In this document: piece by piece, positions 1 through 64,000 of the stretch | Layout of the letters: the number at the start of each line of letters is the position of its first letter | Numbering within the stretch: position 1 is the first letter of the stretch | Assembly (NCBI GenBank): GCA_023266875.1 | Contig: JAHFOJ010000001.1 | Span: 12,851-76,850, forward strand | Direction: 5' to 3' | Source of the DNA: Candidatus Giovannonibacteria bacterium | Lineage (GTDB): Bacteria; Patescibacteriota; Minisyncoccia; JACPKW01; UBA11713 | Length of the DNA: 64,000 nt | Position numbers and translations under genes: made by a program | The notes under the pieces: generated by a model | Told to the model about the DNA's origin: nothing | Database searches by the model: none | What the model saw: only the letters and a program-made list of their open reading frames with translations

Positions 1-211
1 CAAGTGCGTCTTCGCTTCTGGGGCGCACAAGTTTTTTCACTCCGCCAGGTATGTTGATAGGATCAAACGGATCGTTCGGATCTTCGTCCTGATTAATACG
101 AAACTGTTTGACGAGACGCAAAAATCTCCAATCAATACAGCCCAGAAAAACACGTTTTACGATGTAATGATTTTCTGCAACAACAACTGAAAAAAGTTCT
201 TTCAATGCCAT
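1..211 (-). CDS. putative beta-class-like carbonic anhydrase (partial, runs off the window start; not in ORF track)
   Basis: Manual translation MALKELFSVVVAENHYIVKRVFLGCIDWRF...DPINIPGGVKKL has the CxDxR and PGG motifs of carbonic-anhydrase-like proteins; purine-rich SD-like AAGAGGAG upstream. Confidence 0.65.
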   Translation of the reverse strand, partial: MALKELFSVVVAENHYIVKRVFLGCIDWRFLRLVKQFRINQDEDPNDPFDPINIPGGVKKLVRPRSEDAL

Positions 212-282
212 TTTTATTTAAGCCCCTTCTCCTCTTAAAATTTGAACAATTTCGACTAATAATACGCGCTTTAAAAATCTTG

Positions 283-522
283 TCAATCAACAAGCAACTT
301 TAAATTATTTTTGTCGTCCATCTCTAAAAAACCGGAATTGATTTGTTTTTCCTCGCGCGCGCCGCTATTCTTAATAATATTTAATTTTCCTTTCTCTAAA
401 ACAGATATCAGCGGCAAATGATTATCAAGCACAGTTATCTCCCCCGCCGCAGTTTTAACATTCACACCAGCGACATCACCCGCAAATTCCACTCCTTTTA
501 GAGAATAAATGTTTAGTTTCAT
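283..522 (-). CDS. atpC: F1 ATP synthase epsilon subunit (N-terminal beta-sandwich only)
   Basis: GEITVLDNHLPLIS and SGFLE motifs; last gene of the atp operon; 79 aa. Confidence 0.9.
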   Translation of the reverse strand: MKLNIYSLKGVEFAGDVAGVNVKTAAGEITVLDNHLPLISVLEKGKLNIIKNSGAREEKQINSGFLEMDDKNNLKLLVD

Positions 523-539
523 GTTTTAAGTTCTAAGTT

Positions 540-2827
<2,288 letters not shown>

Positions 2828-2834
2828 AAGAAGT

Positions 2835-4364
2835 TTATTTGAAATTTAATTTAAAGCGGCTAATCGCGTTTTCTAATGCAATTTCAGTCTTCTCATTTAA
2901 GTCCCGAGATATTCGAATCGGCTCCAAAACATCTGTTTCATGCATTCGACCCAAATATTCAACAAATTCATTTTCAAATTTTGAAATATTGGCAGGCGGA
3001 ATGCCATCCAAATGACTAAAAATAGCAGTATATAAAATTGCCACCTGAAGTTCAAAAGGTATAGGAGCGCCGTTTTGCTGTTTTAAGATTTCGGTTAAAA
3101 GTTCGCCGCGTGAAATCTGCTTTTTCGTATTTTCATCAAGATCCGACGCAAATTGGATAAATGCTCTAAGCTCGCGGAACTGAGCGAGTTCGAGCCTGAG
3201 ACGAGACGCGACTTTTTTCATTGCCTTTGTCTGCGCAGCCGATCCAACGCGCGATACGGAAAGCCCTACATTCACCGCGGGTCGGATACCCTGATAAAAA
3301 AGATTTGACTCAAGATAAATTTGGCCATCAGTAATCGAAATAACATTTGTAGGAATATACGCCGCAACATCTCCAAGTTTTGTTTCTATGATCGGGAGCG
3401 CCGTAAGAGAACCTCCGCCTAATTTTGAAGACAGCTTTGCCGCGCGTTCAAGCAATCGCGAATGCAGATAAAAAATATCACCGGGATATGCCTCTCTTCC
3501 CGGTGGGCGGCGAAGAAGGAGTGAGAGCTGGCGATAAGCATCAGCGTGTTTTGATAGGTCATCATAAATAACTAGGGCATCGTGGCCGCTTTCCATAAAA
3601 TATTCGCCGATTGCGGCTCCTGCAAACGGCGCTAAATACTGCATTGATGCAGGCGCGGAAGCTGGGGCGGAAACAATTATTGTGTAAGACATCGCCCCCA
3701 TTTCTTCAAGATTTTTTAAAATCTTTGCGATTTTTGAATTCTTCTGGCCGATTGCGACATAAATGCAATAAACTTTTTGACCAGATTCATTTTTTTGATT
3801 TAAAATAGAATCAAGCGCTAAAGCGGTTTTCCCAGTCTGACGATCACCAATTATCAGCTCGCGTTGCCCTCGACCTATGGGGATCATTGCATCAATAGCT
3901 TTTGTCCCTGTATGCAAAGGCGCACTCACACTTTCCCGATCGATAACTGATGGCGCCAGTTTTTCAATTGTCATTTGTTTCGCGCTTTTTAAATTCTCAA
4001 AAGGCGCCCCCTTGCCATCGAGCGGATTTCCAAGCGGATCGATAACCCTGCCCAAAAGTTCCTCGGATACCGGTATTGAAAGCACTTGCCCGCTTTTTTT
4101 GACCCTGTCTCCAACCTTAACTTTATATCCATCCCCAAGAATTATTAGTCCAATCGATGATTCTTCCAAATTAAACGCGAGCGCGGGGATATTATCTTTG
4201 CCTGTCTCAATATATAAATATTCTTGAGCAAGAGCGCCCGAAAGACCAGAGCACTTAGCTATGCCGTCTCCAACTTCAGTTACTATGCCGATTTCCTCAA
4301 AACTCGCGTCGTCGCTGAATCTTTCTATTTCCCGCTTTAATTTTTCGACAATATCATGAGCCAT
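2835..4364 (-). CDS. atpA: F1 ATP synthase alpha subunit
   Basis: [28 protein letters not shown] motifs. Confidence 0.99.
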
Positions 4365-4736
4365 TTATGAAAATAAATTATTAAGTTTTCTTTTTAGTGA
4401 AAAATCTGCTTCCCTTTTGCCGTTTATTGTAATCCTAATTCCGGCCACCAATTCAGGAGTTGTTTTCACCACCAAAGTATCCGGCGCGGATAAATTCTTT
4501 AAAAACTTGGGGAGAGCCGATTTTCTTGCGAATTCCGCAATAATTTTCCTTCCGCCTTCACGTGCCCTAAATTCATCTTCAATCTCGGAAATTATTTTTT
4601 CGCGCCCATGCCAATCGCCATTTTTTCGGACAAGCGCGATAAAACGGCTAATTAAACTTGCTTTGTCTTTCGCTCCGACTCTCGCTTCATACACATCCAC
4701 AAACGCTACCGCATAATCTTTTGGCCTAATTTTCAT
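4365..4736 (-). CDS. atpH: ATP synthase delta subunit (short)
   Basis: Position between atpF and atpA; YA near the N-terminus; C-terminal PELVAGIRI...DFSLKRKL. Confidence 0.8.
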   Translation of the reverse strand: MKIRPKDYAVAFVDVYEARVGAKDKASLISRFIALVRKNGDWHGREKIISEIEDEFRAREGGRKIIAEFARKSALPKFLKNLSAPDTLVVKTTPELVAGIRITINGKREADFSLKRKLNNLFS

Positions 4737-5239
4737 CCGATCTCCTTTGCTACGATTCCAGCCGCCTCATTGATCAGCTTTGCATCAATTTCATCTGGAT
4801 ACGCATTTATCGCCTTAGCAAGCGCAATTTTAATAATATTCCCAGCTTCGCGCTCAAGATCTTTTAAAGCCGCTTCTTTTTCATGGGAAGCCACAATCTC
4901 TGCCTCCGCGATTATTATGTCTCCCCTTTTGTGCGCATCTAAAATTATATTTTCAGATTTTTTTTTACCTTTAATCTCTGCCAATTTTAAGAGATCCCCC
5001 GCTTCTCGTTCCGAACGCGCTATTGCTTCTTTCTTAATCACCTCAATTTCGCCCATTTTCTGCTCCGCCTCCTCGCCTAAACGCACGCCTAGCTCGATTT
5101 TTTCACGACGCTCTTCCAAAACAGCTTTTAGCGGCTTCCAAACTAAAAAAGAAATAATGCCAAGCAATATTAAAAAATTTGTTGCCTGGCTTAAAAACAA
5201 TCGCCAATCAACGCCGAGGGAAGAAAATAACGCCTCCAT
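4733..5239 (-). CDS. atpF: Fo ATP synthase subunit b
   Basis: N-terminal TM (QATNFLILL...WKPL), coiled-coil, operon position. Confidence 0.92.
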   Translation of the reverse strand: MEALFSSLGVDWRLFLSQATNFLILLGIISFLVWKPLKAVLEERREKIELGVRLGEEAEQKMGEIEVIKKEAIARSEREAGDLLKLAEIKGKKKSENIILDAHKRGDIIIAEAEIVASHEKEAALKDLEREAGNIIKIALAKAINAYPDEIDAKLINEAAGIVAKEIG

Positions 5240-5245
5240 GGCTTG

Positions 5246-6233
<988 letters not shown>

Positions 6234-6246
6234 AAAAAATTCTATG

Positions 6247-7731
6247 TCACTTATCGCCTATTTTAACAAGAAAAAGTTTGCGCAAAACTTCCGGATCTGC
6301 GCCGATTTTTTTCGATTTAGCTTCTCGCATCCCCTGCCCCACCAAAAACTGCATCGAAGCCTCTTTCCCTGATTTGAAATCTCTTACGGCCTTCTCATTC
6401 GTGGCAATCACGCCATCAACAATCATTTCGATATAATTATTATCAGTTGAAATCATATAACCTTCGCGTGCCGCTACCTCCAAAGGCTCTTCTCCGGTTC
6501 GAACCATAATCTCAAGCGTATCTTTAGCGCCGCGGGATGAAAGGCCGCCTTGCAAAATCAAGCGCATAAGATCCCCAAAATTTTCCGGGCTGACTTTCGC
6601 TCTTACATCATTGAATGGCATTGTCTTTGAAACCGCCGTCCCTCTCAAATCAGAAATAATATAATTTGCACAAAGTTCGATTATTTTTTCAGTATTAATT
6701 TTGTCATTATCAGCCTTCGCTTCCGAAACCGACTCCTCAAAATAGTTAGCCCACTGCCTATCTCTAATTAATATTTCAAGTTTTTCCCCGCTCAGCCCAA
6801 ATTCCTTGGAAAATCTGGTCCTTTTCGCGCTCGGCAATTCTGGCAATTTCGCTTTTAATATCTCAGGCTGGAAATCAGAAACTTCCGACAATCTCATTGG
6901 CGGCAAATCCGGTTCCGGAAAATAGCGGTAATCATGAGCTTCTTCCTTCGAGCGCTGTGAAACTGTCTTCTGATTTACATCATTCCATCCCCGCGTTTCC
7001 TGTTTAACTTTTTCACCACTCTCTAAAACTTCCGTTTGCCGTTTTATTTCGAAGTCAATCGCACGCTCGACCGCGCGAAATGAATTGATATTTTTCACCT
7101 CTACCTTAGTTCCCAACTTGGCGGTTTCACCGCCAAGTTGGGCAATTGAAATATTTGCCTCCACACGCATCAAGCCCAATTCCATGTCCGCATCGGAAAC
7201 ACCAAGATAACGCATTATTAGCTGCAATTCTTCGGCAAACTCGCGCGCCTCTCCAGCCGCGCGCATATCTGGCTCCGTTACAAGTTCCATCAACGGAATT
7301 CCCGCGCGGCCATAATCCACAAGCGTCACACCTTTTTCGTGTGCGTTTCTTGCCGCATCCTCTTCCAAATGCGCTCTAGTGATTCTCACTTTCAACTTCG
7401 AAAAAGGAAGTTCTAATACTCCTTCTTTGACCAACGGATATTGATATTGAGAAATTTGATATCCCTTTGGTAAATCAGGATAGAAATAATTTTTACGGTC
7501 AAATCGGGATTCATCCGCTAATTTCGCCCCAATCGCCGCGCCAAATCGCAGAACTTTATAGATTGCCTCTTTGTTCGCGACCGGCAATGTCCCGGGATGG
7601 CCGAGACAAATCGGGCAGATATTCGTATTCGGGCGTTTTTCTAAAGGATCGTTCTTGCATGAACAAAACATTTTGGTCTTTGTCTTGAGTTCAGCGTGTA
7701 TTTCTAATCCAATTGTAGGTCTATAATTCAT
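6247..7731 (-). CDS. gatB: Asp-tRNA(Asn)/Glu-tRNA(Gln) amidotransferase subunit B
   Basis: IGLEIH, RKNYFYPDLPKGYQISQ, DYRYFPEPDL motifs. Confidence 0.99.
   Translation of the reverse strand: MNYRPTIGLEIHAELKTKTKMFCSCKNDPLEKRPNTNICPICLGHPGTLPVANKEAIYKVLRFGAAIGAKLADESRFDRKNYFYPDLPKGYQISQYQYPLVKEGVLELPFSKLKVRITRAHLEEDAARNAHEKGVTLVDYGRAGIPLMELVTEPDMRAAGEAREFAEELQLIMRYLGVSDADMELGLMRVEANISIAQLGGETAKLGTKVEVKNINSFRAVERAIDFEIKRQTEVLESGEKVKQETRGWNDVNQKTVSQRSKEEAHDYRYFPEPDLPPMRLSEVSDFQPEILKAKLPELPSAKRTRFSKEFGLSGEKLEILIRDRQWANYFEESVSEAKADNDKINTEKIIELCANYIISDLRGTAVSKTMPFNDVRAKVSPENFGDLMRLILQGGLSSRGAKDTLEIMVRTGEEPLEVAAREGYMISTDNNYIEMIVDGVIATNEKAVRDFKSGKEASMQFLVGQGMREAKSKKIGADPEVLRKLFLVKIGDK
7112..7142. 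repeat. REP-like palindrome embedded in-frame in gatB
   Basis: cccaacttggcggt-ttc-accgccaagttggg: 14-bp perfect arms with a 3-nt loop. Confidence 0.75.
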
Positions 7732-7793
7732 AATTCAATTGCTCGCCCCGTACGAAACCGAAGGTTTTCGTTTGGGGTCGGTTTAAATTTCAT
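7728..7793 (-). other. 21-codon upstream mini-ORF overlapping the gatB start (ATGA)
   Basis: MKFKPTPNENLRFRTGRAIEL*; ATG lies 6 nt after TGcTAGAAT; resembles the gatB N-terminus split by a hairpin. Confidence 0.5.
7746..7777. repeat. REP-like imperfect hairpin
   Basis: ccccgtacgaaaccgaaggttttcgtttgggg. Confidence 0.6.
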
Positions 7794-7830
7794 AAATAAA
7801 TTCTAGCAATTATCTAATATTTTTTCCATA

Positions 7831-7860
7831 AAAAGGCCTTTGCGCCCGCGCGCAAAGGCC
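7831..7860 (-). terminator. intrinsic terminator after the 7893-8333 gene
   Basis: ggcctttgcgc/gcgcaaaggcc 11-bp stem followed by a U-run on the minus strand. Confidence 0.8.
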
Positions 7861-7892
7861 ATGAAGTCTGCAACGCTTATGATCGCTATCGA

Positions 7893-8333
7893 TCAAGCTG
7901 CAGTTCTATTAGACTTAGTGAGAATTTCAGGGGCGGCGACTTCTTCCCCTAAGCTTACTTGGATGCCACGAGGACACCCAGAAATCATGAGCTCCCGCAT
8001 AATCCCAGGGCGACCGTTTAGTCCAACGAGGTTAAATGTCGAGCCGCGCACTTCGATCTTTGGGATTCCCTGCTGAAACGCCACAGTAAACTTGATTTTG
8101 TGGATGATGCGCTTGGAAAGCATATCCACATGTTTTGACGCCAAGATAGCTTGCCCTTTTCGGTCAACTTGGAGTCCGAAAGCTCCCCCCTTCTGAGCAT
8201 CGACCTCCATCACCAGCCTTGCAGGCCGGTCAATCTTAAAACATCCTCGTTCGTCAGGCGACAATTCATTGCCACCAATCGTTTTAACCATGACTCTCAG
8301 CCCCGGCTGAACATTAAACTTATTTTTCTCCAT
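7893..8333 (-). CDS. hypothetical protein (146 aa; start corrected to MEKNKF)
   Basis: Strong SD AGGAGGGTG upstream of the ATG at 8333; own terminator; no recognised motif. Confidence 0.65.
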   Translation of the reverse strand: MEKNKFNVQPGLRVMVKTIGGNELSPDERGCFKIDRPARLVMEVDAQKGGAFGLQVDRKGQAILASKHVDMLSKRIIHKIKFTVAFQQGIPKIEVRGSTFNLVGLNGRPGIMRELMISGCPRGIQVSLGEEVAAPEILTKSNRTAA

Positions 8334-8426
8334 TCTCACCCCTCCTTTTGTTGTTTTTTGATTCCCGATGGAGCAATGGAACCACTGTAAAACATAATAC
8401 AATCTCAATCTTCAGTCAACTTAGAC

Positions 8427-8454
8427 TTGCGGAAAACTCAAAAATCAATATAAT
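8427..8454 (+). promoter_or_regulatory. sigma70-like promoter of efp
   Basis: TTGCGG-N16-TATAAT, 9 nt before the ATG. Confidence 0.55.
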
Positions 8455-8463
8455 TCTAGCCAT

Positions 8464-9036
8464 ATGCTTTCATACACCGATTTAACTCCCGGAACGGAAT
8501 TTATACTTGCGGGCGAGCCATACGAAGTGCTCGATTATCAGTTTGTCCGGATGCAGCAAAGAAAGCCCTCCGTGCAAACCAAGATCCGTAATTTAATTAC
8601 TGGAAAAGTTGTAGCCCACACATTCCAGCCGTCTGATTCGCTAAAAGAAGCGGAAATTGAAAAAGAAACAATTAAATTCGTCTACGAACACCGCAGAGAA
8701 TATTTTTTTCAAAAACCATCCGACCCAAAAAGCCGCTTCCAGCTTTCCGAAGAATTGATTGGAGATAAAGCAAAATATCTCAAGCCAAACATAGAAGTTG
8801 TGGCTTATAAATTTAACGAAAAAGTAATCAACGTAAAATTGCCTGTAAAAATAGATTATCTGGTTAAAGAAGCTCCGCCAGGATTTAAAGGAGACACAGC
8901 CACCGGAGGCACAAAGTCTGTTACGCTCGAAAACGGGCTCCAGATCCAAGTTCCTTTGTTTATCGGCGAGGGCGATATTGTGCGGGTAAACACAGAATCT
9001 GGGATCTACACCGAACGCGCCGAAAAAGCATCATGA
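8464..9036 (+). CDS. efp: translation elongation factor P
   Basis: PGFKGDTATGG, VPLFI, RVNT..G.Y.ER motifs; loop RMQQRKP. Confidence 0.96.
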   Translation: MLSYTDLTPGTEFILAGEPYEVLDYQFVRMQQRKPSVQTKIRNLITGKVVAHTFQPSDSLKEAEIEKETIKFVYEHRREYFFQKPSDPKSRFQLSEELIGDKAKYLKPNIEVVAYKFNEKVINVKLPVKIDYLVKEAPPGFKGDTATGGTKSVTLENGLQIQVPLFIGEGDIVRVNTESGIYTERAEKAS

Positions 9037-9099
9037 TATCCACTGTTACTTTTGCTCCCCCATTTTTGTTTAAGATATAATGGGTAAAGTTTTTTCATT

Positions 9100-9795
9100 A
9101 TGAAATTAAACCACATTGCAATAATTCCTGATGGCAACCGAAGATGGGCTAAAGCGCATAGGCTCCCCACCTTTAAAGGACACGAAAAAGGCATGGCAAA
9201 TGTTGAATATATTCTGCGCGAAGCGCGAAGAATGAATATCCCATATGTGACCGCTTGGGGCTGCTCCAGAGACAACGTTACCAAAAGAAGTATCTCTGAA
9301 ATTCGATTTCTCTATAACATCTTTGAAAAAAATTTCAATAAAATGCTGACCGATGAAGAAATCCACAAGAATAAAGTGCGGGTTCGCGTAATTGGCGAGT
9401 GGCCTAAATTTTTTCCAAGCGGGCTTAGAAAATCCATACGAGCAATTGAAGAAGCCACAAAGACTTACAATAAATTTCATCTGACCTTTTTGATGGCTTA
9501 TGATGGGAAACGCGAAATGGCGGAAGCGATTCGAAGAGCGCAAAAATCTAGCTCGTCAGTTTCTGAATCAAATCTAAAAAACTATCTCTGGACTAAAGAC
9601 CTGCCGCCAGTTGATTTAGTTATCCGCTCTGGTGAATCTGGAAATTTCGCGCACTGGTCAGCAGGATTTTTAATGTGGCATACTGCAGACTCCGAATTCT
9701 ATTTCACAAAAACGACATGGCCAGCATTTTCTGCAAAAGAATTCAGAAAAGCCATCAAGCTCTACGAAAAACGCCCTCGAAACAAAGGAAAATAG
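9100..9795 (+). CDS. uppS: polyprenyl (undecaprenyl) diphosphate synthase
   Basis: HIAIIPDGNRRWA, DLVIRSGE, FLMW, WPAF motifs. Confidence 0.95.
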   Translation: MKLNHIAIIPDGNRRWAKAHRLPTFKGHEKGMANVEYILREARRMNIPYVTAWGCSRDNVTKRSISEIRFLYNIFEKNFNKMLTDEEIHKNKVRVRVIGEWPKFFPSGLRKSIRAIEEATKTYNKFHLTFLMAYDGKREMAEAIRRAQKSSSSVSESNLKNYLWTKDLPPVDLVIRSGESGNFAHWSAGFLMWHTADSEFYFTKTTWPAFSAKEFRKAIKLYEKRPRNKGK

Positions 9796-9800
9796 AAAAA

Positions 9801-10427
9801 CTATAAACTCTTATTCAAAAAATCAATAGTCTTTTGCCAAGCGTCTTTGGCAGCTTTTTCGTTATAACTTTCTCGATCTTCATTCGCGAATGCGTGGCCA
9901 GCGTCATCATATATATCAATCTCGTTCGTCTTTTTCAAATCTTCGAGCGCTTCGCCAAATCTTTTGACTGTCTCGCGCGGAATACTTTTATCGGCTCCGC
10001 CAAAAATTCCGAGCACTGGGGCGGAAATATTTCTTAACACCTCTTTGCTATCAGAAATCCTTGAGCCGTAATAAATTATATACGCTCCGGCTTTAATTCC
10101 GCCGATCGCCGCGAGATATGCGAAACTTCCTCCCATGCAAAATCCCCATATTGCTATATTCTCCGGCCGGATCCCCTCTCGGCCAAGTTCTACAATATCA
10201 TCCCTTATGACCAACAAGGCTTCCCCATCAACTACCGCATCTTTCATAGCCCGCGCCTCATCTACGCTCTTCGCGACTTTCCCGCCATACAAATCAGCCG
10301 CAAAAACAATATACCCTTCCCGAGCAATGCGATCTGCAGTTTTCTTAATTTGATCAATTACCCCCCAAAATTCATGGATCAAAATTATTCCTTTGCCATT
10401 TGGATTTTTGGGCTTTGAAATATACAT
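9801..10427 (-). CDS. dienelactone hydrolase family protein
   Basis: HEFWG, GFCMGG nucleophile elbow, GHAF. Confidence 0.92.
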   Translation of the reverse strand: MYISKPKNPNGKGIILIHEFWGVIDQIKKTADRIAREGYIVFAADLYGGKVAKSVDEARAMKDAVVDGEALLVIRDDIVELGREGIRPENIAIWGFCMGGSFAYLAAIGGIKAGAYIIYYGSRISDSKEVLRNISAPVLGIFGGADKSIPRETVKRFGEALEDLKKTNEIDIYDDAGHAFANEDRESYNEKAAKDAWQKTIDFLNKSL

Positions 10428-10447
10428 CGTAAATTTATTCTAAGCTA

Positions 10448-11926
10448 TTAAAACGTTTCAAGTAAGCGAACAAGCAGGCGAACTGGAGCGCCTGCTGCTC
10501 CTTTCGCCAAAAATTCTCCGTCGATAGTCGTCATTCTTGGAGCGATATCCAAATGCACCCACGGAAAATCTTTTGCCCATTGCCACAAAAAAACCGCGGC
10601 AGTTGTCGCTCCCCCGTTACGATTCTTTCCTGTATTTGCCCAATCACCGAATGTGCCTTTGATTTCATCTTCATAATCTGTGGAAAGAGGCAAAGGCCAG
10701 ACCGGGTCATTTGTCTCCTCACCAATTTTTCTGAACCGCTCTTCCAGTTTTTTATCCGAAGTAAAAAGCCCTGTATAGCGCTGGCCTAGCGCAACCATAG
10801 CCGCCCCTGTGAGTGTCGCGACATCAACCACAAGCGAGGGATTATATTTTTTTGCGTAAGTGAGCGCATCTGCGAGAATAATTCTTCCTTCGGCGTCCGT
10901 ATTCAAAACTTCAATTGTTTTGCCTGACATCGTCCGCAGAAGATCTCCCGGGTGATAGCTCGAACCCGAAGGCATATTTTCAACGGCAGGGATTAGCCCG
11001 ACAATATTTTTCTTAAGACCTAATCGAGCGGCCGCGCGAATTGTGTGAATCACAGCCGAGCCTCCCGACATATCCATGTGCATTTCATAAATTGCCTGTT
11101 CCGGTTTCAAATTAAGCCCGCCAGTGTCAAAAGTAACGCCCTTCCCAATTAGCACAATCGGCTTTTTTGCTTTTAAGCCATTTAAATATTCTATTACGAT
11201 AAATCGCGGAGGCTCATCCGAACCGCGCGCTACTCCGAGTATTCCACCCATTCCGAGCGCCTTTATTTTTTCTTCGTCAAAAACTGAAACTTTAATTTTT
11301 GTTCCTTTGGCATCGCGTGAGGCATGTTCGGCCAAAACCTGCGGGGTCATATCTCCTCCGGGTGTATTCGCAAGTTCTCGGCACGCGTTTACTTCTTCCC
11401 CTATAATCGTCCCGCGCCTAAATCCTTCAGAAATATTTATGTCCAGCTTTAGGCATAAGCCCTCTATTTCGCGGATGCAAGCAAATCCTCCCTCCGGCGG
11501 AGTTTTATATTTGTTAAATTCAAAATTAGCCATAATCGCGTTTGCGGCCATGGCTTCATAGAAATCTCTTGTCTTTTTTGCGTTGCCCATCGGCGAGGAT
11601 AAAAACGCGAATTTATCAATTTTTTCTTTCTTTGCCGCCACGATTGCAATTCGAGTTCCAATCACTGCTTTTTTCAGTGAAAAATCTTGCTTCTTACCCA
11701 CGCCTACAAGAAAAACTTTCCGCCCTGTCTCAGGCATAACAAAAAGTTTGTATTCTTTTTCTTTCGGGACAATCCCTTTCTTTATCCTTCGGAAATATTC
11801 TTTCTCGATTTCGTCTAAATAGTTAAAGAGTGAATAAACTGTTATATCATCTCCTTCAAATATAAAGAAAACTAAAGAGATATTAGGTGTTTGAAGCTTT
11901 CTTATAAGGCTGAATTTAATGGTCAT
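10448..11926 (-). CDS. pepA: leucyl aminopeptidase (M17)
   Basis: GKGVTFDTGG, NTDAEGR, DVATLTGA; start placed at MTIKF. Confidence 0.96.
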   Translation of the reverse strand: MTIKFSLIRKLQTPNISLVFFIFEGDDITVYSLFNYLDEIEKEYFRRIKKGIVPKEKEYKLFVMPETGRKVFLVGVGKKQDFSLKKAVIGTRIAIVAAKKEKIDKFAFLSSPMGNAKKTRDFYEAMAANAIMANFEFNKYKTPPEGGFACIREIEGLCLKLDINISEGFRRGTIIGEEVNACRELANTPGGDMTPQVLAEHASRDAKGTKIKVSVFDEEKIKALGMGGILGVARGSDEPPRFIVIEYLNGLKAKKPIVLIGKGVTFDTGGLNLKPEQAIYEMHMDMSGGSAVIHTIRAAARLGLKKNIVGLIPAVENMPSGSSYHPGDLLRTMSGKTIEVLNTDAEGRIILADALTYAKKYNPSLVVDVATLTGAAMVALGQRYTGLFTSDKKLEERFRKIGEETNDPVWPLPLSTDYEDEIKGTFGDWANTGKNRNGGATTAAVFLWQWAKDFPWVHLDIAPRMTTIDGEFLAKGAAGAPVRLLVRLLETF

Positions 11927-11989
11927 AATGTCGAAAGATAGCAAAATATTTAGATTATTGGAAGAGGATGTATAAAAACTATAAATTCA

Positions 11990-12013
11990 CTATTTCCGCG
12001 ATCGCGGAAATAG
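11990..12013. repeat. perfect 24-bp palindrome
   Basis: ctatttccgcgatcgcggaaatag equals its own reverse complement. Confidence 0.85.
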
Positions 12014-12060
12014 AATTAAACATAAATAAACATATGATAGGCATGGGAATAATTAATTTA

Positions 12061-12117
12061 CTCCCGCACTAACTTGTTTTATATCCACTATTTTCCCCTT
12101 ACAAGTTGGCGTGGGAG
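12061..12117. repeat. imperfect inverted repeat overlapping the FKBP gene 3' end
   Basis: ctcccgcactaacttgt ... acaagttggcgtgggag, 17-nt arms. Confidence 0.6.
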
Positions 12118-12629
12118 CTTATCTTCAGTAATTCAACTTCAAAAATCAATGTAGCGTTAGGAGGGATTGCTGATCCAGCGCCCCTCGCGCCATAACCAAG
12201 CTCCGGCGGAATTGTAAGCTTACGCATCTCGCCTACTTTCATGCCCATCATACCAACTTCCCATCCCTTAATCACCTGCCCCGCGCCTAGAGTAAATTCG
12301 AAAGGCTCACCGCCGTCGCGCGATGAATCGAATTTAGTCCCATTTTCAAGCGTGCCTACATAATGGACTGTAAGCTTGTCTCCATTCTTAGACGCCACGC
12401 CTGTTCCCTCCTTCAAGGTTTTGACAGTAACACCTATAGTTTCAACTTCCGTCTTCAAATTCGGATTTGAATTCGTAACCTGTTTATTTTCAGATGGTTT
12501 ATTAGCATTTTCCATATCTTTTTCTTCGTAATATTTTGATAAATAATAAAAACCCGCTCCTGCGATCACCAAAATTAAAAGCGACCAGATAATATTAAAA
12601 TTCGTTTCTTTATTCTTATTTTGGTCCAT
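12099..12629 (-). CDS. FKBP-type peptidyl-prolyl isomerase with an N-terminal membrane anchor
   Basis: VHYVGTL..G.KFDSS, GQVIKGW, IPP..GYG, FEVELL. Confidence 0.96.
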   Translation of the reverse strand: MDQNKNKETNFNIIWSLLILVIAGAGFYYLSKYYEEKDMENANKPSENKQVTNSNPNLKTEVETIGVTVKTLKEGTGVASKNGDKLTVHYVGTLENGTKFDSSRDGGEPFEFTLGAGQVIKGWEVGMMGMKVGEMRKLTIPPELGYGARGAGSAIPPNATLIFEVELLKISSHANL

Positions 12630-12650
12630 AACAAATAGTTTAAAACAAAA

Positions 12651-13139
12651 TTAAGCTCGCTGCCACTCGATTTTTTCCCCGCTGCGCCTTTTTTCAGCCA
12701 TTACAAGCTCATCGAATATCCCATCAATCAATTGATAACCTTTTGCTTCCTCAAGCGTAACTCAAGTAAATTCCACTGTCTCTTCCGGCTGAAGCTTTAT
12801 ATCGCCTGATACATAATCAGCAACACATGAAATCACAAGCGAAGGTGCACCGTCTTGATGTACAGTCGCAAGACTCGTTACATAATCTACGTTAGAAATT
12901 TCAATCCCGACTTCTTCTTTAACTTCGCGCTCAAGAGCGCGCTCAAGAACATTATACCAATAGTGCTCCGTATCCTTAGGAAGTGCTAAATAGTCATCGG
13001 TCTCAAGTCGCCCTCCTGGAACCGTCCACATTCCCGGGAAGCGTTTTTTTGTTGGAGAACGCTTGGTAATTAAATATCTTCCGTCTTTCACGACGATCGC
13101 AGTCATAACTACTTCATGTAAATATTGATTTTCTGACAT
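12651..13139 (-). pseudogene. NUDIX hydrolase interrupted by an in-frame TGA at 12762-12764
   Basis: Nudix box PGGRLE...REVKEEVG; the frame continues past the TGA as VTLEEAKGYQLIDGIFDEL...WQRA* to 12651. Confidence 0.75.
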
Positions 13140-13152
13140 ATTGATTTATATT

Positions 13153-13368
13153 CTACATTAACCACTGCACGCGTCCAACCGTGCCGTCGGTCAGTCTAAC
13201 TTTAATACCTCGCGGGTGCGAAACACCGGGACTTAATACTTCCTTCACGATCCCCTGCTTATAATTAGTCGTGCCATAATTTTCTTTCTCGATAATCCAA
13301 ACCGCGCTCCCAGGTTTAATTTGTGAGCGAGCCGGCGGATTCGGATTATCGTGTTTATCTTGCATCAT
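13153..13368 (-). CDS. YwbE (DUF2196) family protein
   Basis: R..IKPG..V...K and HPRGIKVRL.DG.VGRV motifs. Confidence 0.85.
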   Translation of the reverse strand: MMQDKHDNPNPPARSQIKPGSAVWIIEKENYGTTNYKQGIVKEVLSPGVSHPRGIKVRLTDGTVGRVQWLM

Positions 13369-13410
13369 TTTTTATCCAAAACCTTGACTTTTCTTATCCT
13401 AATCATCTTT

Positions 13411-16017
13411 TTACTTCCCATGGCACTTTTTATATTTCTTTCCTGACCCGCAAAAACATGGATCGTTTCTGCCGAGTTTATGTCCGTCCTTTGTCTGCTT
13501 TGCGCCTGCGGCTGACAATTTAAACTCTTGGACCGGTAAGGGCGGCGCGACCGTTCTAGATTCGTTTGCGTGAAACACAAGGCTGATGAACTGCGCGCGG
13601 AGCGAGGATTCAAATTCTCGAAATAGACCTATCGCTTCATTTTTGTATTCAACAAGCGGATCACGTTGGCCATATGCACGAAGGCGGACCGATGAACGCA
13701 TGTATTCCATTGCTTCCAGATGCTCGATCCAAAGCGTGTCGTTCGCGCGGAGCAAAAGCTGGCGAATTGTCGGCAAAAAATTCTGCCCCAACTCTGTTTC
13801 TTTCTTGCTGAAAATAGAACTCGCCGCCTCTTCCAGCTTTTCAGTTATTAAATCAGCTGAAATGTTATCCGAAAGCCACGAGAGATCTACGCTTTCTCCA
13901 AAGCGTGCTTTGATATCATCCGAAAGTAATTTTATATCTTTTTCCGGGCTGGCTTCGTATATTTCAGCGATAGTTTTTATCTCTTTCGATATATAATCCT
14001 TCGAAAACTTATTAATTTCTTCATCGGCCCCAAGAAGTAGCTTGCGCCTGCGCTCATAAACCGCCGTCCTTTGCTTATTCATAACATCGTCATATTCAAG
14101 AATATGTTTTCTCGAATCAAAATTGAAACCTTCAATTTTCGCCTGCGCGGATTCAATTGCAGAAGAGACAATGCGCGCCTCCACAGGCTCGTCTTCGGGA
14201 ATGCCAAAACGCCCCATCATGTTTTTGATCCGCTCCGAGCCAAAAATTTTCATCAAATCATCTTCAAGCGACACAAAGAATTGTGTAGCGCCCGAATCCC
14301 CTTGGCGCCCGGAGCGCCCCCGAAGCTGGTCATCAATGCGGCGCGCTTCATGGCGTTCAGTACCAAGTACAAAAAGCCCACCCGCCGCTTTTACCTCCTG
14401 GGCTTCTTTTCCGTCAGGTGGATTCCCGCCCAAAAGAATATCAACTCCGCGGCCCGCCAAGTTTGTGGCAACTGTAACCGCGCCTTTTCGTCCAGCCTGC
14501 GCGATAATTTCCGCTTCGCGTTCGTGGTTTTTCGCGTTTAAAACTTCATGCTTAATTCCTTCTCGATTCAATATTTCCGAAAGGCGCTCATTTTTTTCAA
14601 TCGATACTGTTCCTACAAGCACTGACTGCCCTTTCATAGTTCGCTCTTTAATCTCCCGTGCTACGGCGGTGAATTTACCCTTCTCGGTCTGATAAACTCG
14701 GTCAGGATAGTCTTGCCTTACCATTTCGCGGTTGGTTGGAATTGTAACCACTTCAAGCCCATAAACTTTATGAAATTCCTCTGCCGAGGAAGCGGCAGTT
14801 CCTGTCATCCCAGCTAACTTTTTGTACATTCGAAAATAATTTTGAAAAGTTATTGTCGCGAGCGTCCGCGATTCTTTCTGAACTTCCACTCCTTCTTTCG
14901 CCTCAATCGCCTGATGAAGCCCGTCAGACCACCGGCGCCCGGGCATGAGACGCCCCGTAAATTCGTCAACTATTATAACCTCGCCCTTGCGCACAACATA
15001 GTCGCGGTCAAGTATAAATAAAGCTTTCGCGCGAAGCGCCTGCTCCATATGATGGACATATTTGATGCCCCGCTCGGTGTAAATATTTTGGATGCCGAGA
15101 AGTTTCTCAACCTTTTCAATCCCGGCCTCGGTAACGCTAACCGCTTTGAATTTATTATCAACAGTATAATCTTCACTCTCTTTAAGATTAATCACAACCC
15201 GTGAAAAAATCCTATAGAGTTCCCCAGACTCCACATCGGGAGCAGAAATAATTAATGGAGTTCTTGCCTCGTCAATCAAAATCGAGTCCACTTCGTCCAC
15301 AATCACAAAATTATGTCCCCGCTGTGCAATATCATTTTCAGAATAAGCCATATTGTCGCGTAAATAATCAAATCCAAATTCATTATTAGTTCCATAAGTA
15401 ATATCTGCCTCATATGCCTCACGCCGCGTTACAGGACGTAAAAATTCACGAACGACGCGAAAAGATCCCAAGATATCCCGCTCTCGGTCTTCTTTTTCAT
15501 TCGCTTCATGCTTAGGGTCGTAAAGAAAACTTTCTTCATGGTTTAAAACACCGACAGATATGCCGAGAGCGTGGTAAATTTGCCCCATCCAAACCGCATC
15601 ACGGCGGGAAAGATAATCATTGACCGTAACAATATGGACCCCTCCGGGAATTTTGCCGGACAACGTGTTTAAATAAGCGGGCAAAGTCGCAACCAGTGTT
15701 TTTCCTTCCCCTGTTTTCATCTCTGCGATCTTCCCCTCGTGAAGTACAGACCCGCCAATAAGCTGCACGTTAAAATGGCGCTGGCCAAGCGTCCGCTTTG
15801 CGGCTTCGCGTACTGCGGCAAACGCCTCAGGCAAAATATCATCTAGGGCTTCTCCTTCGCTAACGCGTCTCCTAAACTCGATGGTTTTAGCTTTCAAGTC
15901 TTCCGGCGAAAGTTTTTCAAATTCGGCTTCAAAGTTAGAAACCTTTTGGACCATCGCTCTATAGGCAGTCTTGATCCGCGCGCTTGCATCCCCAAAAATT
16001 CTCGTGATAACACTCAT
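13411..16017 (-). CDS. secA: preprotein translocase ATPase SecA
   Basis: MKTGEGKT, DEVDSILIDEARTPLIIS, QLRGRSGRQGD, C-terminal SEC-C motif GRNDPCFCGSGKKYKKCH. Confidence 0.99.
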   Translation of the reverse strand: MSVITRIFGDASARIKTAYRAMVQKVSNFEAEFEKLSPEDLKAKTIEFRRRVSEGEALDDILPEAFAAVREAAKRTLGQRHFNVQLIGGSVLHEGKIAEMKTGEGKTLVATLPAYLNTLSGKIPGGVHIVTVNDYLSRRDAVWMGQIYHALGISVGVLNHEESFLYDPKHEANEKEDRERDILGSFRVVREFLRPVTRREAYEADITYGTNNEFGFDYLRDNMAYSENDIAQRGHNFVIVDEVDSILIDEARTPLIISAPDVESGELYRIFSRVVINLKESEDYTVDNKFKAVSVTEAGIEKVEKLLGIQNIYTERGIKYVHHMEQALRAKALFILDRDYVVRKGEVIIVDEFTGRLMPGRRWSDGLHQAIEAKEGVEVQKESRTLATITFQNYFRMYKKLAGMTGTAASSAEEFHKVYGLEVVTIPTNREMVRQDYPDRVYQTEKGKFTAVAREIKERTMKGQSVLVGTVSIEKNERLSEILNREGIKHEVLNAKNHEREAEIIAQAGRKGAVTVATNLAGRGVDILLGGNPPDGKEAQEVKAAGGLFVLGTERHEARRIDDQLRGRSGRQGDSGATQFFVSLEDDLMKIFGSERIKNMMGRFGIPEDEPVEARIVSSAIESAQAKIEGFNFDSRKHILEYDDVMNKQRTAVYERRRKLLLGADEEINKFSKDYISKEIKTIAEIYEASPEKDIKLLSDDIKARFGESVDLSWLSDNISADLITEKLEEAASSIFSKKETELGQNFLPTIRQLLLRANDTLWIEHLEAMEYMRSSVRLRAYGQRDPLVEYKNEAIGLFREFESSLRAQFISLVFHANESRTVAPPLPVQEFKLSAAGAKQTKDGHKLGRNDPCFCGSGKKYKKCHGK

Positions 16018-16083
16018 AGAATTTCCATATAATAGCTGAAAAAAGCACAGCTTTCAATTTTCTTATCCGCGTAAAGATTGAGC

Positions 16084-16494
16084 TTATTTCTTTCGAAACC
16101 AGTTTTTTGCGCCGAGCGCCAGAGTCGCAATGCGCATGCGATCTTTCGCGGCTCTCGCGCTCCTCAAAAATTTAGCAAAGCGCTTTTCCTTATATTCGCC
16201 GATTTGCCGCTCAAGCTCATTTTTTGCAACATCGATCGCCGCTTCAATATTTTCTTCAATAACTTCAAGATAGATTGTGCGCTTGTCGTGAGGCAATGGA
16301 ACATTAACCTCACATTTCCATATCTTACCTTCTTCGTGATGTTGAGTTATCTTCGCAAGCTCAACATCAATAAACGATTCCGGTTGGAGATGTTTGCCCA
16401 TACGCCTCACAAGCGGCTTTAAAAGTTTCTCTTGGGCGAGCGTTTCAAGGCCCGGAGTTAAAGAAAAACCAGAAGTTTTTATTCGCAGTCTCAT
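16084..16494 (-). CDS. hpf: ribosome hibernation factor HPF/RaiA family
   Basis: LTPGL...EKL and AAID.AK.ELERQI..YKEK; conserved position upstream of secA. Confidence 0.85.
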   Translation of the reverse strand: MRLRIKTSGFSLTPGLETLAQEKLLKPLVRRMGKHLQPESFIDVELAKITQHHEEGKIWKCEVNVPLPHDKRTIYLEVIEENIEAAIDVAKNELERQIGEYKEKRFAKFLRSARAAKDRMRIATLALGAKNWFRKK

Positions 16495-16537
16495 GATTAA
16501 ATTATATTAATTATAACATCCCTCGTGAAAATATGTT

Positions 16538-17548
16538 TCAATAAGCTGGCAAATTATTTTTAAAACCGATATATTGGATTTCTTCTTCAAGTTGAATTCC
16601 GAATTTAGTGTGAATTCTTTCTTTGATCAAACTTATCAAGGTCACGATTTCTTCGGCACTCGCGCTACCATTATTAATTATGAAATTAGCATGTTTATTA
16701 GAAACCATCGCCCCTCCTATTTTAGTTCCTTTAAGCCCTGCTTCATCAATCAAGTAGCCTGCGGGAATCCCCATATTATTTTCGAATGCTCGCCATTTGG
16801 GAAATCTGGAAAATAAACGCTCCATATCGACATCTTTTCTTGCCCAAAGCACATTTTTAAATACCGATCCCGCAGTTTTTGCTCCTACTTCCTGCGAACT
16901 AGGGTTCCCGCCTTCGCTGAAAAACTCCCGCCAAACTTTAGCACCACCCTGTCCCCTTACTTTTAAAAATTCAGCCAGATGCCTTCGCGCCTCCAAGATA
17001 TTCCCTGACTTCAATTTTAAATAAGCGGAACAGATAATAAGGTCTGGGCGCTTTTTAAACATGCTGTCGCGATAGCCAAAATTGCAAGATTCATTAGATA
17101 CCAATTCAAAATCGAGCTTATTCGCGTTGAAAGCTAATACACTTTGGACGTGATTTTTCATCTCGCTTCCGAAACATCCGGCGTTCCCCCTGATTGATCC
17201 GCCAACTGTCCCTGGCACTCCCACTGCCCATTCAAATCCCACAAGCCCATTTTTCAGCGCAAAGCTGACCACCTCTGCCATTTTTGCCCCCGCTTCCGTA
17301 ATTATCGAATTACCGTCTATAGATATTTTTGAAAACTCCGGCCTCAAAACTAACCCATCAAAGCCGGAATCTGAAACGAGTAAATTCGAGCCTAGCCCCA
17401 AAATATAAAAAGGCAAGCGCTTAGATACTGCCCATTCTATTCCCTCCTTCAGCTCATCTCTAGTTTTGATTCTTAGAAAAAAACGCGCGGGGCCTCCGAT
17501 TTGAAAAACTGTAAATGGTTTAAGCGATATATTTTCTTTAATTTTCAT
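16538..17548 (-). CDS. murB: UDP-N-acetylmuramate dehydrogenase
   Basis: IGGPA, GSNLL, PGTVGG..GNAG, GSVFKN, HANFIIN; start placed at MKIKEN. Confidence 0.97.
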   Translation of the reverse strand: MKIKENISLKPFTVFQIGGPARFFLRIKTRDELKEGIEWAVSKRLPFYILGLGSNLLVSDSGFDGLVLRPEFSKISIDGNSIITEAGAKMAEVVSFALKNGLVGFEWAVGVPGTVGGSIRGNAGCFGSEMKNHVQSVLAFNANKLDFELVSNESCNFGYRDSMFKKRPDLIICSAYLKLKSGNILEARRHLAEFLKVRGQGGAKVWREFFSEGGNPSSQEVGAKTAGSVFKNVLWARKDVDMERLFSRFPKWRAFENNMGIPAGYLIDEAGLKGTKIGGAMVSNKHANFIINNGSASAEEIVTLISLIKERIHTKFGIQLEEEIQYIGFKNNLPAY

Positions 17549-17585
17549 ATTGTCCTGCAACCGCTTATTTTTCTAAAAAGGGCCG

Positions 17586-17719
17586 TGAGGGGAAATCTAT
17601 GACTTCGTTACTCACACACTAGAGAGGGTGATTAGGGCAAACTCCGTGACAACGTCATTTTGTGAGTGCCAGCTAATCACCCACCCCAATAAATGAGCAA
17701 TGGGGAGGCAAATGCCTCA
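17586..17719 (-). ncRNA. candidate structured ncRNA (rod-like hairpin, 6S-like architecture)
   Basis: Nested helices UUGCUCAU/GUGAGUAA, UAUUGGGG/CUCUAGUG, GGGUGAUUAG/CUAAUCACCC, GGCA/UGCC, UGAC/GUCA; six G.U pairs form only on the minus strand; preceded by TTACAT-N17-TATGAT. Confidence 0.55.
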
Positions 17720-17765
17720 ACTATCATAACATTAAAATTTCTCCAATGTAAGGGAGTAAAATGCA

Positions 17766-17787
17766 AAATCCCGGTTGCCCGGGATCT
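17766..17787 (-). terminator. intrinsic terminator hairpin with a GCAA loop
   Basis: AGAUCCCGG-GCAA-CCGGGAUUU followed by UGCAUUUU. Confidence 0.7.
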
Positions 17788-17812
17788 TACATAGACGTTG
17801 GCTAAGTCGCCA

Positions 17813-17830
17813 GCCTACCGGCAGGCAGGC
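17813..17830. repeat. short CCTGCC-type palindromic repeat
   Basis: gcctaccggcaggcaggc. Confidence 0.55.
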
Positions 17831-17851
17831 TTTCGCGACACTCACAAAGTA

Positions 17852-17879
17852 ATCATATCAAACTCACAAAAAATGTCAA
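17852..17879 (-). promoter_or_regulatory. sigma70-like promoter with no ORF downstream
   Basis: TTGACA-N16-TATGAT on the minus strand. Confidence 0.55.
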
Positions 17880-17880
17880 A

Positions 17881-19221
17881 TTAACGCCCAGAGCGTGAAA
17901 GTACTGCCGCTATGGTTTTAAGCAAAATCCTTATGTCCAAAAAAAACGAATAATTTTTTATGTAGTAAAGATCGTACTGGATTTTTTCTTCAGCATCATC
18001 TGCCGCGGCATCATTTTCCATATTTATCTGCGCCCAACCGGTTAGCCCCGGCACCACTAAGAGACGCGCCTGATAAAACGGGATGCGACTAGTCAGCTTT
18101 TGGACAAACTCCGGTCGCTCCGGGCGCGGACCGACAAAAGATATATCACCTCTTAAAACATTAATCACTTGCGGGATCTCATCTAAATAGGCGCGGCGCA
18201 TAAACTGTCCAAATTTCGTGTAAACACTTTGAGGTTCTTTATTCCAGCCGATGGTCTCATCGATACTGGTTCGAAATGAAGATCTATATTTTAAAAGTTC
18301 AAAAACTTTTTCTCCCCTGCCGACGCGCTTTTGGCGAAAAAATATCGGGCCGGGCGACTCAATTTTTATCGCAAGAGCGATAAACGGAAAAAGTATAAGC
18401 GCGGGCAAAGAAAAGATTATAGCGAAAATTATGTCGAATATGCGCTTCCAAAGTTCGTACGACCCGTGTCTCCTCATGGTAACATTTTCCAAAAACCAAT
18501 CTTTACGCAGAATAGAAGATGGAATTTTTGCGAATATATCCTCGTAAAAATCGCGAAAGTCGGTAAAGCTGACCTCACTGAAAAGCGCTTCATAAAAAAT
18601 AGATGAATCCGTTTCGGCCTTAAGCAACGAGAAGTCGGCAACGACTAAGGATATGCCGAGCTTTTGCAAATAATCCTGAAATTGCTCTTGGCCTAGAACA
18701 AATTTCTCCTTAAATTCTTGGGCAGAAATAATAGCCATTACTGAAAAACCGTAGAACGGGTGGCGTAAAAGCTCGCCCGCCAGCTTATCCGCTTCCTTGC
18801 CATCGGCTAAAAGTAAAATATTCTCTCCTTTTATATTAAAAAATAAGTATACGATTCTTCTCCAAAACCATAAAAGAATGGGCGAAATTAATAATATCAA
18901 GAATAAATTTGTTTTTGGCGTTATCCTAAAAAACGGGCTCAAATAAAAAATTGAGGCTGCAATCATGCTAGAGATAAACTGTGTTTTAAAAAGTCTGGGA
19001 AGAAAATCTATTTTTTTTACAATAATTTGCCTCGAGTAAAAGCCGGCAATATATAGAGCTAAAAGCCAAATGGTGAAAATTAAAATAAAAGGATAGAAAT
19101 GAGTATAAAATACATCACGGCTTGGAAGCGACAAATAGCGTAAGAAAAGCGCCAGCCATAAAGCGAACACTAAAATCAATATATCGCCAAGAATTAATAT
19201 AATAGTTTTTTTCTTAAACAT
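17881..19221 (-). CDS. polyprenyl-phosphate sugar-1-phosphate transferase (WcaJ/WbaP-like initiating transferase)
   Basis: N-terminal TMs; KRIFD, LDEIPQ..NVL.GD.S.VGPRPE, PGLTGWAQI, DLYYIKN. Confidence 0.95.
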   Translation of the reverse strand: MFKKKTIILILGDILILVFALWLALFLRYLSLPSRDVFYTHFYPFILIFTIWLLALYIAGFYSRQIIVKKIDFLPRLFKTQFISSMIAASIFYLSPFFRITPKTNLFLILLISPILLWFWRRIVYLFFNIKGENILLLADGKEADKLAGELLRHPFYGFSVMAIISAQEFKEKFVLGQEQFQDYLQKLGISLVVADFSLLKAETDSSIFYEALFSEVSFTDFRDFYEDIFAKIPSSILRKDWFLENVTMRRHGSYELWKRIFDIIFAIIFSLPALILFPFIALAIKIESPGPIFFRQKRVGRGEKVFELLKYRSSFRTSIDETIGWNKEPQSVYTKFGQFMRRAYLDEIPQVINVLRGDISFVGPRPERPEFVQKLTSRIPFYQARLLVVPGLTGWAQINMENDAAADDAEEKIQYDLYYIKNYSFFLDIRILLKTIAAVLSRSGR

Positions 19222-19227
19222 GCGTTG

Positions 19228-19899
19228 TTACTTAAATTTATGCAGGATTAAGGATAAAAATGTCTTTATTCCGGTTTTTAAACTCTGCCCTTTGGATAAT
19301 GAATAATTCGTGTAAATCGATTCTATCGGGATTGTTTTAACTCTCGCCTTCAATCTATACAACTCCCCTATAATTTCAGATGATATCTCCATCCTGTCAC
19401 CAAGCGTTTGGAACTTTTTTAAAATGTCGCTCCTAAATCCCCTCAAGCCGGATTGAGTATCTTTGACATAAACTCCAAAAAAAAAGTAACCTAAAATATC
19501 CGCGAATGAATTGTAAATCTTTCTCAAGATCGGTGCATTTTTTGAAAAATCTCTGGCGCCGATTACCGCGTCCACATACCCCGATTTTAACATGGCCAGC
19601 ATAGGCAAAATATCTTTTGCATTATGTTGTCGATCGGCATCAAATGTTATGACAAAATCCGCGCGAAGTTCGAGCGCCTTTTTAAATCCTGTCTGCAAAC
19701 TGGCACCAAGCCCGCGGTTAATAATATGCCGCAAAACGATAGCTCCCGCGTTCTCTGCGACTTCTGCAGTTTTATCCCCCGAACCATCGTCTACTACGAT
19801 AATTGATTTTGTAACAGACATTAAATCCTCGATAACTCGGCGTATCGTGGCTGATTCATTAAATGCCGGGACAACGACTGTTACTAGGGAAGGCTTCAT
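19228..19899 (-). CDS. GT2 polyprenol-phosphate glycosyltransferase (DPM1-like)
   Basis: VPAFNE, VDDGS, FDADRQH, DTQSGLR. Confidence 0.92.
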   Translation of the reverse strand: MKPSLVTVVVPAFNESATIRRVIEDLMSVTKSIIVVDDGSGDKTAEVAENAGAIVLRHIINRGLGASLQTGFKKALELRADFVITFDADRQHNAKDILPMLAMLKSGYVDAVIGARDFSKNAPILRKIYNSFADILGYFFFGVYVKDTQSGLRGFRSDILKKFQTLGDRMEISSEIIGELYRLKARVKTIPIESIYTNYSLSKGQSLKTGIKTFLSLILHKFK

Positions 19900-19969
19900 A
19901 AATTGAATATCTATAATAAGCTTATTTGGTCATATATTCAACGAGCAGAGTAAGAAAGATGTTTCGTCT

Positions 19970-22282
19970 CTATTTTGGCAAAGCGCGCCCTATAGTTTGA
20001 AGAAAATTTTCGGCCTCAATACGGCGCGATGGGTCAAGCTCAAAAACTCGCAGCGCGGCGCGGTAAGCTCCATCTTTATCCCCAGACATAGCTTGGAGAG
20101 CGGCGAATTTTGTATAAACATTTGTAATAGCACTCACATCAAAACCTTTATTTTGACTGTATTCCGCCTCCGCTCTATCAATAAGTATTTTATAAAAATT
20201 GCTTGCTTTATTGTATTTTTTTACTTTAGTGTACGCTTCGACTATATCTTCTATATCATTATCCGAAGTATGCCAACCAGCTTCAGCGGGAATATTCTCG
20301 CGGGGCCAGGAATTCTTACTAAGCCAATCAATTTCTCTAGAAGCTATATCATCGCGTCCGGATAATATCGCGAATGTTGCAAGGTGGCGATGCGCAAGCG
20401 GGAATCTGGGATCGAGAGAAATCGCAGATTCAAGAACTTTAAACGCTTCGTCCATTTTATTTTGATCAATTAGGGCTTGGGACAAGTCAAAATAGATTTG
20501 TTGGCGCTTTGGAGACAGAAAAAGCGCACGCCTCGCGGCAATTTCAGCCGTGGCGGCATACTCAGGATTTAATTTATCCCCTAAAATATAAAGATTTTCC
20601 AAATAGACAAGCCAGCGGGCATTCTCCTGCTCATATGATACATTCCGGCTGATTAGCCGGAGCGCCGTATTAAAATATCTTTTTTCCATTGCAGGCGCGA
20701 GCTTTGAACCGCCGCGCTTTAAATTAAAAACAAGCTCCGCAAAAAATCTCGTGAGCTCCGCATCCATGTAAGCAGGCTCGAGCATAGTTTTTTCATATGC
20801 GTCAATCGCAGAAGCATCATCCGAATTAGCGTATATATTGCTTAGCGCTTCATATGATTTAGCGTTTTTGCCAAGCTGCGCCGCATTTCCCTTCAAAATC
20901 AAAACCAGCGTGGCTAGAGTACCGAGAATAACAATCATAACTTTCAAAAACTCTGGCTTAAAGCCAGCATTTGATAAGGAATTGTTTATGATATGCTGTG
21001 CCACTTCATTATTAGTTCTTGAAACATACGCTAAAACCATCACGATAAATATCAAGACGGTAGCGTTATCAAAAACGAAAGTGTCATTTATTAGATAAGC
21101 AAATCCAAAAGATGTCATAATCGCCTTATCGGTGTAACTCCAAGAATTATTTCTCGCCCAGACATTTCGAAAAATTATCCATAACAAAACAGAAAATAAA
21201 AGGAGGCCCGCGATTCCGAGACTCGAAGTTAAATCCAAAAAGATATTATGAGCGCGGTCGAACCACGGCTCCTGGGCAAAAAGCGCTGGATCATAATATT
21301 TATTAAAAAGAATAATAAAGTTTTCAGGTCCCCAACCGAAAATAGGCCGCTCTTTGATGCCGTTTAAAGCGACGCGCCAGCTTAAAAGTCGCCCCTCAGT
21401 CGTCCGGTCGGAAAGCGAGATACTTGCAATACGCTGAACCGGTGAGAAATTGGCTTTTGCGAGACTGTCTCTAAAAAACCAAACAGATAAAAGCGAGACC
21501 GCGACCAAAACGATAAACGCTGCGCCAATTATTTTCATTTTACGCCGACTAAAAACCCAATATGAAAAATCATGCCGAGAAAAAACAAAAAATAGGGCGA
21601 GAGTGGTTAGCCCGATAGCAATGCCAAGAATCGCGCCGCGTGTTGCCGTCAAAAAAATAACTAAACCGTCGAAAAATGCCGCCGATGCGTAAAAAGCGCT
21701 CTTGAGGCCAAACTTTTTTTCTCTTCCCAAGAGATAAAGCGCAATAAAAAATTGAATCAAGAGAAATGAAGCAAGAAAGGCGGCATTGCCCATGGTTGAC
21801 TCAACCCTGCCGATATTCGTCAAAGTCATTTTTTGCCATACTCCATAGAGAGAAGCCCCAAGGCTTACTAAGATTGAAATATTGAAGTAACGAGCCCAAT
21901 CTTTTTCGTCCCTCATGATTGAAATTAAAATCAAAAAATATAGCCAAAGATGCGCGTATGTAAGAAGCCCCATCATGCGCTCATAATCAGACCAGAAACT
22001 AGCGTGAAATGACTTGCCAAAGTACGCTGAGACAATGCCGCATCCGAGCAATAAAGTCGCAACCCAAAAAACAGAATTAAGTCTGGGACGATATTTTTTG
22101 TAAAATAAGATTAAAGGCAGATAAAAGATAAAAGCAATTTCCAGCAATATTCTGAAATAAAAAGTTTTCGCGCTTGTATAAGGGAAAAACAATCTGCCAG
22201 AAAAAATAAGCGGTGTAGTTAAAATAGCCGCGAGTATTATCACGACCGACCAATATAATATTTTCTCTTTTGGGAACATCAA
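19970..22282 (-). CDS. O-antigen-ligase/O-oligosaccharyltransferase-like membrane protein with C-terminal TPRs
   Basis: STMGN, TRGA, RPIFGWGPENF, DRAHN motifs; about 12 TMs; helical TPR-like tail. Confidence 0.85.
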   Translation of the reverse strand: MMFPKEKILYWSVVIILAAILTTPLIFSGRLFFPYTSAKTFYFRILLEIAFIFYLPLILFYKKYRPRLNSVFWVATLLLGCGIVSAYFGKSFHASFWSDYERMMGLLTYAHLWLYFLILISIMRDEKDWARYFNISILVSLGASLYGVWQKMTLTNIGRVESTMGNAAFLASFLLIQFFIALYLLGREKKFGLKSAFYASAAFFDGLVIFLTATRGAILGIAIGLTTLALFFVFSRHDFSYWVFSRRKMKIIGAAFIVLVAVSLLSVWFFRDSLAKANFSPVQRIASISLSDRTTEGRLLSWRVALNGIKERPIFGWGPENFIILFNKYYDPALFAQEPWFDRAHNIFLDLTSSLGIAGLLLFSVLLWIIFRNVWARNNSWSYTDKAIMTSFGFAYLINDTFVFDNATVLIFIVMVLAYVSRTNNEVAQHIINNSLSNAGFKPEFLKVMIVILGTLATLVLILKGNAAQLGKNAKSYEALSNIYANSDDASAIDAYEKTMLEPAYMDAELTRFFAELVFNLKRGGSKLAPAMEKRYFNTALRLISRNVSYEQENARWLVYLENLYILGDKLNPEYAATAEIAARRALFLSPKRQQIYFDLSQALIDQNKMDEAFKVLESAISLDPRFPLAHRHLATFAILSGRDDIASREIDWLSKNSWPRENIPAEAGWHTSDNDIEDIVEAYTKVKKYNKASNFYKILIDRAEAEYSQNKGFDVSAITNVYTKFAALQAMSGDKDGAYRAALRVFELDPSRRIEAENFLQTIGRALPK

Positions 22283-24514
22283 CTATTTTTTGCCCCTCGC
22301 ATCTTCTATACTCGCTTCAAATTTTGAAACTTCATCCTTTAAACTGTGGTCAAGCGCCAGCGCCTCATGGGCAAAATCCAAAGCTTTATCATAACTTCCC
22401 GAATCGGCGTAAATTTCAGCGAGGGAAAGAGTCGAACTTACACTCTTAGAAGCCCGATATGATGTCTCGTAAAGAAAGGTGGCGATTGCTGGCAATTTTC
22501 TACTAAGCGCGAGTTTGCCTATGGTTTCAATTTCATCATTTTGAATAGCTACGCCCAATTCGTTGATATTAATCAGAGATTTTCTAACCCCCTGTTCGTC
22601 TCCCATAAAAACATACGCCATCATAATAGTTTTCCAAAATGCCCATGACTTGGCCTTATAGCGCTCCAAATCCGCTAAAATCGACGAAGCATTTTCTTTA
22701 TCGCCTCTTGCCAAATAGAGCTCGATTAAACCGATTTTCACCGGAACATAATCAGGTGCCAAAGATACAGCATTTTTATATTCATCTAAAGCTTCTTTGT
22801 AACCATTGCCGGTAAGTGAATAATACTGCTCAAGCAGGCGCGCGAGAAAAATATGATGCTTAGGGCTAAAATGCGCCGCTACTTCCTTCTTCATTTCGCT
22901 AATTGTTAAATTCATGAGCTCTAAAATTTCCTCGGGTTTTAGAGAAGTTTTTGTGGTCACAACTGTATTTGTAAGATTGGTCAATTGCTCCCGCCCTTCA
23001 CGCTGGCCGAACGTGCCCTCACTAAGAACTGACTTGAATTTGCCTAAGACATCGGAAAAATTCACGCCCTCGGAAGTCGTGCTCATGGTATTAATCAAAT
23101 TATAAGCCACGCTTATCGGCTTCGCGTTAATCCAGACCGCTAAAACCAGACCAAAAATAATAGCCGTCGCCGGCGCAATAATTTCCTTTGTGCTGTTGCC
23201 TATTTTCACTCTTAAAGAACTTAGTGTTCCAGTATTCTCTCTCGAAGCCACATAGCCTAAAAACGAAATAAAAATGAGATGCGAGGTGATATTGTCAAAA
23301 ACAAATAGATTTTGAATAAGATACGACACCACAAGCCCTATAGCCAAGATCCCTTCGTTTTTAGTCAACTTTCCCGCTCTCCAAAGTTTTACGAGAGTCC
23401 AAAAAATAATCGCGAATAATGCGAGATACGCTAGCCCTCCGAGAATTCCAGCGGAGACAAACCAATCCAGAACCACATTATGAGTCCGGTCAAACCACGG
23501 CTCGTTTCCAAAAAGGCTCGGAATGTAATGCTCGGCGTAAGGAATCTGAAAATTTTCAAGACCCCATCCAAGAAGCGGCCTATCTTTGACCGCAGAAAGG
23601 CCAATCTTCCAAATCATTACCCGTGAAACCGCGGTCGGCTCCGAAAAAGAAATCGAAGCCAGAGTTGAAATTCCCGGAATATTTTTAGCGATAAGAACGT
23701 CATGGTATTTATAAATCATAAATGCAGAAAAAAGAGATACGGCTATAAGAATTCCAGCCGCAATTTTTATCTTCTTGGATTTATTAAACAGGATGAAGAG
23801 TAAAAGCATTATCAAAAAGCCAGCCCCAAATCCGACTAAAGCGCCGCGCGTTTGGGAAAATAACAGAACAATGGTATCAAGGATAAAAGCTACACCAAGA
23901 ATAATTTTAAGCCAGAGCTTCTTTGACTTAAGAAGTGCCCAGCAAATGAAAAATAGATGAAACAATAGATAAATCGCAAGATATATCGAATTGCCTAAAG
24001 TGGAAAAAATTCTCCCGCCGCCTGTTAAACTTGAAATCGCGCCAGTCTTTTCAAGCAAGCCGTAAAAACTAACAATTACACTTGTCGCGAGAGAGACAAA
24101 AAATAAGACAGTCCAATCCCGATCCTTTTTCATGACAGACGAAAGAACCAAAAACAGAAGGAATAAATGCAAATAAGTTATAAGCCCTTCCATCCGCTCA
24201 AAATTGGACCAGAAACTTCGGTATGGATCAGCGCTAAATACAGTTGAAAGCGATGCAATTGCTATTAAAGCAAATAGCGCCCAAAAAATCATGGTGCGCC
24301 GCGGACGATATTCCTGATTCAAAATAGCGACACTTATCCAAAGGGCGCCAATTATTTCAACTACAATTCTGAAAATAAAATTCTTCCCGCTTATAAATGG
24401 AAAATAAAGCGAAGATGAAATAACAAGAGCAATTAAAGGCAAAATAAAAATTCCTCCTTTAATTATCAGGAGAAAAACCCTCTCAAGCGTCCAAGCATCC
24501 GGTCTTGATGACAT
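22283..24514 (-). CDS. O-antigen-ligase/O-oligosaccharyltransferase-like membrane protein with C-terminal TPRs (paralog)
   Basis: STLGN, TRGA, RPLLGWGLENF, EPWFDRTHN. Confidence 0.85.
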   Translation of the reverse strand: MSSRPDAWTLERVFLLIIKGGIFILPLIALVISSSLYFPFISGKNFIFRIVVEIIGALWISVAILNQEYRPRRTMIFWALFALIAIASLSTVFSADPYRSFWSNFERMEGLITYLHLFLLFLVLSSVMKKDRDWTVLFFVSLATSVIVSFYGLLEKTGAISSLTGGGRIFSTLGNSIYLAIYLLFHLFFICWALLKSKKLWLKIILGVAFILDTIVLLFSQTRGALVGFGAGFLIMLLLFILFNKSKKIKIAAGILIAVSLFSAFMIYKYHDVLIAKNIPGISTLASISFSEPTAVSRVMIWKIGLSAVKDRPLLGWGLENFQIPYAEHYIPSLFGNEPWFDRTHNVVLDWFVSAGILGGLAYLALFAIIFWTLVKLWRAGKLTKNEGILAIGLVVSYLIQNLFVFDNITSHLIFISFLGYVASRENTGTLSSLRVKIGNSTKEIIAPATAIIFGLVLAVWINAKPISVAYNLINTMSTTSEGVNFSDVLGKFKSVLSEGTFGQREGREQLTNLTNTVVTTKTSLKPEEILELMNLTISEMKKEVAAHFSPKHHIFLARLLEQYYSLTGNGYKEALDEYKNAVSLAPDYVPVKIGLIELYLARGDKENASSILADLERYKAKSWAFWKTIMMAYVFMGDEQGVRKSLININELGVAIQNDEIETIGKLALSRKLPAIATFLYETSYRASKSVSSTLSLAEIYADSGSYDKALDFAHEALALDHSLKDEVSKFEASIEDARGKK

Positions 24515-24529
24515 AATCAGCTAATCTTA

Positions 24530-25369
24530 CTACTTGGCACCTGTCGAATCAAATTTACGCAGTATTGGCAATGCTTCAGAGATTGTTGTGAATTTTGAAT
24601 ATCTTAAGAGATTCTCAAAACGTTTCCGCGCTCTAGCATTCCCCCAATAATTTATAACGCGCGACATAAGCCGCGCCTCCGGCGAACTTTTCTCTAAATC
24701 CAAATCACGCATATGAAAGTAGTAGACAATCGGACAACCAGAAACATTCCAAAAATATTCCAATATTTTTCGCTCCCAATCCGCAAGATACCTAAAATAA
24801 GCGCCTCCGGAAAATGGAATATTTTTTATGAATCTTGCTGTCGGAACAGGTATTTCAAGAATTTTTCCATGTTTGGTTCCGCGAAAATGAGGGAAACGAG
24901 GTGCATGGTTATCGCCATAAAGTGGTGTCTTAAGGGGAAACAAGCTTGATGAATATTCGAATCCAACGCGCTTCAAAATTTCCCAGAACCGCGGAGTTTG
25001 CTTCGCTGACACAGACCACGACGGAGCGCGATAACCAATTACCTTTTCTCCCGATATGGATTCGAGCATTTTTTTGCCAATCGAAATGTCCGCGTCAAAT
25101 TCCGATTCGCTCATATTATAAACAAGTTTGTGCGACATTCCATGAAACGCCAGCTCGTGGCCGGCATTCGCTACCCGCCGAATCAAATCTTTATTCGGCT
25201 CTATAAGATCCCCAACAATGAAAAACGTGGCTTTGGCTTTGCTATCCGTCAGCATTTTGAGAATCGAGTCGAGGCCGCGCGCTAATCCCGCCGGGTCAGA
25301 AGCAATATTTTGCCCCCCAAAATTCATGTGCCGCGCCTCTTCAATATCAAAAGTCAGAATATTGGGCAT
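24530..25369 (-). CDS. polysaccharide deacetylase (CE4, DUF3473-type)
   Basis: TFDIE, ATFF, HELAFHG.SH, GYRAPSWS, GGAYFR, YFH. Confidence 0.88.
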   Translation of the reverse strand: MPNILTFDIEEARHMNFGGQNIASDPAGLARGLDSILKMLTDSKAKATFFIVGDLIEPNKDLIRRVANAGHELAFHGMSHKLVYNMSESEFDADISIGKKMLESISGEKVIGYRAPSWSVSAKQTPRFWEILKRVGFEYSSSLFPLKTPLYGDNHAPRFPHFRGTKHGKILEIPVPTARFIKNIPFSGGAYFRYLADWERKILEYFWNVSGCPIVYYFHMRDLDLEKSSPEARLMSRVINYWGNARARKRFENLLRYSKFTTISEALPILRKFDSTGAK

Positions 25370-25406
25370 TATTTCTATTCTACCTTGCTGATGATAAAAT
25401 ATGACA

Positions 25407-26723
25407 ATGCATAAGTTCGTGGTAAATTATCGCAAAGAGTTAATAATTTTTTTTATTGCGCTTGCGGCACGGTTATTTTTTTTCGCTTTCTTCTACCCAG
25501 CATTTGGCCACGATAATTTTATCAAAGGTGATGCCATCGAATATTTGAATATTGCCCAGAATATTTGGCAAACCGGCACTTTCTCAAATCTGACGCCGCC
25601 TTCAAGCGTGCCCACAATTTCAGACGGACCGCTCTACCCACTTTTTTTGCTATTAACCGGCTCTCGATTTCATTTTATGTTTCCGCTAATATTCCAGCTT
25701 TTCATAGGTGCACTGACAGCTGTGCTAGTCTATAAGTTAAGCATGCGCGCAGGCCTCAAAAAGAGCGCTTGGCTGGCCTCATCTTTTTTTGTCCTCGAAC
25801 CGGGAATCCTTTTTTTTACATCTCAAATTTTTACGGAAACCTTGTTTCTATTCTTTTTTCTTTTAGGCCTTTATTATATTTCGGATTCGGAACTGCGGAC
25901 AAAACACGTAGCCCTTGCCGCGTTTTTTTTGGCCCTTGCCACACTCGCCCGATCGATTGCGCTTTATTCCTCGTTCGTTTTGTTGATATACATCATCGTA
26001 GTGTCTCTCTTTAAAAAAGAGGCATTACGCCCCATTGTCTTTAAAACTTTCGCATTCGCCGGAATTTTCCTTATAATCATTTCCCCATGGGTCGTAAGAA
26101 ACAAAAAATCATTCAATATCTATACCATAAGTTCAGGAGAGGAAATCTCCCTTGCCGCATATGCAATCCCAGCATATTTTTCATGGCATGACCGCATAGG
26201 ATTTCACGATGCCCAAATTAAAGTACAAACAGATTACGCCGCGCGCGGCATCTATGAAGATTTCGACCGCGGAACAAATTTCAACATTAGAAAAGAATTT
26301 CTGAAAATAGTCTCCTCTGATCCAGCCGGATACATCTGGAGCCAAATCCGTTTTTCCCCTGAGTTCTTTATTTCAAGCGGATGGCAAAGCATCGTGGACG
26401 CATTCCAAAAAAAGAGATTAGAAGTTCCACGTTTCGGCGAAATGCCAGCGCCATCGGCCGCACGGATCTTAGGTTCTGGCTTTTGGCTTGTTCTTACGCT
26501 TCTTGCGCTTGCGGGGATCCTGCGCACTCTAAATGCAGAAAAGAATAATCGCATTCTCTACATTTTATTCGCGCTAATTATTTTTGAATTCGCCTTCCTG
26601 ACAGGCTCATTAGCCCACTCACGCTATCGCTTCCCGGTAAATCCAATTATATTTCTATTCGCCGCTAACGCTATCTATGAAATAAAAACACTATTTCCAG
26701 GCAAGGAGCAAAATGCCGCTTAA
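25407..26723 (+). CDS. GT-C (ArnT/PMT-like) membrane glycosyltransferase
   Basis: DA..Y...A, PLYP, TETLF, PWVVRN, RYRFP; multi-TM; start 25401 or 25407. Confidence 0.8.
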   Translation: MHKFVVNYRKELIIFFIALAARLFFFAFFYPAFGHDNFIKGDAIEYLNIAQNIWQTGTFSNLTPPSSVPTISDGPLYPLFLLLTGSRFHFMFPLIFQLFIGALTAVLVYKLSMRAGLKKSAWLASSFFVLEPGILFFTSQIFTETLFLFFFLLGLYYISDSELRTKHVALAAFFLALATLARSIALYSSFVLLIYIIVVSLFKKEALRPIVFKTFAFAGIFLIIISPWVVRNKKSFNIYTISSGEEISLAAYAIPAYFSWHDRIGFHDAQIKVQTDYAARGIYEDFDRGTNFNIRKEFLKIVSSDPAGYIWSQIRFSPEFFISSGWQSIVDAFQKKRLEVPRFGEMPAPSAARILGSGFWLVLTLLALAGILRTLNAEKNNRILYILFALIIFEFAFLTGSLAHSRYRFPVNPIIFLFAANAIYEIKTLFPGKEQNAA

Positions 26724-27050
26724 GATAAGAAAAGTCGCGGCAGCCTTTATGATGGTTATCTCTTCTCCAAAAATAAAGTGCGATAATAATATCACCAAAA
26801 TAAGCACGCTTGCAGTTACGAATGGGAATGCAAAACTAACATCAGTTCGGGAGTTAATAAAAAACCAGAGCGCAAACGCCAGGCCATACACAATAAGTGT
26901 TATCCAAACATAGCCGTTCTTTAGCAATAAAAAAATAAAATCTATGACGTTTGCAAATTGGTACCCCGTGAATTTTGAAGCCCCCTTTTTAAGCAATATC
27001 TGCCCAAGCGTTAAGAGCCCAGCCATCAAAAAAAGAAGCGAATAAATCAT
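26691..27050 (-). CDS. small multidrug-resistance/EamA-like protein (ArnE/F-like flippase subunit)
   Basis: GQILLKKG, S.AFP, FGEEIT; 4 TMs; 119 aa. Confidence 0.75.
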   Translation of the reverse strand: MIYSLLFLMAGLLTLGQILLKKGASKFTGYQFANVIDFIFLLLKNGYVWITLIVYGLAFALWFFINSRTDVSFAFPFVTASVLILVILLSHFIFGEEITIIKAAATFLILSGILLLAWK

Positions 27051-27058
27051 AGAAGATA

Positions 27059-28078
27059 TTATAGACCTATTTGCGAATTAATTTTAGGACCGAGGGCTTT
27101 AATTACGAACGAAGGCAATAATCTCCAAACCGAGGAGGCTATTTTAAATAAGCGACTTTCGGGATCCGGCGGATTAATTTTCTTTCCATAAAAATAGAAT
27201 GCGTCAGTCAAGGGCATTTCTTCGGCGCCCCAACCACTTTTCGCAAAATATATGTTCGTTCTTGGCCGAGTTCTCCCAAAATCTATCATCAAATAGCCGT
27301 TTCTCTTCCCCCATTTTATCAGTTCCCACATTAAAAATGTCTGCGGATCCAGCTTGCGAAAATCATTCGTGACGACACTAGACCAATGATAAAGTTTTTT
27401 CTTATAACACATTACCGTGTAAGCTGCGACTTCTCGATTTTCAAATATAGCAAAAAACAACTTAAAAATTCCAACTGAATGCAATTCATCCCAAAGACAA
27501 TAAAAAAACTCTAAAGACTGCTGAGGTGACCCATGCCGCCTCATAGTCTCCAAGTAAATTGGATAAAAGAGTTTAAGATCTTCTCTCGCGCTAACTTCTT
27601 TAAAAATAAGTTTATTTTCGCGCTCTATTTTATGAATCTCGTTGCGGATATTTTTCCGCATTTGAGCTAATAGCGCGTCTTCGTCTCTGGCGATATCAAG
27701 CTCAAAAGTTACATATATTGACCGGCAAATAAAATGTAATTTTTCAAAAATATGTTTATGCGATTCCTGAACATCCCTTATCTCGATTGATCTGACATTC
27801 CTATCCTTTCCTTCTCGGATTGCCGTCCGAAGTAAATCCAATCGGTTCTCATTAGAAGACGCCAACGGCCCTCCATGATCCGCAAAAGGCATCGAGATTA
27901 GCCGATCCCCAAAAATAAAACTTTTTATAAAAACCAATGGCAATACTCCGCCATCTTCGATATAGATGGGTTCAATTCCAGCTGTACGGCAAATCTCGCC
28001 CCATTCCCATAAATGATATGGAGCTGACCCTAGATTTGAATTGACTAGTTCATTCCACTTTATCCGATCGATCGCCAT
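27059..28078 (-). CDS. FemAB-like GNAT acyltransferase
   Basis: LISMPFADHGG, RKNIRNEI, DFGRT, K..WG. Confidence 0.82.
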   Translation of the reverse strand: MAIDRIKWNELVNSNLGSAPYHLWEWGEICRTAGIEPIYIEDGGVLPLVFIKSFIFGDRLISMPFADHGGPLASSNENRLDLLRTAIREGKDRNVRSIEIRDVQESHKHIFEKLHFICRSIYVTFELDIARDEDALLAQMRKNIRNEIHKIERENKLIFKEVSAREDLKLFYPIYLETMRRHGSPQQSLEFFYCLWDELHSVGIFKLFFAIFENREVAAYTVMCYKKKLYHWSSVVTNDFRKLDPQTFLMWELIKWGKRNGYLMIDFGRTRPRTNIYFAKSGWGAEEMPLTDAFYFYGKKINPPDPESRLFKIASSVWRLLPSFVIKALGPKINSQIGL

Positions 28079-28397
28079 TGTGAAGCGCTATTTCGCGCAC
28101 TATCTTCGTAAGATTCTGCTCTAAACTTTCAATTTGCATCAAAAGTTTAAAAATAACATAAAAAATAAGCAAAATCGCAATAAAAAACGCGGCATCAGTC
28201 CCACGCGAAACACCTAAAAAAACTGCGACGACATCAGAAAATGCCGGATGAAATACGACCACAATCACAATAAGCCAAAGAACAAACCACGCAGCAAGAC
28301 GCCTTAATGAAAGCGCCCCTCTGCGGTAAGAAGCAAATAAACTCGCAAGAGCGAGAAATGAAATAAGTGTTGCTAAAATTTGGATGTAACTAAGCAT
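28050..28397 (-). CDS. DUF2304 family membrane protein
   Basis: LGVSRGTD and LEQNLTKIVREIAL; family commonly paired with GT2s. Confidence 0.85.
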   Translation of the reverse strand: MLSYIQILATLISFLALASLFASYRRGALSLRRLAAWFVLWLIVIVVVFHPAFSDVVAVFLGVSRGTDAAFFIAILLIFYVIFKLLMQIESLEQNLTKIVREIALHNGDRSDKVE

Positions 28398-28551
28398 ATT
28401 TTTCTATCTTAATTTATTATCGCGAACAAACCGATCGCAAATGTGATTAAATTAATATAATCTAGCCCAATCATCTAAATATAGAATAGCATGAAATTAT
28501 TATTTTATGAATAGATTATTGCTAGACATTGTGCTAGACTTTCGGGATATA

Positions 28552-30939
28552 ATGAATCGAAAAACTTGCTATAAAATCGCCGCAGTCATTATTGTCGGAG
28601 CAAGCCTGACCGCGTTCGCATATTATAGCTTGAACGCCAAAGATCAGTTAATCCGCTCCCCCTTTTACCAGTATTTTCTGCACACATTCCGTTCATTTAG
28701 AAAACTGGCGGACATACCATATCTTATCTATAAACCGATCCCAGATAATCTTCCGGTCTATGAACTTGCGCTTTCGACAAAAGATATAGCAGAACTTGAC
28801 CGCGCGCTTCCGCAAGATCCGATAAAAGGGCGCCTGACCGATGAATACAAAACTGAAGTTAAGGCGTATTTCCGGTCTGGAGATTATTTGGAGCAAGTTA
28901 AGGTAAGATATCGCGGCTGGGAACCAAACCACTGGAACGCGATGAAAAAATCATATTTTATTAAATTTTCCAGCGAAGCGCCTTTCAACGGCTACAAAGA
29001 AATTTCATTTATAATCCCTGAAGATAGATCTTACGGCGCTGAAGCTCTTAATATATATCGCGCTCAAAAACTTGGACTCTTCGCACCTAAAATATGGTTT
29101 GCGCATATAAAGCTAAATGGGCAAGACATGGGAGTTTACCTTGCCATCCCGCATTGGTATAGAAATCTTCTTGAAACAAATAAAATACAGGACGCTTCCA
29201 ATATTTTCGTAACTAAAGACCTTTCTCTCCAAGATCAGAAACAGGTAGATTTTTTTGATCCAAAAAATATAGATTTATGGAAAGACGCGGTAAGCAACAC
29301 TGACACAAATCCACAGGGAGCGGCGGAGCTTAAAAATTTCCTTGAGCTTTTATATAACGCCCCTGAAGCGATTCTTGAGAAAACAGCCCCAATAGCGATT
29401 AATATGGATGACTTTTATTCTTGGATGATTTTAAACTCTCTCACTTCCTCCAGCCACCAAAACAAAAATAATAATAGCATTTTCTTAAGAAACTCTATAG
29501 ATAATAAATTCTCGCCAATCCCTTGGGATGTTGGCATATTTAAGCCCGGCCCTGTCAGGCTTGATTTAAATATTCTCGCCGGGCGGATATTATCTATACC
29601 AGTTTTTCGAGATGAATATCTAAAACGGCTCAGCGGATATGTTTCAAACCCAGGCAACTTGAGAGATGATTTGGCTTATTATGACAAAATAACAGCTGAA
29701 ATAAAAATTCCGCTTTATAAGGATCTAGCTAAATTGCCCCTAAATTATCAAGTCGGGAAAGATATTTCTAAATATCGAAAAATGATTGAACAAAACTTTA
29801 ATTATGTAAAAGACACTCTGGTCTCCGGTAATACAAATGAATTATTTCAAGGATCAGCCCAAGTTAACATAAATCCAGACTATAAATTACCTCCATTTTA
29901 TGAAGCGGCATCCGCGGCTTTAGCAACATTTCTCGCTCTGCATCCGCAATTTTATCCCCAAGACGAAGACACGGTTGCAATCGGGCCAGGCAGTTACACA
30001 ATTTCAGAAGATGTAGTGGTGCCAGCAAAATATTCGCTTGACATCAAACCCGGAACGACACTTTTTATTAACGGGGGGGCTTCCATCATTTCTTGGAACA
30101 AGCTTACGGCTCAAGGCAAGCCTGATGCGCTCATTACTATTAAAAAAGCCAATGAAAAACCTTGGGGGAATATTTTGATAATAGGGGCACCGAACGAGAC
30201 GAGCATTTTAAAATTCGTGAATATATCCGGCGGATCAGGATTCCACAAATACGGCATAACTCAAACCGGCATGCTGGCGTTCGCCGCCAAAGGTCAAAAC
30301 GTGGTTGTTAAAAATAGTTCTTTTAATAATTCTTATGACGATGATGAGTTAAATATTAAATATGGGAATGTCTTGATCGAAAATAATACTTTCAATGATT
30401 CATATTCTGATGCGATCGATCTTGACGTATCCACCGGCATCGTTCGAGGAAATACATTCACTGAGCTTGGCTTCCGGCAAACCGATAAGCCGCCGATCTT
30501 GGACGGCGATGGAATAGATATTAGTTTTTCAAAAATTGAAATCTCCTATAATGTAGTTTTGAACTGTGCCGATAAGGGACTATCTCTCGGCGAGGTCTCT
30601 GAACCAACGGCGCACGATAATTTTATCTACGATTGTAATTTTGGCGCTGCGGTCAAAGACCGCTCGCAAGCGCACATGGATCGTAATTACTTCATTGCAA
30701 ATCGCACGAGCGGAGTCGATATCAAGGAGAAAAAATCGCTCTATGGACCAGGCCAAGCGTGGGTAACCAACTCGCTGTTTTGGAAAAACAAACAAGATAT
30801 CTCGATTGAAAATAATTCCAATCTCGCCGAAAGCACAAATAATATTCTGGGCATCATTCCTTCTTCAACTCTAGATTTTAAAATAATTCTTCCTCCAGAA
30901 TTTTATAGAATATTTGAAACGCTGAATATTTCAAAATGA
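28552..30939 (+). CDS. CotH-family kinase fused to a right-handed parallel beta-helix, with an N-terminal anchor
   Basis: VRYRG, KKSY.IKF, NG.DMGVY, PIPWD; C-terminal DAIDLD/DGIDIS/DKGLSLGE repeats; start 28507 or 28552. Confidence 0.8.
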   Translation: MNRKTCYKIAAVIIVGASLTAFAYYSLNAKDQLIRSPFYQYFLHTFRSFRKLADIPYLIYKPIPDNLPVYELALSTKDIAELDRALPQDPIKGRLTDEYKTEVKAYFRSGDYLEQVKVRYRGWEPNHWNAMKKSYFIKFSSEAPFNGYKEISFIIPEDRSYGAEALNIYRAQKLGLFAPKIWFAHIKLNGQDMGVYLAIPHWYRNLLETNKIQDASNIFVTKDLSLQDQKQVDFFDPKNIDLWKDAVSNTDTNPQGAAELKNFLELLYNAPEAILEKTAPIAINMDDFYSWMILNSLTSSSHQNKNNNSIFLRNSIDNKFSPIPWDVGIFKPGPVRLDLNILAGRILSIPVFRDEYLKRLSGYVSNPGNLRDDLAYYDKITAEIKIPLYKDLAKLPLNYQVGKDISKYRKMIEQNFNYVKDTLVSGNTNELFQGSAQVNINPDYKLPPFYEAASAALATFLALHPQFYPQDEDTVAIGPGSYTISEDVVVPAKYSLDIKPGTTLFINGGASIISWNKLTAQGKPDALITIKKANEKPWGNILIIGAPNETSILKFVNISGGSGFHKYGITQTGMLAFAAKGQNVVVKNSSFNNSYDDDELNIKYGNVLIENNTFNDSYSDAIDLDVSTGIVRGNTFTELGFRQTDKPPILDGDGIDISFSKIEISYNVVLNCADKGLSLGEVSEPTAHDNFIYDCNFGAAVKDRSQAHMDRNYFIANRTSGVDIKEKKSLYGPGQAWVTNSLFWKNKQDISIENNSNLAESTNNILGIIPSSTLDFKIILPPEFYRIFETLNISK

Positions 30940-31676
30940 TAAATACATTCTATCGTTTCGAATTTAAATATCATATCTCGCGTCAACTTGCCCTCATTTT
31001 AGAAAGCGAGCTTAAACATTTTGGGATGAAGCCTGACGCATATGCCCAAAAAACCGAAACGAAATCATACATAGTAAACAGTCTTTATTTTGATTCGCTT
31101 TTGATGGACGATTATTTTGACAAAACCGGAGGATTTTTGGAGAGAAAGAAAATTAGAGCAAGAATTTATGAACCGTTTATCAAAGACTCAACCGTTGTCT
31201 GGCTTGAGATGAAAATGAAACACGATATCGCTGTTCGGAAAGAACGCGTTTCGCTGACACTCCCAGAGTGGTCGCTTCTACAAAAAAGCGAAAATTATTC
31301 AAAAGTCGCTGGACTCAAAGATCCGGAAGAAAGGAGAGTATTTGAAAATATCGCTTTCAGAATTATTGGAGACAATATGCGCCCGCAGGCTGTTATACGG
31401 TACGAACGAAAACCTTTGGTTTACAGGCACGTCGAAGAAGTGAGAGTAACGTTCGACTGGAATTTGGAAACTTGCCGAGCTGATAATTTAGGCTATAATC
31501 CAGTTTATTCGCTCTTTCTGCCGCGCGACCAAGTTATTATGGAATTAAAATTTCAAACCCTGTTGCCCATATGGCTCCGAGATATAATTGGAAAATTCGG
31601 CCTGCGGCGTGATGCTTTTTCTAAGTATGGATATGGCCTTGAAGAGCTTAACCGCTATATTTCAATCCCGCGCTAA
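30936..31676 (+). CDS. VTC-domain (polyphosphate polymerase-like, CYTH/TTM fold) protein
   Basis: RFEFKY, SLYFDS, KKIRARIY, RVTFD, MELKF, FSKY. Confidence 0.9.
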   Translation: MINTFYRFEFKYHISRQLALILESELKHFGMKPDAYAQKTETKSYIVNSLYFDSLLMDDYFDKTGGFLERKKIRARIYEPFIKDSTVVWLEMKMKHDIAVRKERVSLTLPEWSLLQKSENYSKVAGLKDPEERRVFENIAFRIIGDNMRPQAVIRYERKPLVYRHVEEVRVTFDWNLETCRADNLGYNPVYSLFLPRDQVIMELKFQTLLPIWLRDIIGKFGLRRDAFSKYGYGLEELNRYISIPR

Positions 31677-31823
31677 AGCGTCGATTGATGAAAAATAATG
31701 ATAAAAAATGATAATCCAAATATATATTTCAGCTGTTGTAAAAAGTGGTGCGGGATATTCAATTGTTTAGATAAAATATTTATTGTAAACTTAATTTATT
31801 AACGTAATTTTATAAAAATTGGC

Positions 31824-32495
31824 ATGTCAAACTTTTTCAATCTCACAAGCACAGAATTATCGGCAACGGTAATAATTTTTAATTTATTCCTAGCGCTTAC
31901 TTTGGAACTAGTGATCGCCTGGGTATATAGGAAAACCCACCACGGTATTGCCTACTCGCAATCATTTCTCATGACGATTGTCATCATGGGGATCATGGTT
32001 TCCGTTGTAATGATGGTCGTAACCAATAATATCGTCGGTGCGTTTGCGCTCCTTGGAGCGTTCTCGCTAATCCGCTTCCGAACCATCATGAAAGAAACGC
32101 GTGACATCGCGTTTCTGTTTTCAGCGCTTGCCATTGGTGTCGCAGTAGGAACATCAAACTATTCCATCGCCATAATTGTTACGGTTTTTGTTGGCGCGCT
32201 TATCCTGATTTTAGAACGGCTAAATTTTGGATCTCTCGTACGGCGCGGCTATATTCTCACATTCCTTGCAGGTCGTGGGCACAACGAAACCAACCTCGAC
32301 AAAGTCTTCATAGAGTTCCTATCAGAATCACGTATTCTGCACGTTAAAGGTTTTAAAGAAGGAGAACGAGAATTTGCATACTTAATTAAACCAAAAGACG
32401 AAATGCAAATCTCAGAATTTATAAATCGCCTTGAGGCCCTGCCCGATCTTTCAGCCCCGTCCATCATCACCGGGCACGAAACCTCGGAGTATTAA
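31824..32495 (+). CDS. DUF4956 family membrane protein
   Basis: LGAFSLIRFRT.MKE.RD..FLF...A.G.A.G motif. Confidence 0.9.
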   Translation: MSNFFNLTSTELSATVIIFNLFLALTLELVIAWVYRKTHHGIAYSQSFLMTIVIMGIMVSVVMMVVTNNIVGAFALLGAFSLIRFRTIMKETRDIAFLFSALAIGVAVGTSNYSIAIIVTVFVGALILILERLNFGSLVRRGYILTFLAGRGHNETNLDKVFIEFLSESRILHVKGFKEGEREFAYLIKPKDEMQISEFINRLEALPDLSAPSIITGHETSEY

Positions 32496-32497
32496 TT

Positions 32498-34171
32498 TTA
32501 ATTTGCAAGATCTTTCCTCAAAAGGATCTTGCTTGATCCTATTTGATTAACTTCCCTGTAATTATTGCTTACAAATTCTCGTATCGGCGGCTGAAATTTA
32601 AAGACAAAATCGGTCATGCGCTTATCAATCACAACATAACGCGGCGGGCGCGAAATTAGCTCTTTGAGAACCTCGGCTGGAGAAGGATAGGAAAAAAATT
32701 GCTCTTCAAAAGATGGGGCAAATTTGAAACCGAAAGGTGAAACGTCTTCAAACACTCCGCGACCCGCAAGCACAACTGGCAATCGATTTGCCGTAAATAT
32801 ATCTTCACCAGGAGCACTATTTTTTTCGATAAAGGATTCGAGAGTCCTCATTTCTGATTGTGTCCAATACCACCCCTCCCCTTTTGGATTTAAAAACCAT
32901 GCGCCCCCTGATATCCAGAAACTAAGTACCCCGAAAATAAATAAGACTTTCATAAAAAGGGAGAGGTCCCGAAAAGGAAACTGGGAAAAAGCAATTCCAG
33001 ACATGATCGCAACTATTGGAATGAATTCCCGAATATAGCCTGGATCCCAAATAGTGTAAGCTATAATTAAAATCAAAAACCAAACGAGGAGAAAAAGTGG
33101 TAAATGAGTAAGGTGCTCTAAAAACTTAAAGTTGTCACTAAAAATAAACTGTAAAAAAGAAATAATGATCAGAAGAGCAGAAATCATCATTAACAAAAAT
33201 ACCTCAGGTCGAAAGTTGGGCGCCACAAACCAGATATGCAAAGAATGAAATACAAGCGCGCCGTAAACAATTATTAATAGTGCGCTGATAATCCATCTCT
33301 CAAAATATTTAAAATAGCGCTTAATAAGAAGGATAAAAAAGAGAATCATTCCTGAAAATAGAAGCCAGCCCTCAAGCGCCAGCCCCTCAATAAAAGCAAG
33401 CCCCCATGTTCGGATCTGAAGGTAAAAGGAGGTACGCGCATGCGTAACATTTTGGCGCCACGCATTTCCATTGAAAATCTGCCAAATTAAGCCTAACCAA
33501 TATTCCCCAGCTGCTACTGCATTATGAGAGAAAATCCAAAGAAATATGGGCAAAAACCCGACCCCCATACCTGCCCAAAAAATTAGAACTTCCATGAGTA
33601 TATATCTCCCCCAAATTAGATATATTGTGAAGGCAAGCATCGCTGCAAGTGCCGACTGGCGTTCCAGATATGCTAAACCTAAACTTATCCCTGCAAAAAA
33701 AATCAAGAACCTACGATGACGGGTTATTCCATAATGAAGGGATAAAAGAGCTAAAAGTGTAAACATAATAGAAAAGGATTCAATTTTAATAATACTCTCG
33801 CGCCATAAGACAAAGGGTGAAAGCACATAAAATGCCGCCGCATACCACCCCGCGCGCTCAGAGCAAAAAGCTCGTGCTAAAAGAAAAATAAGAACTGCAA
33901 TCAAAGCAGAAGCAAGTAATACAGGAAGTCGTGCAGCAAAAAGATTACGTCCAAAAAACATAAGCGACAAATCGGTCAATATAATCAAAATAGGTGCGCG
34001 GGCAGAATAATCAGCGACAGGCACTAATCCTTGCCCAAACAAAATTGCCTGATGAATTCGGATGCCCTCATCCCCCGCTATCCTTACTAGCGGGAATACT
34101 AAAACGTGCAGCAGAATACTAAATGTAAAAATAAATATAATTTTCGATGAATTTTTCTTAAAATAGTCCAT
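32498..34171 (-). CDS. GT-C (GT39/ArnT-like) membrane glycosyltransferase
   Basis: GDEG, ARLP, multi-TM, periplasmic tail ending PRYVV. Confidence 0.78.
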   Translation of the reverse strand: MDYFKKNSSKIIFIFTFSILLHVLVFPLVRIAGDEGIRIHQAILFGQGLVPVADYSARAPILIILTDLSLMFFGRNLFAARLPVLLASALIAVLIFLLARAFCSERAGWYAAAFYVLSPFVLWRESIIKIESFSIMFTLLALLSLHYGITRHRRFLIFFAGISLGLAYLERQSALAAMLAFTIYLIWGRYILMEVLIFWAGMGVGFLPIFLWIFSHNAVAAGEYWLGLIWQIFNGNAWRQNVTHARTSFYLQIRTWGLAFIEGLALEGWLLFSGMILFFILLIKRYFKYFERWIISALLIIVYGALVFHSLHIWFVAPNFRPEVFLLMMISALLIIISFLQFIFSDNFKFLEHLTHLPLFLLVWFLILIIAYTIWDPGYIREFIPIVAIMSGIAFSQFPFRDLSLFMKVLFIFGVLSFWISGGAWFLNPKGEGWYWTQSEMRTLESFIEKNSAPGEDIFTANRLPVVLAGRGVFEDVSPFGFKFAPSFEEQFFSYPSPAEVLKELISRPPRYVVIDKRMTDFVFKFQPPIREFVSNNYREVNQIGSSKILLRKDLAN

Positions 34172-34272
34172 AGAGAAAGTCTGTCTTGGGCTTTTTCATT
34201 TTTAACGAGACATAGGTTTCTAAAAAAATAATAAGCGCAACAAATCGCGCAATAACAAAAAATTGATCATTG

Positions 34273-35898
34273 TTATTTTATGTGAAATTGGCGTTTAATA
34301 ACCGTCATTCCCTCTACTTTACTATACGATTCAGTTACGTCAAGCAAATTAGAATTTAGCTCTCTTCCTAAAAAGTAATGAGAACTTGGTATAAATATAT
34401 ACGAAGCTTTAACTCCACAATATATTTTTTCTCGCGAAAGGTTTGACCCTATACGATCTTCCACATCGATTCCATCTGCGCATAAAGTTATCTTTCTTCT
34501 AAAAGGGACTGATGAGACATCGTGCCCAACAATAAGTTTTTTTCGTGCATATTGCTTTAAAAGCCTTTGTAATAATGGAATGCGCCCAAAAGTGAAGCCA
34601 AAAAGGCGAGAGAGAATAAATGAAGCACTAGAAAAAACATATTCTCTAATGGAGTGCAGTAATCCTTCAGATGAAACATATTCTGGCATAGAAGTGATAT
34701 GATTTTTTTGATCGAGAACGCCGGAAATAAGTTTCTGGCCGTTATACACAACACCTATTCCTGAATCGAAATAAACCTTTCCTTTTGCGTATAGCCGGAA
34801 AGAGCCCCCCTTATACAGGTTAATAATAAAATAATAAGTACTATTTTGAACAATTCGAATACCGCTTGATGAGAAGAAAATATCTATACGACGGAATTGA
34901 AAATATGAGAAAATATCTGGCATATTTTTTATTTCTGAAAAAGAAATGCCTGCGTAAAGCCAATTGTAAAGAATATAGCAAAGATAACGGTCATCGAGCT
35001 TTTCTGGAGATATCCCTAACTTGCAGACAAGCGCCTCCTGCATAAAACTACTAATAACTAAGGCGTTTTGATCAAATCGAGCGAACATTACAAAACCGGA
35101 AGGGATGAGATATTCTGTATTGCGCGATGCATATTCTCCTCCCACCGTCAGATCGGGATGCAAAAAATTAATGATAAACGCTGAAGCTTTTTTGATACTT
35201 TCTCTAATTTCTGGACGATTCGTTTTAAGATAGCATTTTACAAGGTAATCAATTGTGAGGGATAAATAGCCTATGTCTGGGCCGCCATATTCATTCCACC
35301 AGCCTTCAGAGCGCTGAAGCGACAGAAAACGAGTTAGCATAGACTCAAATAACATTTCATATTTTTTGTCGCCTGTCAGTACGCCTAGATTGTACATTGC
35401 TAAAAGCGCTCCTGCAAATTGGTTTTGTACTAATAATTCCTCTCGGCCTGAAAGTAAATCAGCGCTTCTGGCAAGCATTGCCACGTGACTCCTGAAATTA
35501 TTTATCTTTGTAGCTCCTAAAATAAGAAGTGATTCGGAAAGCGCTGCGGTAACAAAAGCCGTTGAGACAAACGACCCCTCATGAGGATACCACTCATCAA
35601 ATGACCCATCCGCACGCTGAATAGTATGCGTAAAAGCGAAGGCTGCATTTATCCAATCCAAGAGAAGCTGATCGGCGAAGTAACGATTTCCTTCAAAATC
35701 AGTACTCCAAAGGAGACTCAAAGTTAGAATAGCTTCTTGGAAACGGGAGGAATTCATATCAGAAGAATGATAATGCCAAAAGGCACGATCAAACGAGCCA
35801 TAGGTTCGGGATAAAACATTCCGATCCAGCTGACCTAGTAAGCGCGGAATATTTTCGAGCACAGATTCAAAAAAAATATTTGATTTTATCTGTGACAT
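34273..35898 (-). CDS. hypothetical protein with a probable alpha/alpha-toroid N-terminus and beta-rich C-terminus (heparinase II/III- or terpene-cyclase-repeat-like)
   Basis: Repeats Q..DGSFDEW and Q.SEGWW.EYGGPD.GY; start placed at MSQIK. Confidence 0.55.
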   Translation of the reverse strand: MSQIKSNIFFESVLENIPRLLGQLDRNVLSRTYGSFDRAFWHYHSSDMNSSRFQEAILTLSLLWSTDFEGNRYFADQLLLDWINAAFAFTHTIQRADGSFDEWYPHEGSFVSTAFVTAALSESLLILGATKINNFRSHVAMLARSADLLSGREELLVQNQFAGALLAMYNLGVLTGDKKYEMLFESMLTRFLSLQRSEGWWNEYGGPDIGYLSLTIDYLVKCYLKTNRPEIRESIKKASAFIINFLHPDLTVGGEYASRNTEYLIPSGFVMFARFDQNALVISSFMQEALVCKLGISPEKLDDRYLCYILYNWLYAGISFSEIKNMPDIFSYFQFRRIDIFFSSSGIRIVQNSTYYFIINLYKGGSFRLYAKGKVYFDSGIGVVYNGQKLISGVLDQKNHITSMPEYVSSEGLLHSIREYVFSSASFILSRLFGFTFGRIPLLQRLLKQYARKKLIVGHDVSSVPFRRKITLCADGIDVEDRIGSNLSREKIYCGVKASYIFIPSSHYFLGRELNSNLLDVTESYSKVEGMTVIKRQFHIK

Positions 35899-37244
35899 GT
35901 AATTACGGCGACTGAACCAAGCCAACCAACCCTGCGCAATCCTTGCGCGCGCATCAATCCCGCAAGCATACGACTTATCACATCATCCCTGCGGTCGCGG
36001 TGTAAATAGCTAGAGCCTTCCGAACGAATATACTGTACTAACATTTGATATGCCTGCTCATAGAATGGTGGGAGAAAAAAATATCCCGACCATTGGATGT
36101 TTTTGAAACCGAGTTTTTTTAGTTCGCGTGTAATAAACGAGAGCCGCAGAGGCTTATAGGGGCCAAAAAAACTATAAATGCCAGTTTTGCGTAAATCTTT
36201 ACCAAAGAGCCCCTTAATTATAAAGAAAAAGAAGAAGAGAAATAGATTTGATTTGCGTGAAATAATGACCAACTTACCTCCATCGTCAAGCGCGGCATGA
36301 GCTCTTGCAAGAAATTCACACTTGAGAACGTCCGAAATACGTTCGAGTTTAAATATAAATGTGGCGGTTTTTGGCCTCGGTTCAGCCAACAGAGGCCTTA
36401 CTTCATTGTAAACCTGATGAGTGAATTGGGAAGTATTAAGATGATTTAATTCTAATGCTGCTGCCGTATAACGTGATGTTTCTGTCGTCAAATCGATTGA
36501 AATAATTTTCACCTCCCGAGGAAATTCCCGTAAATAACTGCCGTCATAACTTAAAAAATCAAAAATAGGGCCGGATACTTCCTTTAATTTTTCGCGAATT
36601 ATTTTTCGTTCAGAGTCACTTATAATATCCATCTCCTTGCCTAAAAATGTCTTGCGACAATAATATTTCTGGTGGTTCTTGAGATCATCAAGAGTCCAAT
36701 CGTTGGGATTATAAGTAAAAGGAGGCCTTCTTCTGAGCTTAAATCGTCCCCAATGAATTGTCTCGTTTACTGGGCGACGAGATACAACTGGCTGACTCTC
36801 GGCTCGCTCGTCCGGATAGCCTATTGTTACAAAGCAACAAATAACTTCTGAATCTGGAATCTCTAAAATTTTTTTAATCTTCCTATCCGCTCCATAACTA
36901 TTCATCGCCATAGCAGAGAGACCATAATAATGCGCAGCAAGCAAAATATGCCCTACAGCAAGACTAGCTCCTTGCATCGCCTCTTTATAGTTCCACCCAT
37001 CAAACGTCACAATAAGAATTGTAGGCACACGGCGAAGCATTGTATTGGAAGCTGCCTCATTGATTAATTGCTCTTTCGTTTCAGCATCCTCAATGACAAT
37101 AAAATTCCAAAGCTGCAAGTTGCAATTGGTGGGGGCGTACGTAGCAAGTGTTAAAATTTTCTCGAGGGTCTCATGATCAATCGGTTTAGGGAGAAAACTG
37201 CGAGCACTTTTTCGCGTCTCGAGAACTTCGAGAAAAGATTTCAT
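35886..37244 (-). CDS. nitroreductase-family domain fused to a degenerate SAM-methyltransferase-like domain
   Basis: N-terminal RKSARSF, APT..N.Q.W.F.V, IGYP; C-terminal FDFLSYDG and L..GGKLVI. Confidence 0.7.
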   Translation of the reverse strand: MKSFLEVLETRKSARSFLPKPIDHETLEKILTLATYAPTNCNLQLWNFIVIEDAETKEQLINEAASNTMLRRVPTILIVTFDGWNYKEAMQGASLAVGHILLAAHYYGLSAMAMNSYGADRKIKKILEIPDSEVICCFVTIGYPDERAESQPVVSRRPVNETIHWGRFKLRRRPPFTYNPNDWTLDDLKNHQKYYCRKTFLGKEMDIISDSERKIIREKLKEVSGPIFDFLSYDGSYLREFPREVKIISIDLTTETSRYTAAALELNHLNTSQFTHQVYNEVRPLLAEPRPKTATFIFKLERISDVLKCEFLARAHAALDDGGKLVIISRKSNLFLFFFFFIIKGLFGKDLRKTGIYSFFGPYKPLRLSFITRELKKLGFKNIQWSGYFFLPPFYEQAYQMLVQYIRSEGSSYLHRDRRDDVISRMLAGLMRAQGLRRVGWLGSVAVITCHR

Positions 37245-38173
37245 TTTACTTCAAAAGATTCTCGAATAACAAAATTTCTTTCCGAACGGTTATTTTGCCG
37301 AACTATTAATTCGCCCAATAATCCTAACGAAAAAGATTGGAAACCTACGAGCACCAAAAGCACGCCAAAAAGCAAAAATGGACGCGAACCGATAAGAACG
37401 CCCCAAAAAAGTTTCAGATATGTAAGATAGGCCAAAATAATAAAACCAATTCCTGAAAGCGAAAGTCCAATAATGCCGAAGAAATGCATCGGCCGGCTAA
37501 TAAAGCGACCTAAAAAAAGAATAGTTAAAAAATCGAAGAATCCTCTGAAAATCCTGCCAAAGCCATATTTTGATTTTCCAAATTGGCGGGCGCGGTGATT
37601 GATTTTTACTTCTCGGATCGTAAAACCAAATGAAGCTGCGATAGATGGTATGTAACGATGCATATCACCGTGCAAAAGAATTGTCTTGGCAACATCACGA
37701 CGGTACCCTTTAAAACAGCAATCCATATCGTGAACCTTGACTCCTGAAAAAAAACGATTCATTGCGTTCGCAATCCTTGAAAGGAAAACTTTTGAAAAAG
37801 GATCCTGGCGATTTTGTTTCCACCCGCAAATAAGATCTGCCCCGCTTTCAAATTGGGCTAAAAACTTTGGTATCTCGTGGGGATCATCCTGAAGATCACT
37901 ATCAAGCGTGATAATATAAGTACCTTTCGCCGCGTCAAATCCAGCCTGCAGCGCCTGTGACTTTCCAAAATTACGCGAAAAACTAATAACCCGGATTGGT
38001 TTGAGTTTCTTAAGCTTCAAGAGAGTATGATCAGTCGAGCCATCGTCAATAAAAATAATTTCAAATGATTTGCCTATTTTTGTGAGTACCTCTAATAATT
38101 CACTATGAAGGACCGCGATCGACTCAGCTTCATTGAAAACAGGCGCTACAATTGAAATTTCTGGACGATCCAT
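37241..38173 (-). CDS. GT2 ArnC/GtrB-like polyprenol-phosphate glycosyltransferase
   Basis: PVFNE, DDGS, RNFGKSQA, DSDLQDDP, HRYIP, two C-terminal TMs. Confidence 0.93.
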   Translation of the reverse strand: MDRPEISIVAPVFNEAESIAVLHSELLEVLTKIGKSFEIIFIDDGSTDHTLLKLKKLKPIRVISFSRNFGKSQALQAGFDAAKGTYIITLDSDLQDDPHEIPKFLAQFESGADLICGWKQNRQDPFSKVFLSRIANAMNRFFSGVKVHDMDCCFKGYRRDVAKTILLHGDMHRYIPSIAASFGFTIREVKINHRARQFGKSKYGFGRIFRGFFDFLTILFLGRFISRPMHFFGIIGLSLSGIGFIILAYLTYLKLFWGVLIGSRPFLLFGVLLVLVGFQSFSLGLLGELIVRQNNRSERNFVIRESFEVK

Positions 38174-38228
38174 AGTTGTAATAATAACACAGAAAACATA
38201 AAAATCAAGCCAGATTTTTTTACTTCAT

Positions 38229-38387
38229 TTAAAAAAGAACGTAGATAAAAGGGGCTAAAGCAGAACTTTCCGCAACTACAATCAGAGCCCCAAGTAAAAC
38301 CAAAAAGAAGATGATTGGCGCAAGCCACCATTTTTTACGCGTTTTTAGAAATTGCCAAATTTCAGAAAGAATTAATAGTTTTGACAT
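38229..38387 (-). CDS. SxtK-like (DUF5989) small membrane protein, 52 aa (not in ORF track)
   Basis: MSKLLILSEIWQFLKTRKKWWLAPIIFFLVLLGALIVVAESSALAPFIYVLF; RKKWWL.P and APFIY.LF signature. Confidence 0.88.
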   Translation of the reverse strand: MSKLLILSEIWQFLKTRKKWWLAPIIFFLVLLGALIVVAESSALAPFIYVLF

Positions 38388-39735
38388 GTAAAGATGCGCT
38401 CTTTGTAATATAATTTATGAGAAAATTAGCAAACAACTTTGCCTGCAATTTAGCCCCAGCCACATTAACATGGATGCCATCCCGCGTCCACATACTCGCA
38501 TCTGTGGGCATTTTTGCAGAAAAATCAAAAAAAGGAATCTGATTTTTGTTCGAAAGTACACGCACCATCTGATTATATTGTACGATCCCCTCTTTATAAA
38601 GAGGGGAGGATGTCTTTGCAGTTAAAGGACTGTACGCAAAGGAAAAAAGAATAGGCGTAGCACCTGCTCCTTTTGAAACTGAAATAATATTTTGAATATT
38701 GCGCTCGCTGTAGATACCTAAATTCTCTCCTAAAATTTCGAAAGCATCTTTATCTTTAAATACTCCTAAAGGGTACGACTTATTTTTTAATTGTGAATAA
38801 TATACACCTCCAACATACGTTTGAGCGTCATAAAGCTGTGAAAGCGCGCCGTAATGGGGAATAATACCAAATCGGCCGAATATCATCCTATAGATAACAA
38901 GTCTATTAAAAAATCCGATGTTCGGAATCGGCATTGGGCGCACACGCCCGGTATTATCCGGCTGATAAGCGCTTGACGGATAAACAAGCCTTGTTTCAAG
39001 CTCATTAGTTCCTTCATAAAAAATAACCATATCAGGCTGAAGATTCAACACGCGAAACTCAAGATTAATCAGAGTAGGCCAACTATCGTAATCACCCACT
39101 CCAGCATTAATAACTTCAACATTTTTGAAACCAAGTGCGCGTAACTCCTCTTCAAGCTGGTAAGGATAAGCATCTTTATATGTAGGAAGTTTGTCTCCGT
39201 ATGTTGTAGAGCCCCCGATAGCCACGATACGATAAATCTCTTTAGGTTTTGGAACTTGAATTTCTTCGCCGCGAAATCCCAACGAATTATGCATATCTCC
39301 GTCCGAATTTTTGTAGTTAGGCGTAGGGTAATAGCCAAGATATGGATGACGTGAATAGCGAAGATTTTTATTTCCGATCATATTATACGTAGCATATGTT
39401 GCAAAAATATCTTCCGATGCGTAGTGTTTAAGCCAAAAACGAAGGCTGAACTCGAGGACAAGAGAACCTAAAGCAACAGAAAAGAGAAATAGAAAAACAT
39501 TTTTCCATTCCATATATGATGTCATTACTATAAGGCTCGAGCGCCAAAATATTACCGCCGCACCAATTGTAGCCATGCCTAAATCAAATGCCCACACAAT
39601 ACGCACACTCGCACTGGCGAGTAAACCGTCCGTGCTCCAATAGCGCGAGATGGTCCAAACATTAAACACTGCAACAAATGCAAAAAATAAAATCCCAACT
39701 GCAAAAAATATTCTTTCTCTAGAATTGTCTTTCAT
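38362..39735 (-). CDS. membrane-anchored SGNH/GDSL hydrolase-family protein
   Basis: N-terminal TMs; NSLGFRG, GGSTT.G, INAGV, G.NE, DGIH blocks. Confidence 0.85.
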   Translation of the reverse strand: MKDNSRERIFFAVGILFFAFVAVFNVWTISRYWSTDGLLASASVRIVWAFDLGMATIGAAVIFWRSSLIVMTSYMEWKNVFLFLFSVALGSLVLEFSLRFWLKHYASEDIFATYATYNMIGNKNLRYSRHPYLGYYPTPNYKNSDGDMHNSLGFRGEEIQVPKPKEIYRIVAIGGSTTYGDKLPTYKDAYPYQLEEELRALGFKNVEVINAGVGDYDSWPTLINLEFRVLNLQPDMVIFYEGTNELETRLVYPSSAYQPDNTGRVRPMPIPNIGFFNRLVIYRMIFGRFGIIPHYGALSQLYDAQTYVGGVYYSQLKNKSYPLGVFKDKDAFEILGENLGIYSERNIQNIISVSKGAGATPILFSFAYSPLTAKTSSPLYKEGIVQYNQMVRVLSNKNQIPFFDFSAKMPTDASMWTRDGIHVNVAGAKLQAKLFANFLINYITKSASLHVKTINSF

Positions 39736-40006
39736 ATGATTCTCGGTGTTCGCTCCCAAGTGGGCGATAACGCCAATAACTTTCCATATATATCTCCATC
39801 TTTTCTCGATGCCGATCGGTTCCGAAAAGACGCTTGATCAATCCGAGTGGTGTAAGTATAATAAAAAATAATATACTTAAAATAACCCGGGTCATAACCC
39901 AGCCTAAAATAAGCACAAAAGTCATCCATATTCGCCAGAGAATTACTCCTAGGGGGAACTTCGTGACCAATTTTGGAATTTTTATTTTTCTAATTTCTTC
40001 AAACAT
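39719..40006 (-). CDS. SxtJ-like membrane protein
   Basis: WM.....LGWV.TRVIL...FF.ILTP.G...R; SYW; ERQF C-terminus. Confidence 0.85.
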   Translation of the reverse strand: MFEEIRKIKIPKLVTKFPLGVILWRIWMTFVLILGWVMTRVILSILFFIILTPLGLIKRLFGTDRHREKMEIYMESYWRYRPLGSEHRESYERQF

Positions 40007-40007
40007 T

Positions 40008-41768
40008 TTATTTTGAAATAAGAAATGAACCCATCACTAGGTAATCCATTTTTGTTTTTATAAAACAATTGTAAGCATCCTCAGGAGAAAGCACGATTGG
40101 CTCGTCAGATACATTAAATGATGTATTTATGATAACAGGTGTCCCATAAACCTTTCCAAATTCTGAAATGAGCTCATAAAAAAGAGGATTTGTCTGCTTA
40201 CTTACCGTCTGAATCCGAGCAGAATAATCTACATGTGTAACCGATGGAATATCTGAACGCACAACCTTAAGTTTTTCTAACCCAAATAATTTTTCTTCGG
40301 ATTCTTGAGGTGTTCTTCTGTGTACTTTTGAAACTTTTGCGACCAGAAGCATGTAGGGGCTTGGGCGGTCAATTTCAAAATATTCCGCGGCTTGCTCTTC
40401 AAGCACCGCCGGCGCAAATGGACGAAAACTTTCTCTAAATTTCGTCTTTAAATTTAAAATAGATTGCATCTCCGAGTTTCTGGCATCTGCGATAATGGAG
40501 CGTGCGCCAAGCGCGCGAGGACCAAATTCCATTCTACCCTCAAACCATCCGACAATCTTCCCTTCAGAAATTAATTTAGAAACCCGTCTAGCAATATCAT
40601 TTTTTAGAATTTCCTCAAATGAAATACAATTTTTAACTAAAAATATTTTAATCTGATCATCTGAATATTCTGGTCCAAGATAAGAACCATTCATTAAATC
40701 CATTTCTCCATTGACTGCTCGTGGTTTTCCCAAATAATGATGCCATGCAAAAAAAGCTGCCCCAAGTGCTCCACCAGCATCCCCTGCTGCAGGCTGGATC
40801 CACACATTATCGAAAGGACATTCGCGTAAAATTCTTCCATTGGCGACACAATTTAGCGCCACCCCGCCGGCTAAACATAAATATTTCTTTTTTGTCACCT
40901 TATGAACGTGTTGTACAACTTTGAGTATAATGTCTTCAGTGACCTCCTGAATTGAGCGCGCAATATCCATCTCACGTTGAGTAGGATTGGCTGAAGATTT
41001 TAATGGTTCACTCCCAAATAATTTATGGAATTTTCTTGAGGTCATAGTTAGTCCAGCTACATAATTGAAATATTTCATATCCATAATAAAAGAGCCGTCC
41101 TCCTTTACTTTGATTAATTTTTCTAAAATAAGATCCTTATATTTTGGTTCGCCGTAAGGCGCCAACCCCATCAACTTATATTCGCCATCATTTATTTTAA
41201 AGCCGAGATAATAGGTAAATGCAGAATAGAGTAGCCCGAGCGAATGCGGGAATTGTATATCTGCCAAAATTTGAATCTTATTATCTTTGCCTACTCCAAA
41301 ACTAACAGTAGCCCATTCTCCTACACCATCCATTGTTAAAAATGCTGCCTCAGAAAAAGGTGAGGGGAAAAAGGCAGAGGCAGCGTGAGATTCATGATGC
41401 TCTGGAAAAATTATTTTTCCATGATAATTCAGTTCTTTGCTAATCATTTCTTTCATCCATAATTTCTGTTTGATCCAAAGAGGCATAGCTTTCAGAAATG
41501 ACCTTATGCCAAAAGGAGCGGAGGAAAGATACGATTCTAAAATTCTTTCAAATTTTAAGAATGGTTTATCGTAGAATGCAATAATAGATATATCTTTTGC
41601 AGAAATTTCAGCAACAGAAAAACAATATGCGATAGCTGCTTTTGGGAAAGACTGATCATGTTTTTTTCTTGAAAACCGTTCTTCCTGGGCAGCAGCGATA
41701 ATTCTCCCATCTCTGATAATGCACGCGGCGCTGTCGTGATAGAATGCTGAAATTCCTAAAACATACAT
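40008..41768 (-). CDS. O-carbamoyltransferase (NodU/CmcH family)
   Basis: LGISAFYHDSAA, EERFSRKKH, HHESHAASAF, GGVALNC, EFGPRALG, NTSFN; start placed at MYVLG. Confidence 0.96.
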   Translation of the reverse strand: MYVLGISAFYHDSAACIIRDGRIIAAAQEERFSRKKHDQSFPKAAIAYCFSVAEISAKDISIIAFYDKPFLKFERILESYLSSAPFGIRSFLKAMPLWIKQKLWMKEMISKELNYHGKIIFPEHHESHAASAFFPSPFSEAAFLTMDGVGEWATVSFGVGKDNKIQILADIQFPHSLGLLYSAFTYYLGFKINDGEYKLMGLAPYGEPKYKDLILEKLIKVKEDGSFIMDMKYFNYVAGLTMTSRKFHKLFGSEPLKSSANPTQREMDIARSIQEVTEDIILKVVQHVHKVTKKKYLCLAGGVALNCVANGRILRECPFDNVWIQPAAGDAGGALGAAFFAWHHYLGKPRAVNGEMDLMNGSYLGPEYSDDQIKIFLVKNCISFEEILKNDIARRVSKLISEGKIVGWFEGRMEFGPRALGARSIIADARNSEMQSILNLKTKFRESFRPFAPAVLEEQAAEYFEIDRPSPYMLLVAKVSKVHRRTPQESEEKLFGLEKLKVVRSDIPSVTHVDYSARIQTVSKQTNPLFYELISEFGKVYGTPVIINTSFNVSDEPIVLSPEDAYNCFIKTKMDYLVMGSFLISK

Positions 41769-41823
41769 AATATCGAGTTTAGCATATTTGAAACTGTTGG
41801 CGCGAGGCGCTATTATACTTTTA

Positions 41824-43104
41824 ATGAAAAGATCAGAGATCCTCGAAAAACCGCTTAAGATTGCTGAAAAATTTTTCAAGACTGACGCAAAATATCTCGC
41901 TTCAGGCGGCTTCTGGGTAACTCTTGCGCAAATCGTAGGCCTGCCAATTACTTTTCTTATTTCACTTGCCTACGCTAATCTTCTGCCAAAAGAAATATAT
42001 GGAAATTATCGCTATATAATTTCGTTTGTAAACGCTGTTTCAATTTTTACACTGCCTGGTATGGACACAGCGATTACTCGCGCTGTTGCCCGTGGCTACG
42101 ACGGTACGTTTCGGAAAGGAGGAATGTATATATTTTTTTCATCTTTTTGCATCACACTTCTCTGCTTGGGAGCATCCGCTTTCTACCTTTTCAATCACAA
42201 TAAGACTCTGGGTTTCGCCTTCATCGTTGTTGCTTTCTTGATTCCGCTTGTTGAAGGGTTAGGAAATTGGAAAGCGTATTTGAACGGGAAAGCAAAGTTC
42301 CGTGAAAAATCAATCTATAACATTACAACAAAATCAATCTACGGGATTGCGATGTTAGGAACAATCGGGATTATCAACTACAAAAATTTATCGCTAGCTC
42401 CTGGAACCGCACTTTTAATTGCCGCGTTTTTCGCCTCACAGGGAATCCCTAATATATACTATTATTTCAAGTTGTTCCGCCGCGTGGCACCCGATGCGGC
42501 GGTTGAACCGGGCTCCGTTCAATACGGGTTTAAATTAGTCAGCTCAAACGGACTTACCAGTATTTCTACATACCTTGACGGCATACTCCTTTTTCATTTT
42601 TTAGGCGCTGCCCCACTTGCTGTTTACTCATTCGCCATTGCTATTCCAGAACAAGTTAAAACATTTTTTACGACTTTAGGAACTGTAGTATTTCCGAAAC
42701 TTGCTGTCCATTATAACGAAAAAAACGGTCATTTAAAAATTAAATCAACACTCCCACAAAAAATTCTTCGCGCTTCATTTTTCAGCATCATTGCCGTACT
42801 TCTTTATTTACTGCTGGCTCCGTTCATTTACCATATTTTCTTTCCCAGTTATTTGGATTCTGTCCGCTTCTCTCAAATATTTGCGCTCTCACTTCTTTTT
42901 ATCCCCGCTAGTATTTTCAGCGATGCTTTGAATGCAGAGGGTAACATTAAAAAGATCTATACATATAAAACTATCGCTCCAATCAGTCAAATTGCTCTTT
43001 TGGTTATCTTAATTCCGCCCTACGGTATCTGGGGCGCAGTTTGGGGGCGTGTTTTAGGCAGATTCATCAACTATCTTCTTTTACTACTGCTCTTCAAATA
43101 TTAA
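41824..43104 (+). CDS. Wzx-like oligosaccharide flippase
   Basis: About 12 TMs; LPKEIYGNY, A.YSFA, LIPPYGIWGA; start placed at MKRSE. Confidence 0.85.
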   Translation: MKRSEILEKPLKIAEKFFKTDAKYLASGGFWVTLAQIVGLPITFLISLAYANLLPKEIYGNYRYIISFVNAVSIFTLPGMDTAITRAVARGYDGTFRKGGMYIFFSSFCITLLCLGASAFYLFNHNKTLGFAFIVVAFLIPLVEGLGNWKAYLNGKAKFREKSIYNITTKSIYGIAMLGTIGIINYKNLSLAPGTALLIAAFFASQGIPNIYYYFKLFRRVAPDAAVEPGSVQYGFKLVSSNGLTSISTYLDGILLFHFLGAAPLAVYSFAIAIPEQVKTFFTTLGTVVFPKLAVHYNEKNGHLKIKSTLPQKILRASFFSIIAVLLYLLLAPFIYHIFFPSYLDSVRFSQIFALSLLFIPASIFSDALNAEGNIKKIYTYKTIAPISQIALLVILIPPYGIWGAVWGRVLGRFINYLLLLLLFKY

Positions 43105-43106
43105 GA

Positions 43107-43904
43107 TCACTTTCTAGGACGTATTGCATCCCATAGAATTGGTGGGACAATTTTTTTTATCACCTTTCTAATCTCTCCCGATTTTTTATCGTTTGGGCGT
43201 AACTGATAGAGCGTTGAGTGAGCAGAGCTAATCTCCTCTGGCGGTCGGCCATTCGAATAGTAATAGAGCGCTAAAGATTTTCTCGTCATTGTTCCCGGAC
43301 AATTCAAAGGATCAGGGTGGCCATGAAATGAAAAATCAGTTGTAGAAAAAATAACCAATCGGCCTGCCATCGGAAAAATTTTTTCTTCACATCTTTTCAT
43401 ATCCTTACTCCATAGCTCGAGCGCTCCGCCATACTCCTCTTTCCATTCTTTATTTAAATATAAAATTACGTTTAATCTGCGATCCAGATCAAGTTTCTCA
43501 TGTTTATTAAAATCGGCATGAATATCAAGCGAGCCGCCGCGCATAATTTGATGCATACCGCCGCCTTCAAAGCGCGGATCGGGAATCAAGCCGGTAATTC
43601 CCGTAAGTAGCTCTAGAAAAGAAAGAAAATTCCAGGAATTAAACTCAGCTAAAATATGACGGATAGAAAGACCCATTTGATTTTCGTCAGCCGACGTAAG
43701 CTTTTTAATACTGTGGTCGTGAGTTTTATTCTTCCATAAAATCTCTTCTGGCCCCGGAAATTCGTCTATTAATTGGGAAATGATCTCTCCAAGCAAGAAA
43801 TCATTAAATGCGATATGTGCAAACGGCTTCGCATTTTGATATTCTTCGCGATGTTCCAACGCCAAATCCTTTAATTGTCTGGGATTGAAAAAGAAAGGGG
43901 TCAC
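43107..43904 (-). CDS. 2OG-Fe(II) oxygenase
   Basis: HAD (HxD), GGALELW, FHGHP, RKSLALYYY. Confidence 0.88.
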   Translation of the reverse strand: MTPFFFNPRQLKDLALEHREEYQNAKPFAHIAFNDFLLGEIISQLIDEFPGPEEILWKNKTHDHSIKKLTSADENQMGLSIRHILAEFNSWNFLSFLELLTGITGLIPDPRFEGGGMHQIMRGGSLDIHADFNKHEKLDLDRRLNVILYLNKEWKEEYGGALELWSKDMKRCEEKIFPMAGRLVIFSTTDFSFHGHPDPLNCPGTMTRKSLALYYYSNGRPPEEISSAHSTLYQLRPNDKKSGEIRKVIKKIVPPILWDAIRPRK

Positions 43905-43993
43905 GGAATTAATTGAATTATTAGCTTCTATTTAATATAATGCGATGTATATATGCTTTTAGATTATATCAGCCTAAGTTTAAATATTAAAGA

Positions 43994-44797
43994 GTGAAGT
44001 ATCTTTATATATTCTACAAAAAAATCATCACTGTTTTGGCAACGCCGGTTATGGTACGCTATTTTTTTGATAAAAAAATAGGCCGATATTACGGCTTTGG
44101 CATTCGCAAAAAATTAAAGCTACTCCGGAGCGTCCGCAGAAATGTTCGAAATATAGAAAGTGCTTCAGATTGGCAGGAACATCTCAAAATGATATCTGTT
44201 ATATTAAGCATCCCTCCTAGCATAAAAGGAGATCTGATCGAGTGTGGCACATTCAGAGGCGCAAGTGCAGCAAGCTTATCTCTTGCGGCAGCCATTACTG
44301 GCAGAAGACTTATCGTGGCAGATTCATTCGAAGGTCTGCCAAAGCCAAGAGAAAATGACCAAAAACATTTCTCTCAATTAAAAATAAAGCATAAAACATA
44401 CGAGAAAGGGCAATACACAGGAACACTTGAGGAGGTACAAAATAACATCCGCCGTTTCGGCGCGATTAAAAGCTGCGAATTTCTGAAAGGTTTTTTTGAT
44501 CAGACACTCCCATCAATTCAAAAACGCCGCTTTGTTTTTATTTTTCTTGATGTAGATTTAAGCTCCTCGCTTGAAGACTGTCTTAAAAATCTGTGGCCAC
44601 TCTTCGAGAAAAACTGCCTGCTTTTTTCTCATGAAGCACAAGACTTACCTTATATTTCGCTTTTCTTTAATGCCACATGGTGGCAAGATAATTTAGGGAC
44701 TTACGCGCCTGGTTTCGTAGGAGCTGGTACGGGTCTGCCCTTAGGTATTGCCGAAGGGTTCTCTTTAGGCTACACCGTAAAAAGTGATGCAAATTAA
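43994..44797 (+). CDS. TylF/MycF/NovP-like O-methyltransferase
   Basis: GDLIECGTFRG.S, DSFEGLP, KGFF..TLP, DVDL. Confidence 0.88.
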   Translation: MKYLYIFYKKIITVLATPVMVRYFFDKKIGRYYGFGIRKKLKLLRSVRRNVRNIESASDWQEHLKMISVILSIPPSIKGDLIECGTFRGASAASLSLAAAITGRRLIVADSFEGLPKPRENDQKHFSQLKIKHKTYEKGQYTGTLEEVQNNIRRFGAIKSCEFLKGFFDQTLPSIQKRRFVFIFLDVDLSSSLEDCLKNLWPLFEKNCLLFSHEAQDLPYISLFFNATWWQDNLGTYAPGFVGAGTGLPLGIAEGFSLGYTVKSDAN

Positions 44798-45731
44798 CTT
44801 GCCTAAAATTAGTGTCATTGTCCCTACGTTTAATCGTGGCTATATCATCACAAAATGCCTAGAAAGTATTTGCGCGCAAAGTTTCAAAGATTTGGAGATT
44901 ATCGTCGTTGATGACGGTTCCACAGATGATACAGAGGCAATCGTAAAAAATTTCAATGATCCTCGCATTCATTATATAAAGCACCCGCAAAACAAAGGCC
45001 TTGCTGCAGCCCTTAACACTGGCTGCCAGGCCGCTAAGACAGAATTCATCGCAGAATTATCAACAGACGACCTATGGATTTACGCAGATAAACTCAAAAA
45101 AGAGTATATGTTGCTAAATAATTCGGGGCCTGAAATTGGAGCAGTTTATTCTGACACTATGAAAGAAGTTATCAGCGGAGAAAAATCGGTTGTACCCCCT
45201 CCGGAATTAGAAAATAAGGAAGGATACCTTTACGAAGAATTCTTAAAGACAAATATTACCTGCTTCCAAGCCGCATTGATCAAAAAAAGCGCGTGGCTCG
45301 CAGTCGGGGGCGTTGATAAAGAGTTATTGCGCGTTCAAGACTGGGACTTTTTAATTAATCTTTCAAAACAATTTAAATTCCTTCATTTGCCAAAGCTTAC
45401 AACAGAAGTGAAAATTTCGCCTGACAGCAACACCAAAAACCAGAAACTGCGTCTATTGTGCCGAACAAAAATTTTTGAAAAACACCGTGAAGCTTTTTTA
45501 AAACGCCGCCAAATCGCGGCCACGCATGCCTATTCAATCGGTCACGCCTGGGCGCTTTTGGGTGAAATGCAAATCGCCCGCTCTTATTTATGGCTCGCCG
45601 TAATTAAGAAACTTAATTCCAAAAATACCGCTGCTTTTATCCTTTCTCTTCTTAATTCTCCCGCAATATACAAAAAAGCGGCAGAGGTTTACACGAGAAA
45701 CCCCCACCGCTCTTTTTTTAGATTTCTTTGA
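44787..45731 (+). CDS. GT2 glycosyltransferase
   Basis: SVIVPTFNR, VVDDGSTD, QDWD. Confidence 0.9.
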   Translation: MQINLPKISVIVPTFNRGYIITKCLESICAQSFKDLEIIVVDDGSTDDTEAIVKNFNDPRIHYIKHPQNKGLAAALNTGCQAAKTEFIAELSTDDLWIYADKLKKEYMLLNNSGPEIGAVYSDTMKEVISGEKSVVPPPELENKEGYLYEEFLKTNITCFQAALIKKSAWLAVGGVDKELLRVQDWDFLINLSKQFKFLHLPKLTTEVKISPDSNTKNQKLRLLCRTKIFEKHREAFLKRRQIAATHAYSIGHAWALLGEMQIARSYLWLAVIKKLNSKNTAAFILSLLNSPAIYKKAAEVYTRNPHRSFFRFL

Positions 45732-46368
45732 AGTCCGGCACTCCTTTTAATCTCTCCTCGAGCATTTTCAAATAACTCGCTACACGAGAGAACTTTTTTG
45801 GAGCAATGCCTAATGCTATAGAACCAGCTGGCACACTTCGGACCACCACACACCCAGCAGCAACAAAACTGCCTTCTCCGATCGTAACCCCAGGCAAAAT
45901 TATTGCCCCCATGGCAATGTAAGCGCCCATACAAATTCGAGGTCCCTTTCTTACTTTCTTCTTCTCTGGCAACAAAGGATGCCTGTCAGAACTTATCATG
46001 ACGCCCGGGGCAATCTTTACATTATCCTCAATTTCCGTTCCTTCACCCACAAAACAATGTGAGTGAATGCGCACCGCATTACCAATGATTGTGTTCTGCT
46101 CAATCTCAGTACCAGATCCGATAGAAACATGATTGCCAATTTGGACAAATTCACGAATCAAGGCATGATGCCCAGTCGAAAAATATTCACCGATTCTGCT
46201 ACCAGTATAGAGTACGCTATGCGAGCGAATCGTGTGAAAATCGCCGATCAACAAAGTCGAGACCTTCCCTTCTTTCTCACCTCGGCACTGGTGTCCTAAA
46301 AGCACACCTTCTTCTACTGTCCCATGCTCCCCCAGAGAAACGCCTCGATACTTTCTTACTGTGGCCAT
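45718..46368 (-). CDS. hexapeptide-repeat sugar N-acetyl/acyltransferase (WbpD-like)
   Basis: IG..V.IG repeats, ILPGVTIG; SD GGAGGG before MATVRK. Confidence 0.85.
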   Translation of the reverse strand: MATVRKYRGVSLGEHGTVEEGVLLGHQCRGEKEGKVSTLLIGDFHTIRSHSVLYTGSRIGEYFSTGHHALIREFVQIGNHVSIGSGTEIEQNTIIGNAVRIHSHCFVGEGTEIEDNVKIAPGVMISSDRHPLLPEKKKVRKGPRICMGAYIAMGAIILPGVTIGEGSFVAAGCVVVRSVPAGSIALGIAPKKFSRVASYLKMLEERLKGVPDFKEI

Positions 46369-46448
46369 AGATAAACCCTCCAAAGAACTAGAATCAAATT
46401 TATATTAAGTTAGCATCTTTATTTACGTAAAACAAGGCTGAAAAGCAA

Positions 46449-46481
46449 AAGCCGTCTCGAATTCAAAACCCGAAACGGCTT
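46449..46481 (-). terminator. intrinsic terminator after the DegT-family gene
   Basis: AAGCCGUUUCGGGUU/AAUUCGAGACGGCUU stem followed by UUGCUUUU. Confidence 0.7.
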
Positions 46482-46498
46482 ATTTGCAAAACTACTTA

Positions 46499-47584
46499 TC
46501 AGCTTTTCCACTGATTTACAGTACAAATAACATGAGATCGCTCTTCCGCTGTCATTAATGGGAAAAGTGGCAAAGAAACAATTTTTCTAACCACTCTCTC
46601 GACCACTGGGAGCGCAACATCCACCTTGTACGCCGATTGTCGGTGAAGTGCAATCGGGTAATGTACGAGCGTTTCAATGCCTTCTTGGCGCAAGTACTTT
46701 TGTAAGCCATCCCGATTTTCTTTCACCTGGATTACAAAAAGGTGGTTGGCATTTCCAGGAATACTCGCTGGAAGATCGAGATATTCTGTCAAAATATTCT
46801 GCTTATAAACAGCGGTTCCATAAGCACGCATTTCATTATGCGCTGCGAGATGCCTCAATTTCACACGAAGTACCGCTGATTGAATCCCATCCAGACGCGA
46901 ATTGAAACCGAGAACAGAATGCGTATCTCGACCCGTGCGTCCGTGATCTCGCAATGCCCTGGCTTTTTTTGCAATTTCTTCTTCAGTTGCGATGATCATC
47001 CCGCCATCGCCGATGCCACCAAGATTTTTTGAGGGATAAAAACTGAAACATCCTACATTGCCAAGAGTTCCCACAAAAGCATTGCTGACGCGCGCACCGT
47101 GCGCCTGGCAACAATCCTCAATGACAAATAGCTTATGCGTCCGTGCAATTTCCATGATCTTCGTCATATTAGCCGGAGCTCCGTAAAGATGGACTGGCAG
47201 AACCGCTTTGGTTCTTGTAGTAATTTTTTCTTCAACTTTACTGGGGTCAATGTTACAGGTGCGCTCGTCGATGTCAATAAATACCGGCTTCGCACCTGTC
47301 CAGAGAATTGCCTCTGCTGTTGGGTAGGCCGAGAGTGCGGTTGTAATAACCTCATCGCCCTCACTAATTCCCAAGGCCATAAGCGCGATTTTTATTGCAT
47401 CTGTACCACTTCCGACACCAACGGCATATTTTGCTCCGAGATATGTTGCGAATTCAGTTTCGAATGCCTCAGTTTCAGACCCAAGAATAAACGCCGATTT
47501 CCCAAAGACACCCTCAATCGCAGCTTCTAATTCATCTTTTATACTTTGATGAAGGCGTTGTAAGTCCGCCATCGGGACCTTCAT
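46499..47584 (-). CDS. DegT/DnrJ/EryC1/StrS sugar aminotransferase
   Basis: GSGTDA, PVHLYG, EDCCQAHG, SFYPSKNLG (PLP Lys), NSRLD. Confidence 0.95.
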   Translation of the reverse strand: MKVPMADLQRLHQSIKDELEAAIEGVFGKSAFILGSETEAFETEFATYLGAKYAVGVGSGTDAIKIALMALGISEGDEVITTALSAYPTAEAILWTGAKPVFIDIDERTCNIDPSKVEEKITTRTKAVLPVHLYGAPANMTKIMEIARTHKLFVIEDCCQAHGARVSNAFVGTLGNVGCFSFYPSKNLGGIGDGGMIIATEEEIAKKARALRDHGRTGRDTHSVLGFNSRLDGIQSAVLRVKLRHLAAHNEMRAYGTAVYKQNILTEYLDLPASIPGNANHLFVIQVKENRDGLQKYLRQEGIETLVHYPIALHRQSAYKVDVALPVVERVVRKIVSLPLFPLMTAEERSHVICTVNQWKS

Positions 47585-47613
47585 AAAACCTCCTTATAGA
47601 TTAGTGCTGTAAC

Positions 47614-48528
47614 CTAGTCCGATCCGAGCGCAGCTTCACAAGTAAGCACTGTGTTTATGTCTTCTTCCGATTTATTCTCTGCACCATAGAAACTGCCAGA
47701 TTGATGCCGCCCAACCAAACTCACGAAATATCTGAGCTCATCAAAAAGTGGATCAACTGCCTCAAAATACTGCACTTGTGATTTGCACCCTTTTAGTGTG
47801 TTCTCCTTCAAATCAGCAAGAATTGTATCATTCTCGGCAATTACTTCTATCTCGCGCTTTTTTACGCGATTAATGCACGATAATTCCACAACCGCGTGGA
47901 ATGTCTCAAACGAAAGGAGAATGTTCGCCGAATCTTCTCGCTTCGCATCGAGTAGATTTTGCTTTCTGGCAAGAACCCCTCGTGTATTGGATCCGAAGAG
48001 AAAATTAAGCATATCAATCACATGAATGCCGAAATTGAGAATTGCTCCAGAATCAGCCCATAGACGATTCTGACCTCCCGTGTAGCGAGCATTTACGTAG
48101 TGAACTTTCCCTATCTTCGGCAGTAAGTCCTTTAACTCGATTAAAACCGGATGGAAACGATACAAATATCCAACCGATAATATCAAATTTGTTCTCTGGG
48201 CAAGCCAGAGCAACTCTTTCGTTTTCTTAGAATGAAGCGTCATTGGCTTTTCAACCAAGACATGTTTTTTTGCTTCAAATGCTGTACGCACAACTTCGGC
48301 ATGCAAGATTGTTGGCACAACAACAATTACTGCATCGACTTTTTCGAGTAAGTAGCCAATATCAGAGAAAAAATCCACTTGAAACTGCTCTGCAACCTTA
48401 GCAACTTCCCCATTGACGTCAGCAATGCCAACAAAATCGCACTCGCCCATCTTGGAAAGCAGGGAAAGTTTTTTGGCATGATTTCTGCCCCATTGGCCGC
48501 ATCCGATCAAGCCTATCTTAATCGTCAT
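47614..48528 (-). CDS. Gfo/Idh/MocA oxidoreductase
   Basis: GLIGCGQWG, HVLVEKPM, IHVID. Confidence 0.92.
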   Translation of the reverse strand: MTIKIGLIGCGQWGRNHAKKLSLLSKMGECDFVGIADVNGEVAKVAEQFQVDFFSDIGYLLEKVDAVIVVVPTILHAEVVRTAFEAKKHVLVEKPMTLHSKKTKELLWLAQRTNLILSVGYLYRFHPVLIELKDLLPKIGKVHYVNARYTGGQNRLWADSGAILNFGIHVIDMLNFLFGSNTRGVLARKQNLLDAKREDSANILLSFETFHAVVELSCINRVKKREIEVIAENDTILADLKENTLKGCKSQVQYFEAVDPLFDELRYFVSLVGRHQSGSFYGAENKSEEDINTVLTCEAALGSD

Positions 48529-48604
48529 ATTAATCCCCTTTCAAAAAACAAAATTAAATTTCCCGCCTACTCTAGCATATACAAAACAAAACAACAAGTT
48601 GCTT

Positions 48605-49333
48605 TTATCTAGCGATGCCCTCTATTTTGGAAAGAAAGTAAAATATTTTTGAGCGGTAAAGATATGTATACTCGTTTCTTATTTCTCCGCCGAAACTCAT
48701 TTTAAACTTGGTTATTCCTGCTTTCATCGAGTCTGTTAAATTTACCGCTCCTAAATCGAAACCAGCATAACCATTCTCATGTCCGTATTTACAGATCTCA
48801 TATACAATCCTCCGATTCGCAAAGCTAATGATTTGACTTGTTTCTTTTTCGCGAGCGCCTAAGCGTCTTGAAAAAATTGCTCTTGCGCGAAGATACGGCT
48901 TTGCGTCATAGCATGCCACCACAGCTATGAGGTCTTTTTTGTAATAAGCCGTAAAAAAAATACATCCTTGAAATGAATTTTTTCCTTTGGGCCGTCTCCC
49001 CTGCAATTTTTCAAACTCTTTATGAAATTCGTAGATCGCATCAAGATTCCTGTCACCTAATTTGAATTTGAGCTCCGGTATTTTCTTGGATCTCCTTATT
49101 TCATTTCGAGCAGTATCATTGAATTTCGAGAAAATAACTTCACTATCAGGTGTTAAGTCTATAACCGTGGTCTTTTTTTCTTTACGAAAATATTTTTCGG
49201 GCTCCTTAGGGCGGTCATAAAGGATCGCGCTAATAAAATGATATTTTCTAGATTGAAGAAGCGCAAGAAATTCTTGTGTTTGCAAAATCACGCGAGCTAT
49301 GCGAATGAAGCCAACCTTCCTTTCAATAATCAT
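48605..49333 (-). CDS. FemAB-like GNAT domain protein
   Basis: T.VIDL, RNEIRRS, FDLG, GITKFKMSFGG. Confidence 0.78.
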   Translation of the reverse strand: MIIERKVGFIRIARVILQTQEFLALLQSRKYHFISAILYDRPKEPEKYFRKEKKTTVIDLTPDSEVIFSKFNDTARNEIRRSKKIPELKFKLGDRNLDAIYEFHKEFEKLQGRRPKGKNSFQGCIFFTAYYKKDLIAVVACYDAKPYLRARAIFSRRLGAREKETSQIISFANRRIVYEICKYGHENGYAGFDLGAVNLTDSMKAGITKFKMSFGGEIRNEYTYLYRSKIFYFLSKIEGIAR

Positions 49334-50427
49334 ATGTTCAAGACGAATCGGCTTATAATTTCTGCGCGTTCTTGCCAGCCGAACATGGCGGCTTTTTGGA
49401 TTGCGCCTTTGGACAATCGATTGCGAAGCTCTTCATCGCTTATTATCCGATTGAACGCATTTTTCCATGCTTGTGGTGTTGGATCTGAAATAAGCAACGC
49501 GTCTTTACCGTCCTCAAGAACCTCCAAAATTGCTTCATTTTTATATGAAATAATGGGGCGCCCAGCCGCTAGATATTCATAAATTTTTGTTGGGGCAAAA
49601 CCAGGCGTATTCTTCCCTTCTGGAACAACTAGCGCATCAGAAGCTAATAAATAATCCGGCGTTTCTCTATAGGGTACGCGAGTTCGGACTATAATACGGC
49701 CACTTAAATTCATTTGCGCAAATTTTGATTTGAGTTCTTCAACTTCGGAATCTTTGGCGCCAAGCAAGACCAATGAAATCCGCTTGTCTGAAAGAGCGAG
49801 CCCTTGATAAAGCGACTCCATATGGTAGAGCGTAAAAGTCCCCATTGAGCAAACCAAGAACTTATCTTGCGGGAGATTCAGCTTGCCGCGGAGGACTCCT
49901 TTTGAGAGAGCGTAGTCAAAAAGTTCTGGTTCAGCAGCAGCACAATGCGCAACCTCAACTGGAAATTGTTTCGCCTCAAGCGCGTTTTTCATGGCATTTG
50001 TAATAGCTATTATTCCTTTTATATTTTTTAAAATAATTTGCCATTCTATCCGCTCAAAAACTTTTATCGGGATCCTATGCAGTTCAAAGAAAATCTTTTT
50101 GCCGAGTTTTTTTGCTTTTCGAATAGGCAGCCAGAGTCCAAGTTCACGCGTATAGAGCACATCGAAATCATCTCGGCGTTTATCAAGAAATCGCGCAATG
50201 GCTAGCGGAGATCCCCCAATAAACTCGAGCCTGAATTTTGGATCCGTTATATTATTTTCTTCACATATCGTTTTAATATCCTTAATGAGTTTGCCTGCGA
50301 TTACCAGCGTAATATCCAGGTCTCGCTTTTTTGATAAAGCTTCCACAGTTTTCAAGATATTATGCGAATGTGCACGCTTAAGCGAAAGATTCGCGCGAGT
50401 TATATAAAATATTCTCGTCCTATCCAT
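49330..50427 (-). CDS. GT4 glycosyltransferase
   Basis: PTKIYEYLAAGRPII; FELH; start 50427 or 50439. Confidence 0.9.
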   Translation of the reverse strand: MDRTRIFYITRANLSLKRAHSHNILKTVEALSKKRDLDITLVIAGKLIKDIKTICEENNITDPKFRLEFIGGSPLAIARFLDKRRDDFDVLYTRELGLWLPIRKAKKLGKKIFFELHRIPIKVFERIEWQIILKNIKGIIAITNAMKNALEAKQFPVEVAHCAAAEPELFDYALSKGVLRGKLNLPQDKFLVCSMGTFTLYHMESLYQGLALSDKRISLVLLGAKDSEVEELKSKFAQMNLSGRIIVRTRVPYRETPDYLLASDALVVPEGKNTPGFAPTKIYEYLAAGRPIISYKNEAILEVLEDGKDALLISDPTPQAWKNAFNRIISDEELRNRLSKGAIQKAAMFGWQERAEIISRFVLNI

Positions 50428-51286
50428 AATTTTTTCCAAGAAGCCTCAACGCGATAGTCCGCAATGGATAATATGCGCCAAGTTTTACTTCAAGACTTTT
50501 CACATCGTCTTCTGGCCCAATTATAATTTTTCGAAGCGGTCGCCCAAGCTCGCGAATATCGTTTGCGCCGTATTTCGTAGAGATGGAGAATAGGAATCCA
50601 GCTTTACGAATTTCTCTTTCGGTTACGTCATTAAAGCGCCCATGAGGATAAGAAAAAGCCGTTGTTCTAATATTCAAATTCCGCTCGATTTCATTTTTAG
50701 AAACTTGAATTTCTCGATCGAGATCCTGTCCGCCAAGCTCGTTCAATTTTTGATGCGTTACCCCGTGTGCCCCATATTCAATTATGTCTTTCATTAAAGC
50801 GCATTCCCGCCATGACAAATAAATCGGCGTCGCGGAAAAATCCAACTTTCTATTCCGAGTTTTAGCATTTTCAACAATACTTTTTGATGCGCTGTTCTGA
50901 TTAACAAAATCAATAGTTAAAAAAATAGTCGCTCGCGCATCATATTTTTTCAAAATTGGGTATGCATTAAAATAAATATCTCTAAATCCGTCATCAAAAT
51001 AAATAATTGCCGATTTCTTGGATGTCAACATTTTCCCTTCTTTTACAAGTTCGAGATCAGAAAAATTCAAAAAAACATATCCTTTTTCTTTTAGATACGA
51101 AATCTGATTCTCAAAATGGTTTTTAGAAACAGCAAGTCCTGGATATAATTCAAGGGCATAATCATTTTGTTTTGATAAATCAACAATACTATGGTACCCA
51201 AGCAAAACAAGCTTTTTCTCATTCAGCAACCGAAAAAAATAATTAATCCCTGAAAAATATAGAAAATTAAAAACAATTTTACTCAT
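50420..51286 (-). CDS. polysaccharide deacetylase (NodB/IcaB-like)
   Basis: YHSI, FDDGF, GAHGVTH, FSYPHG. Confidence 0.9.
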   Translation of the reverse strand: MSKIVFNFLYFSGINYFFRLLNEKKLVLLGYHSIVDLSKQNDYALELYPGLAVSKNHFENQISYLKEKGYVFLNFSDLELVKEGKMLTSKKSAIIYFDDGFRDIYFNAYPILKKYDARATIFLTIDFVNQNSASKSIVENAKTRNRKLDFSATPIYLSWRECALMKDIIEYGAHGVTHQKLNELGGQDLDREIQVSKNEIERNLNIRTTAFSYPHGRFNDVTEREIRKAGFLFSISTKYGANDIRELGRPLRKIIIGPEDDVKSLEVKLGAYYPLRTIALRLLGKNYG

Positions 51287-52350
51287 TTTAAATTAACATC
51301 TAAAGTTTTTATTACTTCTGCTATTCGGGGAATTACTGCTTGATATGAATAATGTCTTCTGATAGTTTCTAAGGAATTCCCGCTGATTTTCCCCCTAAGC
51401 TCAAGATTTTCAAGTAGAGCTTTTGTCTTCTTGACAGCTTCAGCGACTGAAGAAAATAGATATCCGTTTTCCCCATCTTTTGTGAGAAAAGCATTCTCTC
51501 CCACATTTGATTGTAGAGTCGGGATGCCGCAGGCCATATATTCCACAGACTTAAGTGCACACTTCGCTTTATTCCAAAGCGTGTCATCAAGCGGGTTGAA
51601 AGCAATATCTGGCTCGTATTTTTTTAGGGTTCTAGCAGTGGCTTGTGGATCATTTGCCCAATCGGCTGTATCGTCAAAAAAAACTTTATATGGGGTGCTT
51701 TGCAACAAATCCTTCATACCGCTTACTTCTGAAGAAATGAGCACTAAGCGAAATGGAATTTCTGTTTTCCTATATAGCTCATCTGTAATTTCTTTTAAAA
51801 ACTTAATATGGCCGTCTTTGAGATGAGCCGGGGCACCTTCCCACACCAGCGTATAAATATTTCGAGACGCAGGATGAATTATGAACGGCGAATAGAGTTC
51901 ATAATCTACTACGCTTGGGATTAATTCGAGCCGAGAATTAAGCCCGCGCGCCCAGTCCAAAATCGCGTGCGAACCGCAGAAAACAACATCGGCGCTCCGT
52001 GCAAGCATGCGGGTTTTAAATCCAGAATGAAGCCACTCGGCGTCATCAAGATCATAAATCATTTTTTTCCCATATTTTCTTTTAAGTAAAATCAAAAGAA
52101 TTACAAAATCAAACGGAAAAAGGCTTTTGTGAACGTATAGAATTTTCACTTCAGGATTTCTTATTTTCCAGATGATATCTCTTAAAATTCTGAAACGTTC
52201 TGTTGAAATCCTCCAGAGAGGATAGCGTGCTCCGGAGAAAACATCATAATCATATCCGAAAATATTTTTCAATCGTTCCGCAACATACCAAACGCGCAAA
52301 CGAGAACTCGCAACAGATCTGTCACCTTTCGTAAAAAACAGAATTTTCAT
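51283..52350 (-). CDS. GT4 glycosyltransferase
   Basis: SSRLR, YDLDD, KCALKSVEYMACGIP. Confidence 0.9.
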   Translation of the reverse strand: MKILFFTKGDRSVASSRLRVWYVAERLKNIFGYDYDVFSGARYPLWRISTERFRILRDIIWKIRNPEVKILYVHKSLFPFDFVILLILLKRKYGKKMIYDLDDAEWLHSGFKTRMLARSADVVFCGSHAILDWARGLNSRLELIPSVVDYELYSPFIIHPASRNIYTLVWEGAPAHLKDGHIKFLKEITDELYRKTEIPFRLVLISSEVSGMKDLLQSTPYKVFFDDTADWANDPQATARTLKKYEPDIAFNPLDDTLWNKAKCALKSVEYMACGIPTLQSNVGENAFLTKDGENGYLFSSVAEAVKKTKALLENLELRGKISGNSLETIRRHYSYQAVIPRIAEVIKTLDVNLK

Positions 52351-53690
52351 ATCAAATTTTTAAAGCGCGATATCACTTCTCCAAAATTCCCTGCTAAATC
52401 CCAAATTATTATAAGGAATAGAAAAAGGAAACTCATCGCCGCTATATACTTCAGCTTCTGTTTATTTTCCTTGTCATAATAAAACTTTGTAAGAACGTAG
52501 GCCACAGAGATCGCGAGGAATATAAAAAATGGCGCGCGATAGCGAGTCTCGACTATAACCGGGATGACCGCGAGCGGCTGAAGAATCGCGAACAAAATAA
52601 ATATCCGTTTTCTAAAAATATTTTTAGTCTCATCTCCCAAAAGAAAAACCCCCGCAATGCCAAAACCGAAAAGAATCGACGTCCACAGGAAGGAAGCTCC
52701 TAATGTAAATACTTTCTCAAATTTCCCAAGATGATCCCAAAAACCAGTCGGGCGGAGCATGCTGAAATAAATTCCAGCCTTTTCTAATTGTAAATCTATA
52801 AATTTAATGGGATGCGCTCTAATAAAACTAAAATATTCCGACCACCCTTTCTCATCAGAGGCAATAATTCCATTTGAGCGCCTAAAACTTGCGATTTCAT
52901 TGGTTTTATCAAATCCACCTGTCGCGCTAGCATTATTCCCTACCCACAAATCATACCCGCCAGTTGAAGAAGTTAAAATGACCCGGTGGTAAATATTCCA
53001 ATTGCGGACCGCCCAGGGGGCAACAATAATAATAGGAAATAAAAAAAGCAAAAAAGCATAAGATATCTTATTTCTGTAGAAAAATATTATTGCGCCAGCA
53101 ATTAGATAAAAAACTATCGTTGGACGCGCCATAAATGAAACGCCTAGCAGAAAACTTGAATATAAAACAGATTTAATATTTGGAGAATCAAGAGTTTTTA
53201 ATAAGATATAACTTGTCCAAGCAAGCAGAAAGAGAAAAAATGTTTCGGTGAGCAACATAGAATTCAAAATTATTAAATCAGGAGAAAACCCGAAAAGAAA
53301 CGCCGCCAGCAAACCGACTTGTTCTCGATAGCCATAGTCCTCAAACAGGAAAAGGCATAATTTATAAATTATGAAAGCTGTCAAGAAGCGCAAAAGCCCA
53401 TGGATAATCCATACAAGCCATATTTTGTGGCCAAAGATTTTATAGATTCCGGCGAGAAAAAATTCATACCCTGGGCCGATGCGGCCGATCCCGTCGTCTA
53501 AAGCAGGTGTATTAAAATAATAATCAGGGTGCTCAAGATACCCAATCCCCTGGGCTAGATTCCAGCCGATATTATCGTAGGCACGCGCATCAACTGCCGT
53601 CGGGATTCTATAATAGAAGGAGTAAGCCAAACTCGCGCAAAAAATCACGATAAGCACGATCCATAATTTATTTCTCGTTTGTAAGTTCAT
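52347..53690 (-). CDS. GT-C (ArnT/PMT-like) membrane glycosyltransferase
   Basis: DARAY, PGY, LTETF, PWAVRN, LWVGNN, RYRAP. Confidence 0.82.
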   Translation of the reverse strand: MNLQTRNKLWIVLIVIFCASLAYSFYYRIPTAVDARAYDNIGWNLAQGIGYLEHPDYYFNTPALDDGIGRIGPGYEFFLAGIYKIFGHKIWLVWIIHGLLRFLTAFIIYKLCLFLFEDYGYREQVGLLAAFLFGFSPDLIILNSMLLTETFFLFLLAWTSYILLKTLDSPNIKSVLYSSFLLGVSFMARPTIVFYLIAGAIIFFYRNKISYAFLLFLFPIIIVAPWAVRNWNIYHRVILTSSTGGYDLWVGNNASATGGFDKTNEIASFRRSNGIIASDEKGWSEYFSFIRAHPIKFIDLQLEKAGIYFSMLRPTGFWDHLGKFEKVFTLGASFLWTSILFGFGIAGVFLLGDETKNIFRKRIFILFAILQPLAVIPVIVETRYRAPFFIFLAISVAYVLTKFYYDKENKQKLKYIAAMSFLFLFLIIIWDLAGNFGEVISRFKNLI

Positions 53691-54283
53691 ACTGTTATTT
53701 TCGCGAACAAATTCATTCCCAGCTCGAAATAGCCCATTTTGGCTTTAGATAAATCGAAGCCGGCACTCGCCAGATGATCCCGTAAAAGGCGCTTGGAATA
53801 ATAGCGCTTATGGTCGCGATACTGAGCTTCGTCAATTAAATGCAGACGATATGCTAAAAATTCTCCAATATATTTATTGGGCGGAGTTGGGACTGTAATC
53901 AGTAAAATACCCCCGGGTTTCAAAATCCGCTTCGCTTCTTTTAGAATTTCTACCGGGCGCAAAAGATGTTCGAGCACAGCAAGAAGCGTTACCGTATCTA
54001 CGCTTTTGTCCGTCATTGGAAGCTCATGTTCAACAAAAATATTTTTGAGCGTAATATTGCCCTCGCGGCTTTCAGAAATTTTCTTATCAAGTCCTATGCC
54101 TTCTTTTATATAACTCTTGAGATCGCGCAAAAGTTGCGCGTGCGGCCCGCAACCTATGTCGCATAAAATAGCTCCCGGCGGGAGATGTGGCCGAATCTTT
54201 CGTATACGTATCCAGCGGAGAAAAACGTCTAGAAAAGAATTCACAAGTAATTCATATAATAGCTTATTTCTAAAAAAGATCAA
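53687..54283 (-). CDS. class I SAM-dependent methyltransferase
   Basis: DIGCG, AVLEHL, RILKPGG, TVP. Confidence 0.9.
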   Translation of the reverse strand: MIFFRNKLLYELLVNSFLDVFLRWIRIRKIRPHLPPGAILCDIGCGPHAQLLRDLKSYIKEGIGLDKKISESREGNITLKNIFVEHELPMTDKSVDTVTLLAVLEHLLRPVEILKEAKRILKPGGILLITVPTPPNKYIGEFLAYRLHLIDEAQYRDHKRYYSKRLLRDHLASAGFDLSKAKMGYFELGMNLFAKITV

Positions 54284-54313
54284 AGGCGTTCCCCTTTCGG
54301 TAAAACGCCTTTG

Positions 54314-54919
54314 TCATTTGATGTGCCGAATTATAGATTGCTTCCCAAGGAAAGTTTCATTCAGCCGCAGAAACCACATAAGCGCCAAAGGGAACCATCC
54401 ATAAATAAGCCTGTCCCAAAAAATCCTTGGCGAACGTTTCCATTTCCGTAAAATTTTCCCCATTGTTTTTTTTCTCCGCTTATATTGCTGAGTCGCACAC
54501 ACATTTTCGACCCACAGAATTTGCATTGACGATAGCGGGATTTTGGCATCAATGTTTCTTAGGATCATCTCTATGCGTCCGCGCTTGCAAAGCGGAGCTA
54601 AGATAATGGGATTTACGATTTCCAAATCGACTCCGATAAAATCTTTAAAGCTCTTAATTTCTCCGTCGGTTGTATCGGCCGAAGGATTAATAATAAGAGA
54701 ATCTCTTGGGATGCCCATACGTCTAAGCAGTTTTTGAAGCATTCTTAATTCTGGCTCGCGCATTCCTCTCCATTGCACATTAGACGAGATGTAAAAATGC
54801 GTCGCTTTTCTTAAATCATATAGCACTTTTGCGGCGTAAGCGGCTAAGCGCATTTCAAAAGACGGACGATTCGGGCTTTTCCAATAAGGAGCCCAGCTTA
54901 AAATTAGGCAAATTTTCAA
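54314..54919 (-). CDS. divergent DUF218/YdcF-like protein
   Basis: E..ML..LL..MGIP.D.LII.P.ADTT..EI resembles the DUF218 core; SD AGGAGGTG favours a TTG start at 54919. Confidence 0.5.
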   Translation of the reverse strand: MKICLILSWAPYWKSPNRPSFEMRLAAYAAKVLYDLRKATHFYISSNVQWRGMREPELRMLQKLLRRMGIPRDSLIINPSADTTDGEIKSFKDFIGVDLEIVNPIILAPLCKRGRIEMILRNIDAKIPLSSMQILWVENVCATQQYKRRKKTMGKILRKWKRSPRIFWDRLIYGWFPLALMWFLRLNETFLGKQSIIRHIK

Positions 54920-54964
54920 GCAACTCACCTCCTTTCTACATTGTAAAAATTAGCTTATTTTGAC

Positions 54965-55657
54965 CTACCTGTCAATTAAGTTAAACCAAAGAACCGCGAA
55001 AAGCGCGCGGACACCGTCCCAAGGGCGGATTTTTTTACCTTCTTCGTAGGTTCGGCCGGCATAGCTTATCGGCACTTCAAAAATTCTAAAATGAGCATGC
55101 GCCGCGCGAGCCGTCAGTTCCGCCTCTATCGCAAACCCCTTTGATTTTATACGGGGCAATATTTCTTTAAGCGAATCTGCTCGAAAAACTTTATAGCAAG
55201 TGTAGACATCAGATAAATTAAGATTCGTAAATATATTTGAAAAAAGCGTAACAATACCATTTCCGAGCGAATGCCAAAAATAGAGAACTCTTCGCTCTTC
55301 ACCGCGAAATCTTGAACCAAATACAACATCCGCCCTGCCTTCAAGTATAGGTTCAATAAGCCTCCCATATTCAGATGGATTATATTCCAAATCGGCATCC
55401 TGAATTAATATGATGTCCCCGGCCGCATTTTCAAAGCCCAGACGCAATGCTGCGCCTTTGCCTAAATTCTTCTCATTCCTAACGCATTTTATGCCAGGCA
55501 TCTTTGAAACAAATTCAAAAGTTCCGTCAGTTGAATAATCATCAACAACAATAATCTCTTTTTCGAGAGGCAATTCGACAGACCTGACTTTTTCAATAAC
55601 CGCGTTAATAGTCTTTCTTTCGTTGAAAGCTGGAATTATAATCGATAGTTTTTTCAT
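54965..55657 (-). CDS. GT2 DPM1-like polyprenol-phosphate glycosyltransferase
   Basis: IPAFNE, VDDYSTDG, QDADLEY, D..TCYK, EGKKI. Confidence 0.93.
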   Translation of the reverse strand: MKKLSIIIPAFNERKTINAVIEKVRSVELPLEKEIIVVDDYSTDGTFEFVSKMPGIKCVRNEKNLGKGAALRLGFENAAGDIILIQDADLEYNPSEYGRLIEPILEGRADVVFGSRFRGEERRVLYFWHSLGNGIVTLFSNIFTNLNLSDVYTCYKVFRADSLKEILPRIKSKGFAIEAELTARAAHAHFRIFEVPISYAGRTYEEGKKIRPWDGVRALFAVLWFNLIDR

Positions 55658-56769
55658 GATTGTTTCGACTTTTCGAGCATAAAATCGTATATCACTTTTG
55701 CGCGACCCTCCCAGCTAAAATCTTTAGCTTTTGTTGCAGCTCGCCTTGCCTTTTCTAGCATAATTTGAGGATTTGCGAAAGCCCCATTTATTACATCTAA
55801 CAGGCTATGCGCATTATCTGCCTCAAAGAAAAATACTTCATTATCAGACACAAATTCGCGTATCGACGGCAAATTAGAGATAACAATTGGCTTAGCCATC
55901 AACAAATATTCCGGAATTTTTAAAGGCGAAGTGTAAAGACTGGTCCAATTCGATTTGCCTGAAAATGGGGCGAGAAGCATGTCCGCGGCCGACATATATT
56001 CTCCAGCCTTCTGGTGCGAAACTTGCTCGACCCAAATTATTTTCCTGAAGTTCTCATTGCTTTTAAAATTTGCGATTTCATTTCCACGCCCGCCGACTGA
56101 AATTATTTTAATTTCTGGGGGCAAGAGTTGAGCCAGCTTAAGCAATGTGAGAATTCCTTTTTCTTCTGACGGAGTCCCTATATAAATTATTAGTTTTTCA
56201 TCCATGGGAAGCGAGAGACGCTTGCGCGCTTCTTCTCGCGAGAGATTACTTTTGAAATTCAAGTCCACGCCGTTCAACGCGACTATAATTTTATCTTTTG
56301 GTACGCCAAATATTTTTGTCAAATCATCCGCTTTTTTTTTATTTGTGGTAATTATCCCGCGAGCAACTCCAAAAACACGCCTATATACAAAACTGGGCAG
56401 GCGCTCAAATGCATGGACTTCAAAAAAGAACATGTTTGAACGGATATTTAAAAAATATGAAAGCCAAAAAGCAAGCAATCCATCCCTCAGAAACCAAACT
56501 GTATCCGGGTTATGTTTTATAATGATGGACACTCGGCGCGCAAAAAATAAGCTTTTCGGCCAAAAATGAGGCTTGCCGAGCGCCAAAACATTAAATTCAT
56601 TCCTCACGTCATAATCACCAAAAATTTCCTTAATCGGCGCTCTCAATTCGCGGACATATAGTGTAAATTTCTCCGCCAATCGAGAAAAGGATTCGGACAT
56701 TTTCATGACCTGAAGCCGGTTTACGAATCTAGAAGGATATGCAAGTGGCGTTAGATATCTTAAATCCAT
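55654..56769 (-). CDS. GT4 glycosyltransferase
   Basis: SPLKIPEY, FEVH; start placed at MDLRYL. Confidence 0.9.
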   Translation of the reverse strand: MDLRYLTPLAYPSRFVNRLQVMKMSESFSRLAEKFTLYVRELRAPIKEIFGDYDVRNEFNVLALGKPHFWPKSLFFARRVSIIIKHNPDTVWFLRDGLLAFWLSYFLNIRSNMFFFEVHAFERLPSFVYRRVFGVARGIITTNKKKADDLTKIFGVPKDKIIVALNGVDLNFKSNLSREEARKRLSLPMDEKLIIYIGTPSEEKGILTLLKLAQLLPPEIKIISVGGRGNEIANFKSNENFRKIIWVEQVSHQKAGEYMSAADMLLAPFSGKSNWTSLYTSPLKIPEYLLMAKPIVISNLPSIREFVSDNEVFFFEADNAHSLLDVINGAFANPQIMLEKARRAATKAKDFSWEGRAKVIYDFMLEKSKQS

Positions 56770-56814
56770 CAGAAAATAGTTGAAAAAAAATGATAATTTG
56801 ATAATATTGATACA

Positions 56815-57096
56815 ATGAATCCCGTTAGAGATGATAAGTTTTATTATACCTATATATTGCGCAGCAAAAAAGATCAAAGATGGTTTACTGGTTTTACATA
56901 TGATTTACGGAAGCGCTTTATAAAACGTAATTTGAAAAGTTACGTCAACAATAAATAAAGGGCAGTTTAACTTAATATATTACGAAGCTTGTAAAATGAG
57001 GGCGACGCAAGGTCGAGGGAAAAATATTTAAAAACTGGCATGGATAAGTGTTATATTAAAAATAGATTAAAGCGCTTCCTATCTCTAACGGAATGA
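56815..57096 (+). pseudogene. GIY-YIG nuclease pseudogene with two frameshifts (not in ORF track)
   Basis: Three frame segments: MNPVRDDKFYYTYILRSKKDQRWFTGFTYDLRKRF / KVTSTINKGQFNLIYYEAC / NEGDARSREKYLKTGMDKCYIKNRLKRFLSLTE*. Confidence 0.85.
56820..57092 (+). mobile_element. putative GIY-YIG-carrying element with 12-bp terminal inverted repeats and an ATGAA duplication
   Basis: ATGAA|TCCCGTTAGAGAT...ATCTCTAACGGA|ATGAA. Confidence 0.7.
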
Positions 57097-58565
57097 ATAA
57101 TAGCAAGATTCAGGATAAAATTCACCCATCCACCAAAGATTTTGGCGGGCGGGTTCATGCAATTGGCTGTGACGTGACCGAAAGACAGCTTCAAAACTCC
57201 CTTGAAAAAATTGCCGCGATCCCAAGCCTTTCATCAAAGATAGTTTGCCTGCCAGATCTCTATTTAAAAGCGCGCACAGAGGCTCCCGCGTCAATTGTCA
57301 CAGCAATAAATAACGCGATAGTGCCGACCCTTTCCGCGCCTTCACTCGGCTGTAGTATGGGCGTAATCGCGACGAATCTTACAGCAAAGGATTTAACCGA
57401 AAATACCGAGCGCGTTTTTTTTAATCACATGCAAGATGAGCTGGGTAAATATTATAACTTCTGGGACAACATCGCGGTTTGGCTTGGGCTCAAAACACGC
57501 CGGTTAAATAAGTACGACCTTTCTTTGGAAGAATTCGACGGCATCGTCAAGAGAGGGGCGAAAGCCGCAATCCAGCGTTATGGTTTTTCTGAAAAAATCC
57601 TCGAAAATATAGAATGGGGCGGATCAGTCTATTCGAATGAGGAAATTCGAAACTTGGATCTCAAAAAAATATTACCACGCTCTTCATTCACCAATGGACG
57701 TCACGATCTAGGCTACGGATTTAAAGGAAATCATTTCCTTGAGATTCATGTGATTGAAGATATTTTCGACTCAAAAACCGCTTCAGCTTGGGGGCTTTCA
57801 AAAGATCAAATTGTTATCTTCTACCACGGCGGCGGAGGCATGGTGCCATATCACATGGGGCGTTACTACGCCAATCGCATGAAAAATAATCTTAAGCAAA
57901 AATTCTTCTTAAGAATCGGAAAGTTGTTTTTTCATCTTTTTTCCATGGATGGAATAAAAAATTTCAGAGAGCGCGCGCGCTATTACTTTTTTCCCGAACT
58001 TTTTCAGGAAATTAAGGCTGATTCTATGGAAGGTATACGTTACGGGCTCGCGATTAAAGCTGCGCTCAACTACAGCTACGCTTTTAATATCGCATTAATG
58101 GCGCGGGTGCGAGATGCTCTGAAAAATACTTTCAAAGATAAGAATATTGAAATCAAACCGATATATGCTCTCGTCCATAATTCGATTATCAAAGAAAAAG
58201 TTGGGCCGCACGAGCTATTTGTACATCGCCACACATTAAATCGTGTCGAGGAAGGAAAGCCGACAATTCTTTCGGGCTTCAATAACACAATTTCTTATAT
58301 CGGTATTGGGCTAAAGCCGCCTCCAGAGACGCTCTGGTCGGCTGAACATGGCGCGGGAGAAAATATAAAACGTTTCGAGCGTGAAGGAAAATCTAGAGAA
58401 GACAGCGGCCGCGAAACTATTATTTTCAAGACAAAACCGCCCCCTGCGACGCACGTTAAACATAGAACGGCCGAGGGAGTTGATTTCGTTATGACGAAAC
58501 TTGAAGAAGCCGGATTAATGCGAAAAGTATTATCATTAAGACCGCTGGCTAGTTTTAAAGGATAA
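57093..58565 (+). CDS. divergent RtcB-fold protein
   Basis: LPD, LGCSM, GNHFLEI, YHGG, VHNS, VHR, SAEHGAG, terminal KG. Confidence 0.85.
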   Translation: MNNSKIQDKIHPSTKDFGGRVHAIGCDVTERQLQNSLEKIAAIPSLSSKIVCLPDLYLKARTEAPASIVTAINNAIVPTLSAPSLGCSMGVIATNLTAKDLTENTERVFFNHMQDELGKYYNFWDNIAVWLGLKTRRLNKYDLSLEEFDGIVKRGAKAAIQRYGFSEKILENIEWGGSVYSNEEIRNLDLKKILPRSSFTNGRHDLGYGFKGNHFLEIHVIEDIFDSKTASAWGLSKDQIVIFYHGGGGMVPYHMGRYYANRMKNNLKQKFFLRIGKLFFHLFSMDGIKNFRERARYYFFPELFQEIKADSMEGIRYGLAIKAALNYSYAFNIALMARVRDALKNTFKDKNIEIKPIYALVHNSIIKEKVGPHELFVHRHTLNRVEEGKPTILSGFNNTISYIGIGLKPPPETLWSAEHGAGENIKRFEREGKSREDSGRETIIFKTKPPPATHVKHRTAEGVDFVMTKLEEAGLMRKVLSLRPLASFKG

Positions 58566-58568
58566 AAT

Positions 58569-59408
58569 ATGGATTCAACCAAAGAACTTCGCCAAAAACT
58601 ACAAGCATTTAAATACGAAGGACGCGAACGCCCGTGGGGTTATCGCGCGCTTCAGCGAGGACCATCGATTTATATTACACGTTTCGCAATCAAGCACGAT
58701 CTCACCCCGAATCAGATTACACTTGCGGGAATTATCTGCGGAATAATCGGCAGTTTTCTTGTATTTTTCGCCTTGCCATTTAAAATAGCGGGCGCGATTT
58801 TGCTATATGCCAATATTCTCTCCGATAAAGTTGATGGTGAAACTGCCCGCTTCCGCATCCAAGAAAAAAGAGGAAAAGTTTATCTGCGAGGAGTATACTT
58901 AGACGAACTTAATCATCTCATAATTCCTCCCCTCTTTTTGCTCGGAGTAACGCTTGGAATTATTTCAAATTTCCCCTATAACACGTCCATCCTTGCCTTC
59001 ACAGGCCTATTTGCTACGCTCTCCCTCCCTTTCCTTCGAGTTTATCATTCGCTCGCTCCGCAGATTTTCATGAAAAAATATATAAAACATCCTGAATTAT
59101 TCTCTCCATTGCCTCATGCGAACGAGCCTGATCCAATATTCCAGATCAAAAAGAAATATTCTCCTCTAAAGAAATTTATTCAAGCAATTCATCAATTGCA
59201 AGATTTTTTTATAATAGTTTTCTTATTATTTCTCTCATTTTTGGGTGAGATAACAATGCCGATGTTCCGTCCGCATTTGCTTTCAGGCCTGCTTGTAGTA
59301 ATCCTTGGGATTATCCTGCCGCTTATCGTCATCGAAAATTCAATTAAAGGATTCTTTCAAATCGAACACCGCGTGCGGGACATTAAAGATAAATACTGGC
59401 AGAAATAG
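58569..59408 (+). CDS. CDP-alcohol phosphotransferase family protein
   Basis: TPNQIT and D.VDGETAR...G..LD..NH motif; TMs. Confidence 0.88.
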   Translation: MDSTKELRQKLQAFKYEGRERPWGYRALQRGPSIYITRFAIKHDLTPNQITLAGIICGIIGSFLVFFALPFKIAGAILLYANILSDKVDGETARFRIQEKRGKVYLRGVYLDELNHLIIPPLFLLGVTLGIISNFPYNTSILAFTGLFATLSLPFLRVYHSLAPQIFMKKYIKHPELFSPLPHANEPDPIFQIKKKYSPLKKFIQAIHQLQDFFIIVFLLFLSFLGEITMPMFRPHLLSGLLVVILGIILPLIVIENSIKGFFQIEHRVRDIKDKYWQK

Positions 59409-59412
59409 AAAG

Positions 59413-60492
59413 TTAATTTTCTGTGTTGAAAAGTGAAATAAACTCGCGAACCTCTCTCTCTTTCCCGAATTTCTCGGCGAATTCAAGGCCAGCTTTGCGA
59501 AATTTATCGTAAAGTTCTTCGTCCGCCAAAAGTTTTCTTATTTTCTTGCCGAATTCGGCGACATCTCCGGGCTTTATTAAAAACTCTTCGAAGCCGGCTG
59601 GTGCAATATCTCTAACTCCGCCAACATCGGACGCGACAAACGGCGTTCCAGCGGCCATCGCCTCCAGAAGAGAATGCGGCACGCCTTCCTCGCGAGATGG
59701 CATTAAAAAGGCATCTGCCGCTTGATAATAAGCGACCATATCGCGATTCGGAACAGGCCCGATAACTTTGACAGGTATATGCGAACCAAGCGCTTCTGCC
59801 TCAAGTGATTCGCGGTACGGACCATCGCCGACAACAAACAAAACAGCATCAGAATCTCGAATGTAAGATATGATCGGCACCAAAAGATCCGCGCCTTTTC
59901 TCTCTGATAGGTGGTGAACAAAAAGAATCAGTTTTGTAGATCCTTTAATTCCAAACCAGCTTTTTGTGGCCTCTTTGCTTTCCTTTGGCAAAAAACGTCC
60001 GGCATCCACCCAATTTGAAACAATCTTCCATTTACGAACACGAAAATGCTTTACATATTCTTCAGCAAGACTCTTAGACCCTGTAACTAAAGTTGTGTGG
60101 CGCAAAATAAATCTAAAACACCGCTCCTCAAAAAAACCGCGGCGAAAAAGCCAAGGCATGCCGCAATTCCAATAAGAAACTCTCAAGCGGGCAAGCCAGC
60201 CTGCGAGCGCTCCATAATATGAGTAGTGAACATAAATATTATTGTATCCTTCTTTTTTCAGCCGCCTCAAAATAAAATAAAGTTCAAAAAAACGCGCAAT
60301 TCCTTTTTTGTGTTTCTGGACCAGAAATGGAACGTTAAGATTAATCGGACTTACAGCGTTTTCTATCACCGCATAAATATCAATCGCGGAACTTGCGGCG
60401 CGGATCAGCTCATAATTATAAAACAAATGAGTATCAGTTTTGTCGTCATACTTAGGCAAAATATAAATTACCTTTTCAGACATGCCTTCCAT
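59413..60492 (-). CDS. GT4 glycosyltransferase
   Basis: RKG, PSREEGVPHSLLEAMAAG. Confidence 0.92.
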   Translation of the reverse strand: MEGMSEKVIYILPKYDDKTDTHLFYNYELIRAASSAIDIYAVIENAVSPINLNVPFLVQKHKKGIARFFELYFILRRLKKEGYNNIYVHYSYYGALAGWLARLRVSYWNCGMPWLFRRGFFEERCFRFILRHTTLVTGSKSLAEEYVKHFRVRKWKIVSNWVDAGRFLPKESKEATKSWFGIKGSTKLILFVHHLSERKGADLLVPIISYIRDSDAVLFVVGDGPYRESLEAEALGSHIPVKVIGPVPNRDMVAYYQAADAFLMPSREEGVPHSLLEAMAAGTPFVASDVGGVRDIAPAGFEEFLIKPGDVAEFGKKIRKLLADEELYDKFRKAGLEFAEKFGKEREVREFISLFNTEN

Positions 60493-61601
60493 GATTCAAC
60501 TAATTTATTCCTATAATCATCAAATGAAACATAAGGCCGGGGAGTATTTTTTGCTCCTTCGGAAAGTTTTTTCAAGAAAGTTTTGTCATTTTTAATTTTA
60601 GTTAATGATCCAACAAGCGCTGATCGATCCCCAACCGGAAAAATAATCCCGTTTTGCCCGTCTTTAACAACTTCATGGGCGAGCCCAACGTCCGTCATTA
60701 AGACAGGAAGCCTCGATCCAAGCGCTTCAAGCGCAGCAAGGCTATATCCTTCGTAATTCGATGTTATTAATAGGCAATCCGCGCTCTGATAGTAATCAGC
60801 AAGATCTTCGGCTGATTTCCATCCTTCAAAATAAACATTCCCCTCAAGCCCATATTTTGCTTCATCTTCAAGGCGCGTCCGAAGCAACCCATCGCCTACA
60901 ATTACCAGCAAAATTTCCGGTCCCTTATTTACAATTTCACGAAACGCGTCAAGCGCGAGCGATATATTTTTTTCATGAGTTAGGCGAGAAGCCATTAAAA
61001 CATATAACTCATATCCCGGGTATTTCTTTTTAATATCCAACCATCCTTTCGGCTTACTTGCATCCGAATAAATCGGCAAGACACGGATAGTTGGCAGTTT
61101 ATAGTTTATAGTTTTTAGAATGGAGTTTTTGATCCGTTCGGATACAACCCGAATTCCATCAGCTCGCGGAATCAGGAAACTAGCTAACCAAATCCTGATT
61201 TTGTTAAAAAAAGATCCTCTAAAATAGTAAGGGCTAAAAATATCCGCATGAATTTGCATCTGCCACGGAACGCTAAATTTCTTTGAAAGTTTCCAAGCTA
61301 AAAACGAATGCTCGATTTCCTGCGCGGTAATCAAATCAAATTTCTCGCGCAATAAAACTGCCCTAGCTTTTTTATATCCCTTCCAAAATCGAAATAATTT
61401 CCCATCTTTCGCATCAATTTTTATAATTTCAAGTTTGTCCAAAACCTTTGCATATTCCCGCATCCGCAAAAAAACCGCGCTCCCCGCCTCATCCACCCAT
61501 GGATCCGATGAAAACATTAGAACTTTCATCCCGTTAGAAATCCGACCCGCTGTAGGCGCGTTGGTAGAAATCTCCGGTTTCTTATTTCTAACGGGATTCA
61601 T
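60468..61601 (-). CDS. GT4 glycosyltransferase; first 24 aa derive from a repeat element (ancestral start 61529)
   Basis: SRLTHEKN, SNYEGYSLAALEA; ATG at 61601 overlaps the upstream stop (ATGA). Confidence 0.9.
   Translation of the reverse strand: MNPVRNKKPEISTNAPTAGRISNGMKVLMFSSDPWVDEAGSAVFLRMREYAKVLDKLEIIKIDAKDGKLFRFWKGYKKARAVLLREKFDLITAQEIEHSFLAWKLSKKFSVPWQMQIHADIFSPYYFRGSFFNKIRIWLASFLIPRADGIRVVSERIKNSILKTINYKLPTIRVLPIYSDASKPKGWLDIKKKYPGYELYVLMASRLTHEKNISLALDAFREIVNKGPEILLVIVGDGLLRTRLEDEAKYGLEGNVYFEGWKSAEDLADYYQSADCLLITSNYEGYSLAALEALGSRLPVLMTDVGLAHEVVKDGQNGIIFPVGDRSALVGSLTKIKNDKTFLKKLSEGAKNTPRPYVSFDDYRNKLVESWKACLKR
61530..61596 (-). mobile_element. MITE-like miniature element sharing inverted repeats with the GIY-YIG element
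   Basis: ATGAA|TCCCGTTAGAAAT...ATTTCTAACGGG|ATGAA on the minus strand; ATG-to-ATG distance 72 nt. Confidence 0.75.
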
Positions 61602-63334
61602 ACAATTTCTTTTAAATAACATTGTTCGCAATAAACAATCCGTGGATCATCCGGCCGATAAACAGCTTCAAATTTAACTCCGCATTTAGGGCAAACTCTC
61701 TCAAAAAATTCCAAAACTATTGAGCCAAATTTATCCCTTTTTTCTTTGAGGCGTGCGCTAAAATGTTCAAGCGGCAAAGGCGTATTAAATTTACGATGCA
61801 AATCCAGCTCTGCTTGGGTATATCGAAATTTTTTATTATTTATTTTATCAAAAATTATTCTATCTAAAATATCGTTTTTTACGTTTTTAATATCAGCTGG
61901 CACATTCTCCGCATTAATTATATCTCCCTTCACTTCATCAAGCTCTTCTTTAATTTCTTCAAATCTATATCCAAACCGCCGCGCATTCTCAAAATCATCA
62001 TAACCTTTATACGATGAGGCAATCGAAAGATTATACGGAAAAGGTGAGGAATCTGGAGGAAAAAACTCTCCATATTCTCCATCCTTAAACATCTTAGTTT
62101 TTATTTCATCAACCTTCCGCCAATAATCGCCCTCTGTATACTGCTTGTTAAAAATACAAAATGATTTATTACTAAGCGCAATACAGCCAAAAACATCATG
62201 GCAATTTTTGCAAAAATCAGAGTATTCCGCATCACGACAGCCTGCCATCATAGTAGAAAACAATGTTTTGTAGCAATTATAAGCGCCCGCACATTCATAG
62301 GAGAATTCAGTTTCTACTGCACTTACATCGTACGAATCACGAATCTTCGTCGAACCAATGGAATATGCCGTTCGTTCTGAATCCATAACAAAATAACAAT
62401 TGAAACAATCTCTCGAGTTTATGATATAGTCTCCGGAACTATTCACCAATTTCTCATTATGGTGAGGCTTGTGAATCGCGTTCCGGGATATTTCGTAAAA
62501 TTTCTTTTTGTATTCAGCTAGAACATTACGATCCCCTAAATTAATTTCCGACAACTTGCTCTGATATTCGTCTTTCGTTAACTGCTCTCCAAAGAAAACA
62601 TACTTCTTATGGCGCAAATTTATGCCCCCGAAACAATTCGTGCAATTCCGGCAATCATATAGAAAATAACTGTCCAGACAGTTTTTTGAAAATTCCACAA
62701 AATAACAATTATAAAGTTCACTGGACTCAAAACATTCATAACAAATAGTGGAGTCAAATGCATCGAAACAATCAACACAATCTTTAGAATTTAAACAAAT
62801 CGTATAGTGGCAATTTTCGCTCTTGATCGAGTTAAAAACTAGATAGCAATCTTTCAAATGTGTTGAATCGTTAGTAAATTCACTATTTATGCTTGTATTG
62901 TCAACATAAAGATTGGGACGCGGCACAACTAGTTGAAGATTCTTAAACTGGTCAAAAAAGCTTCTAGATAAGTCACAATCGCGTTCATATTCTATGGCAT
63001 CCCATTCACCTCCAAACCAATGTTGGTGATCATAAATTTTATAAGGCGTATTTGGCGGATACTGCATTAAAATTTTTTTGCCCGAAAAAGACGAGATGCC
63101 GTAAAAAAGATTAAAAGAATTCCAAACAGCAAGAAATGAACGCATTCGTTCTTTCGGACTCAAAGTCGGAAGAGGCACGCGTATTTTTTTATAAAACGCG
63201 ACATCTTCAGGTCTAACATAAAATTTCTCGCTAGAAAACCGGCACGTTCTCCACTGTCCTCCCTTCTCGTCGAACTCAAGTTTCGAGAAATATTCATCCA
63301 ACGCCTTATCAAATTGTGGTGTTTTTGATGTCAT
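61598..63334 (-). CDS. Cys-rich repeat protein with terminal zinc-ribbon-like motifs (CPR-type hypothetical)
   Basis: Repeated DC..C/NCFG units, GEYGEFFP, C-terminal CPKC...YCEQCY. Confidence 0.8.
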   Translation of the reverse strand: MTSKTPQFDKALDEYFSKLEFDEKGGQWRTCRFSSEKFYVRPEDVAFYKKIRVPLPTLSPKERMRSFLAVWNSFNLFYGISSFSGKKILMQYPPNTPYKIYDHQHWFGGEWDAIEYERDCDLSRSFFDQFKNLQLVVPRPNLYVDNTSINSEFTNDSTHLKDCYLVFNSIKSENCHYTICLNSKDCVDCFDAFDSTICYECFESSELYNCYFVEFSKNCLDSYFLYDCRNCTNCFGGINLRHKKYVFFGEQLTKDEYQSKLSEINLGDRNVLAEYKKKFYEISRNAIHKPHHNEKLVNSSGDYIINSRDCFNCYFVMDSERTAYSIGSTKIRDSYDVSAVETEFSYECAGAYNCYKTLFSTMMAGCRDAEYSDFCKNCHDVFGCIALSNKSFCIFNKQYTEGDYWRKVDEIKTKMFKDGEYGEFFPPDSSPFPYNLSIASSYKGYDDFENARRFGYRFEEIKEELDEVKGDIINAENVPADIKNVKNDILDRIIFDKINNKKFRYTQAELDLHRKFNTPLPLEHFSARLKEKRDKFGSIVLEFFERVCPKCGVKFEAVYRPDDPRIVYCEQCYLKEIV

Positions 63335-63351
63335 AAATCTAAATTCAAACT

Positions 63352-63369
63352 GCTATGATATATCATAGC
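63352..63369. repeat. perfect 18-bp palindrome
   Basis: gctatgatatatcatagc. Confidence 0.75.
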
Positions 63370-63413
63370 GATAAGGTTTTCCTTCTAAACTACTTTCGTG
63401 GTTCATAATCTAT

Positions 63414-63433
63414 TACTGCGATTAATCGCAGTA
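63414..63433. repeat. perfect 20-bp palindrome
   Basis: tactgcgattaatcgcagta. Confidence 0.75.
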
Positions 63434-63434
63434 T

Positions 63435-64000
63435 TTAAACTATTTCCTTTAAATAACAACTCTCACAATAGACCTTTAATTTTTTGGCGGGATCGTAAGA
63501 AGAATACATTTCTTGCCCGCAATTTGAGCATGGGTATTTCCATAAATAATACGGGTTCTTTTTTTTAAATCGTTCAAAAAGACGCACCTGGTAGTGATTT
63601 GTTGGCAACGGAATTTTATATTTTCTATAAAAAGTTAATTCCCATTCCGTAATCTGAAACAATCTTCCGGTCTCGGTACAGATAATCGCTTTTTTCAAGA
63701 TATCATTTTGGACATCGGCGATATTGTCGGGCAGTTCTTCGCCTTTTATTTTTTCGAGGTCAGAATGCATTATAGGCTCAATCGCGCGCCATCTAGCTTT
63801 AAATGTTTTTGCAGATGTTTCATTAAGGGGAACAATCATTTGCGCATAAGTATCATTGTAATAAAAGAATGAGTGCTCGAGGGGCAGAAACTCTCCATAC
63901 ATACCATCCGCAAGCATTTTAGTTTTCATTTCATCGATTTTTTTCCAATATTCGTTTTCAGTATAAGCTTTATTGAAAATGTAATACTCTTTATTTTTTA
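63435..64000 (-). CDS. Cys-rich repeat protein paralog (partial, 5' end outside the window)
   Basis: Frame open to the window edge (KNKEYYIFNKAYTENEYWKKIDEM...), matching the 61598-63334 protein; same CYLKEIV end. Confidence 0.85.
   Translation of the reverse strand, partial: KNKEYYIFNKAYTENEYWKKIDEMKTKMLADGMYGEFLPLEHSFFYYNDTYAQMIVPLNETSAKTFKARWRAIEPIMHSDLEKIKGEELPDNIADVQNDILKKAIICTETGRLFQITEWELTFYRKYKIPLPTNHYQVRLFERFKKKNPYYLWKYPCSNCGQEMYSSYDPAKKLKVYCESCYLKEIV

Follow-up and report, generated by a model that had tools for sequence, protein, structure and literature searches.

A decayed inverted-repeat unit with a minimal GIY-YIG nuclease gene at the start codon of an RtcB-family gene in a CPR bacterium

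Introduction

The closest published system to the locus described here is that of the Ssn nucleases and their hairpin repeats (NTS, dRS3 and SRM), arranged in Neisseria as NTS-ssnA-NTS (Chenal et al. 2025, PMC11893778). There the Ssn enzymes are described as specific for single-stranded DNA, which they cut upstream of the hairpin repeat beside their gene, and a role in the control of transformation is proposed for Neisseria SsnA. Its Discussion remarks on the likeness of repeat-ssnA-repeat to an insertion sequence and compares it with IS200/IS605 and REP elements; the idea that a GIY-YIG protein mobilises the present locus, raised as an unusual one in an initial annotation, is thus not wholly new. 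The names Patescibacteria, Parcubacteria, Saccharibacteria and Omnitrophota were absent from 12 of the paper's 14 supplementary files in a term search.

As in Ssn loci, the protein is a single GIY-YIG domain of roughly 90 residues (83-87 in the relatives found here, about 90-100 in Ssn), and its gene has on either side a repeat of which many copies without a gene are also found; the genome under study, G000, holds 28 units and its relative G004 holds 38. Ssn flanks are self-contained hairpins of 20-50 nt. The flanks here are instead half-stems that pair with each other across the whole gene; the right one is coding sequence, and covariation is also seen in a further helix inside the element. 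Also unlike Ssn, the copies in CPR are placed on start codons, where 4-5 bp are duplicated and the stop codon is taken from the target.

Several other systems invite comparison. Bacterial MITEs and palindromic repeats, such as Correia/NEMIS of Neisseria, ERIC, RUP and the Rickettsia palindromic elements, resemble the units described here in their short terminal inverted repeats, target duplications and many gene-less copies, and in being transcribed together with adjacent genes and, in some cases, inserted in frame. The parent elements of known MITEs encode DDE or other established transposases; in contrast, the only gene-bearing form here encodes a GIY-YIG hydrolase and is itself only about 275 bp long. 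Terminal inverted repeats and a host-derived target duplication are traits of transposable elements that the present units show, although 18 of 28 copies outside CPR lack the latter. IS200/IS605 and REP/RAYT elements are likewise very small, use short specific target words and are recognised as single-stranded DNA hairpins, as is predicted here. These elements move through HUH Y1 transposases by way of a covalent intermediate and without duplicating the target; the present elements do have target duplications, and Y1 proteins show no association with their arms (p=0.73), for which reasons membership of either group was rejected. GIY-YIG homing endonucleases (I-TevI, the phage Seg and Mob proteins) have a separate DNA-binding domain, act at one allelic site and often lie in an intron. 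The catalytic fold and the selfish spread of the enzyme's own gene are common to both, but here a bare catalytic domain (86 residues, one domain) is found in units at many unrelated genes, and identification as a GIY-YIG homing endonuclease gene was set aside. Integron attC sites were rejected on the opposite order of the core-like words, and translational bypassing because the elements lie at gene starts and not within frames.

In CPR rRNA genes, small GIY-YIG genes occur in hairpin-bounded insertions that are not introns, according to one report (PMC11270868). Those insertions differ from the present element in lying within rRNA genes, and the 23S insertion in G000 carries other repeats. A search of a limited literature library returned no description of the CPR element.

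Anatomy and decay of the window copy

The window, the whole stretch of 64,000 nt that was analysed, contains a 272-bp unit at 56821-57092 in which, as the initial annotation had proposed, 12-bp inverted repeats (complementary at 11/12 positions) and a flanking ATGAAT on either side enclose a dead GIY-YIG gene; all features given here lie on the plus strand unless stated otherwise. The left arm, CCCGTTAGAGAT (56821..56832), is the arm also seen in 75 of the 80 best nuclease relatives. The right arm, ATCTCTAACGGA (57081..57092), has its last base mutated from G and encodes the C-terminal SLT(G/E). Between them lie the two halves of an internal helix, GGAAGCGCTTTA (56909..56920, codons RKRF), paired at 12/12 positions, and TAAAGCGCTTCC (57068..57079, codons LKRFL). 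Judged from sequence and family pattern, the left ATGAAT (56815..56820) is the left copy of the duplicated target (A plus TGAA) together with the T that forms the outer tip of the left arm, and it doubles in the window copy as the start codon of the nuclease frame. The right ATGAAT (57093..57098) provides the start codon of the host gene, a 490-aa RtcB-family RNA ligase (57093..58565; Pfam RtcB PF01139, 156 bits). The frame-0 reading of the nuclease ends in LSLTE followed by a TGA at 57094-57096, which overlaps the host ATG at 57093, just as first annotated. Upstream, a consensus scan alone identified a promoter-like site (TTGAAA, 16 nt, TG-extended TAATAT; 56780..56807) that ends 7 nt before the ATG at 56815, at or beside which its transcript would be predicted to start; the scan returned 6 sites against 2.7 +/- 1.7 in shuffles.

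Pfam GIY-YIG (PF01541) matches the interior of the unit with 27.7 bits across three TAA stops, and the N-terminal fragment alone (56815..56958, 47 codons and then TAA) reaches 21.6 bits, slightly below the cut-off of 22.6. Alignment with 73 intact relatives revealed that the window copy lacks 2 nt after 56931 (56931..56932) and 1 nt after 56993 (56993..56994), the missing bases being present in 100% of the 73 in either case; two frameshifts had been placed near 56935 and 56993, and two are indeed there, with the first a few nucleotides from the position given. The three resulting pieces align to residues 1-27, 37-52 and 54-85 of one intact relative. The catalytic residues Y3, Y5, Y16, R26, H30 and E62 are kept in the relatives; in the window copy, Tyr16 of the YIG motif is replaced by Phe and, by ungapped extension, His30 would be replaced by Arg. 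With two frameshifts, three stops and the Tyr16 change, the copy has neither an open frame nor an intact catalytic site; it is dead, and the element is a fossil. Since the frameshifts end translation at 56956-56958, the ATGA translational coupling to the RtcB-family gene that had been suggested for this copy is broken.

We consider it slightly favoured that the unit at 56821-57092 descends, in decayed form, from a widespread element that has inverted repeats and, as its sole gene, one for a minimal 86-residue GIY-YIG nuclease, and that it inserted at the ATGAA start of the RtcB-family gene with duplication of TGAA. That the unit belongs to a mobile family and was inserted at a start codon is, taken by itself, highly probable; that the nuclease is the mobiliser of the element is an evenly balanced proposition.

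A repeat family sited on start codons

The 684-kb CPR genome holds 28 inverted-repeat units, the one in the window being the sole unit with a nuclease gene, and the 11-mer CCCGTTAGARA occurs 30 times in the whole genome against once for a reversed control. Among 41 relatives the spread of this 11-mer is patchy, with 0-3 occurrences in most genomes, the range also seen for controls, and 63, 72 and 33 in the relatives G004, G018 and G039 (30 in G000). An open reading frame of at least 80 aa begins at the arm-adjacent base in 20 of the 28 units, compared with 1.3% of 20,000 random positions, which bears out the proposed siting on start codons; in G004 the corresponding values are 19 of 38 units and 1.75%. 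Gene-less copies with the same arms are found at unrelated gene starts, and other contigs have only the arms and flanks in common with the window locus. Whole tRNA genes lie between the same arms once in G000 and four times in G004, showing that the arms can carry cargo unrelated to the nuclease. Some units are very short and almost purely palindromic (27 nt at G000:C9:31008-31034; 27-48 nt in G004). Gene-less copies in G000 and G004 mostly have arms ending in AGAAAT or AGAAAA, whereas those of nuclease copies end in AGAGAT or AGAGAC, so the former are not simple deletion products of resident nuclease copies. A first scan for long pairs, in which gaps of 225-255 nt were allowed and elements longer than 273 bp were therefore missed, gave matches in at least 13 of 301 genomes, a lower bound for that reason; seven nuclease-like loci among its 16 were translated.

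The flanks were confirmed as duplicated host sequence, most clearly at rpmJ/rpsM, where the left ATGAG preserves the L36 stop codon, the right ATGAG preserves the S13 start codon, and 9/9 relatives lack the insert. Between rpsM and rpsK the spacer is 121 nt here and 1-26 nt in 8/9 relatives, and the S11 start codon is GTG here and ATG in 9/9 relatives; the rpsK copy is an exception to flank duplication. Across 32 copies at start codons, by a count made by eye, the bases immediately outside the arms pair in 31 and flank positions 2-5 are identical in 28. Empty sites were thus seen at the level of orthologs for two other copies (rpsM-rpsK and rpmJ/rpsM), with no filled/empty pair among strains. 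The empty site expected at the RtcB-family locus did not appear in family orthologs, metagenome contigs or DNA runs: the family search returned one ortholog, at 42% identity, a scan of metagenome contigs with the RtcB-family protein found none, and the one DNA run containing the locus, probably its source, had no joint across 56815-57093. Among RNA runs none was found to contain the locus, and that of the same sample gave nothing there.

The nuclease clade and its arms

At least 569 relatives of the nuclease were found in species genomes, including intact 86-residue proteins at 64-76% identity in many phyla; one intact copy lies at G004:C2:210489-210763. Statistics on arms, stops and starts were taken from the best 80 of these, of which 43 are CPR and 31 belong to other phyla by name. 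Both arms are present in 75 of the 80, with 12/12 arms in 68, which upholds the suspected link between the repeats and GIY-YIG genes elsewhere. Variable positions match between the two arms (GCC with GCC, GTC with GTC, and one G-to-C change in both), and the C-terminus of the protein, SLTG, is encoded by the right arm. The stop codon is supplied by the flanking RTGA, in CPR mostly the host start; the capture of a stop from the host, first noted for the window copy, proves to be a trait of the family (TGA in 45, TAA in 8 and TAG in 2 of 75 relatives).

CPR copies have a strict polarity, in which an open reading frame of at least 80 aa starts at the 3' end of the nuclease in 30 of 40 and at the 5' end in 0 of 40. 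This constant co-direction fits host transcription, in line with the postulated use of the host promoter. The companion claim, that the nuclease takes over the host ATG, does not extend to the family, for intact relatives mostly start at an ATG of their own, 15-28 nt inside the element. As regards coupling, 21 of 32 copies, where 6.3 would be expected, have a frame that stays open from the left RTG as far as the right arm or the start of the host gene. Outside CPR an open reading frame adjoins just 1 of 28 copies; many of these copies have TTTAC at the left with no matching duplication at the right, and a 4-nt repeat is found in 10 of the 28. No relative of the nuclease was found in viral contigs, and plasmids gave four distant UPF0213-like matches only, with no bridge to any named Ssn homolog.

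Two helices covary across the relatives, arm with arm and a 10-bp internal helix adjoining the right arm. Paired cells amount to 97%, a share that falls to 30-48% if the partner strand is shifted, and at 14 pairs both bases vary together; in the internal helix such changes include GC60/AT8, AT43/GC17/CG6 and TA27/CG23/GC7. The fold of the window copy holds both helices (z = -2.94), and 0 of 200 shuffles were as stable. There are 32 G-T pairs and 8 A-C pairs, an excess that indicates a structure of the sense strand.

An intact relative scores 61.5 bits against PF01541, and the relatives consist of one domain of 83-87 residues. The predicted structure of an intact relative, modelled in place of the broken window copy, is a confident GIY-YIG fold (pLDDT 91.6), and the nearest solved chains are 1zg2 (UPF0213), the structure-specific nuclease Slx1, I-TevI and UvrC N-terminal domains. 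A sequence search of the PDB returned UPF0213 proteins only (1.2e-11), NCBIfam gave a weak match below threshold, and the score for TIGR01453 was 19-21 bits against a cut-off of 56.

What moves the element

We tentatively propose, as a possibility somewhat short of an even chance, that the unit represents a DNA transposon of a new class. At about 275 bp it would be self-contained, with nothing in it but a gene for an 86-residue GIY-YIG hydrolase whose own ends serve as the terminal repeats, and as single-stranded DNA it would fold into a two-helix stem cut by that enzyme. In CPR it would land in one direction on the TGAA of start codons, borrow host transcription and a host stop, and hand ribosomes back through RTGA; it would have spread between phyla and given rise to gene-less and tRNA-carrying derivatives. 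The element itself would comprise arms of 13-14 bp (AY-CCCG...CGGG-RT) within a target duplication of 4-5 bp, its last base rebuilding the host ATG or GTG. The nuclease would be expressed from the host transcript, and a ribosome that terminates at RTGA would begin anew at the host gene, which would keep the cost of insertion low. As predicted from the published Ssn enzymes, the nuclease may bind the stem of the arms, together with the internal helix, in single-stranded DNA and cut the base of the stem beside TGAA, thereby driving copying into other TGAA sites. GIY-YIG hydrolases form no covalent intermediate, and such an enzyme therefore cannot rejoin DNA alone.

It is also conceivable, though unlikely, that the arms are moved by other means, such as replication or repair slippage or another factor, and that the GIY-YIG protein is a repeat-associated single-strand nuclease with a host role or one cargo among several. 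Co-occurrence across genomes leaves room for such a reading: of the 12 genomes with at least 8 arms, 4 have an intact full-length nuclease, as do 2 of the 29 genomes below that number (p=0.05), but once the arms of the nuclease copies themselves are removed the figures become 3 of 11 and 3 of 30 (p=0.32), a weak link, and the clade nuclease is absent from G018, the richest genome with 72 arms, and from G039 with 33. The tRNA genes between the same arms and the differing arm variants of gene-less and nuclease copies point the same way, as does the one role tested for an Ssn enzyme (PMC11893778), modulation of transformation and not transposition. Set against these are the fixed positions and matching variants of both arms in 75 of the 80 best clade members and the covariation of arms and internal helix where they overlap coding sequence. 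Moreover, the gene plus its arms recurs across many phyla at 64-76% identity and at unrelated host genes, and so moves as a unit, and neither the 30:0 orientation nor the stop taken from the target would be expected of cargo.

Quite improbable, in our estimate, is a history in which the hairpins are primary and the nuclease gene is a secondary invader homing into its own palindromic site, the "terminal repeats" being its half-sites. The nearly pure palindromes among the short units of G000 and G004 would suit such a history, and homing endonuclease genes typically split their target. The protein, however, is a single 86-residue catalytic domain without a DNA-binding domain, arms of 12-14 nt would probably be short for homologous repair, and few hairpins share the arm variants of the nuclease copies in their genome; nor does a simple split target explain a coding right arm and a helix running from the right end to an internal site.

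Movement in trans by Y1 proteins of about 230 residues (IS200-like or RAYT-like), as is thought to occur for REP/REPIN, appears very improbable. Y1 transposases do act on DNA hairpins, as is generally known and is stated in the Discussion of PMC11893778, and Y1_Tnp matches are present in G000 (4), G004 (4) and G018 (5). Of the arm-rich genomes, however, 8 of 12 have such a match, and of the arm-poor ones 17 of 29, which gives no association with arm count (p=0.73); Y1 is missing from genomes that have 33 and 24 arms, and 4-6 copies occur in genomes that have no arm at all. Y1 elements, furthermore, make no target duplication, and the elements described here do. As for other transposases, DDE_Tnp_1 matched in 0 of 5 genomes and rve in 1 of 5, at G000:C24, near no element.

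That the arms are immobile and serve the host as a stem for RNA processing or regulation, set ahead of start codons and on either side of tRNAs, is scarcely credible: the arms do adjoin start codons and extend tRNA acceptor stems, and the excess of G-T over A-C pairs suits a sense-strand structure, but copy number ranges from 0 to 72 among relatives, the unit is missing from orthologous sites in family relatives, its flanks duplicate host-specific sequence, it occurs in distant phyla as well, and in the window no Rfam family and no tRNA was matched.

Implications and a second copy in the window

If the nuclease does move the unit, the element would be a bacterial jumping gene of a kind not described before. 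It would then rank with the smallest autonomous mobile elements that bacteria are known to have and be the first of transposon-like build to be moved by a bare GIY-YIG hydrolase, and the speculation of the Ssn paper would become a testable case. The element also illustrates how insertion on the start codon of an essential gene can be made nearly harmless: the ATG or GTG is rebuilt, stop and start overlap, and the frames upstream are open. For the annotation of ultra-small genomes, the element is a source of false N-terminal extensions (MNPVR...), of ATG-to-GTG start changes, of long "leaders" in ribosomal-protein operons and of extended tRNA stems. Its enzymes could add to the available sequence- and structure-specific cutters of single-stranded DNA.

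The window itself contains a second copy of the family, gene-less and 66 nt long, found by arm search on the minus strand at 61530..61595 with arms CCCGTTAGAAAT complementary at 12/12 positions. The 11-mer is weakly enriched within the window, with 7 matches at no more than one mismatch against 2.63 expected, a number reached by 3 of 100 shuffles. The gene-less copy reads ATGAAT-element-ATGAAA, and its 72 nt are in frame with an open reading frame of 353 aa, the N-terminus of which looks, by eye, glycosyltransferase-like.

A decayed nuclease element on a start codon

The element in the window (56821-57092) is bounded by terminal inverted repeats, or arms, CCCGTTAGAGAT (56821-56832) and ATCTCTAACGGA (57081-57092), which are complementary at 11 of 12 positions, lie 248 nt apart, and are flanked by ATGAAT at 56815 and 57093, all on the forward strand. 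The second ATG (57093) is the start of the host gene and opens a 490-aa ORF with a Pfam RtcB match (156 bits). The interior matches the GIY-YIG domain at 27.7 bits across three TAA stops. Alignment with 73 intact relatives revealed two deletions in the window copy, of 2 nt following 56931 and of 1 nt following 56993, at positions filled in 73/73 relatives; three pieces of its gene match residues 1-27, 37-52, and 54-85 of an intact protein, with Phe replacing Tyr16 of the YIG motif. The frame opened by the left ATG terminates at 56956-56958, and the last piece ends in LSLTE, followed by a TGA that overlaps the host ATG. Ending 7 nt 5' of the left ATG is a promoter-like site that matches the consensus only (TTGAAA, 16 nt, TG-TAATAT). 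The arms, flanks, decayed GIY-YIG frame, and promoter-like site reported for this locus in the initial annotation were all recovered. The window copy is a fossil member of a real, probably mobile, family of very small elements. A second promoter-like site, likewise a consensus match only (57028-57057; TTAAAA, 18 nt, TG-TATATT), falls within the decayed nuclease gene, at its 3' end, pointing towards the RtcB-family gene.

The repeat family

In the genome (G000; 684 kb, 25 contigs) the arms form 28 non-overlapping pairs, spanning 27-272 nt. At 20 of these 28 units an ORF of ≥80 aa begins at the base adjoining an arm, compared with 1.3% of 20,000 random positions, bearing out the proposed preference for start codons. 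The genes concerned appear to be housekeeping (SSB, topoisomerase I, S13, S11, YidC, IF-2, RbfA, UvrB, L2), as judged by eye from N-terminal sequences without family search. Only the window copy carries the nuclease gene, and the other GIY-YIG genes of this genome lack these arms. The family is unevenly distributed: in most of 41 relatives CCCGTTAGARA is found 0-3 times, but it is found 30 times in G000 and 63, 72, and 33 times in the related genomes G004, G018, and G039, against 0-3 for reversed-pattern controls. A second, gene-less copy in the window (61530-61595, reverse strand, 66 nt, ATGAAT-arms-ATGAAA) reads in frame with a 353-aa ORF that, by eye, is glycosyltransferase-like at its N-terminus. 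On contig C13, identical 96-nt copies 561 nt apart (3389-3484 and 3950-4045), each followed by GTGAATGACAAA, open an apparent IF-2 gene and a 149-aa ORF; this pair is a local duplication taking in the element and the first codons.

Insertion site and target duplication

The bases just outside CCCG...CGGG are complementary in 68/75 nuclease copies and, counted by eye, in 31/32 start-codon copies of G000 and G004, and copies show two flank forms, ATGAAT|...|ATGAA and ATGAAC|...|GTGAA. The arms are therefore 13-14 nt long and the repeat is (A)TGAA; read from these sequences, the last base of the element would set the host start as ATG or GTG. The S11 start codon is GTG in G000 and ATG in 9/9 relatives. 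The rpsM-rpsK spacer measures 121 nt in G000 versus 1-26 nt in 8/9 relatives, the ninth having a different palindromic insert. At rpmJ/rpsM, where the insert is absent from 9/9 relatives, ATGAG stands on both sides: the left copy preserves the L36 stop (GGA TGA), the right copy the S13 start. Both comparisons indicate that the flanking repeats are duplicated host sequence. At the level of orthologs, sites lacking the insert support insertion at these two loci; no empty site was found for the window locus in family genomes, metagenome contigs, or DNA runs. Further duplications in G004 (TTTA, TCTA, TCAA, CTCG) indicate that the target word is a preference and not absolute. In the relative G002, the rpsM-rpsK spacer has, where G000 carries its element, an insert of 111 nt whose imperfect inverted ends, CACCCTCCCAAACTTTT / AAAAGTTAGGCGGGTAA, differ from the arms yet are alike in style; it belongs to another hairpin family or is a diverged relative of this one.

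Nuclease-bearing relatives and conserved structure

A pattern search found long arm pairs at 16 loci in at least 13 of 301 class genomes, a lower bound because elements longer than 273 bp are missed by the pattern. The seven loci that resembled nuclease copies were translated, and each contains a GIY-YIG frame, intact in six. Aligned, these six intact proteins served as the query against a species-genome collection and matched at least 569 relatives, of which the 80 best are 64-76% identical. By record titles, 43 of these 80 derive from CPR and 31 from other phyla (Omnitrophota, Planctomycetota, Desulfobacterota, Nitrospirota, Bdellovibrionota, and others). Nuclease and arms go together: both arms are present in 75 of the best 80 (at most one mismatch to the 10-mer; 12/12 in 68). 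Element length among these 80 is 272-283 bp, except for a single element of 334 bp. Where arm positions vary, both arms of a copy agree. The nuclease has its own ATG, 15-28 nt downstream of the arm start, and the right arm encodes the C-terminal SLTG. The stop codon is supplied by the flank (TGA in 45, TAA in 8, and TAG in 2 of 75).

RNAalifold analysis of 73 distinct elements yielded a 14-bp arm helix and a 10-bp internal helix, which pairs LRKRF codons about 100 nt in with LKRFL codons directly inside the right arm. Paired cells make up 97% of the helices, against 30-48% with the partner slid 1-3 columns, and 14 pairs are altered on both sides (e.g. GC60/AT8, AT43/GC17/CG6, CG51/TA13, TA27/CG23/GC7). 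The excess of G-T pairs (32) over A-C pairs (8) points to the sense strand, either RNA or top-strand DNA. Both helices are retained in the window copy, which as single-stranded DNA adopts them at −31.7 kcal/mol (z = −2.94; 0/200 shuffles as stable).

Expression and coupling to the host gene

Among distinct CPR copies, 30/40 have an ORF of ≥80 aa starting at the nuclease 3' end and 0/40 have one starting at the 5' end, although these copies are not all independent because some occupy orthologous sites; 1/28 non-CPR copies adjoins an ORF. This one-way polarity in CPR fits reliance on host transcription and stop-start overlap. In G000 and G004, a start codon stands 6 nt to the left of the arm in 32/39 gene-less copies at start codons; reading from it attains the right arm or host start in 21/32, versus 6.3 in interior shuffles. 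Thirteen of these 21 end in RTGA, four end at the arm's TAA, and four fuse in frame. The RTGA count is inflated by shared descent within a 107-nt G004 subfamily, which supplies six of the 13. In five of its seven copies (C1:118350, C1:146987, C1:166263, C2:89220, C2:179680), a 38-codon frame, MNPVRNS...LLVKFLTG, remains open despite 10-30% nucleotide divergence and places its stop on the host start; its C-terminal end resembles that of the nuclease. The start-codon logic is well supported for the family; in the window copy itself the coupling to the host gene has been destroyed by frameshifts.

Candidate mobilisers

That the nuclease mobilises the element is plausible but unproven. In its favour are the near-constant arm bracket, coding sequence shared with repeat and helix, the spread of the gene-plus-arms unit across phyla, and a confident GIY-YIG model (pLDDT 91.6), closest among solved chains to UPF0213 proteins and to the structure-specific nuclease Slx1. 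In addition, PMC11893778 describes single-domain GIY-YIG Ssn enzymes that bind the hairpin repeats at their flanks and cleave single-stranded DNA immediately upstream of them. Against it, intact full-length nucleases (at least 138 bits; 41 relatives sampled) occur in 4/12 genomes with at least eight arms versus 2/29 with fewer (p=0.05), and in 3/11 versus 3/30 once the nuclease copies' own arms are subtracted (p=0.32); none was found in arm-rich G018 and G039. Position 10 of the arms also differs between gene-less and nuclease copies, and these arms also surround complete tRNA genes, whose acceptor stems they prolong: four in G004 (C1:38270-38375, C1:72192-72295, C3:20953-21055, C4:106332-106438) and one in G000 outside the window (C14:49637-49725). 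Moreover, a hydrolase by itself is unable to rejoin DNA.

Other candidates fit less well. Y1_Tnp (IS200-like) proteins occur in 25/41 relatives, at up to eight per genome, four of ~225-260 residues being found in G000 (C2:5591-5863, C22:10805-11032, C14:33013-33234, C9:42758-42976); they show no association with arms (p=0.73). In five genomes searched, DDE_Tnp_1 was not found, and the single rve match is distant from any element.

Known systems and other GIY-YIG genes

The nearest published system is that of the Ssn nucleases and their NTS/SRM repeats (PMC11893778). The authors liken NTS-ssnA-NTS to an insertion sequence and raise an IS200/REP analogy, with no transposition demonstrated. Ssn repeats are complete hairpins, whereas the present family has split half-stems, a repeat overlapping coding sequence, an additional covarying helix, 4-5-bp duplications, residence on start codons in a single orientation, and a stop borrowed from the target. 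It may be likened both to an Ssn-type nuclease with its repeats and to MITE-like elements. No description of the family was found in the literature searched.

GIY-YIG genes within non-intron insertions of CPR rRNA are noted in PMC11270868, where homing is doubted. In G000, a GIY-YIG gene fragment (C10:7126-7236) sits within an inserted segment with 19-nt inverted repeats at its ends; the gene that carries the insertion appears by eye to be the 23S rRNA gene. Two other small GIY-YIG genes (C19:43395-43607 and C20:4794-4997) lie directly 5' of tRNA genes resembling, by eye, tRNA-Gly and tRNA-Asn, each with a short copy of the adjoining tRNA's 5' end upstream, an arrangement resembling what would result if another kind of nuclease element entered the tRNA gene and rebuilt it.

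Follow-up and report, generated by a model that had tools for sequence, protein, structure and literature searches.

Introduction

In the main texts of PMC10969869 and PMC3184786, bacterial MITEs such as Correia, RUP, ERIC and BOX are described as short, non-coding sequences that have terminal inverted repeats (TIRs) and a target duplication, occur in many copies and form stem-loops. Repeats that extend the 5' ends of genes or fuse with them in frame have already been described (main text of PMC3184786), and the palindromic elements of Rickettsia (RPE) are inserted in frame within protein genes (main text of PMC10969869). Two further systems join a small enzyme gene to flanking repeats that are also dispersed on their own. 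REP/TIR repeats enclose RAYT/TIRYT genes (main text of PMC3733652), and Ssn GIY-YIG nucleases are accompanied by NTS/SRM hairpins (accessible text of PMC11893778).

Here we describe an inverted-repeat element at the start of a GT4 glycosyltransferase gene of a Candidatus Giovannonibacteria bacterium (genome G000). The window, which is the whole stretch of DNA analysed, comprises 64,000 nucleotides of contig JAHFOJ010000001.1. We consider it probable that the insert is a copy, devoid of genes, of a widespread family of inverted-repeat elements. On this view it entered the ATGAA start of the GT4 gene, where it duplicated TGAA and restored the ATG by contributing its terminal base; the 94-residue GIY-YIG protein encoded by full-length copies likely moved it in trans, and its open frame of 24 codons likely functions to let ribosomes pass and not to provide a useful peptide.

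Results

A 68-bp element is inserted at the start of the GT4 gene

On the minus strand, positions 61601-61525 read ATGAA, TCCCGTTAGAAAT, 42 nt, ATTTCTAACGGG and ATGAA (Table 1). The element itself is 68 bp long (61596-61529), has perfect 13-bp TIRs and holds no mobility gene. The arm CCCGTTAGARAT, with at most one mismatch, has five matches in the window against 0.55 expected, and 0 of 100 shuffles reach five.

A first-pass annotation of this DNA had measured the inverted repeats as 12 bp and taken ATGAA as the duplicated target. The repeats are indeed perfect, but their boundary lies one base further out. In 124 metagenome copies, chosen with an A before TGAA, the terminal bases outside the 9-bp cores are T-A in 76 cases and C-G in 48, with no mixed pair. 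Because the outer bases pair in this way, they are part of the TIR, which is 13 bp with terminal T/A in the focal copy; a 5-bp ATGAA duplication is rejected, and the duplication is the 4-bp TGAA. The last purine of an element, together with the TG that follows, gives a rebuilt ATG or GTG. Two other statements of the annotation hold as made: the 24 codons from ATG to ATG (72 nt) are free of stops and encode MNPVRNKKPEISTNAPTAGRISNG ahead of MKVLMFS of a GT4 enzyme (PF00534, E 5e-36), and the coupling to the stop of the upstream gene is kept.

Table 1. Features of the GT4 start region and of the candidate partner element (window coordinates).
Feature	Position	Strand	Remarks
Upstream Cys-rich gene, 578 aa	61598..63334	-	TGA 61600-61598 lies within the first copy of the target duplication and overlaps the first ATG (ATGA)
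Target duplication, upstream copy, TGAA	61597..61600	-	the A of the target, 61601, stands before it; original ATG 61601-61599
24 added codons in the GT4 frame	61530..61601	-	predicted unstructured
Left TIR, 13 bp, TCCCGTTAGAAAT	61584..61596	-	
Internal hairpin 1 (two-hairpin subfamily)	61566..61582	-	supported by folding and by compensatory change in 13 relatives
Internal hairpin 2, imperfect in the focal copy	61542..61564	-	RNA folding and compensatory changes in relatives
Right TIR, 13 bp	61529..61541	-	its terminal A begins the rebuilt ATG (61529-61527)
Target duplication, downstream copy, TGAA	61525..61528	-	
GT4 glycosyltransferase from ancestral start MKVLMFS	60468..61529	-	
274-bp element, same ends (one right-arm mismatch), broken GIY-YIG gene	56820..57093	+	TGAA at 56816-56819 and 57094-57097

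Comparison with relatives establishes that the 68-bp segment was inserted into the GT4 start. GT4 homologs are present in 26 of the 61 genomes searched. All six same-family orthologs are without the element and begin at MK(V/I)/MRV-LMFSS, in agreement with the ortholog start that the annotation had asked about. The tail as a conserved part of GT4 is rejected, as no ortholog carries the extension. The Cys-rich gene also precedes the GT4 ortholog in L002, L004 and L006. Two syntenic relatives (G004 and G003) have an empty coupled junction, with the same upstream gene, the same ATGA overlap and an alignment gap of exactly 72 bp; a third aligned relative (G007) has an empty site with a 4-nt spacer. 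Across the 26 GT4 homolog loci the TIR pair is missing from the start in 25. The exception, a distant homolog (L025, G018:C38), has a copy with a different interior at the same start, out of frame; this is an independent insertion that adds no peptide. The GT4 homolog gene at L025 also looks frameshifted. One DNA read set, possibly from the source sample, gave no contig that spans 61525-61601, and RNA reads of the same sample gave no match; neither result counts as evidence on the insertion. In the AlphaFold prediction of the extended GT4, residues 1-20 have pLDDT below 50, the first strand spans residues 26-31 and the fold is intact; ortholog alignment has no depth across the tail.

The element belongs to a widespread family that concentrates at start codons

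G000 contains 26 copies of 27-120 bp, of which 19 lie at ORF starts, two in frame within genes and five elsewhere; this count excludes 10 loose pairs, which are outer partners of nested pairs or have weak arms. Neither outcome that the annotation had named as contradicting it, an extension shared by all orthologs or a genome devoid of further repeat pairs, was seen. Perfect TIR pairs occur in 81 of 151 class genomes, and the reversed-pattern control gives 0. In 2 of the 64 parts of a species-genome set, at least 125 stretches were found, in Patescibacteria, Omnitrophota, Planctomycetota and others. The viral contigs scanned yielded one copy only, which gives no indication that phages carry the family. 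A pair of identical 96-bp copies, separated by 561 bp, sits at successive gene starts (G000:C13:3389-3484 and 3950-4045), which suggests recent local spread. G077 has about 50 near-identical copies of 31-41 bp followed by GTG, in a REP-like burst in a genome without a close GIY-YIG match.

Among 124 unbiased copies, the exact 4-bp duplication is found in 60, against 9% across elements, and is absent from 64; the target consensus is R-T-V-A-A. At least 12 of the 124 have inverted flanks, with TTTA on the left and TGAA or TAAA on the right (e.g., L072, L087, L114, L122 and L132).

Insertions concentrate at start codons among ATGAA-flanked copies. Of 124 such copies, 88 are at starts, six at internal Met codons and 30 at other or unclear sites, compared with 202 starts among the 2319 ATGAA sites of G000, gene starts being assigned by an ORF rule and not from annotation. 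Starts relative to ORF-free sites are 88:14 for the copies and 202:764 for the genomic sites, where 764 is inflated by sites close to gene ends. The target specificity for ATGAA starts proposed at first pass is therefore retained as an enrichment, but the general target is R-T-V-A-A and not ATGAA alone. Insertion is also not limited to starts, because the unbiased set (n = 119 here) has 27 intragenic copies (26 in frame) and 63 at other sites, besides 26 at starts.

The same distribution could arise with no start-codon targeting beyond RTVAA, if the excess at starts reflected purging of other insertions and GT4 were made from the second ATG. We regard this account as possible though on balance doubtful. 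The spread of the unbiased set is in its favour, as are the two internal in-frame copies of G000, each missing in 5/5 orthologs: one with a 27-bp core at an internal Met of KsgA, adding 11 aa (G000:C9:31008-31034, L412:403-1221), and one with a 48-bp core inside a conserved unnamed protein, adding 18 aa (G000:C6:68728-68775, L411:340-1380). The excess of 88:14 over 202:764 speaks against it, with the inflation of 764 in mind. On targeting, however, purging is compatible with our preferred explanation, since selection can explain much of the start excess, and the two differ only on which ATG is used.

Full-length relatives carry a GIY-YIG gene that spans both TIRs

At position 57093, the 274-bp element at 56.8 kb restores the ATG start codon of an RtcB-family gene. 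Its GIY-YIG gene (PF01541) contains stops and frameshifts and is a pseudogene. The focal insert had been described as a miniature copy of this element and as its non-autonomous partner. The focal copy is non-autonomous, and it shares its ends with the GIY-YIG family, but the 56.8-kb copy is broken and cannot now be the active partner, and the interiors are unlike: alignment of the 42-nt focal interior with the two strands of the GIY-YIG interior gives scores of 13 and 11, where shuffles average 15.3 and 13.8. An origin of the focal interior by internal deletion of the 56.8-kb element is rejected on these scores.

The RtcB-family gene and a CDP-alcohol phosphotransferase gene (57093-59408, plus strand) lie on the opposite strand within a glycosyltransferase cluster. 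The RtcB-family gene is present in one of five relatives searched, where it is duplicated and the matches begin at residue 18-28; the TIR was not found in that relative's RtcB loci, where the matches miss the first 17 or more residues. None of the other four GIY-YIG genes of G000 has these TIR ends, and that the one TIR-bracketed gene found in this genome is broken speaks against the nuclease as mover. The GIY-YIG genes at G000:C20:4764-5015 and C19:43407-43604, without these TIRs, stand directly before tRNA genes (tRNA-Asn confirmed), and the former has a different palindrome upstream.

Intact relatives of the GIY-YIG gene (n = 60) have the consensus MNPVR...SLTG with invariant Y13, Y24, R32, H38 and E70. 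The product is 94 aa and the full-length elements are 268-285 bp. The ORF begins at the ATG of the target, runs through both TIRs and ends at the TGA of the duplication, which overlaps the rebuilt host start. The named relatives of this nuclease are Patescibacteria. Its predicted fold has a pLDDT of 89.5, and its best solved relatives are UPF0213/Slx1-like nucleases: 1zg2 by sequence (E 4e-12), and by fold 1zg2 followed by Slx1. We know of no UPF0213 or Slx1-like GIY-YIG nuclease that forms part of a TIR-bounded element.

What, then, moves copies that hold no gene? We take the GIY-YIG nuclease to be the likely mover. In the loci examined, no recognised transposase was found between TIRs; the only hit was PF01541 GIY-YIG, with NCBIfam hits below threshold. 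Of the best 30 class loci with GIY-YIG, 26 are bracketed by TIRs, a count that is partly circular because the GIY-YIG profile includes TIR-encoded residues; of these 26, 16 have the duplication and 19 lie on a start codon.

It is nevertheless conceivable, and in our view unlikely, that the family is a MITE moved by some other enzyme, with the GIY-YIG gene riding as a passenger within its ends. Whole tRNA genes are also enclosed by these ends, so the nuclease might likewise be cargo. For example, the TIRs at G000:C14:49637-49725 (L413:238-326) surround a whole tRNA-Thr(TGT), which lies just past the anticodon in a broken tRNA-Thr-like sequence, with the two halves of that sequence's acceptor on either side; tRNA-Val and tRNA-Pro genes are enclosed in G004 and G031, and other copies hold further tRNA-like cargo. 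A passenger would also fit interiors that do not derive from the GIY-YIG gene, and a close GIY-YIG match is missing in 29 of the 45 genomes with at least five TIR pairs, including the three richest (G077, G108 and G018). In addition, GIY-YIG domains are to our knowledge hydrolytic nucleases, and we know of no strand-joining step for them. Several observations weigh against a passenger. At least five TIR pairs are found in 16 of 23 genomes with a close GIY-YIG and in 29 of 128 others (odds ratio 7.8; kin are not independent). Of 14 TIR pairs that are spaced 160-3000 bp, have a duplication and enclose no further TIR, 13 are GIY-YIG elements and one spans a host gene, in a set from the loci examined that is biased by the GIY-YIG search. 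The ORF running through both TIRs is a further point, as is the co-variation of the arms: in GIY-YIG elements with variant ends (CCCGTACGA; L206, L210, L216 and L221), both arms are altered together.

The open frame resembles a ribosome relay more than a source of peptides

The focal interior belongs to a GC-rich two-hairpin subfamily. The focal strand folds more stably than shuffles (z = -3.7 as RNA, -5.65 as DNA), and the RNA structure, at -28.5 kcal/mol, takes in part of the second ATG. Among 13 two-hairpin members chosen by pattern, 15 of 26 base pairs show compensatory change, and the peptides across copies vary between the TIR-encoded ends, being constant only at PVR and SNG. Judged by these alignments, base pairing and not the peptide is the conserved trait of the subfamily. 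L361, the closest sibling, keeps the same frame open where just 10 codons and no long ORF follow, which indicates that the open frame is carried along by the element. Of the two-hairpin copies, 35 of 50 have lengths that are multiples of 3 whatever the context, or 19 of 30 after clustering.

This bias does not hold for start codons in general. Net lengths modulo 3 are 28/26/34 for the 88 ATGAA-flanked start copies (p 0.82) and 14/21/26 for a second set from 61 genome rows, so that a multiple-of-3 bias at starts is rejected. In the unbiased copies 66 of 124 are multiples of 3 over all contexts; by context the counts are 9/10/7 at starts and 30/20/13 at other sites, with 26 of 27 intragenic copies in frame. 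The overall bias comes mainly from intragenic copies.

Among the 88 start copies, the frame entered at the first ATG is open in 47, against 25 and 25 for the other two frames, and after clustering in 43 of 81 against 23 and 22 (p 2e-4), statistics that were obtained with mononucleotide shuffles on related copies from a pattern-selected pool. Of the 47 open frames, 14 stop at the TAA of the TIR, 7 nt ahead of the new start, 18 stop in an ATGA overlap and 15 read through. Read-through occurs in 23 of 143 pooled start copies, all of at most 86 bp, and in G000 the focal copy is the only one of 19 start-site copies to show it. Copies longer than 86 bp are open in 13 of 16 coupled cases (1.4 expected) and 12 of 27 uncoupled cases (2.2 expected); divided by frame, 0 of 9 long in-frame copies and 25 of 34 long out-of-frame copies are open. 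For short copies, coupled and uncoupled sites (26/41 and 32/59 open) do not differ significantly. Entered from the opposite end, the reverse-strand frame is open at a similar rate (46/88), which fits insertion either way round, but also composition. From these counts, long fusions look avoided and relays kept, and a frame kept open until a stop that the TIR encodes next to the rebuilt start likely acts as a ribosome relay.

The idea that the family is a route to new N-terminal peptides does not survive these results. It is weak because starts have no modulo-3 bias, only 23 of 143 copies read through and no long in-frame copy is open. That the 24-residue tail is a retained useful addition is very improbable: the focal frame is stop-free, short in-frame start copies read through more often than expected (15/28 against 7.7) and tails of this sort arise in those 23 copies, and the KsgA start of G004 has a 24-aa tail similar to the focal one, but the tail is found in no ortholog, is predicted to be unstructured, belongs to a subfamily that conserves pairing, and is kept as an open frame by L361 with almost nothing behind it. 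The G004 tail comes from a 72-bp two-hairpin copy (L420/L063, G004:C1:87824-87889); KsgA in G000 starts with a short addition different from it.

Which product is made from the focal gene depends on the two ATGs. An overlap of stop and start has been tied to termination-reinitiation, whose efficiency is expected to drop with distance (main text of PMC6728339). The extended GT4 is the likelier product because the second ATG lies 72 nt further on and its first two bases are in a 14-bp stem. The 16S 3' end was not found in the G000 contigs. The 24-residue tail is likely a by-product of letting ribosomes pass and not a new function; it is probably incidental, and the focal copy an ordinary member of its family.

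Discussion

The mechanism that we favour is as follows. An intact copy, once present or elsewhere, would supply the nuclease in trans. The nuclease may cleave the hairpin ends together with an RTVAA target, using a 4-nt stagger; repair by the host may then complete the join and leave the 4-bp duplication. These two steps are the least secure of the scheme. Ribosomes ending the upstream gene would then restart at the overlapping first ATG and produce GT4 with a loose 24-aa tail. In the family at large, translation from the first ATG could run its course harmlessly in three ways: by reading through, by stopping 7 nt ahead of the rebuilt start, or by stopping in an ATGA overlap with that start. 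The family may survive at gene starts because its ends provide for all three.

A bolder version can be proposed, in which a 280-bp transposon and its MITEs would be mobilised by the 94-residue GIY-YIG protein alone, which would add a new class of enzyme to those that transpose bacterial DNA. In this version the ends would hijack and rebuild start codons, gene-less copies would relay ribosomes, and the family would colonise starts in streamlined genomes, carry tRNAs and occasionally add tails to proteins. We offer it tentatively, as falling a little short of an even chance.

The element is found in over half of the sampled class genomes, so start-codon calls are affected. Spurious annotations from the family include MNPVR...SNG tails and MNPVR...LTG small ORFs. 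The family also illustrates how a selfish element may persist in streamlined, densely coupled genomes, by landing on a start codon, rebuilding it and handing the ribosome on. The main interest of the family is the mobiliser question: if the mobiliser is the GIY-YIG protein, this would be a transposition system of very small size, and its enzyme would be of a type not known to act in transposition.

Comparison with known systems

No description of this element family was found in the literature searched, which consisted of main texts, mostly of open papers, with PMC12455944 and PMC11602168 checked by term. Its features nevertheless overlap with those of several described systems. With bacterial MITEs (PMC10969869, PMC3184786) it shares short length, absence of coding sequence, TIRs, target duplication, many copies and stem-loops, and it has an empty site, dispersed copies and a longer element with the same ends. 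It departs from them in that its copies share only the ends, with widely varying interiors, and in that an end rebuilds start codons and supplies stops. Internal deletion of the 56.8-kb element was not the origin of the focal interior, and the full-length form holds a 94-aa GIY-YIG gene and not a recognised transposase; the term 'GIY' does not occur in the main texts of those two papers.

Within genes the closest likeness is to RPE, as palindromic in-frame inserts of which 26 of the 27 intragenic copies here are multiples of 3. RPE are about 150 bp and keep a conserved peptide (main text of PMC10969869), against 27-120 bp for the copies in G000, in which the peptide is constant only at the TIR-encoded PVR and SNG. 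Unlike RPE, the family has a clear TIR, a duplication and a candidate mobiliser, and in G000 start codons are its main site. The arrangement of REP/TIR repeats with RAYT/TIRYT is alike in placing a small enzyme gene between inverted repeats that are also dispersed (main text of PMC3733652). The enzyme differs, being an HUH tyrosine transposase there and a GIY-YIG protein here, and 'GIY-YIG' does not occur in the main text of that paper.

The accessible text of Chenal 2025 (PMC11893778) makes no mention of CPR, start codons or duplications. The Ssn nucleases that it describes, with their NTS/SRM hairpins, resemble the system reported here in the single-domain GIY-YIG protein (94 aa here), in flanking repeats that are also dispersed and in catalytic spacing (Y6/Y17/E64 in Ssn, Y13/Y24/E70 here). 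The repeat is different, and here the repeats are the ends of the element and lie inside the ORF. Four NTS-adjacent GIY-YIG proxies, standing in for SsnA in a comparison with the cd10448 clade, group apart from the nuclease described here (98/98 support), with 18-23 identities over 62-68 aa; the first 13 NTS bases, with two mismatches, have three matches in the window against 1.14 expected, none near either element. As far as the accessible text of PMC11893778 goes, Ssn/NTS is the nearest known pair of enzyme and repeat, and in its behaviour the family acts like a MITE and, within genes, like an RPE.
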